NCBI GenBank assembly: GCA_947631045.1
Contig: CANRJV010000003.1
Span: 1-52,150, forward strand
From: an uncultured Bacilli bacterium
GTDB taxonomy: Bacteria; Bacillota_I; Bacilli_A; RF39; UBA660
Direction of reading: 5' to 3'
Length of the DNA stretch: 52,150 nt
Shown here: in pieces, positions 1 to 52,150 of the stretch
Layout of the letters: each line of letters begins with the position of its first letter
Numbering within the stretch: the first letter of the stretch is position 1
The notes under the pieces: model-generated
Databases searched by the model: none
What the model was told of the DNA's origin: nothing
The model's input: only the letters and a program-made list of their open reading frames with translations
Made by a program: the position numbers and the translations under genes

Positions 1-32
1 ATATAGAAATAGAATGGAACATTGAATTTTAA
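1..32 (+). CDS. C-terminal end of an upstream gene, probably a large serine recombinase (partial)
   Basis: Frame 3 from nt 3 reads IEIEWNIEF then TAA (30-32). IEIxW-type tails are typical of large serine recombinase C-termini. Only 9 codons are visible. Confidence 0.4.
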   Translation, partial: IEIEWNIEF

Positions 33-60
33 GAAATAATGATATTTTTGGACTTTTCCT

Positions 61-600
61 ATTCCTGCACATGGGGCTGAAGATGTTGGCACTAGTTATG
101 GGAAAATATATGAAAAAGATATTAATTTAGCCATTAGTAAATATTTGCAAGAAGAGTTAAGTAAAGAAGGGGCAATTGTTTCTTTAACACGCGATGATGA
201 CTATGATTTATCAACTCCAAGGGCTAATTATCGTAAGAGAAGTGATTTTGATAACCGGATAAAAAAGATAAATGAAAGTAAAGCAGATATGTATGTTAGT
301 ATTCATATTAATTATTTAAGTGATAGTAATTATAAAGGACCTCAAGTATTTTATAATAAAGAAAATGAAGAATTAGCTAAAGTTATTCAAGAAGAAATGA
401 ATAAAGATTTAAAGGGGAATAGAGAAGTTAAAAAGATACCTAGTAATACTTATATGTATAATAAATTAAATGTTCCAGGAGTATTAATTGAATGTGGTTT
501 TTTATCTAATCCTTCTGAAAGAGAACTTCTTATCAATAGTTCTTATCAGAAAAAAGTAGCTGAGTCTATTGCTAGTGGCATAGTATTATCTTACAAATGA
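61..600 (+). pseudogene. cwlD: 5'-truncated N-acetylmuramoyl-L-alanine amidase (Amidase_3, CwlD-like), probably the 3' half of an interrupted gene
   Basis: Motifs (PA)HGAED...EKDINL, SIHIN, GPQVFY, VLIECGFLSN and the CwlD-like KRSDFDNR are present. In-frame stops at 37-42 and no ATG/GTG/TTG before the Zn-ligand H/E. The ORF-track TTG at 145 lies downstream of these ligands. Confidence 0.7.
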
Positions 601-695
601 TAGATTATTTTAATAATTTAAAAAATTAAAAAATGTTAAAAAAATAGTTGCATATCAAACTAATGTATGATAATATTGAGTTATAGTTCAGGAGG

Positions 696-1541
696 GTGAG
701 AAAAATGAAAGAAGAAAAAAATTTAGAAAAATACAATGAAAGTATATTTGAAAGTATTAGACATCTTGATGACTATGGTCATGAATATTGGTATGCAAGG
801 GAATTACAAAAAGCCTTAGATTATACAGAATGGAGAAAATTTGAACATGTTATTGAAAAAGCTCAAAGTGCTTGTGAGTTAAGTGGCAATCATATTGATG
901 AACATTTTGGCGGCGCCGCCAAAACGATAAGTATGCCTAAAAATGCCGTTAAAACCATTCAAGATTATAAACTATCAAGATATGCATGTTATTTAATTGC
1001 TCAAAATGGGGATAGTAGAAAAAGAGTTGTTGCTCTTGCTCAAACATATTTTGCGGTGCAAACAAGAAAACAAGAAATTAATGAAAAAGAGTATAGTTTA
1101 TTAACAGAAGATGAAAAAAGACTATATAGACGTAAGCAGACAAGAGATGGAAATAAAATTCTTTATAAAATCGCTAAAGAAAAAGGCGTAAAAAATTTTG
1201 ATAAATTTACAAATGAAGGTTATAAAGGATTATATAATGGAGAGACAGCAGATGATATAGCGAAAAGAAAAGGACTTCGTTACCGGGAAGAAATATTAGA
1301 TAATATGAGTAGTGTAGAATTAGGAGCTAATGTTTTTAGAATTACGCAAACTGAAGCTTTACTTGAAAAACAAGAACTGCCAAGTGAGCAAGTGGCTTCT
1401 AATACCCATTATAGAGTTGGGAAAGCTATAAGAGACACAATTAAGATGCTTGGAGGAACAATGCCTGAAGATTTACCAACTCCTAAAAAATCCTTAAAAG
1501 AAATAGAAAAAGAAGGACTAAAAATACTTGAAGCAAAATAA
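696..1541 (+). CDS. dinD: DNA damage-inducible protein D (BRO-like N-terminus)
   Basis: EYWYARELQ..LDY, LSRYACYLIAQNGD, AQTYFAVQTRKQE, GYKGLY, ILDNM.S.EL.AN.FR.TQ and GGTMPEDLPTP motifs. GGAGG upstream; start is GTG 696 or ATG 705. Confidence 0.9.
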   Translation: MRKMKEEKNLEKYNESIFESIRHLDDYGHEYWYARELQKALDYTEWRKFEHVIEKAQSACELSGNHIDEHFGGAAKTISMPKNAVKTIQDYKLSRYACYLIAQNGDSRKRVVALAQTYFAVQTRKQEINEKEYSLLTEDEKRLYRRKQTRDGNKILYKIAKEKGVKNFDKFTNEGYKGLYNGETADDIAKRKGLRYREEILDNMSSVELGANVFRITQTEALLEKQELPSEQVASNTHYRVGKAIRDTIKMLGGTMPEDLPTPKKSLKEIEKEGLKILEAK

Positions 1542-1685
1542 TAAATTTTGTTTTTCTTTTTCTAGTGATGATAGTTATTAACAATACAGTTAACTTTTAA
1601 ATTCACTAAATTGTCACCAAAAATATATTAAAAATACACTAAAAATAGATATATTTAATTTGTTTCTTATGTTATAATTTAATAG

Positions 1686-2630
1686 GTGAATAATATGGGG
1701 TCTAAGACATTTAAAAATCTCGATGAACAAATCGAACTTCTACGACATAAGGGACTCGTTATAGATGATGAGATAAGTGCCAAAGAAATTCTTTTAAGAG
1801 AAAATTATTTCTTTTTAAGTGGTTACAGACATTTATTTCTCAAAAGTGATGGTAGTAGAAAATTTATTCCGGGAACAAATTTCCGCGAATTGTATGGCTT
1901 ATTTAATTTTGATAGACAATTAAGAAATATTTTATTTAAAAATATTTTAATTGTTGAAAATAACCTTAAAAGTATCCTTTCTTATACAATGAGTAAAAAT
2001 CATGGTTTTAAAGAACAACATTATTTAAATGCCGATAATTTTGTTCAAGATTATACTAAAGCTAGACAAATTAATGATTTGCTTAGAAAAATGAAAAGGC
2101 AAATTAATGTTAATGGTAAGCAGCATGCCGCTACTAGTCACTACATAAGCAACTATGGCTATATTCCTCTTTGGGTTGTTGTTAAAGTTTTATCTTTTGG
2201 TATTGTGGGCGAATTATATTCAGTTTTACAAAAACAAGACCAAGAAGAAATAGCCGAAATTTATGGCGTGTCGGTTCGTAGTTTAATTATGTATTTACCG
2301 ATTTTAGCAAATTATCGAAATTTATGTGCTCATGAAGATATGTGTTTTAATAATCGAACTCATAAATTAATTGAACATACGAAATATCATGATTTGTTAA
2401 ATATTGAAAAAAATGAGGATGGTGAATACATTTATGGAGTAAATGATTTATTTGCGATTATAATAATATTGAAACAAATATTGAAAGAAGATGATTTTCA
2501 TTTAATGATGAATGAAATAAGTTATGAATTAGATATTTTAGATGGTAAATTAGAATCAATAATGATTACAGATGTTTTAGATGAAATGGGATTTCCAGCA
2601 AATTATAAAGAGATTGTGAGGGTAAAATAA
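1686..2630 (+). CDS. Abi_2 (AbiD/AbiF-like) HEPN-domain protein
   Basis: EQIELLRHKGL, ENYF.LSGYR, FDRQLR, IPLWVVVKVLSFG and HEPN motif RNLCAH. Confidence 0.85.
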   Translation: MNNMGSKTFKNLDEQIELLRHKGLVIDDEISAKEILLRENYFFLSGYRHLFLKSDGSRKFIPGTNFRELYGLFNFDRQLRNILFKNILIVENNLKSILSYTMSKNHGFKEQHYLNADNFVQDYTKARQINDLLRKMKRQINVNGKQHAATSHYISNYGYIPLWVVVKVLSFGIVGELYSVLQKQDQEEIAEIYGVSVRSLIMYLPILANYRNLCAHEDMCFNNRTHKLIEHTKYHDLLNIEKNEDGEYIYGVNDLFAIIIILKQILKEDDFHLMMNEISYELDILDGKLESIMITDVLDEMGFPANYKEIVRVK

Positions 2631-2631
2631 A

Positions 2632-3741
2632 ATGAAACAAAAAGCAGAAAGCAAAACAAGATTAATTGTTTATACAATATTTGGAATTTTATTTGGAGTA
2701 TTTTTAATGTATGGTATAATGTACAAATTTCCGGCAATATTTCAAGAAACTGTAACTAAAATAGAAAGAGATGTTACGGTAACTGATGAAGGAATTGCGG
2801 ATGCAGTTGAAAAAGTATATAATGCTGTAGTTATAGTTTCTAATTATAAAGGTGATAGTTTATATTCCTTTGGAAGTGGCTTTGTCTATAAAAAAGATGA
2901 TAATAAATTTTATATTGTTACTAACCATCATGTTATTGCTGATGGTGACAATTATAAAATTACCTATGAAGATGGAGAAAATATTGAAGCTAAACTACTT
3001 GGTAGTGATAAATATGCTGATATTGCTATTTTAGAGGTAAAAGCTAAAGATGGGGTAGAACCTGTTACTATTGGAAAAACTGAAACATTAAGAGTTGGGG
3101 ATACAACATTTACGGTTGGAGCTCCTTTAGATAATGTTTATTCTTGGACTGTTACAAGAGGTATTATTTCTGGTAAAGAAAGACAAGTTCCGGTTTCTTT
3201 ATCAAGTAGTAGTGGTAGTGATTTTATCATTAATGTTTTACAAACTGATGCTGCTGTTAATAGTGGTAACTCTGGCGGACCATTATGTAATAGTAATGGC
3301 GAAGTAATTGGTGTTATTTCAGCGAAGATAAAATCAACGGGAGTAGAAGGCATGGGCTTTGCTATTCCAATAGAGAGTGTTATTGAAAAAGCCGAAGCGT
3401 TTATTAATGGTGAATCATCTGAATATCCATACTTAGGGGTTGGAATGATTAATGTTAGTGATGCCTTAAGTGTTCCGCTATATAGTCGTTATATTCCTGA
3501 AGGTATTACTAGTGGTGTTATTATCAATAATATTGATACCGGTTCAGTTGCTGAAAAAGCCAAATTAAAAGTTGGTGATATCATTACGAAAATAAATGAT
3601 GTAGAAATTAGTAATAAGGCATATTTAAGATATGAATTATATAAACATAAAATAGGTGATACTATAAAGATTACTTATGTTAGAAATGGCAAGGAAGATA
3701 CAGTCTCTGCTAAACTAACATCTAATGTAGAAACGAGTTAA
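2632..3741 (+). CDS. htrA: HtrA/DegP-family serine protease with PDZ domain
   Basis: N-terminal TM, GSGFVY, TNHHV, DIAIL, QTDAAVNSGNSGG, C-terminal PDZ. Confidence 0.93.
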   Translation: MKQKAESKTRLIVYTIFGILFGVFLMYGIMYKFPAIFQETVTKIERDVTVTDEGIADAVEKVYNAVVIVSNYKGDSLYSFGSGFVYKKDDNKFYIVTNHHVIADGDNYKITYEDGENIEAKLLGSDKYADIAILEVKAKDGVEPVTIGKTETLRVGDTTFTVGAPLDNVYSWTVTRGIISGKERQVPVSLSSSSGSDFIINVLQTDAAVNSGNSGGPLCNSNGEVIGVISAKIKSTGVEGMGFAIPIESVIEKAEAFINGESSEYPYLGVGMINVSDALSVPLYSRYIPEGITSGVIINNIDTGSVAEKAKLKVGDIITKINDVEISNKAYLRYELYKHKIGDTIKITYVRNGKEDTVSAKLTSNVETS

Positions 3742-3743
3742 TT

Positions 3744-4367
3744 ATGAATAGTGTGAGTGATGTAAAAATATCTAAAAGAATTATAGCATATTTGTTAGAT
3801 ATATTATTAGTTTTCTTTGTAGCTTCATTAGTAACAAGCATTAGATTTATTAATCCTTATTATGATAAATATACCGAAACTTATGAAAAATATAGTGATG
3901 TTTTAGATAAATACTATAAAGGTGATATTAATGAAAATGAAATGATTGAACTAAATAAAGATAACTATTATTATTTAACCAAATATAGTGTTAGTTCTAA
4001 TATTGCCATAATTGTTGTCATAATTTTATACTTTGTTGTATTTCAAAAATATAATCATGGCGCTACCATTGGAAAACAAATCATGAAAATTAAAGTAGTT
4101 AGTAAGGATGATAAAGACCCAAGTATCATAAAATATTTTATAAGATCTTTGTTTAGTTTTTATATCTATGTAGGAAGTATCATTCCATTAATTTTAAGCA
4201 CTATACTAGTCTTTATTATTAAAGCTAAAAATTATATGATGGTAAATACTGTTGTTAGTTATGCGTTTTTAATATTTGCTATTGTTAATTTTGTGGTAAT
4301 TTTTACTCGTAAAGATAAAAGAGGAATTCATGAACTCTTATCACAAACGAAAGTTGTAAATCAATAA
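3744..4367 (+). CDS. RDD family membrane protein
   Basis: KRIIAYLLD, GATIGK..MKIKVV, RGIHELLSQTKVV. Confidence 0.88.
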   Translation: MNSVSDVKISKRIIAYLLDILLVFFVASLVTSIRFINPYYDKYTETYEKYSDVLDKYYKGDINENEMIELNKDNYYYLTKYSVSSNIAIIVVIILYFVVFQKYNHGATIGKQIMKIKVVSKDDKDPSIIKYFIRSLFSFYIYVGSIIPLILSTILVFIIKAKNYMMVNTVVSYAFLIFAIVNFVVIFTRKDKRGIHELLSQTKVVNQ

Positions 4368-4392
4368 AAAAGAGCACTTTAAGGTGCTTTTT
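4368..4392. terminator. Bidirectional intrinsic terminator
   Basis: aaagagcact-ttaa-ggtgcttttt between convergent genes. Confidence 0.75.
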
Positions 4393-6122
4393 TACATTTT
4401 ATCAGGAACATTTATAGCTAAGATATCGAGTAAAATATTATTAACTTTATAAATGATACTAATTAAATATAACCAAGATTCTTTTATACTTTCATTTGTT
4501 TCTTTTAAGATAATATTTTCGGTATAAAAGCGGTTGAAACAAGTAGCCAATTTATAAAGATAATCTGTAACATCATTTAATGATTTAGAATTAAAAGCAT
4601 TATTTAAAACATTATCTAAATTAGTTAATAATAAGATTAAATCTCTTGTATGATTTCCTTTAATAATTGTCATTTTTTCATATTTAAAATTATTTTCTTT
4701 AGCTTTCTTTAAAAGAGATTTCATTCTAATTGTAGAATATAAAATATAAGGACCAGTTTTACCATCTAAAGAACAGAATTTATCTAAATCAAAATTGTAA
4801 TCTGTTTCTCTATTAGGAAGTAAATCTGCATATTTAACTGTTGAAATGGCAATATCTTCGGCAATTTCTTCTCTATTTTCTGTAATGTTATCATTTAATC
4901 TTTTTAAACTTTCGGCTTTAACACTTTCTAAAAGATCGGTTAATCGCATTACTCCACCATCTCTAGTTTTAAATGGCTTGCCATCTTTGCCATTCATTGT
5001 TCCAAAACCGGCAAAAACTAATTTTTTATCTTCACTTACTATTTTGGATTTATAAGCCGCTCTGAATACTTGTTTAAAATGTAGTTCTTGTCTTTTATCA
5101 ACAATGTACCAAATTTCATCAGGATTATTAATTTTCATTCTTTCATAAATGGTGGCTAGTTCGGTTGTACTATAAAGAATACCCCCATCACTTTTAATAA
5201 GAAGCATTGGAGGAACTTCTAATTTATCATCAGGAAGAGATACTGGAATGACTTTTGCTCCTTCGCTTTCTTCCACTACGCCTTGTTTATCTAAATAAAG
5301 AAGCATTTCGGGAACATATTTTTCAGCATCACTTTCACCTTTATATAAATTATAATGGGTATTTAGCCGTTTATAAATTTCTTTAATATCATTTTTAGAA
5401 ACTTCCATTATTTCTTGCCATAGAGCATAGATGCCTCGTTTTCTTTCTTGAAGGCTTTTGGTCATTTTTTGCGCTTCTTTTAAGTATTCTTCATCTTCTT
5501 TAGCCTTTAGGGAAGCATAAGGATAAACTTCCTCAAGTAATGCGCTAGTTATTCCAACTTTTGGATATTCGCCTTTATAGTTCTCATCAAAATAGGCCCA
5601 AGAAGGATTTCTTTTTTTAAGTTCTAAAATAACAAGCCCTAAAGGTCGTCCCCAATCTCCTAAATGGGTATCAGACAAAGTATTATATCCTAAGTAATTA
5701 CATAATCTTTTTAAAGCTTCACCTATATTAGCACTTCTTAGGTGGCCGACATGAAGACTTTTAGCAACATTAGCTCCTCCATAATCTAGAAAAATTAATT
5801 TATCATTTTTAGGATAAGAGAAATCAGGATTGTTAATATATTTTAAAAGAGCATCATCACTAATACTTAAATTTATAAAGCCTGGTCCAGCTACATTTAT
5901 ATCTTTAAAAAAAGGATCTTGTTCTAAAGTGGTTTTTATTTCATTAGCAATTAAAACAGGATTTTTATGATATTCTTTGGCTAAATTCATGGCACCATTA
6001 TATTGAAATTCTCCTAAATCCGGCCGATTTGATTCAGAAATTATAACTTCATTAACTTGATAATCATTTTTTAATAAAGCATCTTTTATTTTATCACTCA
6101 TTAATTTATAAAATTTTTGCAT
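4392..6122 (-). CDS. argS: Arginine--tRNA ligase
   Basis: DYGGANVAKSLHVGHLRS, GDWG, GKPFKTRDGG, GPYILY. ATG 6122 preferred as start. Confidence 0.97.
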   Translation of the reverse strand: MQKFYKLMSDKIKDALLKNDYQVNEVIISESNRPDLGEFQYNGAMNLAKEYHKNPVLIANEIKTTLEQDPFFKDINVAGPGFINLSISDDALLKYINNPDFSYPKNDKLIFLDYGGANVAKSLHVGHLRSANIGEALKRLCNYLGYNTLSDTHLGDWGRPLGLVILELKKRNPSWAYFDENYKGEYPKVGITSALLEEVYPYASLKAKEDEEYLKEAQKMTKSLQERKRGIYALWQEIMEVSKNDIKEIYKRLNTHYNLYKGESDAEKYVPEMLLYLDKQGVVEESEGAKVIPVSLPDDKLEVPPMLLIKSDGGILYSTTELATIYERMKINNPDEIWYIVDKRQELHFKQVFRAAYKSKIVSEDKKLVFAGFGTMNGKDGKPFKTRDGGVMRLTDLLESVKAESLKRLNDNITENREEIAEDIAISTVKYADLLPNRETDYNFDLDKFCSLDGKTGPYILYSTIRMKSLLKKAKENNFKYEKMTIIKGNHTRDLILLLTNLDNVLNNAFNSKSLNDVTDYLYKLATCFNRFYTENIILKETNESIKESWLYLISIIYKVNNILLDILAINVPDKM

Positions 6123-6235
6123 AATAAACCACCACAATTCTTTATTATTTTACCAAAATATTCTAAATAATACAAATATCCAATATTGTTTTTTCATATA
6201 TTTATGTGTATAATATATATTGTGGTGATTTTTTA

Positions 6236-7102
6236 ATGAAGGAAAAAAGTAAAAAAATTGAAAAAAAAGTAGAGCCTAAAAAAAGTGGTAAAAAAATAAG
6301 AATGAAGAAAAAAACCATTTCTTTATTAATATTATTTATTGCTATTCCAGTTTTAATCTTTTCTGGTTATGAAATTGTTACCTATTTTATTGACTCATCT
6401 AGAACTAAAGCCCAAATAAAAGATTATGAAACTGATGCCAATATAGGAAAAAATGAAAATCAAGAAGAAATTATTCCAAGTGATGATGGTGAAGATAGTC
6501 CATATTCGAATTATATTAAAATGGATTTAATGGATGTTGATTTTACAGAATTAAAAAATAAAAATAGTGATGTTGCCGGATGGCTTACTGTTGGGGGAAC
6601 TAATATTAATTATCCCGTTGTTCAAACAACTGATAATGATTTTTATTTAACTCATGCTTTTGATAAAAGTTCTAATCGAGCTGGTTGGGTATTTATGGAT
6701 TATCGTAATGATAAAAATAGTTATGGTAAAAATACGATAATATATGCTCATAATATGAAAGATAAAACAATGTTTGGTAGTTTAAAAACTTTATTAACTA
6801 AAGATTGGTATAATGTTGAAGATAATCGGATTATTAAAATGTCTTCTGAAAAATATAATACTCTATGGCAAATATTTAGTGTTTATACTATTCCAACTAC
6901 TAACGATTATATTTGGACAGATGAAAACTTCTCTAGTGAAGCTCAATTCCAAGAATTCCTAGACAAAATTAAAGGTAGAAGTTATACTGACTTTAAAACA
7001 TCAGTAAATTCTAATGATAAAGTTTTAACTCTATCTACTTGTCATGGTAGTGAAAAGAAATTAGTAGTTCATGCTAAATTAATAAAAATTGCAGCTAGAT
7101 AA
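6236..7102 (+). CDS. srtB: Class B sortase
   Basis: N-terminal TM, GTNINYPVVQ, NTIIYAHNM, TLSTC catalytic motif. Confidence 0.9.
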   Translation: MKEKSKKIEKKVEPKKSGKKIRMKKKTISLLILFIAIPVLIFSGYEIVTYFIDSSRTKAQIKDYETDANIGKNENQEEIIPSDDGEDSPYSNYIKMDLMDVDFTELKNKNSDVAGWLTVGGTNINYPVVQTTDNDFYLTHAFDKSSNRAGWVFMDYRNDKNSYGKNTIIYAHNMKDKTMFGSLKTLLTKDWYNVEDNRIIKMSSEKYNTLWQIFSVYTIPTTNDYIWTDENFSSEAQFQEFLDKIKGRSYTDFKTSVNSNDKVLTLSTCHGSEKKLVVHAKLIKIAAR

Positions 7103-7117
7103 TTAGCTGCTTTTTTT
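7091..7117. terminator. Intrinsic terminator between convergent genes
   Basis: gcagcta-gataat-tagctgc followed by a T run. Confidence 0.7.
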
Positions 7118-7118
7118 A

Positions 7119-8369
7119 TTAATTATTTTTTAAAATATCATTTTTATTAAATGTTTTAGCTAGAACTCCATTATGTAAAAATATTTCATAACTTTTTTCA
7201 TCAATAATTAAATCATATTCTCCAGCATATTCATATACTTCAGGATTAAAACTTAATTTAAATCTATTTAATCCCGAATATGGGTTATCTTCTTTAAAAT
7301 TTCCTACAACCCCATTTAAATCTAAAAATTCAAAATCATTTTGATAGTATTTAATTAAATTATAATGAAGAAAATAGTTAGGGGCAAAACGCTTATATTT
7401 TTTATCATAAGAACTAAAAATTATACTTGCTGTCTTATTATGTTTAATCACTAAAGCCCCAGCAATATATTCTTTTTTATTTTCATTAATTCCTTTAGTC
7501 GCTTCCATAATATCATTTTTATATGTTAGCATAACTTTATCACTTTGCATTTTAGCATTAATAGTTCGCTCACTACCATTACTAGCTAATTTATTATTTA
7601 AATGATTATTTTTTTCGGATTCTTCATTATAAAAGTATTGGCTATTTTGTAAAAAATTATCGTAATCAATAGATATTAAAAATAAATCAATGGCGTCATC
7701 TTTGGCAAATACCGTATAATAGTCTTGATAATAATATTCACTATTATCTTTTTTATTTTTCATAAGTTCATAAAAAATATTTATTTTTTCTTTATCACAT
7801 TTTTCAAATTTTAACCCTTTGCGAATCCCTTTTCTGATTTTATTTTTGGTATTTTTAGAAAATAGAGGAGGTTCAGATTCACGTAGATTAACGATAGCAT
7901 TAAATCTTGGTAATTGAGCTTCAAAATAAAGATTGTCTGCTAATCTTTTATAACCATTATTAGCTAAAATATCGGGTACATATTCATTTTCATTCGGTAT
8001 TTTAGTAAAATTCTTAGTCTCAATTGTAGCTGCTTTGACATTCGGATTTATTTTAATAAATATAACATTTTTTTCGTAATAATAATTTTTTAATTCTTTG
8101 GTAAAAATTTCAACTAAAGCTGTGTTTTGATAATCAATTAGGAAACCTCTAGGAGCATAACCATAATAACATTTTATTCCAATCGGTTTAAGTAAAATAA
8201 GGGAAGCAGCAAGGATTTCATTTTCTTCATTTACAAGACCAACTAAATCATAATCGTAACCACATTCCGCCATTAATAAAGCATAGTTAATAGTTTGATA
8301 AAAATTTGATAAAGGATGATTTTCTTGAAACTCTGTAAATTCTCTGGTTCCTAATGTTTGAATATGCAT
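7119..8369 (-). CDS. FemAB/MurM-family peptidoglycan bridge aminoacyltransferase
   Basis: NFYQT, YAPRGFLIDY, IFIKINP, GLNRFKLSFN..V.EYAGEYDL. Confidence 0.88.
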   Translation of the reverse strand: MHIQTLGTREFTEFQENHPLSNFYQTINYALLMAECGYDYDLVGLVNEENEILAASLILLKPIGIKCYYGYAPRGFLIDYQNTALVEIFTKELKNYYYEKNVIFIKINPNVKAATIETKNFTKIPNENEYVPDILANNGYKRLADNLYFEAQLPRFNAIVNLRESEPPLFSKNTKNKIRKGIRKGLKFEKCDKEKINIFYELMKNKKDNSEYYYQDYYTVFAKDDAIDLFLISIDYDNFLQNSQYFYNEESEKNNHLNNKLASNGSERTINAKMQSDKVMLTYKNDIMEATKGINENKKEYIAGALVIKHNKTASIIFSSYDKKYKRFAPNYFLHYNLIKYYQNDFEFLDLNGVVGNFKEDNPYSGLNRFKLSFNPEVYEYAGEYDLIIDEKSYEIFLHNGVLAKTFNKNDILKNN

Positions 8370-8460
8370 AACTTCACCGCTTTCTTTCCTAATATTTTAA
8401 CATAATTTTCTTGATTAAGAAAGTAAATCCTAGTATAATTTAATTTAGGGTGAAGTAAAA

Positions 8461-9012
8461 ATGTTTGAAAAAGTTTTAGGAGAAGTAAAAGGTATATTTA
8501 ATACGGTTACCTTAATGGAACTTGGTTTATCAGTAATTTATGTTCTTTTAGGTTTAATTTTCTTTACAAATGTCACAATGAAGCATTTAACAGTAGCTAT
8601 TATCACAGGTGTAATTCTGATGCTATGGGGTATTGCTACACTATTTTCTTATTTTAAGAAAGATGAATTAATATTATTTAGATTTAATATTATCTTTGGA
8701 GCTTTAGAACTTATTTTAGGTATTCTTGCTTGTGCTTTATATAAAGTTTTACCAATCATTTTAGGAATTTATTTTCTTATTTGTAGTGCTCAAAAAATTA
8801 CTTATTCACTTTGCTTAAAAAGATATAAAGAATCAAGTTGGCTAATTACTTTAGCTACAGGTATTTTAATTCTTGTAATTGGTATCGTTGTTATGTTTGC
8901 TAAAGGTGATGGCGTAATAAGCGCTATTGGTATAAGTTATTTAGGCTTTGGTTTATTAAATATTATAAATGTTATTTTGCTAAGAAAAAGAAGTTCTTAC
9001 TTTTTAGCTTAA
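8461..9012 (+). CDS. HdeD/DUF308-type membrane protein
   Basis: Six hydrophobic segments in paired repeats (G..L.LG..). Confidence 0.6.
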   Translation: MFEKVLGEVKGIFNTVTLMELGLSVIYVLLGLIFFTNVTMKHLTVAIITGVILMLWGIATLFSYFKKDELILFRFNIIFGALELILGILACALYKVLPIILGIYFLICSAQKITYSLCLKRYKESSWLITLATGILILVIGIVVMFAKGDGVISAIGISYLGFGLLNIINVILLRKRSSYFLA

Positions 9013-9132
9013 ATTAGTGGTTCAACCACTTTTTTGATGCTTTAAAATTATGTAAAGATTAAAATTTAAAACTTTATTTCTATTGTTAAATAAAAATAAT
9101 GTGGGTATACTAAATATATAGGGTGATGTAGT

Positions 9133-10362
9133 GTGAATATAAAAGATATCCATGCAAGAGAAATACTTGATAGTAGAGGTAATCCAACTATTGAAGTTGA
9201 AATGATTCTTGCTAATAATATAAATGCGGTAGCATCTATTCCAAGTGGCGCTTCAACCGGGTCTAGAGAAGCTTTAGAACTAAGAGATAATGATTTGAAT
9301 AGATATATGGGCAAAGGGGTATTAAAGGCCGTTAATAATGTTAATACAATAATTAGAAATGCTTTAATTGGTCAAAAAATCGACCAGGTATTTGTTGATA
9401 AAACCCTTTTAAAATTAGATGGTACTCCTAATAAAAGTAATTTAGGGGCTAATGCTATGTTGGCGGTTTCCTTAGCGTCTTTAAAATGTTTAGCTAAATT
9501 ACAAAATAAAGAATTGTATGAATATATAACATATGGTAAAGTATCTTTACCTATTCCGATGATTAATATCATTAATGGGGGAGTTCATGCTGATAATAAT
9601 TTAGATATTCAAGAATTTATGATTGTTCCTATTATGAAAGGTGAGGCTAGAAGAATTCAAGCCGCTAGTGAGATCTTCCATACTTTAAAAAATATTTTAA
9701 AAGAAAAAGGCTATTCTACGGGAGTTGGTGATGAAGGTGGTTTTGCCCCTAATTTAGGAAAAACTAGGGAAGCTTTAGACTTAATCATGGATGCCATCAA
9801 TAGAGCGAATTATCATCCCGGCAAAGATATTTTGATTGCTTTAGATGTCGCTGCATCAGAATTATATGATAAAAGCAAAGACGTATATAAGATAGATAAT
9901 ACTTATTTAAACGCTAATGATTTAATAAAATATTATATTGATTTAGTTAGAAATTATCCTATCATTAGTATTGAAGATCCTTTCCAAGAAAATGATTTAG
10001 AAAGCCTAGCTGTATTAACTAAGTTAATTGGCGATAAAATAATGCTTGTTGGTGATGATTATTTCTGTACTAATTCTAATCTCTTAGAAGCAGGAATTAA
10101 AGTAAATGCAGGAAATGCTATTTTACTTAAAGCAAATCAAATTGGAACTATATCTGAAATGACTAAAACTATTATTACCGCGAAGAAAAATAATTATAAG
10201 ACAATTATTAGCCATCGAAGCGGCGAAACGGAAGATACTTTTATTGCCGATTTAGCCGTAGGATTTGGTATACCTTTTATTAAAACGGGTTCTATTTGTC
10301 GAGGTGAACGAATAGCCAAATATAATCGTCTAATGAAAATAGAAGAATTATTAAATAAATAA
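9133..10362 (+). CDS. eno: Enolase
   Basis: AREILDSRGNPT, PSGASTG, GDEGGFAP, LLKANQIGT, SHRSGETED. Confidence 0.98.
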   Translation: MNIKDIHAREILDSRGNPTIEVEMILANNINAVASIPSGASTGSREALELRDNDLNRYMGKGVLKAVNNVNTIIRNALIGQKIDQVFVDKTLLKLDGTPNKSNLGANAMLAVSLASLKCLAKLQNKELYEYITYGKVSLPIPMINIINGGVHADNNLDIQEFMIVPIMKGEARRIQAASEIFHTLKNILKEKGYSTGVGDEGGFAPNLGKTREALDLIMDAINRANYHPGKDILIALDVAASELYDKSKDVYKIDNTYLNANDLIKYYIDLVRNYPIISIEDPFQENDLESLAVLTKLIGDKIMLVGDDYFCTNSNLLEAGIKVNAGNAILLKANQIGTISEMTKTIITAKKNNYKTIISHRSGETEDTFIADLAVGFGIPFIKTGSICRGERIAKYNRLMKIEELLNK

Positions 10363-10385
10363 AGTTCCTGATGGGGAACTTTTTA
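10363..10385. terminator. Intrinsic terminator
   Basis: aagttcc-tgatgg-ggaactt then T run. Confidence 0.7.
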
Positions 10386-10396
10386 TATGGTTAAAA

Positions 10397-10585
10397 TTAT
10401 TTTTTTAAATAATCTAAAATATCTTTATCTTTAATATTAAGGGCTTTGATTAATTTTTTGAAAGATTCAATTGATGGCTCTCTTTCTTTATTTTCGATTC
10501 TTTGAATTGTTCTTGTATCAAGTTCTGCTAGTTCCGCTAGCTCTTCTTGAGTTAATTTCTTGGCTTTTCGATATTCTTTAAACAT
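10397..10585 (-). CDS. XRE/HTH_3 transcriptional regulator
   Basis: YRKAKKLTQEELAELAELDTRTIQRIEN..REPS. ATG 10585 preceded by AGGTGA. Confidence 0.88.
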   Translation of the reverse strand: MFKEYRKAKKLTQEELAELAELDTRTIQRIENKEREPSIESFKKLIKALNIKDKDILDYLKK

Positions 10586-10594
10586 GTTATCACC

Positions 10595-10705
10595 TACGGC
10601 AATTATGTCATATTTATTATTTCTTTTACACGTCCAAGTGGACGTATTTTTTATTGACATAACTGTTCTTTTGCGATATATTTAAAATACGACAGATGTG
10701 CCGTA
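10595..10705. promoter_or_regulatory. Divergent promoter region with three operator-like inverted repeats and a sigmaA promoter
   Basis: TACGGC-N6-GTCATA (10595-10612), CACGTC-N6-GACGTA (10629-10646), TACGAC-N6-GCCGTA (10688-10705); TTGACA(10654)-17 bp-TATATT(10677). Confidence 0.7.
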
Positions 10706-10757
10706 AAATATATCATTATTTTTCGATATTTGCAACAAAAACATAAAGAGGGAAAGA

Positions 10758-11420
10758 ATGAAAAAGAAAATAGATAAGAAAAAAGTAATAATAATAAGTT
10801 TAATAGTAATAGTAATGATAACAGTCATAAGTAAAGTAATAAAAAATACTTATGCTTATTATGGTAATAATAATGAATTACCCTTAATAAATACAACTAT
10901 AGGTAACTTTGCAGTAGAAGAATTACCCAAAGAGAAATTAAAGTATGATATAGATCTGGTATTATATATGGAAGACGCTGAAATCAAATACCGATATCAT
11001 ATAGTGCAAAATACACCGGTAATGGGATATGAAGTAAATAAAGAAAAATCAGAATGTAATCCTAAAGATGCCAGTTATAGTAATTACACAATAAAGAGTG
11101 ATGGAACAATAGTGATAAATGTCAGTGAAAACATTCCTAATAAAATAGTATGTAAGATATATTATGACAAGAAAAAGAATGCGGATATCATAACTTATGC
11201 TTTAGTAGAAGATGCCAAAGGATATAAAGAATATAATGGAAAGAAATACATAGTAGTAAATAGTATCCCAAGTGAAGAAGAATACACATACGACACATCA
11301 ATATGTTTAGATAATAATGTCACAACCCAAGTAATATATGATACCAATACCAAAAGTTTTAATTATATAACAAACGGAATGAATACTTGTTATGCATACT
11401 TTAATAAGAAAGAAGGATAG
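10758..11420 (+). CDS. Secreted/membrane-anchored protein with two repeats of a 2-Cys domain
   Basis: Basic-hydrophobic N-terminus ending TYAYY; repeats ending ..S.C....C..Y[YF]. Confidence 0.7.
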   Translation: MKKKIDKKKVIIISLIVIVMITVISKVIKNTYAYYGNNNELPLINTTIGNFAVEELPKEKLKYDIDLVLYMEDAEIKYRYHIVQNTPVMGYEVNKEKSECNPKDASYSNYTIKSDGTIVINVSENIPNKIVCKIYYDKKKNADIITYALVEDAKGYKEYNGKKYIVVNSIPSEEEYTYDTSICLDNNVTTQVIYDTNTKSFNYITNGMNTCYAYFNKKEG

Positions 11421-11422
11421 TA

Positions 11423-12754
11423 ATGAAGAAGATAATAATTGTGATATTAATAATAATAGAGATAGGATTAATAATGATAAATTATAATACTGCATTAAGT
11501 AATAAAGAGATAGACAAGATAGAAACCAAAGAAGAAACGAAAGAGATAAAAGGAAATAACACCTTTGCCATTATGTTAAAGGGAAAAGAAGACAATACAT
11601 ATAAACCATCAGATAAAAACACCTGGCCAGAATCGCCATACAAATATGCAGGGTCTTTATGTATAGGTAATGATGGAAGAGACATAGAAGAGAGTGAAGT
11701 AATAAGTTTTAACAATGACAATCATACCGCAACCATAACCACTAAAGATACCATCTATTGTTATTTATACTTTGTCGAGGGAGAAGATGCGGTAACCAGA
11801 ATAGAAAGACTAAGTAGTAATTCATTAGAGAATAAAGAAGATGTAAAAGCACGTGAAGATGTTCTTCGAAGATTTCAAGGAACATATACAGATGTAACAA
11901 ATAATTATATCTGTTTTGGAACAAGCATTACAGAAGAATGTACTAAAAACATCGACAGATACATGTACCGAATAATAGGATATGCCACAGATAATGATGG
12001 CGCCACCAACACCAAAGCAGGCCAACTTAAACTTATTAAAAAGGAAGCCTTAGAAGAACCTATGCAATGGCATTACAATTATAATGACAATGTAAATTGG
12101 TTCCAAAGTGATTTATATAAAAGAATATCAACAAAAGAATATTTACAAAATTCATATTATGTACCAAGCGGATGGGAAAATAAAATAGCGGACCATACCT
12201 GGTGGACAGGAGACGTAGTTTGGACATCTAAAGGTGCATGGCAAGATGGAGCAGCAGTATATAAAATAGAAACTGGAAAAGAGCCATCAGATTATTATGT
12301 TTTAAATATGGAAACGGGAACATTAAAATCACATGTCACCAATTGTGTTAATCAAGAAGATCCATATTGTAATGAAGATATAAAATATGATAATATCCAA
12401 GAGAGATGGACAGTACATCAAAGTGCTAAAGCAGGCTTAACGAATTTAAGTGACTATTATCTTGCTTATGGAGGTAAAGGAAAATTGTGTGCCGGAAACG
12501 GAGATTGTAAAAATAGTTGGCTACATTTAAGTAATAATGATTCAAAAGCACCAAATGGTAATGAATGGACAATAACTCATTATGGTTTTCGACGTGAGTT
12601 TGGCCTATATCAGGCGATGTGTTCTGGCACGAATGGTGCTCCTGGTGGAATTCCTTTGGATACATTATTATCTGTTCGGCCTGTAATTTATACTATCGAA
12701 AATATAACTTTAAATGGTTCAGGAACGATTGATGATCCATTTATAATACTTTAG
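11423..12754 (+). CDS. Secreted Cys-rich protein with C-terminal DUF6273/C-type-lectin-like domain
   Basis: Signal/TM N-terminus; NNYICFG, YRIIG, LKLIK, VRPVIY...GSGTIDDPFII. Confidence 0.6.
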   Translation: MKKIIIVILIIIEIGLIMINYNTALSNKEIDKIETKEETKEIKGNNTFAIMLKGKEDNTYKPSDKNTWPESPYKYAGSLCIGNDGRDIEESEVISFNNDNHTATITTKDTIYCYLYFVEGEDAVTRIERLSSNSLENKEDVKAREDVLRRFQGTYTDVTNNYICFGTSITEECTKNIDRYMYRIIGYATDNDGATNTKAGQLKLIKKEALEEPMQWHYNYNDNVNWFQSDLYKRISTKEYLQNSYYVPSGWENKIADHTWWTGDVVWTSKGAWQDGAAVYKIETGKEPSDYYVLNMETGTLKSHVTNCVNQEDPYCNEDIKYDNIQERWTVHQSAKAGLTNLSDYYLAYGGKGKLCAGNGDCKNSWLHLSNNDSKAPNGNEWTITHYGFRREFGLYQAMCSGTNGAPGGIPLDTLLSVRPVIYTIENITLNGSGTIDDPFIIL

Positions 12755-12867
12755 GAAGCGAAGTCTTCCTTTTTAGTTTAACTTTTTAAAAATAAAAAAG
12801 ATTATTCTTATGATTTGAACTAGTAAAAATATCTAAATTATTCTATAATTTATCTAGGTGATGATTT

Positions 12868-15800
12868 ATGAAAAAACAAGTCGATGGAAATACAGCGTGT
12901 AGTAGAGTTGCTTATCTTTTTAGTGAGATATGCAGTATTTATCCTATAACGCCCTCAAGTCCTATGGCTTCTAATATAGACTATTTAACGCATAGTGATT
13001 TAAAAAATTTATATAATAGCAAACCTAAAGTTATCGAAATGCAAAGCGAAGCAGGTGCTGCTGGAACTCTTCATGGGGCTTTGCTTTCAGGTTCTCTTGC
13101 TTCTACTTTTACAGCAAGTCAAGGGTTGTTATTAATGATTCCTAACATGTATAAAATTGCGGGAGAATGCTTACCAGGAGTAATTCATGTTGCTAGTAGA
13201 ACTCTTGCCACGCATGCTTTATCAATTTTTGGGGACCATTCTGATGTTTATGCGACAAGAGATACGGGATTTTGCATGTTATCATCATCTAATGTTTTTG
13301 ATGCCCAAAATTTAGCCGCCGTTGCTCATTTATCTGCCATTAAAGGAAGTCTTCCATTTATTCATTTCTTTGATGGCTTTAGGACTAGTCATGAATTAAA
13401 TACTATTTCTGAAATACCGACAGAAGAATTATTAAAATTAATTCCTTGGGATAAAATAAAAGAATTTAAAGATCGAAGTTTAAATGTTGATTGTGGTATC
13501 CAATATGGTTTAGCCGAAAATGAAGATATTTATTTTCAATCTGTAGAGGCTCGAAATGAATTATATGACAAAATGAGTGATATAGTTAATGAAAATATGG
13601 AGTCCATAAATAAAATTATGAATACTGATTATCATCCTTTTAATTATTATGGGGCTCATGATGCTAAAAATATTATTATTGCTATGGGTAGTGTTACGGA
13701 TACGATTAAACTAGTAGTGGATGATTTAAATCAAAAAGGAGAAAAAGTTGGTTTAATTAATGTGCATTTATATCGTCCATTTAGTTCTAAATATCTTTTG
13801 GATGTCTTACCTAAAAGTGTTCAAAATATTGCGGTTTTAGATCGAAGTAAATCTATTGGGGGTAGTGGTGAGCCTTTATATTTAGATGTTGTTAGTGCGC
13901 TTGCTTCTAAAAGCATAAATATTGTGGGAGGCCGTTATGGTTTATCTAGTAAAAATACCACTCCGCAAGATATTTATAGTGTTTATAAAATGTTAGATGG
14001 GGAATTAAAAAATAATTTTACCATTGGTATTCAAGATGATGTTACAAATTTATCTTTAAAAACTTATGATTATAATCTTAACTTGCCTTGCCAGGAAGTA
14101 AAAATATTTGGTTTTGGTTCTGATGGTATGGTTAGTGCAAGTAAAGAATTATTAAAAATTATTTCTTTAGATGATTATTATGTTCAAGGTTATTTTGAAT
14201 ATGATTCTAAAAAAAGTGGTGGTGTTACCATTTCTAATTTAAGATGGGGGAAGACTCCAATCAATGCTCCGTATTATGTCACTAATCCGGAAATGGTAGT
14301 GGTTACTAAAGAAGAATATTTTACGAAATTTGATATTTTAGATAGTATTAAAGAAGGAGGCATTCTTCTTATTAATACAAGTAAAAAAGAGGCAGAACTA
14401 AATGATTATTTACCAAATAAAATTAAAAAAATAATTTTAGATAAAAAAATAAAGGTTTATTATATCGATGCCACTAAAATAACCATTGCTAATAATATTA
14501 AAGGTAAGATTAATAAAATAATGGAAGTAATAATTCTAAATCTTTTAAATATTGATAAGTCTTTTGAAAAAGTAAGTGAGTTAATAAAAAAAGCTTTCCT
14601 TACTAAAGGAGAAGATGTCATTAACAATAATTTAAAAGCTTTGCAGGATTCTTTAGATGATTTAAAATGTTTAGATAACATTACTTATGAAGATGAAGAG
14701 GTTAAGGAAGAAGAAAATATTTTTGATAAAATAAATCATTTAAAAGGTAATACTTTAAAGGTTAGTGATTTAGTGCCTTATCGGTCTGGGGCTTTTCCTT
14801 GGGATTTAAGTAAAAATGAAAAAAGAGGCATTTCTTATGAAGTACCTGTTTGGGATATAGAAAAATGTATTGAATGTGGAAAATGTAATATAGTTTGTCC
14901 TCATGCGGTTATAAGACCTCTTCTATTAAAAGAGAATGTTGGTAAAGAAGCAATTGGTTTTAAAGATTATAATTTTTATTTAGCTATAAGCGAAAAAGAT
15001 TGTACAGGCTGTGGTTTATGTATCAAGAATTGTCCTACTAATGCTTTAACATTTGGGAAAGGCAATGCAGAAAATCGGCAAATTGTAGAGAAATATTTTG
15101 ATAATTATGAAAATCCGCAAGATTTAGATAAATTTAATATTAAAGGAGCCTCTTTACAAAAAAGCCATTTTAGATTTAATGGAGCTTGTGCTGGTTGTGG
15201 AGAAACCCCTTATATTAGACTTTTAACTCAATTATTTGGTTCCTCTTTAGTTATTGCTAACGCTACAGGTTGTTCCTCTATTTATGGTGGAAGTGTTCCA
15301 TCGACTCCTTATAGTATTCCTTGGGCTAATTCTTTATTTGAAGATAATGCGGAGTTTGCTTTAGGTATGCATTTAACTTATCAAAATAAACAAAAGCAAA
15401 TTAAAGAAATAATGGAAATGAGTTTAAATGCGGTGGATGAAGATGTCAAAGAATTATTTAATTTATGGCTTAATAATATGAATGATGCTAAGATTACCAA
15501 AGACGTTGCGGAAAAACTAGAAGGCAAAAAAATTCCGGAAGATTTGGAACTTTTAAAAGAATATATTCCTTATCGTGTTGTTTGGGCTTTTGGTGGAGAT
15601 GGTTGGGCTTATGATATTGGCTTTGGGGGTTTAGACCATGTTATGAGTCAAAATGAAAATATCAAATGCTTAATTTTAGATACCGAAGTTTATTCTAATA
15701 CTGGAGGTCAAGCTAGCAAGAGTAGTAAAATGGGCGCTGTTTGTGAATTTGCTGACTTTGGAAAAAAGACTTATAAAAAAGATTTATTTAGAATTGCGAT

Positions 15801-16203
15801 GAGTTATCCAAATTGTTATGTGGCAAGTATTTCTCTAGGAGCCAATATCATGCAAACTATAAAAGTATTTAAAGAAGCTATGGAACATGAAGGGCCAGCC
15901 ATTATCATTGCTTATTCACCTTGTGTTGAGCATGGAATTAAAGATGGTATGTCTTGTTCAATTTCCGAAGAAAAACTAGCCGTTGATGTGGGTTATCAAT
16001 TATTGATGCATTATAATCCCAAAGAAGAAAAGTTATACTTAGATAGTAAAGAGCCTGATTTTGATCGCTATCATGAATTTTTAGATAATGAAGTTAGATT
16101 TAAAGCCTTAAAAATTAAAGATGCACAATTAGCCGAAGAACTTTTGAATAATCAAAAAGAAAATGCTATTAAAAGATATGAATATTATCAAAAGATGATT
16201 TAA
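12868..16203 (+). CDS. nifJ: Pyruvate:ferredoxin (flavodoxin) oxidoreductase
   Basis: YPITPSS, EMQSEAGAAG, two CxxCxxCxxxCP motifs, GACAGCGE, GGDGWAYDIG, DTEVYSNTGGQ. Confidence 0.96.
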   Translation: MKKQVDGNTACSRVAYLFSEICSIYPITPSSPMASNIDYLTHSDLKNLYNSKPKVIEMQSEAGAAGTLHGALLSGSLASTFTASQGLLLMIPNMYKIAGECLPGVIHVASRTLATHALSIFGDHSDVYATRDTGFCMLSSSNVFDAQNLAAVAHLSAIKGSLPFIHFFDGFRTSHELNTISEIPTEELLKLIPWDKIKEFKDRSLNVDCGIQYGLAENEDIYFQSVEARNELYDKMSDIVNENMESINKIMNTDYHPFNYYGAHDAKNIIIAMGSVTDTIKLVVDDLNQKGEKVGLINVHLYRPFSSKYLLDVLPKSVQNIAVLDRSKSIGGSGEPLYLDVVSALASKSINIVGGRYGLSSKNTTPQDIYSVYKMLDGELKNNFTIGIQDDVTNLSLKTYDYNLNLPCQEVKIFGFGSDGMVSASKELLKIISLDDYYVQGYFEYDSKKSGGVTISNLRWGKTPINAPYYVTNPEMVVVTKEEYFTKFDILDSIKEGGILLINTSKKEAELNDYLPNKIKKIILDKKIKVYYIDATKITIANNIKGKINKIMEVIILNLLNIDKSFEKVSELIKKAFLTKGEDVINNNLKALQDSLDDLKCLDNITYEDEEVKEEENIFDKINHLKGNTLKVSDLVPYRSGAFPWDLSKNEKRGISYEVPVWDIEKCIECGKCNIVCPHAVIRPLLLKENVGKEAIGFKDYNFYLAISEKDCTGCGLCIKNCPTNALTFGKGNAENRQIVEKYFDNYENPQDLDKFNIKGASLQKSHFRFNGACAGCGETPYIRLLTQLFGSSLVIANATGCSSIYGGSVPSTPYSIPWANSLFEDNAEFALGMHLTYQNKQKQIKEIMEMSLNAVDEDVKELFNLWLNNMNDAKITKDVAEKLEGKKIPEDLELLKEYIPYRVVWAFGGDGWAYDIGFGGLDHVMSQNENIKCLILDTEVYSNTGGQASKSSKMGAVCEFADFGKKTYKKDLFRIAMSYPNCYVASISLGANIMQTIKVFKEAMEHEGPAIIIAYSPCVEHGIKDGMSCSISEEKLAVDVGYQLLMHYNPKEEKLYLDSKEPDFDRYHEFLDNEVRFKALKIKDAQLAEELLNNQKENAIKRYEYYQKMI

Positions 16204-16228
16204 AAATACGCCTTTGAGCGTATTTTTT
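16203..16228. terminator. Bidirectional intrinsic terminator
   Basis: aaaaatacgc-ctttga-gcgtattttt. Confidence 0.75.
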
Positions 16229-17066
16229 AAATCCCTAAATCTTTTTGGCAAGTAGTTACTTTATGTTTTTGCCTTTTTAAAGTTTTAGTTATTCTTTCTT
16301 TTTCATTACTATCTAAAATTATATGATGTTCATCTTCAACTTGACTTATAAATCTTGGAATATTTAAAGCCATGCCTCTTATAATCAATTTTTTAAAATC
16401 ATCATCATCTTTAATTATTTTTCTTACCCTAGGGTCAAATAAAGCTAAGTTAAAAAATGAATTACCATAAGGATAGTCACCAAAAGAAAATTCATGATCA
16501 TATAAAGGAGCGAGCGAAACATAGCCGTCCTTTTCTTGAAACATAAAATTTTCGATACTTCTATCTTGTTGATTAGCAAAATAATCTCTGACAATCATTT
16601 TTTTTAAAGAATTTTTAAGTTTCTCAATATTTTCTAAGGTAAGAGGAATATCATCATCTAAAGTATCATTATAATAGGTACTTAAAAAATTAAGATTTTC
16701 TAAATTATGATGATAAAATTGGATACTGACATGAGGAAAATTATCGATATAAAAATAAGTATGATCACTTTGAAAAAAGATTTTAATTAAAACTCCTAAA
16801 GAATCATCAGAATAGTCATTTAAAAAAGCTATTTGGGGATGAACAGTTGGTAATTCGAAATACTTCGATATAGTTTCGCCAAGTAATTCATTTAAACAAT
16901 ACTCGGTTCCTTTATCTTTAAAAATCCATCTTTCCCCAGCAATATCGTAAATCATTTTATGATATATGGGTTCAATTAAAAGCCAAGCCTTTTGATTATC
17001 AGGTTTAAAAGGCTTCGTTAGTTTATCGTCTAAAAAAGTTACTTGCTTTGGATCTTTAATCTTCAT
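16227..17066 (-). CDS. HipA/CtkA-like kinase-fold protein
   Basis: WIFK, NELLG..IS.YFELP, D...N..DRS.EN, LAPLYDHEFSF. Confidence 0.7.
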   Translation of the reverse strand: MKIKDPKQVTFLDDKLTKPFKPDNQKAWLLIEPIYHKMIYDIAGERWIFKDKGTEYCLNELLGETISKYFELPTVHPQIAFLNDYSDDSLGVLIKIFFQSDHTYFYIDNFPHVSIQFYHHNLENLNFLSTYYNDTLDDDIPLTLENIEKLKNSLKKMIVRDYFANQQDRSIENFMFQEKDGYVSLAPLYDHEFSFGDYPYGNSFFNLALFDPRVRKIIKDDDDFKKLIIRGMALNIPRFISQVEDEHHIILDSNEKERITKTLKRQKHKVTTCQKDLGI

Positions 17067-17120
17067 ATTATCCCCCAGGAATATTTATTTTAAATTAAAG
17101 ATTAAAAAAAAGCAAATAAA

Positions 17121-17930
17121 TTATTTGCTAAAACGATAAATATTAATGGAAGGTGTATTAAATAATCGAAAATTAAATTTTTCATATCCTAAACCATTAG
17201 AAATATATAATTCATTATTACCATTTTTATAATAATTATTAAGATATTTTTGGGCCCCTTCTTTTTTGATTAGTCCCCCATAAAAAGGAATATTTACCAT
17301 TCCTCCTAGAGAATGACCACTTAAAACAGTATTAATATTATGTTTAATAAGTTCGTCAAAATTATCGGGAGTATGGGAAATAGCTAAAGAATAATTATAA
17401 GGTACATCAGTAGTTAATAGGGTATTGAAATCAGCATCTAGATTAGTAATTCCGATAATATTAATTGGTTCTTCATCTTTATAAAATAACAGCATATTTT
17501 GATTATCTAAAAGATTAAAACCTGATTCATATAAAATATCTTTATATTCTTGAATATTTTCTTCATCATTTTCCCCAATAACGGCTAGTTTATAAAGACT
17601 TGCCTCCATATCAGTTAAATATTTTTTGATTTTGGTATAATCATCTTCCTTATATTTTAGACCTTTTTTAAATAGATCTCCACTAAAGATAATAATATCA
17701 GCATCTAAATCATTAATCTTCTTAGTCACTTTTTTTAATATTGCCTCACTGGTTTCTGGTTCATATAAAACATCACTAAATTGAACCAATTTTAAATCTT
17801 CAAAAGAGGCGGGAATGTTTTCATTTTTAATAGTATATTCATGAGTTTTAAAAGATTTGACTTCGATATAACGACCATATAAAAAGAGAAGTACAATGGT
17901 TAAAATAACTATTACCAAAGCTTTTTTCAT
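17121..17930 (-). CDS. YkuE-like metallophosphoesterase with degenerate metal ligands
   Basis: QFSD, DIIIFSGDL, SHTPD, LSGHSLGG, LYISNGLG, RLFNTP. Confidence 0.8.
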   Translation of the reverse strand: MKKALVIVILTIVLLFLYGRYIEVKSFKTHEYTIKNENIPASFEDLKLVQFSDVLYEPETSEAILKKVTKKINDLDADIIIFSGDLFKKGLKYKEDDYTKIKKYLTDMEASLYKLAVIGENDEENIQEYKDILYESGFNLLDNQNMLLFYKDEEPINIIGITNLDADFNTLLTTDVPYNYSLAISHTPDNFDELIKHNINTVLSGHSLGGMVNIPFYGGLIKKEGAQKYLNNYYKNGNNELYISNGLGYEKFNFRLFNTPSINIYRFSK

Positions 17931-18610
17931 GAAAGTCCTCCTAAAATGAGAAGAATGGCGATTAAATTATGAAGAGAGTGAAAAGTAATATTAACCCATA
18001 TATTGTTTGAATCATGATATATTTTGGCAAAAGATGCTCCTAGGGCTCCATAAGGAATTATAAATAATAATTCTAATAAATTTTTACTTTCAATAACATT
18101 CATAACATGGATAGAGCCAAAAATTAATCCGGAGATAATTATATAAATCCAAGGATTTTTAAAAGTATCTTTTAAAGGGGCTCTAGTCATTAACTCTTCC
18201 GTAATCGGCGCAATAAAAATAGAAGAAATAATTATATAAGCAGGGTATATTTTTAGAAGTTCTCGATTGGCTTCTTCATTGGCTGGCATACCAATAAAAC
18301 TACTAATTATAATATTACTAACAATCATTATTAATAAACCAATTAACCAATAAGAATAATATTTTTTTAAATATTTTTGCCAATTTTTTTTAAAATCAGT
18401 AAAGTCCGGAACAATCTTACGTCTATATATAATAATGAAAACAGTCATAATAGCTAACTCTACTAAAATATAACTAAGATTAGCTAAAACTAAATTTTTG
18501 CTGGTTAAAAAATTATAAAAAATAACTTGAAGAAAAACTGCTAAAAAAAAGTAGAGTAAAATTAAACAAATTTGTTTAACAATATCACTAATAATTTTGC
18601 CTATATTCAT
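17927..18610 (-). CDS. CPBP (CAAX prenyl protease-like) intramembrane metalloprotease
   Basis: APITEELMTR, FGSIH, HSLHN motifs; multi-TM. Confidence 0.88.
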   Translation of the reverse strand: MNIGKIISDIVKQICLILLYFFLAVFLQVIFYNFLTSKNLVLANLSYILVELAIMTVFIIIYRRKIVPDFTDFKKNWQKYLKKYYSYWLIGLLIMIVSNIIISSFIGMPANEEANRELLKIYPAYIIISSIFIAPITEELMTRAPLKDTFKNPWIYIIISGLIFGSIHVMNVIESKNLLELLFIIPYGALGASFAKIYHDSNNIWVNITFHSLHNLIAILLILGGLS

Positions 18611-18738
18611 TTTTAACACCCATCTTAAATATATCATAAAGCGCCTAAGTTATCAATCTATCATTTTTAAATTAACATACGTAAATATTTACAAGTGCCC
18701 TTTAAAATTGGTATAATATAAACTGAAAGGGTTAGAAA

Positions 18739-20760
18739 ATGAAAAAATTATCTCATTATCTAAAAAAAATAATATTAAATATTGTAAAATATGTTTATTC
18801 TAATAGACTTTTTTTATCATATACCTTTTTAGCGATTATTGGGACCATGGTTGTAAGACATTTTACCATTGGTAATTTCTGGGCTTATAAACCTTTAATT
18901 GCGGATATTGGTATGATTTTATTAATTGGATCTTTTGGTTATTTAGTTAAACCAAAAAATCAGTTTATATACTTTTTCTTTTGGCTTATCTTTTTTTCTT
19001 TAATTGAGATTATTAATTCTATTTATTATATGTTTTATGCCTCATTTGCTTCGATGGCAGAACTCGCTACAGTATCCCAACTAGAAACGGTAAGCGATTC
19101 AGTTTATACGCAACTTCGGGTAATAGATTTTCTTTATGTTTTAGAACCGGTAATCTTCTATTATATCCATAATTCTTTAAAAACTTCTCCTTATTATAAT
19201 TTAATTGGGAGAGTGGAAAAGAAAATGCCAATGTTCATTTCCACTTTATTAGTTTCTTTACTATTTATTGGTTATACTTTTGCTTCGGCTTCTAATTCTG
19301 ATTATAGTAGGCTTTCTAAACAATGGAATAGAGTATATATTGTGGAAAGATTTGGAATAATTATTTATCAAGGTAATGATGCAATTCAAACGATTATTCC
19401 TAAGCTTAGTAGTTTATTTGGCTATGATGATGCCTTAAATTTAATGAATGATTACTTTAATGATGAAGATATTAATTGGTATAATAACAATAATAAATAT
19501 ACAGGTATTTTAGAAGGTTATAATATTATTTATATTCATATGGAAAGCATGCAAAATTTCTTAATGGATTTAAGTTTCAATGGGGAAGAAGTAACTCCTA
19601 ATTTAAACAAATTATCTAAGGAAGGTATGTTCTTTAGTAACTTCTATCCGCAAGTTTCCATTGGTACTTCATCTGATGCTGAATTTATGACTTTAACCGG
19701 TTTACTGCCTTCAACTAATGGACCAATCTTTGTTAGTTATGCGGATAATACTTTTAGAGCATTACCCCAATTCTTAAAAGACCGAGGCTATTATACTTTC
19801 AGTATGCATGGTAACTATCAATCAATGTGGAATCGAAGTAATGTTCATCCAAGATTAGGGTATACAGATATGTATTATCGGGACTCTTTTGAGTTTAATC
19901 AAGATAGTAAAGATCCTAATAATACCGATTGGGTAGGTTTAGGAATTAATGATAAATTATTCTTCCAACAAGCAGTAGATAAATTAACAACAATTGAAGA
20001 TAGTTATAGTAATTATTTTGGAACCCTTATTACTTTATCTAATCACTCCCCATTTGCACCTAATCCGGCTTTCACTTTAAATATTAATGATTATTTCACC
20101 GATAGTTATGGTGAACAAACTAGTACATGTTATTTATGTGAAAGAGATGTTGGAAAATATATAGTTAGTGCCCATTATGCCGATGAAGCTTTAGGGGAAT
20201 TTATTGATTTAATTAAAAATTCTGACCATTTTAATAATACTTTATTTGTCTTCTATGGAGACCACGATGCTAAATTAAGTTATAAAGATATGAATTACTT
20301 ATATAATTATGACCCAATAACGGGTGAATTAAAAGATGAATATGATCCAACCTATGTTAATTACGATAGTTATGATCATCAATTAAATAAAAAGACACCA
20401 TTAATTTTCTGGACTAAAAATAGTAAATTAAAGAGTATTTTAAAAGGTGAAAATAGTAATATTATGGGAATGTATGATTTAGCTCCAACCCTATTTAATA
20501 TGCTTGATATTGATTATGATTATGTTTTAGGTCATGATATCTTTAATATTAAAGATAATAATATTGTTATATTCCCTAATGGTAATTTCTTAACTAAAGA
20601 AGTTTATTATAATAATTCTACTGGCGAATATAAAGAATTAAGAGGAGTAGTTGATGCCGAATTCTTAAATAAATCTATAGAGCAATCGGAAAGAGCCTTA
20701 GAAGTGGGCAATGCCATTATTACTTATGATTTATTTAATGAGAGAAAAAGGGATGATTAA
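18739..20760 (+). CDS. ltaS: LTA synthase family protein
   Basis: Five N-terminal TMs, IHMESMQ, VTPNLN, GTSSDAEF, LSNHSPF, YGDH. Confidence 0.9.
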   Translation: MKKLSHYLKKIILNIVKYVYSNRLFLSYTFLAIIGTMVVRHFTIGNFWAYKPLIADIGMILLIGSFGYLVKPKNQFIYFFFWLIFFSLIEIINSIYYMFYASFASMAELATVSQLETVSDSVYTQLRVIDFLYVLEPVIFYYIHNSLKTSPYYNLIGRVEKKMPMFISTLLVSLLFIGYTFASASNSDYSRLSKQWNRVYIVERFGIIIYQGNDAIQTIIPKLSSLFGYDDALNLMNDYFNDEDINWYNNNNKYTGILEGYNIIYIHMESMQNFLMDLSFNGEEVTPNLNKLSKEGMFFSNFYPQVSIGTSSDAEFMTLTGLLPSTNGPIFVSYADNTFRALPQFLKDRGYYTFSMHGNYQSMWNRSNVHPRLGYTDMYYRDSFEFNQDSKDPNNTDWVGLGINDKLFFQQAVDKLTTIEDSYSNYFGTLITLSNHSPFAPNPAFTLNINDYFTDSYGEQTSTCYLCERDVGKYIVSAHYADEALGEFIDLIKNSDHFNNTLFVFYGDHDAKLSYKDMNYLYNYDPITGELKDEYDPTYVNYDSYDHQLNKKTPLIFWTKNSKLKSILKGENSNIMGMYDLAPTLFNMLDIDYDYVLGHDIFNIKDNNIVIFPNGNFLTKEVYYNNSTGEYKELRGVVDAEFLNKSIEQSERALEVGNAIITYDLFNERKRDD

Positions 20761-20762
20761 AA

Positions 20763-21380
20763 ATGCGCAAAAGATTTAGGGTGATGCTAAGGATTATTTT
20801 AGTTTTAATTGTTCTGATATCAATTGTTTTAGTGGCTTATCTCTTTGTTCCTCGTGAAGCCGAAACAGTTTATAAAGAAATAGATAAAATTGAAAAATAT
20901 GGCTATATTTTAGAAGATCGTGATTCAGAATTAATGCAAGATACTTTTTCTAAATTAAAGGATGTTTTAGCCAAAGATGAGATCGATTATAATTTATATG
21001 CCGAATATTTAAGTGAATTATTTATAATTGATTTATTTACTTTAGAAAATAAAAATAATAAATATGATGTTGGTGGTAAGGATTATGTTTTACCGGAGGC
21101 AGAAGAGAATTTTGAATTAAATGTTGAAGATACATTATATAAGTATTTAGAAAGTAAAGATGGTAATTCTAGGGGTGGAGAATATCCGCAAGTTACCAAT
21201 ATTAGTCTTACAAGTATAGAAGAGACAAAATATTCTTATAATAAAGAAGAAAGTGATGGTTATAAATTAATCCTGGAATGGGATTATGATAAGGATTTAG
21301 ATTATCCAAACAAAGGTGAAGTAATCGTGATGTTAAAAGATGAACACCTTTATGTAGTAAGTTATAAAGGAGTAGAATAA
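20763..21380 (+). CDS. Membrane-anchored hypothetical protein
   Basis: N-terminal TM, acidic ectodomain, co-oriented between ltaS and LCP. Confidence 0.7.
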   Translation: MRKRFRVMLRIILVLIVLISIVLVAYLFVPREAETVYKEIDKIEKYGYILEDRDSELMQDTFSKLKDVLAKDEIDYNLYAEYLSELFIIDLFTLENKNNKYDVGGKDYVLPEAEENFELNVEDTLYKYLESKDGNSRGGEYPQVTNISLTSIEETKYSYNKEESDGYKLILEWDYDKDLDYPNKGEVIVMLKDEHLYVVSYKGVE

Positions 21381-21384
21381 AAAG

Positions 21385-23205
21385 ATGTTTAGAAGGTTAA
21401 AAAGACTATTATATACTAGTAGAAAAAATTTTATAATCTATTTAATTACAATAGTTCTTTTTATCCTTTCTTTTTCTTTATTTAGTTTATCATTAATTAA
21501 ATTAACAGGGATTGAAACTCTAGCCCGAATTTTAATTATTTTCTTTGTTGTTTTATATGGTATGTTTTATGCCTATAAAGGATATTTATATATGGTTAAT
21601 AAAAATAAAGTAAAATTCATTTTACTTACTTTTTTGACCTTTATAATATCCCTTATTCTACTTGTGGTCTTTTATGTTTTTAATACCGTTTATGGTGAAA
21701 TAGATAATTTAATGGAAAAAGATAATACAATTTATACTGGTTATTTAATTAGTCTAAAAGAAACAGAGAAGATTAAAAACGTTGGTATTATTGATAATGA
21801 AGAAGATGTTGAAGGTTATAAAATAGCTAAAGATATTATTAAAGATAAAAAACTAGATTATGAATTAAAAGATTATTCTTCTTACGAAGATATGTTATAT
21901 GATTTATATAATGGTATTATTGAAGGGGCTTTTGTTCAAAGTAATTATTTGGCTTATTTTAGCTCTAACGATGTTGATAATGTTTTCCATGATATTGAAA
22001 CCAAAACGAAAATTGTTTATAAGAAAAGTATCAAAGAAAAGAATAACGATTTAAGTTTAAAAAATAATAAAACTTTAAAAGAACCATTTACGATGCTTTT
22101 ACTAGGAGTGGATTCAACTGAAGATACAATGGATGCGGCAAGTTCATTTAATGGGGATACTTTAATGCTTGTTACTTTTAATCCTAATACTTTAAATGCA
22201 ACAGTCTTTAGCATTCCAAGAGATTTATATGTTCCTATCCATTGTCGTAAAGGTAAGGAAGCCAAGATAAATTCTTCTAGTGCAGGTGGTGTTACTTGTG
22301 TTATTGATACGATTAAAGATTTAACCGGTATTGATGTCGATTATTATGCTAAAATTAATTTCAAAGGTGTCGTTGATTTAGTCGAAGCCCTTGGAGGTAT
22401 TGATGTCGATGTAACTTATAAATTCTGTGAGCAGGATAGTAATCGCAGTTTTGTCAATATGATTTGTCTTGATAAAGGTTTCCAACATTTAAATGGAGAA
22501 GAAACCTTGGCTTATGCAAGACATCGTCATAGTCTTCCTGGCGGCGATTTACAAAGAATTCAAAATCAACAATTAATTGTCGAGGCTTTGGCTAAAAAAT
22601 TAATGACTTTAAATACTTTAACCGATTTCAAAGATATTTTAGGATCTATTAGTAAGAATGTAGTTACTAATTTATCTAGAGAGCAAATCCTTTCTAGTTA
22701 TAACATTTTAAAAGATGTAGTTATTAGTCTTTTAAAGGATAATGTGGCTATAACTGCCGAGAAAGCTTATTTAGAGGTTTACGATTTAAGAGTATATAAT
22801 CCGGGTTCTAATACCTATAGTGCGGCTTTAGGTTATTATGATAAAAGTTTAGATGACATTGTTCAAATGATGCGAATTAATCTAGAAAAAGAAAGTGCCA
22901 AACCAATTAAAGAGTTTAGTTTTGATGCTAATAGTGTATATGAAGTGAAAGTTGCAGGTAAAGGCTTAAAAGGAGAAATTAAAGATGAAATGGTTCCCGA
23001 TTTTACGGGTAAAATGGTAAGTGATGTAGAGTCTTGGGCAAGCGCGCGCAATATTGAAGTAAATATTGAATATGCTACTTCTGAAAATGGCAAATACAAT
23101 CCTGAGATTGAAGTTGGTTTAATCGCTTCTCAAAATATTAAAGCTAACTCAAGTATTAAAAATGTTAGTAGTATAACAATATATATTAATTCAGTTATTG
23201 AATAA
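21385..23205 (+). CDS. LCP (LytR-CpsA-Psr) family protein with C-terminal PASTA-like segment
   Basis: LLLGVDS, DTLMLVT, SIPRD, LVEALGGIDV, LAYARHR, R..NQQ; VPDFTG. Confidence 0.9.
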   Translation: MFRRLKRLLYTSRKNFIIYLITIVLFILSFSLFSLSLIKLTGIETLARILIIFFVVLYGMFYAYKGYLYMVNKNKVKFILLTFLTFIISLILLVVFYVFNTVYGEIDNLMEKDNTIYTGYLISLKETEKIKNVGIIDNEEDVEGYKIAKDIIKDKKLDYELKDYSSYEDMLYDLYNGIIEGAFVQSNYLAYFSSNDVDNVFHDIETKTKIVYKKSIKEKNNDLSLKNNKTLKEPFTMLLLGVDSTEDTMDAASSFNGDTLMLVTFNPNTLNATVFSIPRDLYVPIHCRKGKEAKINSSSAGGVTCVIDTIKDLTGIDVDYYAKINFKGVVDLVEALGGIDVDVTYKFCEQDSNRSFVNMICLDKGFQHLNGEETLAYARHRHSLPGGDLQRIQNQQLIVEALAKKLMTLNTLTDFKDILGSISKNVVTNLSREQILSSYNILKDVVISLLKDNVAITAEKAYLEVYDLRVYNPGSNTYSAALGYYDKSLDDIVQMMRINLEKESAKPIKEFSFDANSVYEVKVAGKGLKGEIKDEMVPDFTGKMVSDVESWASARNIEVNIEYATSENGKYNPEIEVGLIASQNIKANSSIKNVSSITIYINSVIE

Positions 23206-23334
23206 GCAGTTTAATTAAAGCTGCTTTTTTTGTCGAAAATTGGTGAAAAAATAGAAGTTTTGACAACGTTTGTCGAAAGTGTTGAAAAGAATAAAAATAT
23301 CCGTAAAATAGAGACCTCGAAAAGAGGTGAAATT

Positions 23335-24198
23335 ATGCCCACTATGGTGAATAAAAAATTTTATGATCTAAAATATGATTTAGTTTTTAAAAGTATTATT
23401 GTAGATGATAATGATTATACTATCATGAATAATATCTTGTCGGATATCTTAGAAAAAGAAGTAAAAGTCAAAAGATATTTAAATAGTGAATTAAAAATAA
23501 AGAATAAGAAAATAAAAGGAAAAAGATTAGATATAATTGCAGAGACAACCGAAGGAGTTCTAATAAATATCGAATTAAATATAAATTATGATAAAAATAT
23601 TAAAGAAAGGAATTTAAATTATTATGCTACATTATATACAGAAGGATTAGAAAAAGGAAATGAATATATAGAGATAAAAGAAATAATCCAAATCAATTTA
23701 AATTTTAATGAAGGGAAAAATAAGACTTTAAAAGAAGAATACTTACTTCGGAATAAAGCAGGAAAGATATTAGTGAAAAATTTTAGAATCATCAATGTGA
23801 ATATTGCAGGATATAAGGAAAAATGGTATGATAAAAATATCAAAGGAGATAAGAGACATATCTACTTAACAATGCTGGGATCAAATAAAGAAGAGATAAA
23901 AGAATTAGCGAAAAAAGATAAGAAAGTAAAAGAGGTGGAAGAAAAGATGTTAAAATTTAATGAAGATGGAACAATAACAAATTTAATGACACCAGAAGAA
24001 GAGGATGCCTTAATGGAGAGAATAATAAGAAGAAATGCTTACGAAGATGGAGTTAAAAAGGGTATGAAAATGGCATCTAAAGATACTATAAAAAATACTG
24101 CTATTTCGATGATAGAAAGAAACTATCCATTAAAAGATATTTCTGAAATAACAAAATTAAGTATAAAAGAATTAAAGAAATTGCAAAAAGAAAAATAA
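23335..24198 (+). CDS. Rpn/PD-(D/E)XK nuclease family (transposase_31/PDDEXK_2-like)
   Basis: DLVFKSI, RLDII..INIE, ERNLNY, C-terminal A..M....I..IT.LS..E; ATG 23335 after GAGGTG. Confidence 0.8.
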   Translation: MPTMVNKKFYDLKYDLVFKSIIVDDNDYTIMNNILSDILEKEVKVKRYLNSELKIKNKKIKGKRLDIIAETTEGVLINIELNINYDKNIKERNLNYYATLYTEGLEKGNEYIEIKEIIQINLNFNEGKNKTLKEEYLLRNKAGKILVKNFRIINVNIAGYKEKWYDKNIKGDKRHIYLTMLGSNKEEIKELAKKDKKVKEVEEKMLKFNEDGTITNLMTPEEEDALMERIIRRNAYEDGVKKGMKMASKDTIKNTAISMIERNYPLKDISEITKLSIKELKKLQKEK

Positions 24199-24273
24199 TA
24201 TACGGTTTAAAGGCTTTTTTATTTTTCATTTATTTATCACAATTATGTTATACTATTTTTATAGGTGGTTTTC

Positions 24274-24933
24274 ATGAATATTTTAGTTGTTGATGATGAA
24301 GAACTAATAAGAAGTGTTATTAAAGAATATTTAAATCTTGATGGGTTTAAAGTTTATGAAGCAGAAGATGGTGAAAAAGCCATTGAGATAGTTAAAAATA
24401 ATTCTATAGATTTAGTTATTATGGACATTATGATGCCGAAAATGGATGGTTATACGGCTTGCAAAGAGATAAAAAAAGAACATGATATTCCTTTCATTAT
24501 GCTTTCAGCTAGAAGTGAAGAATATGACAAACTTATTGGCTTTGATTTAGGAATTGATGATTATGTAACTAAACCTTTTAGTCCGAAAGAATTAGTAGCA
24601 AGAGTTAAAGCCGTTATTAAACGAAATGCTAAAGAAAACACTTTAGTTTTGGCAGGTATTAAAGTCGATGATTTAGCCCATGAAGTTTATGTCGATGATA
24701 AGTTGATAATGTTAACTCCTAAAGAATATGATTTACTAAAATATTTAATAGAAAATAAAAATATTGCTTTGTCACGAGAAAATTTATTATCAAATATTTG
24801 GGGTTATGATTTTTATGGGGATGATCGGACAGTTGATACCCATATTAAAACTTTAAGAGCAAGATTAGGAAAATATCGGGATGTCATTAAAACCGTAAGA
24901 GGAATGGGTTATAAAATTGAAGATAAAAAATAA
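24274..24933 (+). CDS. OmpR/PhoB-family response regulator
   Basis: ILVVDDE, DIMMP, DDYVTKPFS, LTPKEYDLL, RTVDTHIKTLR. Confidence 0.95.
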   Translation: MNILVVDDEELIRSVIKEYLNLDGFKVYEAEDGEKAIEIVKNNSIDLVIMDIMMPKMDGYTACKEIKKEHDIPFIMLSARSEEYDKLIGFDLGIDDYVTKPFSPKELVARVKAVIKRNAKENTLVLAGIKVDDLAHEVYVDDKLIMLTPKEYDLLKYLIENKNIALSRENLLSNIWGYDFYGDDRTVDTHIKTLRARLGKYRDVIKTVRGMGYKIEDKK

Positions 24934-26302
24934 GTTAAAAGGTATTGAATTTAAAACACTTTTATTTATCCTTTTATTTAATGTGGGGATAATTCTTTTT
25001 ATCTGGTTTTATATGTCAGTGGGCTATAATACATTATATAAAAAATTTCAAATAAGAAAATTAAATGAAATGGTTAGCATTTATACCCAAAGTAATGAAG
25101 ACACTTATGTTTTGTCGGAAAAACTAGCTTACGATAATGAAGTATGCATTAGTGTTTTTAATGAAGATAATGTAACATTTAATTATAATACAATGCAAAA
25201 TGGGTGTATGCTAAAAGATAGAAATAAAACATTAAATAAAATTATTAATGATTTTATTAGTTCCAAAGATATAAGTAACTATTACCAAATATTTAATCCT
25301 CTTACAAGAACAAATGGCATATTATATGCGATTAAAACAAATAATAAAAATGTTTTTATCTATAGTAATTTAGAGAGTGCTTCTAATTTTGTTAGAGTTT
25401 TTAAAGGTCAATTAATTTATTTTGTTTTTCTTATGATTGGTTGTTCTGTTTTAATATCTTTATTTATTGCCAAGAAAACTACGAAACCAATTAAAGAAAT
25501 AACTAAAAAAGCGAAAAATATTGGTTTAGGAAAATATGATAATAAATTTCCGAAAAATGGCGTTTTAGAAATTGAAGAATTATCTCAAACTCTTGAAGAA
25601 GTTCAAAGAGAATTAAAAAAGAGTGATGAAATTAAAAGAGATTTAATGGCTAATGTTTCCCATGATTTGAAGACACCTTTAACAATGATTAAAGCTTATG
25701 CCGAAATGATTAAAGATATTTCTTATAAGGATCCCCAAAAAATGCAAGAACATTTAAACATTATTATGGAAGAAGTTGATCGTCTTACTAATTTAGTTAA
25801 TGATATTTTAGAACTTTCCAAAGTTCAAAATAATGAATATCTTTATAATTATGAAAAATATGATTTAATTAAAGAAGTAAAAAAGATAATTAAAAGATAT
25901 GAAGTTATGGAATATTTAGAAAATTATAATTTTATTTTAGAAATGCCGAAAAAAGTTATAGTTAATGCGGATAAAGATAAAATTAATCAAGTTATCTATA
26001 ATCTTTTAAATAACGCTATTAATTATACTGGTAAAGATAAAGTCGTAAAAATAAAAATAACTAAAGAAGAAAAAGATTATTTAGTTGAAGTAATTGATAC
26101 TGGCAAAGGCATTAAAAAAGAAGAACTTCCTTACATATGGGATAAATATTATAAAAATGAAAAGAATCATCAAAGAAATATTGTTAGTACGGGTTTAGGT
26201 TTATCCATTGTTAAAGAAATTCTTAGTAAGCATAATTTTGAATATGGTGTAAATACCCAAATTAATAAAGGGTCGACATTCTATTTTAAGATACCTCTTT
26301 AA
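24917..26302 (+). CDS. Sensor histidine kinase (HAMP-HisKA-HATPase)
   Basis: Two TMs, ANVSHDLKTPL, NLLNNAINY, DTGKG, GLGLSIV. Confidence 0.95.
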   Translation: MKIKNKLKGIEFKTLLFILLFNVGIILFIWFYMSVGYNTLYKKFQIRKLNEMVSIYTQSNEDTYVLSEKLAYDNEVCISVFNEDNVTFNYNTMQNGCMLKDRNKTLNKIINDFISSKDISNYYQIFNPLTRTNGILYAIKTNNKNVFIYSNLESASNFVRVFKGQLIYFVFLMIGCSVLISLFIAKKTTKPIKEITKKAKNIGLGKYDNKFPKNGVLEIEELSQTLEEVQRELKKSDEIKRDLMANVSHDLKTPLTMIKAYAEMIKDISYKDPQKMQEHLNIIMEEVDRLTNLVNDILELSKVQNNEYLYNYEKYDLIKEVKKIIKRYEVMEYLENYNFILEMPKKVIVNADKDKINQVIYNLLNNAINYTGKDKVVKIKITKEEKDYLVEVIDTGKGIKKEELPYIWDKYYKNEKNHQRNIVSTGLGLSIVKEILSKHNFEYGVNTQINKGSTFYFKIPL

Positions 26303-26412
26303 AATTTCTTTTGTTCCTCACTAAATTAACATAAACATTCAGTATGATAATAATGTAAGGAGGAATGATAAAAGTTATAATATCTTAAATCTACAAACTC
26401 ACACTAAAAAAT

Positions 26413-26437
26413 AAAGGAACGATTATTGTTCCTTTTA
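26413..26437. terminator. Intrinsic terminator
   Basis: aaaggaac-gattatt-gttcctttt. Confidence 0.7.
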
Positions 26438-26836
26438 CTTTTCAATAAATATTTTTCTTGTAATAAAGTTATATATCATGACAATAAATGTCGCAATAAT
26501 TTTGGCAATTAATTTATGAATTTGCATTAGTTCAACAGATAGATAAAGAATTAGAGAATTTAATATTAAGCCAATAACACTTAAAATAACAAAGATAATA
26601 AATTCTTTAGGCCCTTGCTTTTTCTTAACATCAAATACCCATTTAATACTTAAAATATAGTTAAAAATAACTGATAAGGTAAAAGATATTACGGAAGCGA
26701 TGATGTAATAAACATTAAAAGCCGAAATAAGGAGAGTATAAATACCATAGTCGATTAAAAAGGCAAGACCTCCTACGACGCCAAATTTCAGAATTTGTTT
26801 TATTAAATTATTATTTAGTAATTTTTTAATCATCAT
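26435..26836 (-). CDS. GtrA family flippase-like protein
   Basis: KFGVVGGLAFLIDY, FNYILS.KWVF, NFITRKIF. Confidence 0.9.
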   Translation of the reverse strand: MMIKKLLNNNLIKQILKFGVVGGLAFLIDYGIYTLLISAFNVYYIIASVISFTLSVIFNYILSIKWVFDVKKKQGPKEFIIFVILSVIGLILNSLILYLSVELMQIHKLIAKIIATFIVMIYNFITRKIFIEK

Positions 26837-27752
26837 GTCTCCTCAAAGAATTTAAATATAATTCATACATTTGCTTATGTTTTTTGGCAATAACTTCCAG
26901 AATAATTCCTGTAATCCAAAGAAGTAAGGCAATAACTAATGATATGGAAGCAACAATTAAGCTGGGAAATTTTAAAACTAAACCAGTTTTAAAGTATTCG
27001 ACAAAAGGAGGAATGCCTAAAATGAAAGTAATTATTAAGAAAAATAAAGCAATGATATTAAAAAATAGCCCAGGCTTATATTCTTTAAATAAGGTTTCAA
27101 TAGTTTTTAAAACTTTGAGTCCATCAGAATAAGTATTAAGTTTGGAAACACTTCCTTCTGGACGATCCCGATAAGTTACAGGTACTTCTTTTATTTTAAA
27201 ATTTTTATCAACGGCATGAATAGTCATTTCCGTTTCAATTTCAAAACCTTTTGATAAGACTGGAAAACCTTTAACAAATTCATAACTGAAGGCTCTATAA
27301 CCAGTCATGATATCTTTAACATTAGTTTTAAAAATTAAATTAATTAGAAATTTAACTAAGTTATTTCCAAAATTGTGAAATAATCTTTTATTTTCTTTCG
27401 CATAAGTACTAGATAGACGATCGCCAACAACCATATCCGCTTTCCCCTCTAAAACTAAATTACACATTTCTTGGGCATGGATAGCGGGATAAGTATCATC
27501 GCCATCAATCATAAGATAACAATCAGCGTCAATATCTCTGAACATACTCCGAATAACGTTACCTTTTCCTTGCCGATATTCATATCTTACAATTGCTCCT
27601 GCTTTTTTGGCAATTTTGTCAGTTCCATCTGTTGAGTTGTTATCATAGACATAAATATCAGCTTCCGGTAAAGCCTCTTTAAAATCTTTAACAACTTTTT
27701 CAATAGTTTGACTTTCATTATAACATGGTATTAATACCGCAATTTTTTTCAT
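26826..27752 (-). CDS. GT2 polyprenol-phosphate glycosyltransferase (DPM1/GtrB-like)
   Basis: IPCYNE, DNNSTD, QGKG, DGDDTY, GFEIETE, two C-terminal TMs. Confidence 0.92.
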   Translation of the reverse strand: MKKIAVLIPCYNESQTIEKVVKDFKEALPEADIYVYDNNSTDGTDKIAKKAGAIVRYEYRQGKGNVIRSMFRDIDADCYLMIDGDDTYPAIHAQEMCNLVLEGKADMVVGDRLSSTYAKENKRLFHNFGNNLVKFLINLIFKTNVKDIMTGYRAFSYEFVKGFPVLSKGFEIETEMTIHAVDKNFKIKEVPVTYRDRPEGSVSKLNTYSDGLKVLKTIETLFKEYKPGLFFNIIALFFLIITFILGIPPFVEYFKTGLVLKFPSLIVASISLVIALLLWITGIILEVIAKKHKQMYELYLNSLRRHDD

Positions 27753-29653
27753 TTTTTACTTCCTTCTTTCTTCGATTCATTTATAGCATTTAAAGTTAAA
27801 CTAATTAAAATGGGTATGGCAAATGTATAACCTAAGGTATAGCGAAAATAAGTATTAACGGGTGAGGCTATACAAACTAAGATGAGTGATATAACGGGGG
27901 TGAAATAGATTAAATATTTATATTTTTTGGCTTTGATGAGAAAAGCAAATAACATCATACATAACCAAGTACAAAAGCCAATACTGACAAGGCTACCAAT
28001 TCCCGGAATATAAGGGAAGGCACTAGCATAAGAACTAAGAACTTTTCTTAAACCTTTCAGGTTATTGTAATGGTAATCAATTTCGCCAGTTCCTTTTAAT
28101 CTTTTATCATAATTAAAGTAAACATACCATTTTTTTTGGTCTGGATAAAAATAACCATAAGTATTATTAATTGTAGCTTCTAAATAAACATTAGGGTGTT
28201 TAAAGAAATCCACAAACCAGACTTTAAAATAGGCTTTTAAATCATCTTTAGTAGCGTATTTATTAAAAGCATTTTTAACGGGGTCAGATATTTCTGGTTT
28301 ATATCTTTCGGATAAAGTATCATAAGTTAAAATCTTATCAATAATTTTTTTCTCATCTTCACTTACTTCATCAGGATATTCTTTAACATATCTGGCTGTT
28401 TGTTGAAAAGGAATTGATAAAACTTCTCTAATACTTCCTGGGGTAACTTTTAAGTAGGGAAGCAAAATATTGGTAAAACTATAATAACAAATAACCGGAA
28501 TTAATAAAGTAAAGATAATCTTTTTAATATTTTGATGGTCAATAAAAAGTAGAAAAGGAAATGACATTAATATTAAATAGATACCATTATTTCTAAATAG
28601 GGTAATTAAAAACATTAAAATAATTAAAATAAATGTATTCTTTTTATTATAATAATCACTACCAGCATATTTAAGACATTCATATAATTTTATTATATAA
28701 AAGATGACTAAAATGGCAAAGATAACATCTTTTAAAGTCGACATAGCATATAAAGGATAAATTGGCACAAAGGCATAAATAATTAAACTAATAATTCGAA
28801 TTAGATATGGTGTATTTAACTTCTTCATGTAATAAATTGTGTAAGAAAGCAAGGATAACAAGAGAATAATTTGGATAATCGAATACATGAATATTCCTGC
28901 GTTAGCACTTCCTAAAGCGCGTCCTAGATAAGTTAAGCCTCCTAGGATAACGGTATGTAAAACGGGATGATGATTAGTAATCGGAACATTTTCATCAATC
29001 ATCACTACATACTCCCGATATTGGGTATCTAAATTAAAAAATTGCTTAATTTGATTTGATGGATCCGGTGATAATATTCCTGGATAAAAAGCGATAATAT
29101 AAGGAAGCCAACTAATAAGCAAAATAATAAAAGTACTTCGAAAAGGATGCTCATTAAAAAGATAATTTAATATTTTATTTTGGGAAACCTTTTCTTCTAA
29201 TTTTATCTTGATAAGAAAATCATAAATTAAATTGATAATCGTTTTAAAAAAGATGAAATAACCACTAAAAATAAAAATAGATAAAATGAATAAAGGAATA
29301 CTACCAAAAATTAAATCCCAACTATTAGTAACACTATAACTATAGCCAAATATCATAAATAAAGAGAATAGAGCTGCTAAAATAATAAAAATAAAACTAT
29401 TCTTTTTATTTTTATTATAATATCTTTTATATAAAAGATAAAAAAATATGACTAAAATTAAAAGCATTAAGGAACCAACTTTAAAAGGGCCGTACATTGC
29501 TAAATTGCTTTCAATACTAGCACTAGTACTTGTAAAAGAAATATTTTTCACAAGTTTATCTAAGTTATAAATATTTAAAGTAAATGAAATAGTTGTTAAA
29601 ATAGCGAAAATAATGAAAAGAATATTTTGCTGAAATGTATTTTTCTTTGCCAT
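27749..29653 (-). CDS. Polytopic membrane protein (DUF6020-like), probable GT-C glycosyltransferase
   Basis: YPG..SPD, NHHPVLHT, KD.IFA, RNNG, SIPFQQTARY; adjacent to GtrA and GT2. Confidence 0.7.
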   Translation of the reverse strand: MAKKNTFQQNILFIIFAILTTISFTLNIYNLDKLVKNISFTSTSASIESNLAMYGPFKVGSLMLLILVIFFYLLYKRYYNKNKKNSFIFIILAALFSLFMIFGYSYSVTNSWDLIFGSIPLFILSIFIFSGYFIFFKTIINLIYDFLIKIKLEEKVSQNKILNYLFNEHPFRSTFIILLISWLPYIIAFYPGILSPDPSNQIKQFFNLDTQYREYVVMIDENVPITNHHPVLHTVILGGLTYLGRALGSANAGIFMYSIIQIILLLSLLSYTIYYMKKLNTPYLIRIISLIIYAFVPIYPLYAMSTLKDVIFAILVIFYIIKLYECLKYAGSDYYNKKNTFILIILMFLITLFRNNGIYLILMSFPFLLFIDHQNIKKIIFTLLIPVICYYSFTNILLPYLKVTPGSIREVLSIPFQQTARYVKEYPDEVSEDEKKIIDKILTYDTLSERYKPEISDPVKNAFNKYATKDDLKAYFKVWFVDFFKHPNVYLEATINNTYGYFYPDQKKWYVYFNYDKRLKGTGEIDYHYNNLKGLRKVLSSYASAFPYIPGIGSLVSIGFCTWLCMMLFAFLIKAKKYKYLIYFTPVISLILVCIASPVNTYFRYTLGYTFAIPILISLTLNAINESKKEGSKK

Positions 29654-29726
29654 AGAATAACTCCTTTACTTAAAATTATTATATCACGTATTTTATTAAT
29701 TACCATATAAAAAGGACTTAATAGTC

Positions 29727-31343
29727 CTATTTTAAAACACTAATAATTGGTGGTAATATTTGTTTCTTTCTAGAAACCATTCCTTCGATGAAATCTCCTT
29801 CTTGGATTTTCTCATTATAAGCTTCTTTTAGAATGTCCTTAGCTTTATCATTAAATAAAATATAAGAGCCATTTTTAAAGATGTCCGTAATTGCTAAAAC
29901 CATAATATCAAAATTTTTATGATTAGCTTCTTTATTTAAAAATCTTATATAACTATTCTTCTGTTTTAAAATAGCTTTAGCATTTAAAGTCGTTACTTGA
30001 CTTACACCAATAAGAGTTTTATCAATAACAAAAGTTTTAAAATCCATATAAATTATTTCTTTTAAATTCTTAGATTTTATAACATCATTGGCTTTAAACA
30101 TTTCAATTGCTAACTTTTCCGGATTAAGATTAGTTATTTTAACTAAATCATTAACTACTCGTTCATCTATTTTTGTGGCTGTTGGACTTTTGAGCATTAA
30201 AGTATCGGATATAATTCCCGCTAAAAGTAAAGATGCAATATCTTCGGGTATTTTAATTTTATTTTCTTTAAATAATTCATGAACAATGGTGCAAGTGCTA
30301 CCGACCGTCATATTTCGAAAATTAATTGGCTCCATCGTTCCTAGAGTGCCTAATTTATGATGGTCAACAATACCAACAATTTTGGCTTCTTCTAATCCCT
30401 CAACGCTTTGGCTCATTTCATTATGATCCACTAAAAATACGCATTTGGGATTACTATCTCTTAAATCAGATAATTTAATTAAACCTAAGCAATGGTTATG
30501 TTTATCAATAATTGGATAATAACTATGCCTTGTTTTATTAACTATTTCATTAAAATCTGAAATATAAGTGTCTTCACTAACACAAACTAATTCTTTCGTA
30601 TAGCGATAACTTTCAATATAATTGGCAAAGCTAATCGTAAGAAGAGTATCATAAGAATTTTTATTAGTATAGATAATATTAACTTTATTTTTCTTAGCGA
30701 GTTCTAAATGTTCATCTTTTATTTTTTTCCCTGAAGTGATAACAATTAATTTTATTTTTTTATTAATGGCGTCTTCAATAATGGAATGTCTGTCCCCAAT
30801 TATTAATATAGTGCGATTATTAAAAATATCACTATTATAGACTGAAGAACTTCTAATGCCAACATTTACTATTTCACCATCAATTTCTTCATCAAATCTT
30901 AATATTTCTATGCCATCAATAGTTTTAAGAATATGATTATAATTAGTTTTTAAAAAATGATTATCGCCTAGAATTTCTTTTTTGGCTATATCTTTCATAG
31001 CAAAAACACCCATAAAAGTTCCGTTTTCATTGATGATAGGAATGGTACTCATATTATTTTCTTGCATTAAGAAAAAGGCATTAAAAACAGATTCTTTAAT
31101 ATTTACCATAAAATTTTTGTGATAATTTATATCTCTTATTTGTAGTTTAACATCATTCAAGATTTCGGGAATAGCAATTTTAAACTTTTTTAAAACATAT
31201 TTAGTCTCATCATTTATTTCTGATAAGATTCTTGGTTCACTATAATTTCCTAAAGCATTTTGCAAATAAGATAAACCAATGGCACTACAAACGCTATCAG
31301 TATCCGGATTTTTATGACCAAAAATATATATCTTGTCTTCCAT
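29727..31343 (-). CDS. ppaC: Mn-dependent inorganic pyrophosphatase with CBS-DRTGG insert
   Basis: GHKNPDTDS, LVDHNE, VDHH, ISDTL, SRKKQ. Confidence 0.95.
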   Translation of the reverse strand: MEDKIYIFGHKNPDTDSVCSAIGLSYLQNALGNYSEPRILSEINDETKYVLKKFKIAIPEILNDVKLQIRDINYHKNFMVNIKESVFNAFFLMQENNMSTIPIINENGTFMGVFAMKDIAKKEILGDNHFLKTNYNHILKTIDGIEILRFDEEIDGEIVNVGIRSSSVYNSDIFNNRTILIIGDRHSIIEDAINKKIKLIVITSGKKIKDEHLELAKKNKVNIIYTNKNSYDTLLTISFANYIESYRYTKELVCVSEDTYISDFNEIVNKTRHSYYPIIDKHNHCLGLIKLSDLRDSNPKCVFLVDHNEMSQSVEGLEEAKIVGIVDHHKLGTLGTMEPINFRNMTVGSTCTIVHELFKENKIKIPEDIASLLLAGIISDTLMLKSPTATKIDERVVNDLVKITNLNPEKLAIEMFKANDVIKSKNLKEIIYMDFKTFVIDKTLIGVSQVTTLNAKAILKQKNSYIRFLNKEANHKNFDIMVLAITDIFKNGSYILFNDKAKDILKEAYNEKIQEGDFIEGMVSRKKQILPPIISVLK

Positions 31344-31465
31344 TGCCAACCACCTTCTAAAAAATTATAGCATAGAAATAGCAATTTTTCATTATTTAAA
31401 GGTTAAATTCTATATTTTGACAAAATATACTTGGAAAATTTGTTATATTATTATTGGTGAATATT

Positions 31466-31633
31466 ATGAAAGTAAAAGTAATTGATGAAGAATGTGAAAG
31501 AGATTTAGAAACGAGTATCAATGATTTTTTAGCCAAAGATATTGATGTAATTGATATAAAGTATCAAGTTGCTATTGGTGTAAGTGGCGAAGAGCAATTA
31601 TATTGTTTTAGTGCAATGATTATTTATCATTAA
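31466..31633 (+). CDS. cse60: Sporulation protein Cse60 (DUF2758), 55 aa, absent from the ORF track
   Basis: MKVKVIDEECERDLETSINDFLAKDIDVIDIKYQVAIGVSGEEQLYCFSAMIIYH; GGTGA RBS. Confidence 0.85.
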   Translation: MKVKVIDEECERDLETSINDFLAKDIDVIDIKYQVAIGVSGEEQLYCFSAMIIYH

Positions 31634-32565
31634 TTATTAACTAAATTAAAAGAAGTTATAAAAATATTATCTTTTAAAGTAGAATATTCCATAACTAATT
31701 TATTTTTCTTTTTAACCATAATAAGACCAATGGTAGGGTTATGATTAGATTGTTTTAACTTACGATCAATGAGGTTAGTATAAAATTCAACTTGACCAAT
31801 ATCTTGTGGTTTAAGTAAAGCATTTTTAACTTCTACCACTATGAAAGAATTAAGTAAATAATTAAAGAAAAGCATGTCTATTTTATATGTAGAATCATTA
31901 TCAATAATTTTATATTCATGTCCAATAAGGGCGAAACCCGTCCCTAATTCTAAAAATTTTTGCTCTAACATTTCGATTAATAATTTATGGATGACCTTTT
32001 CATTTAAATTATTTATATCTTTATTTGTCTTAATAATAATCGGGTCTTTAATCATATCTGATAATGTTAAATTATATTTATCCTCTTTATTAGTTATTAA
32101 TTTAATATTTTCTTTATCAGCATAAGATAATCTTTCAAAAGCATTACTTTTAATTTCATTAATTAATTCTCGACTAGAAAGATTGTTTAAAATAATTTGA
32201 TTAATGTAATAATTCCTTTCGCTTTCATTTTTGATAGGTAATAATTGCAATATGTGTGTCCATGTTAATTGGGCAATCACTGATTGCCCAATTGGAAAAG
32301 TAGTATAAAATTGTCTCATATACTTCATATTTCTTATACTATAACCATTACCATATTCTTTAGAAAATATTTCTGACCATTTTTTAATTAAGTTATCACC
32401 ATACTTAGCTCTTTTTTCTCCTCCTTGGGCTTCCATAAGTAATTTACCAATATTCCACTTAGCCATTAAATCATCATAGTTATTTTTATATTCTCTGACT
32501 CTTTTATTTACTTCTGTATTTTCAATAATACTTTTTATTTCATTAAAATAATCTTGTTCATGCAT
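31630..32565 (-). CDS. YhcG/DUF1016 PD-(D/E)XK nuclease family protein, copy 1
   Basis: WNIGK, AKYG, NMKYMRQFY, LTWTH, IKDP, LELG.GF, IDMLFF, VVEVK, GQ..FY. Confidence 0.9.
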   Translation of the reverse strand: MHEQDYFNEIKSIIENTEVNKRVREYKNNYDDLMAKWNIGKLLMEAQGGEKRAKYGDNLIKKWSEIFSKEYGNGYSIRNMKYMRQFYTTFPIGQSVIAQLTWTHILQLLPIKNESERNYYINQIILNNLSSRELINEIKSNAFERLSYADKENIKLITNKEDKYNLTLSDMIKDPIIIKTNKDINNLNEKVIHKLLIEMLEQKFLELGTGFALIGHEYKIIDNDSTYKIDMLFFNYLLNSFIVVEVKNALLKPQDIGQVEFYTNLIDRKLKQSNHNPTIGLIMVKKKNKLVMEYSTLKDNIFITSFNLVNN

Positions 32566-33681
32566 AGTAATTCCTCCAATTGAGGATGTATTATAGCAAA
32601 CATGTTATGTTTATTTTGTCATTTTTTGTCGAAGATATTAAAAAAGAAAAAATATTTCACTATTTATATTTTTTCTTTGATATTATTTAATAATTTAAAT
32701 GAAGTTATATAAATACCTTTATCATTTATATATTTCATAACATATTTATCTTTTTCTTTAACTATTAATATTCCTTCAGTCTTAGAATGATGTTCTTTTT
32801 TTATATTTTTATCTATATAATCCATATAAAATCTTACTTGACCTATTTGCGATGGTTTAAATTCTTCGTTTTTAACCTCTACAACTACATACGCATTAAT
32901 TTCTAAATTAAAGAATAATAAATCAGTGTGATAAGTTTTATTATTTATTTTTAATGGATATTCATGACCTATTAAAGCAAAACCATTACCTAATTCTAAG
33001 AACCCATCTTCAATCATTTCAATTAATAATTTATGAATAGCCTTCTCATTTAAGTTATTAATATCTTTATCTGTTTTAATAATAATGGGATCTTTAATCA
33101 TATCAGATAATGTTAAACTATAATTTTTTTCTTCATTAGTTATTAATTTAATATTTTCTTTATCAGCATAGGAAAGCCTATCAAAAGCTTTACTTTTAAT
33201 TTCATTAATTAATTCTCTTTTAGACAAATTATTTAAAATAACTTGATTAATATAATAATTCCTTTCATTTTCATTTTTAATTGGTAATAACTTAATAATA
33301 TGAGACCATGTTAATTGGGCAACCACTGGTTGCCCAATTCGAAATGAAGTATAAAATTGTCTCATATACTTCATATTTCTTATACTATAACCATTACCAT
33401 ACTCTTTAGAAAATATTTCTGACCATTTTTTAATTAATCCATCACCATATTTAGCTCTTTTTTCGCCACCTTGAGCCTCAACTAATAATTTTCCAATATT
33501 CCATTTAGCCATTAAATCATCATAATTATTTTTGTACTCTCTGACTTTTTTATTTACCTCACTGTTTTCAATAATGTTTTTTATTTCATTAAAATAATCT
33601 TGTTCATGCATAGTAATTCCTCCAATTGAAGATGTATTATATCAAACATGTTATGTTTATTTTGTCAGTTTTTGTCGAAGA
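31920..33681. repeat. Tandem duplication of yhcG including its promoter (offset about 1046 bp)
   Basis: Leaders 32562-32635 and 33608-33681 nearly identical; high similarity continues to about the GHEY codons. Confidence 0.85.
32664..33611 (-). CDS. YhcG/DUF1016 PD-(D/E)XK nuclease family protein, copy 2
   Basis: Same motifs; near-identical N-terminal two-thirds to copy 1. Confidence 0.9.
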   Translation of the reverse strand: MHEQDYFNEIKNIIENSEVNKKVREYKNNYDDLMAKWNIGKLLVEAQGGEKRAKYGDGLIKKWSEIFSKEYGNGYSIRNMKYMRQFYTSFRIGQPVVAQLTWSHIIKLLPIKNENERNYYINQVILNNLSKRELINEIKSKAFDRLSYADKENIKLITNEEKNYSLTLSDMIKDPIIIKTDKDINNLNEKAIHKLLIEMIEDGFLELGNGFALIGHEYPLKINNKTYHTDLLFFNLEINAYVVVEVKNEEFKPSQIGQVRFYMDYIDKNIKKEHHSKTEGILIVKEKDKYVMKYINDKGIYITSFKLLNNIKEKI

Positions 33682-33688
33682 AGAAAAA

Positions 33689-33710
33689 AATTCGCAAATT
33701 TTGCGAATTT
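33689..33710. terminator. Intrinsic terminator for the minus-strand virB6 operon
   Basis: aattcgcaa-att-ttgcgaatt preceded by an A run on +. Confidence 0.7.
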
Positions 33711-33933
33711 AATCATCATTGGAATTATCTTTAAAATATCTATATCCATAAATTATGGTAAGAGCTATACTAATTAGTAAAAATACTAAACTGAAAGTCA
33801 TTTCTAATTTTAAAATAAGAATTATGAGAAATAATAAAGAGAATAATATGCTTTGAATAAAATATACTTTGTTATTATTTTTTGTTGGTTTTTGTTTTGC
33901 TTTTTGAACTGTTTCTTTTTGATTTTTTTTCAT
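33709..33933 (-). CDS. Small two-TM membrane protein
   Basis: Basic N-terminus plus two hydrophobic helices; overlaps the upstream gene. Confidence 0.55.
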   Translation of the reverse strand: MKKNQKETVQKAKQKPTKNNNKVYFIQSILFSLLFLIILILKLEMTFSLVFLLISIALTIIYGYRYFKDNSNDD

Positions 33934-34252
33934 TTTGTTTACTCCTTAGAATAATTCCATATAAGCCATAGATAGAATAAATTAAAATTACTAATAATAC
34001 AAATGCTAATGGGAATTTTAAATATAAAGACCATTTAATATATATAATGAATGTAGATACTAAAGATATAATTAAAGCATTAATTAAGCTACAAATTATT
34101 TTTGATCTTTTTCGATCTTTCTCATTATCTTTTAATTTGAATCTGGCAATTAAGTAATCATATTCATTGATCATGAGTATTTTAAATTTTTTAAGTAAGA
34201 AGTAATCTAATATAAATATAATTACATAGATAATTAAAAATACTGTTATCAT
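33875..34252 (-). CDS. Small three-TM membrane protein
   Basis: Hydrophobic segments; GAGGT RBS right after the virB6-like stop. Confidence 0.65.
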   Translation of the reverse strand: MITVFLIIYVIIFILDYFLLKKFKILMINEYDYLIARFKLKDNEKDRKRSKIICSLINALIISLVSTFIIYIKWSLYLKFPLAFVLLVILIYSIYGLYGIILRSKQNEKKSKRNSSKSKTKTNKK

Positions 34253-34262
34253 CGATTACCTC

Positions 34263-36860
34263 TTAACTATTTTTGTTTCCTGGTTTTTTAGCATTTTTTC
34301 TTTGTAGTTCGTTATATTGTCTATTGATGTTTGCTTCAGTAACATCAGCAGCTTTCTTTAAATATTTAACAAAGTCTGCAGCAGTGTCCATTGTTGCTTT
34401 AGTTTCTTTGACACCTTTAAATATACCTTCGACACCGTCGTGGAATGATTTAACCACAGCAGAAGTACTTAAGTCTTCTAATTGTTTGTTTAACATGCTA
34501 ATATTTTCACTCAGAATACGAGCTTCTTGTTCTGCTCCTTTATGTGATTGAGAAGATGTAACGAAAGCATCAGCTAAATCTTTTCTGGCTTTCTTAAATG
34601 CTCCGTCTGCATCAGCAAGTTCTAACGCAGATGCTCCTTTTTTCTTTAATTCTTCAATTCTAGCTTCCATAACATCTAAACGATATCTACTTTCAAAATC
34701 TCTAAAGTCTTGCTTAATTTCTGCTGCCTGAGCATCTAATTTTTCTCTTAGTTCTTTAGCTTTATCTCTTTCTTGTTGTGATAAAGATGTATCGTTTTCT
34801 CTTTTTATGGCCTCTTGCCATTTAGCGTAGTTATTTTCAATTTCTTCAGTTATTTCTAATTTTTTACCACTAGCATCTCTTACAGCATATCCATTTTCAT
34901 CTACAAGCATTGTTCCAACTCCACCTCTAAATTCGTATTTATGCTTGTCAACGTAATCCTCACTTGTTGCTTTGATAGATTTAATAGTTTTAGTTAATTC
35001 ATCAACAGCTTCTTTTTGTTCTTTTAAAGCTTGATAATCTGGTTCAAAACCAATATAACCTAAGAATAAATCGAAAGCATCTTTGCCAAGAGCTTCAGCT
35101 ACATCTGGAATATTATTTCCGTGATCGGCAATATACTTACTAATATCTTTGCTATGTTTTTCAGATTTAGCAACCGAAGCATTTACTCCACTCATCATAT
35201 CTTTCCAGTTTTTAGCTTTATAGCCACTAACAGCAGAACCAATTTGACTTGATATTACACCTGGAATTGATTTGGCTGCACCAATAAATGGACTTGCTGC
35301 TAGTCGCAAATTAGGGTGACTAATAGGCTTACCTTCAGCATCAGTAGTTTTTCTATGCCATTTGCCTTGTTCATCTTGTTCAAAGTTATTTTTAACTTCG
35401 CCGCCAACACCTCTAGCAAATCTTTTGGCTCCGCCAAGAACAAATCCAGCTCCAGCAAAGAAACCGCCTTCGGCTAATTTTTCTCTTAAATTTAATTTAA
35501 TATTTCCTGAGTCTAAACCTGTTAAATCTTTAATAATTTTTGGAATTTGCTTAGCAAAGATAACAATACCTAAAATAGTTATTGTCGATAAGATTGGATG
35601 AGATATTCGAGAAAGTTCATCAAAATTAATTCTTCCAACTAGTAAGACTATGGCGCATACAATACCTACTCTTATAAATACCTCGAGCCAGATACTGATA
35701 ACTTTTTTAAACCAAGTTTTCATTAAATCCTTTTTGCTAGGAATAACACTTATCATAAAACATATTGGTGCCAGCATTTGATAGAAAACTAATTTAGCCT
35801 GTCTTACGACAACATCAATACAGAATCCAATTATTAATGTTACTAATATTCCGATAACAATAGTAGAAATAATAGGAGTATAATGGAAGTTTCCTTGAAC
35901 TATTTCATCAGCAAATAACGAAATTTGAGAGAAGTTTCCGTATAATGTAATTGCTTGCAAAGCATTTGTCCACGTGTATTCTTTGGCTGTAATGCTTGCA
36001 ATACCCCCGACTAGGTTCAATGCCCCAATTTGACCTACTCCACACATCAATATGGAAGCACCAACTCCCCAAGGTGTTGCAAAAATGGTTATTAATGATG
36101 AAATAATACATCCTGTAAATCCAGCCCAAAATTTAGCTTTTCCATCCCACCATTCAGAAACATCAGTTGTCCACTCTTCTTTATCGTTACATTCACTATC
36201 TGGTGTTCCTTCCTCGCAATTCCATTCTTCATAATATTTACCATCATGAACTTCAGCCATTTCCCCATCATAAGTATCAGCATCTCTTTTTAAAGGATAC
36301 ATTAATCCGCTGATAACTGTAGCAACCATTTGGTTAGATCTTAAATTCAAAATTTCGGAAGTTAAATCGATATCGGTCTCATCGATAGGAACTGGCTCTC
36401 CCTCGTTTTCGCCCTCTTCATTAACGTATTGAATATCTACCTGTTCGGCCTCTAGAATAAATTTCGGAACAACATTGTATTCCAGTAAAGCGTTTTGAAC
36501 ATCAATTAAAAAATAAAAAATAGTTGGTAAAAATATGGTTGCAATCATAGCAACGATGAATCTAATTCCCATTTCTCTAAGCTGTTTATTACTTTGACTG
36601 GCATCGGAATCGACCATAGCTTTAAGAAGCATATAAGATATTAGGAATAAGGCAACAACGCCCATAATAATATACATGTTTTCATAAATATTTTCAAAAG
36701 CATCAGCTCTAAATAATTGGTTTTGAGCAAGTCTTATAAAAGTTCTATAAAATAAATTGAAAGCCCAATAGCCAATTGAATCAATCCACAAAAGAAATGA
36801 AACGATGGGTCTTTCAAGGAAATCTCCGGCATTAAGTATACTTATAAAGTCTAACAACAT
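34263..36860 (-). CDS. VirB6/TrbL-like polytopic T4SS channel protein with long C-terminal coiled coil
   Basis: IDVVVRQAKLVFYQMLAPICFM....P, W.K..IS....VFIR, FAKQIPKII..L.G; AGGAGG RBS. Confidence 0.75.
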   Translation of the reverse strand: MLLDFISILNAGDFLERPIVSFLLWIDSIGYWAFNLFYRTFIRLAQNQLFRADAFENIYENMYIIMGVVALFLISYMLLKAMVDSDASQSNKQLREMGIRFIVAMIATIFLPTIFYFLIDVQNALLEYNVVPKFILEAEQVDIQYVNEEGENEGEPVPIDETDIDLTSEILNLRSNQMVATVISGLMYPLKRDADTYDGEMAEVHDGKYYEEWNCEEGTPDSECNDKEEWTTDVSEWWDGKAKFWAGFTGCIISSLITIFATPWGVGASILMCGVGQIGALNLVGGIASITAKEYTWTNALQAITLYGNFSQISLFADEIVQGNFHYTPIISTIVIGILVTLIIGFCIDVVVRQAKLVFYQMLAPICFMISVIPSKKDLMKTWFKKVISIWLEVFIRVGIVCAIVLLVGRINFDELSRISHPILSTITILGIVIFAKQIPKIIKDLTGLDSGNIKLNLREKLAEGGFFAGAGFVLGGAKRFARGVGGEVKNNFEQDEQGKWHRKTTDAEGKPISHPNLRLAASPFIGAAKSIPGVISSQIGSAVSGYKAKNWKDMMSGVNASVAKSEKHSKDISKYIADHGNNIPDVAEALGKDAFDLFLGYIGFEPDYQALKEQKEAVDELTKTIKSIKATSEDYVDKHKYEFRGGVGTMLVDENGYAVRDASGKKLEITEEIENNYAKWQEAIKRENDTSLSQQERDKAKELREKLDAQAAEIKQDFRDFESRYRLDVMEARIEELKKKGASALELADADGAFKKARKDLADAFVTSSQSHKGAEQEARILSENISMLNKQLEDLSTSAVVKSFHDGVEGIFKGVKETKATMDTAADFVKYLKKAADVTEANINRQYNELQRKNAKKPGNKNS

Positions 36861-37048
36861 CTTTTACCTCCTAAAATTTATATTTAGTTCTAATTTATTA
36901 TATATTTTAAGGATAAACCTCAAAAAAAGTATAACATAATTTTAAAGAAAATAATACTAGTTTTTATTTAAATCGTACTTTAATTTAATAATAAGTATTT
37001 TATTTTGATTAAATGATATGTTATAATTTTTTATAGGTAGGATTTATT

Positions 37049-38188
37049 ATGAATAAAAAAGGTTTAATTTGTTTTTTAAAATATTTTTTATTAACACTTT
37101 TTTTAAGTATTTTAACTGAAGAAAAAGTTTTAGCTGCTGATTATGAAGTGTCTTTATCTAAAGGGCATAACTATGTTTCGGTTTCCAGTTGCCCAAATTC
37201 TGAAAATAAAAAGCTTGTTTCTGGTGATGGTACAACATACTATGGATGTGTGTATCGAACATTAGGTGGCAGCGGTAGTACTTCGGGAGCTAAATGTTTA
37301 TCTGGGTATGAAGCGGTTCCTCATACTTCAAGTGATAGTAATTATACAATTTATTTATGTAGAAAGCCGAAATATGAGTATGTTGCTAAATTTGATACTA
37401 ATAAAGAATATACGAATGTTGTAAGTAATGGTTGCCCTGAGGGTCCGGGATTAGTGGGCAGAAAATTAGTTTCTTTTACTAATTATTCAAGGCAAAGATA
37501 TGCTTGCGTATATGCTAGAAATATAAATTCCAATACTCAAACTCCTTCAATTACTTGTCCAAATGGTGAAAGTGCAGTTGCTTTAGAAGCTAAAAAGGAA
37601 GGGCAATCAAGTTACAATTATACAGTTTATGCTTGTCAAAAAGCATCTTCCGGAGATGGTAGCGGAGGGTCCGGCAGTGGGGCCGGCAGCGGATCTGGCA
37701 ATGGTGGATCTGGAGCAGGATCTCAAGGAAGTGATACTGGAAGTGATAAAGAACAAGGCGGAGGTACAATAGTTCCAAACGTTGATCCTGATTGGCATTA
37801 TACACCATCAACTCCAAGCCAAAATTATGATAGCGCTTGTTCCATTGAAGGAACTAGAAAAGCTGTTCTTTTAATTGGTAAAGCGATAACTTTAGCTACT
37901 TATATTATTCCTCTTATAATTATTGTCTTAGGAATGATTGATTTTGGTAAAGCTGTTACATCTAATGATGAAAAAGCCCAATCAAAGGCAACTGGCACTT
38001 TGATTAGAAGAATAGTAGCGGGCATTGTAGTATTTTTAATACCAACTTTATTAAAAGCTTTAATAAATGTTATAAATGTTAATTCTTTAATATATGATAA
38101 AGATAATTATGATGAATGTTTAAATTGCATAATGTATCCATTTAATGATTGCGCACCAAGTCAAAGTGAGTCAAATAGTGATGATTAA
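37049..38188 (+). CDS. Signal peptide + two 4-Cys domains + Gly/Ser linker + C-terminal VirB2/TrbC-like pilin
   Basis: VLA-A signal; IIPLIIIVLGMIDFGKAVTSNDEK..SKA...LIRRIVAGIVVFLIP.LL helix-loop-helix. Confidence 0.7.
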   Translation: MNKKGLICFLKYFLLTLFLSILTEEKVLAADYEVSLSKGHNYVSVSSCPNSENKKLVSGDGTTYYGCVYRTLGGSGSTSGAKCLSGYEAVPHTSSDSNYTIYLCRKPKYEYVAKFDTNKEYTNVVSNGCPEGPGLVGRKLVSFTNYSRQRYACVYARNINSNTQTPSITCPNGESAVALEAKKEGQSSYNYTVYACQKASSGDGSGGSGSGAGSGSGNGGSGAGSQGSDTGSDKEQGGGTIVPNVDPDWHYTPSTPSQNYDSACSIEGTRKAVLLIGKAITLATYIIPLIIIVLGMIDFGKAVTSNDEKAQSKATGTLIRRIVAGIVVFLIPTLLKALINVINVNSLIYDKDNYDECLNCIMYPFNDCAPSQSESNSDD

Positions 38189-38190
38189 AT

Positions 38191-38214
38191 AAAATAGCCA
38201 TTGTGCTATTTTTT
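38191..38214 (+). terminator. Intrinsic terminator
   Basis: aaaatagc-cattgt-gctatttttt. Confidence 0.6.
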
Positions 38215-38276
38215 AATGGACTAAATAAATAGTTTTTGATAAAATGAAGATATAATAGATATGAAGGTGCTAATCT

Positions 38277-39512
38277 ATGAAAACAAAGACATATTTTAAA
38301 GTATTAATTCTATTTTTTATAATAACATTTTTAGCAGGTTGTGCTGCTAAATGGAGTGATATTAAAAGTAAGTATGGTGACTTATTAAAAAGCGGAATTA
38401 ATTGTACATATACTGCTAATTCTAATATGTTAGATGATTTAAAAACAGTGAATATTAAAGCAAATAATAATGGAATTACTGTAAAATTAAATAGTTCTAC
38501 TCATACAATAATAAGTCCAGATGTTAAATTTAATGGAACCATAAATTATAATGGTAGAAATATAAGTATTTCTAGTAGTGCTGCTCAAAGTTTTTTTGAT
38601 AAGTATGAATCTACTGGTAAGTGTCCAAATTATATTTATCTTAATACTGATGCTCAAGCTGGTTCAAGTGAATTTAGAACTGAGGATTGTACGAGAATGA
38701 GTTATTGTAGTTCATATATAAATTCATCTAGTGGTGGTACTAGTTCTAGTGGTAGTTCTAATAAATGTGAAACTAATTCTAAATGTTCTAAAGAGTGTGC
38801 CATAAATTGTAAATCTTTAGAAAAAGATAAGGATAATAGTTCTGGTAAAACCGGAATAGAATTAGGTTATTATAAAGACGGAACAAAAACTAAAAAATAT
38901 TTTTTAATCAAGAAAGCCGATAGTTCGGTTAGTAGTGGTGTAAGTATAAAAACCATTACCGAGGATGATGGCAACTGGCCAGTTATTGTTGATGATTTAG
39001 TTAGATATGAAATATTAGGAGAATCAATTAATAAAATATGGCTTGATGATAATAAAATAGGAGAAATTAAATTAACCACTAATCCTTCGATTAATGATTC
39101 CACATATTATATAGGAGATATTAATAATGATTCTATGCCAGGAACTGATATTACTGATAAGCTTAGTACAGTTAAAACTTTAATTACTATTCCATTTCCT
39201 GGAGCGGATGATTGTCAAAGTTTACTTGGAAGTCCCAATGATACGGGATCTCCGGCTTATTATTTAGTTTTTGCTTTTAAAGTAGTTAGATATGTAGCTA
39301 TAATTTTATTAATTGCATTATCAGTAATAGAATTTGTGACAGCAACAGCTAGTAGTGATCAAGAATCGATAACTAAAGCCACAAAAAAGACTATAAGAAG
39401 ATTCGTTTTATGTATAGTAATATTTGCTTTACCAACGTTATTAAATTTTGGTTTAAATTTCTTATACGATCGAAAAATGGAAGTCTGCGGAATTACACAA
39501 ACTGAAAAATAA
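38277..39512 (+). CDS. Lipoprotein-type signal (LAGC) + Cys-rich ectodomain + C-terminal VirB2-like pilin
   Basis: FLAG-C lipobox; VRYVAIILLI.LSVIEFVTATASSDQE.ITKA.KK.IRRFV...VIF.LP.LL. Confidence 0.7.
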   Translation: MKTKTYFKVLILFFIITFLAGCAAKWSDIKSKYGDLLKSGINCTYTANSNMLDDLKTVNIKANNNGITVKLNSSTHTIISPDVKFNGTINYNGRNISISSSAAQSFFDKYESTGKCPNYIYLNTDAQAGSSEFRTEDCTRMSYCSSYINSSSGGTSSSGSSNKCETNSKCSKECAINCKSLEKDKDNSSGKTGIELGYYKDGTKTKKYFLIKKADSSVSSGVSIKTITEDDGNWPVIVDDLVRYEILGESINKIWLDDNKIGEIKLTTNPSINDSTYYIGDINNDSMPGTDITDKLSTVKTLITIPFPGADDCQSLLGSPNDTGSPAYYLVFAFKVVRYVAIILLIALSVIEFVTATASSDQESITKATKKTIRRFVLCIVIFALPTLLNFGLNFLYDRKMEVCGITQTEK

Positions 39513-40698
39513 TGCTATTTATTCATCACTTTTAAACTTTCATTCATTTACACCCAATGAATATTTTGCTATAATATTTTTGTTAATTATTTTTAAACAA
39601 AAATTGAAACGTGGTGAAAAAATGAAAAATTTAAAATATCTAATATTATTAGTGATTTCCTTTTTTTTCAATGTTACAATTTTTAATGCTTATACTTGTA
39701 CTTATTCGTCTAATCAAGTAGTAGCAGATTCAACCAGTGGAACAGGTGAAAGATATTATGGATGCGGCCAATTCAAACTTACAATAGATAAAAACGGTAG
39801 CATTTCTTCAACTGTTATTTATAGTAATAGTGGTATAAAGACTGGAACGTTTGTAGTTACACAAGATTGGAAAGATTTTATAAATGGTGATTTTCATCAA
39901 GAATGTCCATCAGTTTATTCTGGTAAAGATGAAAGATATTCGTCATGTAATATATATATTGGATCCGGAAATTTGACTGACCCGAGTGACAGCAATGTTA
40001 AATATGTTTTTGATTATGGAAAAAATTCTCTTGATCCGGAAGATGAAGAGGAGGAAAAGCCGAATGTTGGTACTGATACTTATAATATAGGTGGTACTCA
40101 AGGTCATAAATATTATAATGCCTTAAGCTGTGCTAATGGTTATAGTTTAAAAAATATTTATATAAGTGCAGCTGATACAAGCGCAATTGGTTGTGTTGCC
40201 GATAAATTAACAGGAGATTATAATAATATAACTTGTCAGGCTGGTTCATCTATTGGTTATTATGGTATTAAAACTGGTGATACATCTAAACAATATCATA
40301 TTGTTGTTTGTGAAAATATAAATACTAATAAAGAAGAATTAGATGAGCAATTTCAAGGTTCAGGAAATATAACTCATGTTCAAACTATTCCATTTCCTGA
40401 TATTACTGATTGTCAAACTTTACTTGGAAGTCCCAATGATACAGGATCTCCGGCTTATTATTTAGTTTTTGCTTTTAAAGTAGTTAGATATGTAGCTATA
40501 ATTTTATTAATTGTGTTATCAGTAATAGAATTTGTGACAGCAACAGCTAGTAGTGATCAAGAATCGATAACTAAAGCCACAAAAAAGACTATAAGAAGAT
40601 TCGTTTTATGTATAGTAATATTTGCTTTACCAACGTTATTAAATTTTGGATTAAATTTCTTATACGATCGAAAAATGGAAGTCTGTGGAATTACGCAA
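39186..40698 (+). repeat. 315-bp near-identical direct repeat (39186-39500 and 40384-40698) encoding the pilin module
   Basis: Both copies run actattccatttcctg...ggaattac.caa with only scattered mismatches, mostly at the 5' edge. Confidence 0.92.
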
Positions 40699-40743
40699 TC
40701 AGGAATTAATACTAGTGAAAATGAAGGTGCTGGAAGCCAATAG
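39622..40743 (+). CDS. Signal peptide + Cys-rich ectodomains + C-terminal VirB2-like pilin
   Basis: ATG 39622 after GGTGA; FNA-Y signal; pilin module almost identical to that of the upstream gene. Confidence 0.7.
   Translation: MKNLKYLILLVISFFFNVTIFNAYTCTYSSNQVVADSTSGTGERYYGCGQFKLTIDKNGSISSTVIYSNSGIKTGTFVVTQDWKDFINGDFHQECPSVYSGKDERYSSCNIYIGSGNLTDPSDSNVKYVFDYGKNSLDPEDEEEEKPNVGTDTYNIGGTQGHKYYNALSCANGYSLKNIYISAADTSAIGCVADKLTGDYNNITCQAGSSIGYYGIKTGDTSKQYHIVVCENINTNKEELDEQFQGSGNITHVQTIPFPDITDCQTLLGSPNDTGSPAYYLVFAFKVVRYVAIILLIVLSVIEFVTATASSDQESITKATKKTIRRFVLCIVIFALPTLLNFGLNFLYDRKMEVCGITQSGINTSENEGAGSQ

Positions 40744-52150: not shown

Follow-up and report, generated by a model that had tools for sequence, protein, structure and literature searches.

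Why two neighbouring genes should each carry a perfect palindrome within their coding sequence, and retain it while the encoded residues change, is the question raised by the tandem yhcG (DUF1016) paralogs of an uncultured Bacilli bacterium of the gut. Both genes lie on a 52,150-nt stretch of DNA that was analysed as a whole (here termed the window). On the forward strand, palindrome 1 reads AATTGGGCAATCA-C-TGATTGCCCAATT and palindrome 2 reads AATTGGGCAACCA-C-TGGTTGCCCAATT, both with perfect 13-bp arms around a single centre base (Table 1). Exactly two mirror positions differ between them (T/C and A/G), amounting to one compensated base pair, and the encoded peptides, both following RQFY, are IGQSVIAQL and IGQPVVAQL. 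The perfect arms and the two symmetric, pairing-preserving substitutions with their altered residues had been described in the original prediction and were confirmed from the sequence. When 200 windows of equal composition were generated from a first-order Markov model, three contained a palindrome with a loop of 1 nt and arms of at least 13 bp; the real window contains two. When folded as single-stranded DNA, palindromes 1 and 2 gave -11.9 and -13.0 kcal/mol, compared to -3.1 and -3.4 for shuffled sequences (z = -5.5 and -6.4, with none of 200 shuffles equally good).

Table 1. Positions of the palindromes, their host genes and the predicted DNA-reading elements within the window.
Feature	Position	Strand	Remarks
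yhcG/DUF1016 paralog 1, 311 aa	31630..32565	-	ORF; Pfam DUF1016_N 1.3e-32, YhcG_C 4.2e-34; PADLOC PDC-S02 2.1e-73
yhcG/DUF1016 paralog 2, 315 aa	32664..33611	-	ORF; Pfam matches; PADLOC PDC-S02 5.3e-67; AlphaFold pLDDT 85.5
Palindrome 1, 13+1+13	32267..32293	.	Codes P-IGQSVIAQ-L, codon 91 third base to codon 100 second base
Palindrome 2, 13+1+13	33313..33339	.	Codes R-IGQPVVAQ-L
Centre base of palindrome 1	32280..32280	.	C/G polymorphic in public gut metagenome contigs; Val <-> Leu
Predicted HTH recognition helix, paralog 1 codons 74-89 (= ParB alpha-4)	32299..32346	-	hhalign; helix 77-89 in paralog 2 model
Predicted HTH recognition helix, paralog 2 codons 74-89	33345..33392	-	Model, hhalign, covariation
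Start of predicted helix equivalent to ParB alpha-6 (LSxGHAR), paralog 1 codons 101-107 (LTWTHIL)	32245..32265	-	hhalign; aa 103 covaries with d3
Predicted ParB alpha-6 equivalent, paralog 2 codons 101-107 (LTWSHII)	33291..33311	-	ParB-type motif match, hhalign, covariation
Hypervariable segment of paralog family, gene nt 200-330	33282..33412	-	Spans recognition helix, palindrome and start of alpha-6

The two paralogs were found to share 79.1% identity at the DNA level and 76% at the protein level. Their products scored above the Pfam gathering score for DUF1016_N (PF17761/PF06250 family test; 113.2 and 115.6 bits, cut-off 32.8), and the YhcG_C PD-(D/E)XK domain was identified with 118.1 and 111.1 bits (cut-off 32.5). 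Paralog 1 consists of a ParB-type helix-turn-helix (HTH) head followed by a PD-(D/E)XK nuclease, the latter with a D...EVK motif; alignments A1 and A3 show no variation at D230 or K247, and both window proteins possess the sequence VVEVK. The nuclease domain in the model of paralog 2 resembles those of NucS/EndoMS (Z 11.3) and Hjc (Z 5.5), and Foldseek with the whole of this model returned matches to the nuclease domain only. Searched by sequence, the PDB yielded no significant match (best E 0.11-0.15). Both proteins match the profiles of PDC-S02, a candidate defence family of PADLOC, making phage protection a candidate role of the family, and no restriction-modification neighbours were identified in the gene context of the yhcG genes of this genome. 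In the AlphaFold model the palindrome-coded residues (aa 90-101) form a loop, modelled at lower confidence, between helices 77-89 and 102-108. The hypervariable segment around them shows a mean pairwise difference of 0.27-0.44 within the paralog family, compared to a gene mean of 0.177.

A perfect palindrome was identified at gene nt 273-299 in all ten close paralogs of the 1.3-Mb genome, with nine different sequences among them and arms of 13 bp in eight, 9 bp in one and 8 bp in one. The exact sequences of palindromes 1 and 2 were not found again in the 1.31-Mb genome. Palindromes were also present in most DUF1016 genes sampled from several phyla, including yhcG of E. coli K-12 (15-bp arms, 3-nt loop, codon 126), which has two shorter copies upstream. 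As the 15-sequence alignment A1 held no stretch conserved enough to act as a query, the homologue search used a closer six-sequence alignment (A2); this returned one well-conserved subfamily across many phyla, on which the cross-phylum counts therefore lean. With that weighting, positions d2-d8 were Watson-Crick paired in 116-131 of 143 distinct homologue segments, with up to four pair types per position. Excess symmetry among homologues, on which the original prediction had been made to depend, was clearly present: a mean of 9.39 of 12 positions were paired in the 143 segments, compared to 6.15 (pooled) and 4.89 (uniform) under synonymous-codon null models. Paired cells made up 83.3% of the homologue alignment against 62.8% in shuffles, and the covariation score was 0.493 against 0.139 (0 of 500 shuffles reaching the real value in either case), with slid partners scoring at most 0.105. 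The compensatory non-synonymous change originally noted for two genes was correctly read and an understatement, symmetry being kept through paired, protein-altering changes in 10/10 close paralogs and in most homologues.

The pairing was found to be strictly of the Watson-Crick type. At sites free to vary synonymously, the ratio of Watson-Crick to wobble pairs was 75:2 (d7), 99:1 (d8), 57:0 (d11) and 41:5 (d4); opposite G, the codon TTC was chosen over TTT in 75 of 78 cases, the wobble-forming TTT occurring in only two. Within the stem of the 143 segments, G:T (21) was no commoner than A:C (26). Compared to what is expected of a structured RNA, compensatory changes were thus present and G:U tolerance was not, and no Rfam family reached threshold (best 23.3 bits, gathering score 60). 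Strict pairing together with wobble avoidance at free sites indicates that the symmetry is maintained at the level of DNA and not of RNA. Of the functional hairpin or self-operator that had been proposed, the DNA element gained support, from the ParB-type HTH, the covariation and the bare copies (one of them upstream of a start codon) described below, and the RNA hairpin was not supported, wobble being avoided.

Variation at the centre of the palindrome followed a pattern of its own. Among 207 pairs of palindromes with identical 9-bp arms, the centre base differed in 107, 96 of these being C/G differences, with third codon positions differing in 75 of the 207. The evidence from public sequencing runs, which consists of assembled contigs, includes a 186-nt contig of run X6 (32185-32370) differing from the window solely by C>G at 32280, and run X5, in which both forms of this base were seen (2.4 of 4.9 depth). 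The nearest match to palindrome 1 in genome G009 likewise differed at the centre base only, and no variant at position 33326 was present among the variants listed from metagenome contigs. Paired changes and centre inversion, seen as patterns in assembled contigs and homologues, fit those of a quasi-palindrome hotspot. A built-in diversifier had also been suggested for these palindromes; centre flipping agrees with hairpin or template-switch activity at the site, without indicating that such mutagenesis is adaptive.

Similarity of the YhcG head to ParB was supported by several comparisons. Alignment of the YhcG family against the ParB/Noc HTH domains of related genomes (hhalign) gave a probability of 90.6% (E 1.3e-6, 74 columns). 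Of 66 members, 41 matched Pfam HTH_ParB (PF17762) at E<=5, most of them below the Pfam cut-off and the strongest with 5.8e-5, and a match to Spo0J (6sdk) was found at E 0.15 with motifs in agreement. Structural matches of the N-domain with VIA-align were ParB-parS (6s6h, Z 7.2), Spo0J (1vz0, 6.7), and KorB-operator (1r71, 5.5, and 8qa8, 5.3); these four ParB/KorB structures were the sole N-domain matches among the best 50, at Z values (below 8-13) that are weak for helical domains. The N-terminal ParB/Srx CTPase domain (ParBc) was absent from the window protein, which matched just five Pfam families at E<=5, and YhcG shares with the ParB family the HTH only. In this head, the palindrome DNA encodes the loop that joins the recognition helix to the following helix with DNA contacts.

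Residues of the predicted recognition helix were found to vary together with the palindrome. When columns of the whole protein were ranked with the palindrome-coded residues left out, the highest bias-corrected mutual information to the outer bases d7-9 belonged to aa 81, 82, 77, 78 and 85 (1.41-0.72 bits, against a background of about 0.6); aa 77, 81, 82 and 85 of the helix covary with the outer palindrome bases. Residue 103 was informative for the inner base d3 alone (0.72 of 0.88 bits), and the inner-base signal of aa 106 and 107 (0.80) was barely above background (0.6-0.69). By hhalign, aa 77, 82, 103 and 106 are placed on ParB R173, N178, G201 and R204, four residues listed as parS contacts in the available text of Jalal et al. 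(2020, PMC7383237). The same text describes a symmetric ParB dimer reading its palindrome through alpha-4 and alpha-6, with specificity set by residues 173, 179, 184 and 201, and does not include alpha-5 among the DNA-touching parts that it lists. The palindrome-coded peptide of YhcG aligns with alpha-5, which counts against the palindrome being the protein's own site.

Tests of independent pairs on a tree built from the rest of the protein gave the same picture. A TCC arm occurred with F/Y at aa 81 in 13-14 concordant pairs and no opposite ones (p about 2e-4), an AAC arm with Q+F/Y in 9/9 pairs (p 0.004), and T/G at d3 with T103 in 11.2 pairs against 0.1 (p about 0.001). Two cross-controls gave p = 1, and no association was found between a GTG arm and K at aa 81 (p 0.6). 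Specificity states were scattered over this tree, with 17-22 changes of trait. As the covarying helix codons are situated only 24-45 nt from the palindrome, conversion of the whole segment could couple both. The coupling could instead reflect contacts within the protein, in agreement with the finding that a small or large residue at aa 95 goes with T or S at aa 103. The identity of aa 81 was predicted from two bases in 85 of 127 cases (leave-one-out) and from the encoded residue 93 in 73 of 127, and with so small an advantage of the bases, DNA readout and intra-protein contacts are not separated by this comparison.

Copies of the palindrome outside the gene were few. A bare copy of a gene's own 17-mer was identified at 3 of 93 loci: approximately 25 nt upstream of the start codon, beside the ribosome-binding site (L092); approximately 200 nt downstream, in non-coding DNA (L053); and in a genome of the same genus, where two different palindromes are adjacent in one non-coding stretch (L018). 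Speaking against a binding site, this genome possesses no extragenic YhcG-type palindrome, and the half-sites of each paralog did not cluster genome-wide, being scattered chance 9-mers. Half-sites at window positions 37429 and 37601 were rejected as candidates, as they belong to an unrelated ORF without a palindrome. Perfect palindromes with arms of at least 13 bp in long open frames of this genome were confined to yhcG (8 of 15) and ORF6N genes (7 of 15), the latter being a second family that behaves like YhcG in having coding palindromes. Across 24 related loci, the HTH-coding part of ParB/Noc was found to have neither a conserved coding palindrome nor an internal parS-like site, and a canonical parS of this genome, located elsewhere, lies between genes.

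Taken from comparative sequence analysis, these results make it fairly probable that the palindrome is the binding site of the protein encoded around it, and the match between the arms is probably maintained in part by copying templated on a hairpin. Since palindrome and DNA-reading helix change together, the palindrome is most likely a docking site for the protein within its own gene. This cognate site would probably be bound by a two-fold symmetric YhcG dimer, a mode of binding that is indirectly supported by the covariation and the solitary sites. A binding site inside the gene of its reader implies that site and reader are inherited as a unit and change together; the ten paralogs would then be ten reader-site pairs of differing specificity. 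Template switching or arm conversion on a hairpin would keep the arms identical and flip the centre. Binding may allow the protein to repress its own gene, from a site that is operator-like or lies within the gene, or the site may act as a self-mark in cis like the aba element of BstA. The YhcG element resembles aba in overlapping its own coding sequence (codons 91-100, in frame) and in being variant-specific (nine sequences among ten paralogs). A fuller version is put forward tentatively, as a possibility of lower standing: that YhcG proteins are site-specific ParB-HTH nucleases with the site in their own head-coding DNA as a cognate self-mark, that the paralogs form an orthogonal library, and that ORF6N arrived independently at a similar arrangement. 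Site and reader would then be inseparable by recombination and would diversify together, since any change in one arm would be copied through the hairpin to the other and would alter the protein simultaneously. The in-gene site, with occasional bare copies near promoters, would serve autorepression or aba-like self-immunity of the DNA carrying it, and conflict with phages or mobile elements would have moulded the tandem family.

A rather unlikely alternative, although the strongest of those considered, is that the palindrome, having arisen in an ancestral gene, perpetuates itself without a function, its arms being kept identical by quasi-palindrome correction at replication in a loop that tolerates the outcome. 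As the arms are in different codon phases, a synonymous change in one is non-synonymous in the other, and purifying selection would under this explanation freeze the sequence. Strict Watson-Crick pairing without wobble is what templated copying would produce, and the G/C equilibrium of the centre base and its polymorphism in metagenome contigs agree with this. The coded peptide is a lower-confidence loop, and one subfamily, to which a copy on contig C14 of this genome belongs, lives without any palindrome, a fact that also counts against the binding-site reading. Copies with internal stop codons retain most of their symmetry, with inner mismatches in 4 of 7 compared to 50 of 143 among all segments; as symmetry is not clearly lost faster than in intact genes, these copies do not establish that selection acts through the function of the gene. 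Self-perpetuation nevertheless leaves unexplained why bare copies occur in non-coding DNA with flanks that bear no relation to the gene, why coupling to HTH residues is specific to position, the cross-controls being null, and why long coding palindromes in this genome are confined to two families of DNA-binding proteins. The inner arms, at approximately 60% G+C in a genome of 27.8% G+C, require an extra argument of survivorship, and in two pseudogenes (L153 and L165) the one-arm changes that created stop codons were neither reverted nor transferred to the other arm.

It is improbable that the palindrome instead acts as a site of breakage, where a hairpin or cruciform is cut by the YhcG nuclease domain or a host enzyme and seeds the gene conversion that shuffles the variable cassette among paralogs, an idea near to the built-in diversifier suggested originally. 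The arrangement of the ten-copy family in tandem arrays with fragments, the position of the palindrome in the most variable segment between much less variable flanks, the scattered specificity states and the flipping of the centre base are in keeping with such a role, as is the modelled likeness of the nuclease domain to structure-specific nucleases. However, paralogs with differing palindromes cannot use them as shared crossover points, and a widespread single-copy subfamily keeps its palindrome strongly conserved and not diversified. No contig joints were found at the window palindromes, the two joints of run X6 being at other positions, although contigs carry little weight for or against such events. 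An mRNA hairpin selected for its effect on how the nuclease message is translated, processed or kept stable is the least credible explanation, as the covariation usual for RNA helices, a predicted 12-bp stem with a 3-nt loop and the confinement of common G:T (15 of 126 free choices) to d1, which is unable to pair in a hairpin, are outweighed by the rarity of wobble noted above, by a centre at which G and C are interchangeable as in a duplex site, by bare non-coding copies both upstream and downstream of genes and by the lack of an Rfam family at threshold.

If the palindrome is the protein's own site, the closest parallels are ParB-parS, Noc-NBS and KorB-OB, in that the head of YhcG can be aligned to the HTH of ParB and the positions homologous to those of ParB covary with palindrome bases. 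YhcG differs from ParB and KorB in having a fused PD-(D/E)XK nuclease in place of the CTPase domain, and in a site that is odd-centred, of 17-27 bp, and in frame within the HTH-coding DNA. One parS of B. subtilis lies inside spo0J, and the OB site of KorB has an odd G/C centre. In quasi-palindrome template-switch mutagenesis (the Ripley model, studied with E. coli reporters), hairpin-templated synthesis makes the arms of short inverted repeats identical, and the paired changes, strict Watson-Crick arms and centre inversion of the YhcG palindromes resemble its products. Such hotspots are known as sources of mutation; they are not known to be conserved at a fixed codon position of a gene family across phyla, nor to covary with a DNA-binding helix.

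BstA, a defence protein that binds DNA through its N-domain, is likewise encoded at a locus with a short DNA element overlapping its own coding sequence. As described in the available text of Owen et al. (2021, PMC8585504), aba acts as DNA, is specific to the cognate protein variant, and consists of 63 bp (29 bp upstream and the first 34 bp of the gene) that depend on terminal direct repeats; the string 'palindrom' does not appear in that text. BstA differs in having a KilA-N-like domain in place of the ParB HTH, and aba works on multicopy replicating prophage DNA, whereas the yhcG genes of this genome are chromosomal and are defence genes at candidate level. Perfect inverted repeats with both arms coding for conserved protein have been reported inside functional animal mitochondrial genes (2019, PMC6649704), where, according to the available text, they reach 284 bp and are many per genome and in many genes. 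These are without a link to a DNA-binding protein, in contrast to the bacterial case, where each gene of a single family, and of ORF6N, has one short site. The available text of PMC9881135 says of the YhcG/DUF1016 family only that it is a predicted nuclease and is often near restriction-modification genes, unlike the ten-copy family of this genome, which is not beside such genes. No palindrome is mentioned in the titles and abstract openings of the DUF1016 and YhcG papers listed, and those retrieved for ORF6N with palindrome contain no description of the element.

The nuclease family YhcG/DUF1016 is large, uncharacterised and represented in E. coli K-12, and a cognate role for the palindrome would mean that sequence alone gives the likely DNA target of each member. 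The family would then list, ready for testing, which reader residues go with which bases. With ten paralogs, this one 1.3-Mb genome already offers a panel of specificities. Annotation and evolutionary analysis call for some caution, as DNA symmetry can impose odd codon use and 'motifs' that look conserved, such as QT[VL]S. If the reading is correct, these genes would be a second example, after BstA and aba, of a defence-type gene with its own specific DNA element in the coding region, and a clear bacterial case of nucleic-acid constraint shaping protein sequence across phyla.

The perfect palindromes originally noticed within both yhcG paralogs, with two symmetric substitutions between them, were borne out by the coordinates, arms and encoded peptides. 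The palindromes differ from each other at two mirror positions, start at the last position of codon 91, end at the second position of codon 100, and specify the peptides IGQSVIAQL (paralog 1) and IGQPVVAQL (paralog 2). Both genes possess Pfam DUF1016_N and YhcG_C domains, match the PADLOC candidate defence family PDC-S02 (E 2e-73 and 5e-67 for paralogs 1 and 2, respectively), and share 76% protein and 79.1% DNA identity. Any such palindrome was found in 3 of 200 Markov windows of matched composition, and single-stranded DNA folding of palindromes 1 and 2 gave -11.9 and -13.0 kcal/mol (z -5.5 and -6.4). A separate A+T-rich palindrome, AAATTCGCAAATTTTGCGAATTT (window 33688-33710), is situated between paralog 2 and an upstream gene for a small membrane protein; it looks like a terminator, and its Rfam match is weak, CRISPR-repeat-like and below threshold.

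Coordinates of the palindromes and their genes in the window, and of ORF6N palindromes at loci (L) with their own coordinates
Feature	Location	Strand	Description
Palindrome 1	32267-32293	+ (as read)	Perfect 13-bp arms, single centre base
Palindrome 2	33313-33339	+ (as read)	Perfect 13-bp arms, single centre base
Paralog 1 (yhcG/DUF1016)	31630-32565	minus	311 aa
Paralog 2 (yhcG/DUF1016)	32664-33611	minus	315 aa
ORF6N palindromes	L174:3960-4620		Window's own genome (G000), C8:16959-17617
ORF6N palindromes	L175:412-803		
ORF6N palindromes	L176:3270-3715		
ORF6N palindromes	L177:3820-4220		
ORF6N palindromes	L178:2940-2975		

The assembly to which the window belongs (G000; 1.31 Mb, 81 contigs, 27.8% G+C) was found to contain thirteen matches to the window YhcG protein, namely ten close paralogs that form tandem arrays (contigs C3, C5, C6, C31 and C32), one distant paralog on C14 (32% identity) without a palindrome, and two small fragments. 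A perfect palindrome is present at gene positions 273-299 in all ten close paralogs, with nine different sequences and arms of 13 bp in eight, 9 bp in one and 8 bp in one. These follow the pattern AATT-N7-CA-(G/C)-TG-N7'-AATT, with inner arms composed of G+C-rich codons that are rare in this genome, and the paralogs are a natural covariation experiment. The palindrome lies within the most variable part of the genes, mean pairwise difference being 0.355 for the palindrome and 0.27-0.44 for nt 207-320, against 0.177 for the whole gene. The 5' 200 nt and upstream regions differ pairwise by 0-14%, far below the rest of the gene (window 31630-33611; C5, C6), and the sequences suggest gene conversion of these 5' ends. 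Truncated copies were also observed within arrays (C6:1329-1808, C6:1242-1343, C32:13524-13661).

The arrays are surrounded by housekeeping genes with type IV secretion-like genes adjoining, and no adjoining restriction-modification genes were identified in their gene context in G000. A gene of the PD-(D/E)XK 'transposase' family (Pfam PDDEXK_2, E 1.7e-18; window 23230-24195) lies 7 kb from the yhcG pair. Genes without Pfam matches, of 125, 865, 379, 411, 387, 107 and 187 aa, occupy window 33878-43464, with a TraG/VirB4-like ATPase (41683-43464) at the end; judged by this gene content, the region may be a conjugative element adjoining the pair. A T4SS pilin gene adjoins the C31 copy.

YhcG matches were found in 34 of 36 same-genus genomes, many of them multi-copy (draw of 60 relatives), Pfam DUF1016_N in 33 of the 299 genomes scored in a phylum-level draw, and 80 loci in a GTDB pattern scan (Clostridia, Veillonella, Bacteroidota, Spirochaetes, Collinsella, Victivallales, Ignavibacteriaceae and others). 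A profile HMM was used to anchor the homologues at the invariant tryptophan of LSWSH, which yielded 143 distinct 57-nt segments, in which mirror positions were numbered outward from the palindrome centre (d1 to d13). Watson-Crick pairs occur at d2-d8 in 116-131 of these segments, with no more than four pair types per position, and 93 are perfectly symmetric over d2-d8. The mean number of paired positions across d2-d13 was 9.39 of 12, compared to 6.15 and 4.89 under two synonymous-codon nulls, and the d2-d9 score of 6.75 at the true centre fell to 1.1-3.2 when the assumed centre was shifted. When pairs in the same segments were counted on a MAFFT alignment with shuffles, 83.3% of cells were paired as opposed to 62.8% (0 of 500 shuffles as high), covariation was 0.493 as opposed to 0.139 (0 of 500; slid partners at most 0.105), and 342 cells were doubly changed where 102.5 were expected.

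Typical homologue palindromes are TTCCAGACAGTGTCTGGAA (FQTVSGK), TGCCAGACACTGTCTGGCA (CQTLSGK) and TTCCAGTCACTGACTGGAA (FQSLTGK), the last having a paired change that turns Thr..Ser into Ser..Thr. That of E. coli K-12 yhcG, AAAGATTTGGCAGACGCTGTCTGCCAAATCTTT at codon 126, has 15-bp arms and a 3-nt loop, with two shorter copies upstream; three QT.S palindromes stand in series in this gene (L179:7828-8955; codons 103, 116 and 126), whose loop region is larger than that of the window genes. The PNFD/PDYN...LSWSH subfamily, mostly from genomes of 23-26% G+C and including the C14 copy, is without the palindrome. The centre codon is absent in two homologues (L135:550-606, L132:550-606); since an even palindrome, GTCCAGACGTCTGGAC (8+0+8), is nonetheless formed in one, the symmetry survives a 3-nt deletion at the centre. 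Copies of yhcG with internal stop codons retain the greater part of their symmetry, with no clear excess of loss over intact genes, yet contain uncorrected arm changes, which include stop-creating ones at loci L153 and L165.

An AlphaFold model of paralog 2 (66-sequence alignment; pLDDT 85.5, pTM 0.64) placed the palindrome-coded residues 90-101 in a loop of lower confidence (75), flanked by helices 77-89 and 102-108. For the C-terminal domain, matches were to NucS/EndoMS, Bax1, Can2/Card1 and restriction enzymes (Foldseek E 1e-6; VIA Z 11.3). The only N-terminal domain matches among the top 50 were 6s6h (ParB on parS; 101 residues, Z 7.2), 1vz0 (Spo0J, 6.7), and 1r71 and 8qa8 (KorB with operator, 5.5 and 5.3), Z values that are weak for helical domains. 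A PDB sequence profile search aligned '...sNLknMRqFY...LSWSH..LL' to '...HIANHLRLL...LSMGHGRTLL' of Spo0J (E 0.15), and 41 of the 66 proteins of the family had a Pfam HTH_ParB match at E<=5, the strongest at 5.8e-5. Comparison with hhalign of the YhcG alignment to 23 ParB/Noc HTH domains from G000 and relatives gave a probability of 90.6% (E 1.3e-6, 74 columns), in which YhcG S76, I77, K81, Y82, Q85, S103, H104 and I106 correspond to ParB S172, R173, A177, N178, R181, G201, H202 and R204.

In the available text of Jalal et al. 2020 (PMC7383237), palindromic parS is bound symmetrically by two ParB domains, with helix alpha-4 in the major groove and alpha-6 also making contacts; the specificity core comprises residues 162-207, with 173, 178, 201 and 204 among the contacting residues. 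On the basis of this description and the alignment, aa 70-107 of the paralogs, their hypervariable stretch, are homologous to the ParB specificity core, and the DNA encoding this stretch has the palindrome at its middle. Neither a conserved coding palindrome nor an internal parS-like site was found in ParB/Noc genes (24 loci), and a canonical parS of G000 is intergenic. In two of these loci only (L214:1605-1621, L215:1605-1621) the recognition-helix codons (..HIAN..) themselves make up an 8+1+8 palindrome, shared in position but not in outer bases. An intergenic 30-bp perfect palindrome with a canonical parS core, TGTTTCACGTGAAACA, is present outside the window (G000 C1:39798-39827), and of the two ParB-family genes of this genome, that on C1 is Noc-like at the positions aligned to ParB 173, 179 and 201.

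Residues outside the palindrome-coded part were compared with arm bases in 127 full-length homologues (counts given as both, arm only, residue only, neither). TCC at d8-d6 occurs with F/Y at aa 81 (25, 0, 3, 99), AAC with Q at aa 81 followed by F/Y (21, 0, 0, 106), TGG with R at aa 81 (9, 1, 3, 114) and GCC with Q at aa 81 (22, 1, 22, 82). Sign tests with independent pairs, drawn from a FastTree of the remaining protein with helix and palindrome columns excluded, gave 13-14 concordant and 0 opposite pairs for TCC (p about 2e-4), 9 of 9 for AAC (p 0.004), 7.3 against 0 for TGG (p 0.016) and p 0.03 for GCC; GTG with K at aa 81 was not significant in this test. Residue 103 was T in 16 of 20 homologues when d3 is T and S in 76 of 77 when d3 is A, with 11.2 independent pairs the same way and 0.1 opposite for d3 T/G against T103 (p about 0.001). 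Crossing the two traits as a control (TCC arm with aa 103, d3 with aa 81) gave p = 1. When all alignment columns were ranked by bias-corrected mutual information with d7-d9, palindrome-coded residues being set aside, aa 81, 82, 77, 78 and 85 came first (1.41, 1.07, 0.97, 0.81 and 0.72 bits; background near 0.6), and aa 88 and 89, nearer the palindrome in the DNA, did not stand out. The best columns for d3-d4, aa 107 and 106 (0.80), were barely over background. The recognition-helix face goes with outer bases and the beginning of alpha-6 with an inner one, which is how ParB is arranged on parS. Whole-segment transfer could also couple residues and bases, since the codons concerned are only 24-45 nt from the palindrome. 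Within-protein contacts are an alternative source of coupling, small or large residues at 95 pairing with T/S at 103; the two arm bases predicted aa 81 in 85 of 127 homologues, little better than encoded residue 93 (73 of 127).

C was the centre base of 67 segments, G of 55, A of 14 and T of 7. Of the 207 segment pairs that share the same 9-bp arms, 107 have different centres, 96 of these being C versus G, compared to a mean of 75 of 207 for third codon positions outside the arms. A G/C change is a transversion and exchanges Val and Leu, which sets this behaviour far apart from ordinary substitution; such a pattern is expected if the palindrome inverts, or if a reader with two-fold symmetry is indifferent to the centre. 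Paralog 1 and its closest match in genome G009, and likewise a C6 paralog and its closest match in genome G007, differ at the centre only. In public gut metagenomes, a 186-nt contig of run X6 differs from the window solely by C>G at position 32280, exactly at the centre of palindrome 1, and both forms are present in run X5; these are assembled contigs, from which rare variants and event rates are not readable.

A purely mutational palindrome without function, which we regard as unlikely, accounts for the strict pairing and the centre flips, but leaves the position-specific coupling unexplained, as well as the existence of bare non-coding copies. A search of the short flanks of each locus for the gene's own 17-mer (one mismatch allowed) identified a second copy in 3 of 93 loci, one preceding the start codon by about 25 nt, next to the ribosome-binding site (L092), and one about 200 nt downstream in A+T-rich non-coding DNA (L053). 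In the third locus, from a same-genus genome (L018, 3690-3790), two different YhcG-type palindromes, CAATTGTTGACACACTGTGTCAACAATTG and CAATTGCGTACACACTGTGTACGCAATT, occur in non-coding DNA close to the end of a contig, 24 nt from each other, one being identical to the palindrome of the neighbouring gene; the pair resembles an array of sites for two paralogs. As the flanks of the bare copies are unrelated to gene flanks, they are sites and not gene remnants. No bare YhcG-type copies were found in G000.

Also left unexplained by a palindrome without function is the confinement to two families of DNA-binding proteins. G000 contains 90 perfect palindromes with arms of at least 10 bp, and all 15 with arms of at least 13 bp in long open frames belong to YhcG (8) or ORF6N (7) genes. 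The ORF6N genes (PF10543, about 425 aa, two ORF6N domains) carry one in-frame perfect palindrome per domain, such as TAAGGTCACAAATTGTGACCTTA and ATTTGAGGTTCCAAATTGGAACCTCAAAT, with peptides including LRSQIVTLK and NLRFQIGTSN. The arms of these palindromes covary, exchange of A and T at the centre converts between Ile and Phe, bare copies occur about 43 and 199 nt upstream of genes, and the pattern is repeated in other genomes (L180, L183, L191). A cruciform break or conversion site is a still less probable account of the palindromes, and could coexist with binding.

Synonymous sites free to choose between Watson-Crick and wobble pairs favoured the former (75:2 at d7, 99:1 at d8, 57:0 at d11, 41:5 at d4), and at d7, for instance, TTC is used instead of TTT opposite G, also in A+T-rich genomes. 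The sole site with appreciable G:T is d1 (109:15), which is unable to pair in a hairpin, and within the stem G:T (21) is not commoner than A:C (26). The symmetry is therefore maintained in DNA and not RNA; no Rfam family was found at threshold, and an mRNA hairpin, contradicted by this wobble avoidance, is very improbable.

The palindrome is absent from the titles and abstract openings of the listed papers on DUF1016 and YhcG. In the available text of PMC9881135, DUF1016 is mentioned solely for its position next to inversion-targeted restriction genes, and 'palindrom' does not occur; the closest published phenomenon found, from the available text of PMC6649704, is that of coding palindromes in nematomorph mitochondria. 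From the sequence comparisons, the palindrome is probably the cognate site of the ParB-type head encoded around it, with hairpin-templated copying a likely helper. The head would bind a palindrome contained in its own coding DNA, while such copying would hold the arms identical and flip the centre. A site of this kind could serve in self-repression, or could be a self-mark analogous to the aba element of BstA, as described in the available text of PMC8585504.

Follow-up and report, generated by a model that had tools for sequence, protein, structure and literature searches.

Tandem Genes with a Near-Uniform VirB2-Like C-Terminal Module and Unrelated N-Terminal Ectodomains in a Putative Type IV Secretion Locus of an Uncultured Gut Bacilli Bacterium

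Two neighboring genes, A and B, of an uncultured RF39 bacterium (genome G000) encode proteins that share a nearly identical C-terminal module and carry unrelated N-terminal ectodomains. They lie in a window of 52,150 nucleotides, which is the whole stretch of DNA that was analysed. We consider A and B to be tandem paralogs in a chromosomal, vertically inherited type IV secretion system (T4SS) of the monoderm type, in which a VirB2-like module is held uniform by gene conversion while the ectodomains are exchangeable. A probability of roughly 0.68 is given to this reading.

Results

Repeat Block and Gene Organization

A direct base count between the two blocks, which extend from TIPFP to CGITQ (Table 1), gave 301 identical bases out of 315, and a repeat search returned a direct repeat at 39209–39507 and 40407–40705 with 97% identity and a spacing of 1198. 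Among the codons specifying the same residue in copy 1 and copy 2, 96 of 100 are identical, and the synonymous sites are therefore homogenised, in agreement with what the initial annotation had read from the letters; the two modules are 95% identical in amino acids. The same annotation held the upstream coding parts to be without similarity, and BLASTP of the N-terminal part of gene A (303 aa) against that of gene B (254 aa) indeed gave no significant match (best E 2.7). Its abrupt start of identity at TIPFP can be refined. A 7-nt unconverted patch (39202–39208; GAD vs DIT) lies just 3′ of TIPFP, so that the homogenised tract proper spans approximately 39209–39500, and homology between genomes restarts about 21 nt 5′ of TIPFP, at 40362–40365 (motif GNITHVQ). 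Besides the patch, the copies can be told apart at 39316/39317, 39452, 39488, and 39497 and at the corresponding sites 1198 nt further on. The genome is a short-read metagenome-assembled genome of 1,313,112 bases (1.31 Mb) in 81 contigs, 93% complete. When it was searched with the 315-bp block, the partner was matched at 96% (E 2e-144) and the two DNA copies, both in complete genes, were the only ones, hence the further copies considered beforehand were not obtained. A protein-level search with the module added only three distant module genes, namely gene 0, the C31 pilin, and the C26 gene.

Table 1. Features of the locus, with positions numbered along the window.
Feature	Position	Strand	Remarks
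VirB6-like (CD3337/EF1877-type) polytopic membrane protein, 865 aa	34263..36860	-	Divergent from the pilin-fusion genes
Gene 0, 379 aa: Cys-framed repeat ectodomain, Gly/Ser linker, second PF18895-type pilin module	37049..38188	+	
Gene A, 411 aa: lipoprotein signal (LAGC, Cys22), A-type ectodomain (38343–39185), constant module	38277..39512	+	
Constant module copy 1 (TIPFP...CGITQ)	39186..39500	+	Repeat search, base count, own-genome search
A–B intergenic region with promoter-like site 39547–39575 (TTTACA-17-TG-TATAAT) and RBS	39513..39621	+	Putative 5′ homology arm of the gene B cassette
Gene B, 373 aa: Sec signal peptide, B-type ectodomain, constant module, 14-aa tail	39622..40743	+	
Replaceable ectodomain cassette of gene B	39643..40364	+	Unrelated 602-bp segment between conserved flanks in G007 (blastn)
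Constant module copy 2	40384..40698	+	Repeat search, base count, own-genome search
VirB3/TcpE-like small membrane protein, 107 aa	40825..41148	+	Pfam TcpE 19.1 bits, below cut-off 29.9
VirB4 N-terminal domain, separate 187-aa ORF	41120..41683	+	NCBIfam VirB4_plasma positions 97–276, E 7e-15
VirB4 ATPase, 594 aa	41683..43467	+	NCBIfam VirB4_plasma 335.8 bits; Pfam AAA_10, P-loop_TraG, CagE_TrbE_VirB above cut-offs

The locus consists of a VirB6-like gene, three module-bearing genes, a VirB3-like gene, and a split VirB4. Two genomes of the same genus, G007 and G009, possess the same gene order between the same housekeeping flanks (SufB on one side, DUF1016 nuclease and pyrophosphatase on the other). 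The VirB6-like gene is syntenic in both, with 73–89% amino acid identity; its product scored 18 bits against NCBIfam CD3337_EF1877, below the cut-off of 120, and a Pfam search with it gave no match. The VirB3/TcpE-like protein aligns to positions 2–97 of the NCBIfam VirB4_plasma model, the VirB4 N-terminal domain is split off in the same manner in G007 and G009, and the ATPase is 99% identical in amino acids in these two genomes. No relaxase or integrase was found beside the locus by an ORF domain scan. The only relaxase type found in the genome is MOBV, on C25 and C37, and a T4CP together with a hydrolase is located on another G000 contig among housekeeping genes. The lack of a linked relaxase or integrase, the synteny in three species, and the presence of VirB4 in 192 of the 201 genomes of an order-wide survey argue against a conjugative element (ICE or plasmid).

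The module of gene 0 shares 39% identity with that of gene B over 64 aa (E 3e-12), and the last 144 aa of gene 0 match the C26 gene, whose N-terminus differs, at 66% identity. Against PF18895, gene 0 scored 24.1 bits (cut-off 26.6), and 28 bits in a six-frame search. Of 9 aligned relatives, 8 retain the lipobox of gene A. The AlphaFold2 (AF2) model of gene A (pLDDT 68) predicts β-rich domains at 41–149 and 175–281, followed by a disordered linker (297–311) and a helical hairpin (326–359/362–398). For gene B, the ATG at 39622 proved to be the most likely start, as originally annotated, with a longer ORF opening at a TTG at 39580. The promoter-like site upstream of it matches 11 of 12 consensus positions plus TG, although such sites are not above expectation in the region (28, vs 29.0 in shuffled controls). 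A scan of the + strand between A and B called no terminator-like site. A hairpin with a T-run is visible by eye at about 39545–39575.

Pilin-Like Character of the Module

The module comprises a conserved Cys, a hydrophobic helix 1, a short positive loop (K64, K67, K68, R71, and R72, as read from the sequence), a hydrophobic helix 2, and a second conserved Cys. An AF2 model of the module alone (pLDDT 77.7) predicts helices at 23–56 and 59–104. A signal peptide combined with two hydrophobic helices and a short charged loop is the arrangement of VirB2-like pilins, and it is recognized here both in the sequence and in the AF2 hairpins. Genes A and B gave no match to Pfam T4SS_pilin (PF18895, threshold 26.6 bits) at E ≤ 0.01; in a set of 29 aligned modules and short pilins, two matched PF18895 at that level and the A/B module was not among them. 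Scores against NCBIfam NF045849 (Mbov_0395 pilin-like, cut-off 40 bits) were 18.1 bits for A and 18.9 bits for B, both below the cut-off. A PDB sequence profile search with the module returned noise only (rhodopsin-level), and Foldseek and VIA-align with the module or the gene A model returned generic helical hairpins only. Among the other G000 proteins, the module matched the C31 stand-alone 119-aa pilin (E 1.8e-9), gene 0 (2.5e-9), and the C26 gene (9.6e-9), and this C31 pilin passes PF18895 (26.7 vs 26.6 bits). As neither PF18895 nor a solved structure is matched directly, the label “pilin” of the initial annotation rests on homology to proteins passing PF18895 and on the surrounding T4SS gene cluster (VirB3/VirB4/VirB6); it is retained in this transitive sense, although the A/B module itself stays below the Pfam threshold. 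On these grounds, the module is probably a signal-peptide-dependent, two-helix, VirB2-like pilin module.

It could also be imagined that the module is a generic C-terminal two-helix membrane anchor with no mechanistic link to the T4SS, whose uniformity is a by-product of the tandem arrangement. The score under the PF18895 threshold and the absence of a structural match to solved pilins would fit such an anchor, as would the gene 0-type module on the C26 protein, whose gene is flanked by sigma-factor genes and remote from the T4SS. We regard this as improbable, since at least one module gene lies upstream of VirB4 in 59 of 80 VirB4-anchored species' loci, directly before VirB3/VirB4, and 13 of the 21 module-less loci have less than 3.6 kb of sequence upstream of VirB4. 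Moreover, distant species hold a single short form of 137–155 aa at this place, resembling a classical prepilin; the module is significantly homologous to a protein passing the T4SS_pilin threshold, and the weak NCBIfam matches point to the pilin-like protein encoded before VirB4 in mycoplasma ICEs.

The architecture of A and B is found in a larger set of proteins. The module matched 1675 cluster representatives at E ≤ 1e-3 and 369 at E ≤ 1e-10. In the 164 proteins examined, it is located at the extreme C-terminus, with a median of 3 aa after it and 272 aa before it; 14 of them are short forms. The N-termini of the remaining 150 fell into 37 BLAST components, with any match at all in 420 of 11,175 pairs. 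The arrangement described at the outset, in which unrelated N-terminal domains precede a constant module at the C-terminus, is hence seen beyond the two genes.

Evolution of the Modules within and between Genomes

The modules of one genome resemble each other more than they resemble their orthologs. Within G009 and G007, 303/315 and 300/315 bases are identical, which together with G000 gives 95–96% nucleotide identity, vs 234–253/315 (74–80%) between genomes. Likewise, 91–96% of the same-residue codons are identical within genomes vs 64–65% between orthologs, and the module dS is 0.09–0.14 within genomes vs 0.85–0.89 between orthologous modules (VirB4 dS between species is 0.37–0.51). Orthologous A ectodomains are found in G000 and G007 (78% in amino acids, 82% in nucleotides), and orthologous B ectodomains in G000 and G009 (47% in amino acids). 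As these ectodomains and their flanks are orthologous across genomes, both genes predate the species splits, yet the modules group by genome. Similar modules within one genome were also observed for G013 (83%), for copies a–c of G023 (87–92%), and for L065 (92.7%, with unrelated N-termini). Identity that is higher within than between genomes, synonymous sites included, and paralogs that are older than the split are the two marks of concerted evolution. The comparison thus shows concerted evolution, in which recurrent gene conversion keeps the modules near-identical in each genome, and the near-identity of the constant module that had been noted at first is borne out in all three genomes.

A competing explanation dispenses with gene conversion and assumes that the module or the whole gene was duplicated recently and independently in each lineage, after which a new N-terminus was acquired. 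It equally predicts that paralogs are nearest within their own genome, as was observed in 5 of 5 multi-copy genomes examined, and the copy number does range from 1 to 4. Such duplications would not, however, explain why G000 and G007 have orthologous A ectodomains at the same position between orthologous intergenic regions, nor why a B ectodomain is common to G000 and G009. The 7-nt patch of G000 also keeps its lineage state, with GAD as in the A-type gene of G007 and DIT like the DV/DI of G009, and thereby marks the end of a conversion tract. We therefore give independent duplication little weight.

Near-identical modules are the exception across the 80 species' loci: among 53 within-locus module pairs, two are at least 90% identical (one of them being the G009 locus again), one is about 80% identical, and the rest are 42–69% identical. 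As for conversion at the present time, three of the five residue differences in the 90%-cluster variants of A and B take the state of the other paralog (A315 S/T, A347 A/V, and B298 V/A), so ongoing conversion between the two modules is possible. Contigs assembled from public runs also vary at 40514/40515 and 40650. Both kinds of variants could be short-read phasing errors inside the 315-bp repeat.

Replacement of the Ectodomain Segment

The three genomes differ in their ectodomain sets, which are A and B in G000, A and D in G007, and B′ and C in G009. A blastn comparison of G000 with G007 located homology over 36865–39642 and 40365–41147 and none between, the intervening ectodomain segments of 722 and 602 bp being unrelated. 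The A–B intergenic region is conserved in G007 despite the different ectodomain downstream. One breakpoint lies approximately 21 nt after the ORF start, the other approximately 21 nt short of TIPFP. G009 has a B-type ectodomain behind the intergenic region that separates gene 0 from the A-type gene, and a new C type in the last slot. In a database protein, P0004, the module is identical to that of gene B in 105 of 105 residues, the GNITHVQTIPFP junction included, and the ectodomain is of the C type, sharing 70.5% identity with G009_p3 over 329 aa. Comparison thus shows that the ectodomain segment has been replaced as a unit between close relatives, within bounds set by the conserved intergenic region plus the first ~7 codons on the 5′ side and by the module edge on the 3′ side. 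The cross-relative test of N-terminal replacement that had been proposed beforehand therefore gave a positive outcome, with replacement at the 5′ edge of the module. With a module uniform in each genome and an ectodomain segment replaced as a unit, each species has its own ectodomain set on its own uniform module. The ectodomain types are rare among 42 genomes of the genus (A in three, B in three, C in one, and D in one). A region search with the B ectodomain found gene B itself only. A search of JGI metagenomes with an exact 35-nt pattern from the module had 0 matches, and a protein-guided scan gave 368 pattern matches, none of which was confirmed.

The dN/dS values are 0.24–0.39 for the ectodomains and 0.01–0.02 for VirB4. 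Pfam and NCBIfam assigned no family to the ectodomain of A or B, PHROGs assigned none to six ectodomains, and an ESM Atlas search gave no usable match for the ectodomains. With the gene A model, Foldseek against the PDB gave no match at E ≤ 0.001, and a wide VIA-align search, by which the β domains were barely tested, returned the helical hairpin only. Alignment of the A-family profile with B, D, and C by hhalign gave probabilities of 1–4%, providing no support for homology among the types. By eye, a common frame can be made out in A, C, and D, with C-[TE]-Y early in the sequence and C-P-x-x-[ILV]-Y approximately 70–90 aa further on; it is less distinct in B and lacks statistical support.

The initial annotation had supposed that recombination through the block swaps the displayed domains. 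This holds for replacement between relatives and fails for a reservoir within the genome, where the two DNA copies are both complete genes. One might still suppose a programmed, high-frequency variation, in which recombination via the constant block switches the displayed or expressed ectodomain within one clone. The tandem direct repeats of 315 bp with 96% identity would suit it, as would a promoter that gene B may have of its own, and the strain variants and one contig carry letters of the other paralog at a few distinguishing sites. Recombination between tandem direct repeats can only result in deletion, duplication, or conversion, and thus cannot swap one ectodomain for another. DNA and protein searches of the 93% complete genome detected no silent or partial cassettes, and both copies are complete and in the same orientation. 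The inverted repeats at 36000–43000 have a high AT content and a complementarity of at most 85%, and none of them flanks a cassette; no recombinase domain was detected in the ORFs scanned at 23230–51998. Accordingly, neither donor copies of the pilE/pilS type nor an invertible segment of the shufflon type was seen. Contigs of 4 public runs, which drop rare variants, exhibited no 1198-bp deletion joint, circle, or chimera. Programmed switching is hence considered a poor explanation, and replacement of the cassette between relatives is preferred.

That the repeat is an assembly artefact, collapsed or wrongly duplicated, is very unlikely, even for a short-read metagenome-assembled genome in which the repeat interior is covered by a short shared contig of the public runs, because every unique/repeat junction is crossed by contigs of these runs (38792–39275, 39458–40473, and 40656–41200; the runs may derive from the source sample), a contig of a different study covers 39822–40514, linking the B ectodomain with the module, there are 14 differences between the two copies, and the same architecture occurs independently in G007, G009, G013, G023, and L065. 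The assembly check that had been called for thereby speaks for a true repeat at the level of contigs, with G007 and G009 as two other genomes of the same architecture. One X2 contig stops matching exactly at 39186 and continues with unlike sequence.

Discussion

In this reading, genes A and B each specify an exported, Cys-rich ectodomain that continues at the C-terminus into a VirB2-like module, the product of A being in addition a lipoprotein. The module may dock into, or polymerise on, the VirB3/VirB4/VirB6-like machine, so that all paralogs would have to present the same interface. The ectodomains would be exchangeable binding parts on the cell or pilus surface, recognising gut target cells or surfaces. 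As homology arms, the module with its uniform sequence and the conserved region upstream could allow DNA of a related strain to replace the cassette; the same arms may also let the tandem copies expand or contract. We infer from this that the proteins serve as exchangeable adhesins carried by a T4SS scaffold; the antigenic or host-range variation that was initially postulated for the locus is likewise conjectural.

A broader reading may be put forward only tentatively, as we think it rather less likely to be true than false. It states that a family of reduced-genome gut Bacilli with a core chromosomal T4SS uses a VirB2-like pilin as a modular display scaffold, on whose uniform module, serving for polymerisation or docking, receptor-binding cassettes are mounted and exchanged by homologous recombination through that module. 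The cassettes would be large, fast-evolving, and disulfide-rich, and they would be swapped between strains much as phages swap tail-fibre tips. If true, these bacteria depend on specific contact with bacterial or host cells, and the cassette repertoire sets the range of partners.

T4SS pilins are normally small proteins, and at this locus adhesin-like and pilin-like parts are combined in one polypeptide. Passages of PMC12102498 describe monoderm T4SSs as usually without VirB2 and using separate adhesins. A full-text literature search found no description of an RF39 T4SS or VirB4, or of a VirB2 pilin with an N-terminal ectodomain. The locus would offer a natural example of a display scaffold held uniform by gene conversion, whose cassette exchange sites are placed to within ~20 nt by the comparative data, and a testable model for the choice of contact partners in a gut lineage that is uncultured and has a reduced genome. 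Conservation of the machine throughout the family resembles the situation in Patescibacteria, and suggests that chromosomal T4SSs with roles beyond plasmid transfer are more widespread in small-genome, host-associated bacteria.

Comparison with Known Systems

In Neisseria pilE/pilS, which belongs to a type IV pilus, the constant part is N-terminal and the donor cassettes are silent and promoterless. Gene conversion acts there, too, on a pilin with a constant and a variable displayed part. The present locus differs in being a T4SS without silent copies, and in that conversion homogenises the constant part rather than diversifying the variable one. In the R64 shufflon, the PilV tip adhesin receives alternative C-termini by site-specific inversion between short repeats, catalyzed by the Rci recombinase. 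Its constant assembly part with alternative recognition parts that set conjugation partner specificity makes it the functionally closest model of how the present locus may work, although here flanking inverted repeats and a recombinase are absent, the polarity is the opposite, and each alternative is a full gene of its own. The thin pili of R64 are mentioned in a passage of PMC12102498. The mycoplasma ICE (Mbov_0395 pilin-like, Mbov_0396 TM protein, and Mbov_0397 VirB4) similarly has one or more pilin-like proteins followed by VirB4; its VirB4 is the best NCBIfam match of ours (335.8 bits), and the A/B modules match Mbov_0395/0396 weakly, with all scores below the family cut-offs. The mycoplasma pilin-like protein has 80 aa and no ectodomain, whereas the present locus is not on a mobile element and has its VirB4 in three ORFs.

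The closest parallels are the Bartonella Trw system and the pilin arrays of Patescibacteria. According to passages of PMC2610397, in which Nystedt et al. 2008 is cited, the chromosomal Trw T4SS contains tandem arrays of trwL (virB2) and trwJ (virB5) variants, for which diversifying selection plus concerted evolution were reported. The likeness lies in tandemly multiplied, surface-exposed pilus components of a chromosomal T4SS, thought to diversify target-cell binding. The difference is that whole small pilin genes vary in Trw, whereas here a uniform module carries unrelated N-terminal ectodomains of ~210–340 aa and the ectodomain segment is replaced; in addition, the present system belongs to monoderm gut Bacilli, with an MPF-FATA-like machine and the T4CP elsewhere in the genome. 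For Patescibacteria, passages of PMC12102498 describe a chromosomal, mostly relaxase-less T4SS with 2–11 VirB2-like (PF04956/PF18895) pilin genes near virB4, and propose a role in host-range adaptation. Reduced genomes and a chromosomal, widely conserved T4SS of monoderm type are common to both. The pilins of those arrays share a mean of 25% and a maximum of 54% amino acid identity (PMC12102498), whereas the modules described here, from Bacilli, are homogenised to 95% and fused to long ectodomains.

Near-Identical Modules on Dissimilar Upstream Parts

A repeat search of the window gave a direct repeat of 97% identity with a spacing of 1198 bp, and the two copies of the C-terminal VirB2-like module of genes A and B aligned with a 96% match (E = 2e-144). 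The initial annotation had claimed a near-identical 315-bp block, synonymous sites included, and this was borne out: 301 of 315 bases agree, and the identity reaches synonymous sites since 96 of the 100 same-residue codons are identical. The upstream parts (303 and 254 aa), described there as dissimilar, gave no significant BLASTP match to each other (best E = 2.7). The abrupt start placed at TIPFP stood in that the copies become identical there, at ACTATTCC, but the next 7 nt form a mismatch patch (gene A reads GAD, gene B DIT). As had been read, the copies agree as far as CGITQ, and beyond it the tails diverge into TEK-stop (A) and SGINTSENEGAGSQ-stop (B). A DNA search of the genome that carries the window (G000; 1,313,112 bases in 81 contigs, 93% complete, approximately 27% G+C) recovered two copies of the block and no third, which answered in the negative the earlier question of further genomic copies. 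An assembly artefact is an unlikely source of the repeat. In addition, one contig of the public run X2 matches the window to exactly 39186, the module boundary, and continues with 255 letters that do not resemble it; it could come from a relative with another arrangement or be a chance end.

Coordinates of the module genes and neighbouring features in the window
Feature	Position	Strand	Details
PD-(D/E)XK-family transposase-like gene	23230-24198		
DUF1016_N/YhcG PD-(D/E)XK nuclease genes (two)	31630-32565, 32664-33611	minus	tandem paralogs, adjoin T4SS locus
Gene 0	37049-38188	plus	third module gene
Gene A	38277-39512	plus	411 aa; lipoprotein signal LAGC, Cys22
Module copies	39186-39500, 40384-40698		TIPFP to CGITQ
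Direct repeat	39209-39507, 40407-40705		
Promoter-like site	39547-39575		TTTACA-17-TG-TATAAT
Gene B	39622-40743	plus	start most likely
VirB4 (three successive ORFs)	40825-43467		VirB3-like ORF, 107 aa; N-domain ORF, 187 aa; ATPase ORF, 594 aa
DDE transposase gene	50688-51998		

Homogenization of the Module within Genomes

Two A/B-type modules were compared in each of G000, G009 and G007, the latter two being same-genus genomes with a syntenic locus. Within genomes they agree at 301, 303 and 300 of 315 bases (G000, G009 and G007), against 234–253 of 315 between genomes. Identical same-residue codons amount to 91–96% within genomes versus 64–65% in orthologous pairs, and the Nei–Gojobori dS of the modules is 0.09–0.14 versus 0.85–0.89; VirB4 dS between these species is 0.37–0.51. 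G000 and G007 have orthologous A ectodomains (78% aa, 82% nt), the B ectodomain is common to G000 and G009 (47% aa), and the A and B genes are older than the species. Independent recent duplications are unlikely because they conflict with this orthology. The modules group by genome and the ectodomains by type, a pattern that bears the signature of gene conversion, by which the uniform module is evidently maintained. The 7-nt patch of G000 keeps the lineage state (GA as in the A-type gene of G007; D-I like D-V/D-I of G009) and marks the 5' end of the converted tract.

The pattern recurs in further genomes or loci, with one pair at 83% (G013), copies a–c at 87–92% and copy d at 70–73% (G023), and a pair at 92.7% with unrelated N-termini (L065). 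Homogenization is not universal. Among 53 within-locus pairs from 80 VirB4-anchored loci, only two were at least 90% identical (one being the G009 locus again) and one was approximately 80%, while the remainder lay at 42–69%, as in ordinary divergent pilin arrays. Variants in the 90%-identity clusters of A and B comprise five residue differences from the window, of which three are the other paralog's state (A315 S/T, A347 A/V and B298 V/A), and one public-run contig holds copy B with copy A letters at 40514/40515 and 40650. Such switches fit ongoing conversion but are suggestive only, because short-read assemblers can mis-phase sites inside a 315-bp repeat. No 1198-bp deletion was found in the assembled contigs of the public runs.

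Replacement of the Ectodomain Segment

The complete arrays of G000 and G007, compared by blastn, are homologous without a break over 36865–39642, a stretch that takes in gene 0, gene A (module included) and the A–B intergenic region and ends 21 nt into gene B. The arrays align again over 40365–41147, from 19 nt before TIPFP into VirB3, and the intervening segments of 722 bp (G000) and 602 bp (G007) are unrelated; the N-terminal swap at the module edge that had been proposed was thus recovered between relatives. The promoter-like site and ribosome-binding site are kept in G007, where they precede ectodomain D. Against G009, homology extends to 38256, which is 21 nt before the gene A start, and resumes at 40362; after the break, the ectodomain of G009 is of B type, lengthened by an insert of about 85 aa, and the last slot of its array holds a new type C. 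The arrays accordingly read 0, A, B in G000; 0, A, D in G007; and 0', B', C in G009. The database protein P0004 (454 aa, public assembly) agrees with gene B at 105 of 105 module residues, GNITHVQTIPFPDITDC included, and has a B-like tail, whereas residues 1–329 are of type C and 70.5% identical to the C ectodomain of G009. Very close relatives thus have one module joined to two different ectodomains. In 42 genomes of the genus, types A, B, C and D were found in 3, 3, 1 and 1 (E ≤ 1e-5). As judged from sequence comparison, the ectodomain segment has been replaced as a unit between conserved arms. Ectodomains evolve fast relative to VirB4 (dN/dS of 0.24–0.39 versus 0.01–0.02).

We propose that contact with the T4SS machine or other pilin subunits is made through the module, for which reason every paralog's module would have to match, and that the ectodomains would be the binding parts. 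The conserved arms may permit homologous replacement by DNA of related strains, and unequal exchange may alter copy number. A silent-cassette mechanism is unsupported since no silent copies were found in G000, and so is a shufflon, since neither inverted repeats flanking the cassettes nor a recombinase was found.

Putative Pilin Identity and Predicted Structure

Gene 0, upstream of A, ends in a different module, which scored 24.1–28 bits on Pfam T4SS_pilin PF18895 (cut-off 26.6) and shares 39% identity with the A/B module over 64 aa (E = 3e-12). A search of G000 with the A/B module also recovered, on contig C31, a 119-aa pilin that stands alone (E = 1.8e-9) and exceeds the PF18895 cut-off with 26.7 bits, and, on contig C26 (L005:595–1812), a 405-aa gene product. 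The latter has a gene 0-type module (66% aa identity over 144 aa) with a different N-terminus, and its gene, remote from the T4SS locus, has a sigma-70-family gene on either side; with gene 0 it makes a second constant/variable pair, though without DNA-level homogenization. Because the A/B module stays below the PF18895 threshold and neither sequence nor fold searches recovered a solved pilin, the grounds for its pilin assignment are transitive homology, the hairpin architecture and the gene neighbourhood.

The lipoprotein signal of gene A is kept in 8 of 9 aligned relatives. Gene B has an ordinary signal peptide and most likely starts at the ATG at 39622, behind a AGAGGTGA-type ribosome-binding site. 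The AF2 model of gene A (9-row alignment, pLDDT 68) has beta-rich domains at 41–149 and 175–281, a disordered linker at 297–311 and a long helical hairpin at 326–359/362–398. For the module alone (29-row alignment, pLDDT 77.7), helices were predicted at 23–56 and 59–104. Its sequence runs from a conserved Cys through a hydrophobic helix, a Lys/Arg-rich loop and a second hydrophobic helix to a second conserved Cys; C101, R72 and P83 are invariant in the 29 rows and C10 nearly so (at least 90%). Cys313 and Cys404 of gene A (39313 and 39404 region) flank the hairpin on its predicted outer face and occupy the same columns in the 29 modules. With the ectodomain outside, the loop would be cytoplasmic and both cysteines outside the cell, so that a disulfide closing the hairpin is possible. 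Such a hairpin recalls the head-to-tail cyclised VirB2/TrbC.

Between the gene 0 and gene B ectodomains (37049–37750 and 40090–40330), a weak Cys-framed repeat of C...G..Y..C units was observed (28% identity over 93 aa, E = 7e-4), and a C-[TE]-Y ... C-P-x-x-[ILV]-Y frame is common, by eye, to A, C and D. Homology among the A, B, C and D ectodomains was not supported by hhalign.

The T4SS Locus and the Spread of the Fusion

The A/B genes have a VirB6-like gene on one side, encoding a polytopic protein of 865 aa on the minus strand, and the VirB3/TcpE-like ORF on the other. The ATPase ORF scored 335.8 bits on NCBIfam VirB4_plasma, and the VirB4 ORFs overlap at 41120–41148 and in an ATGA at 41683. 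In mycoplasma ICEs, VirB4 is encoded as one protein of about 894 aa (NCBIfam model), whereas here it is spread over three ORFs. This split is natural rather than a pseudogene, because an open frame of about 594–620 aa is seen across the order and the same split occurs in G007 and G009. These genomes have the gene order of G000 (SufB, split VirB4, three module genes, VirB6-like gene, DUF1016 nucleases), with 99% aa identity of VirB4 among the three. Two DUF1016_N/YhcG nucleases are also present in G009, and the portion of G007 examined contains one. The transposase genes lie about 8–10 kb from the T4SS locus, and neither is linked to the repeat. On contig C13 (L044:1699–7681), a 753-aa T4CP, a 913-aa GDSL/M23/lysozyme hydrolase and a 305-aa protein lie together among housekeeping genes. 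The relaxases found in G000 were of MOBV type only (contigs C25 and C37), and PF03432, PF02486 and PF08751 had no match in this 93%-complete genome. Of 201 sampled genomes of the order, 192 have a VirB4 relative (93 of 98 genera), mostly at 66–91% identity. The best 80 of 520 VirB4 matches in species-representative genomes were uncultured Bacilli, 'Tenericutes' or Mycoplasmatota MAGs from animal and human guts, and the public runs carrying the stretch are gut metagenomes. In this family of gut Bacilli with reduced genomes, the T4SS belongs to the chromosomal core, and the locus is an old one.

Module matches numbered 1675 at E ≤ 1e-3 and 369 at E ≤ 1e-10 among 50%-identity cluster representatives. 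In 164 proteins examined, the module lies at the very C-terminus (median of 3 residues after and 272 before), with 14 short prepilin-like forms. The 150 N-terminal parts of at least 60 aa fell into 37 BLAST components, any match being found in only 420 of 11175 pairs. Of the 80 VirB4-anchored loci, 59 contain one module gene or more; 13 of the other 21 have less than 3.6 kb of sequence upstream of VirB4. More distant species often have a single short form of 137–155 aa built on this type of module, which suggests that the long ectodomain fusions are derived. In most other species of this locus set (L047–L126), the distance from the end of the nearest module gene to the VirB4 ATPase ORF is about 3.1–3.5 kb, compared with 0.94 kb in the window, which suggests that those species have an additional gene between the pilin genes and VirB3/VirB4.

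Comparison with Known Systems

Full-text literature searches found no description of this ectodomain–pilin module system. Its nearest parallels are the Bartonella Trw system with arrays of variant pilus subunits (PMC2610397) and the chromosomal T4SS of Patescibacteria with divergent VirB2-like arrays (PMC12102498). Unlike both, the present system belongs to a different lineage and has large unrelated ectodomains fused to the pilin module, which is itself homogenized, and its cassette boundaries are mapped.
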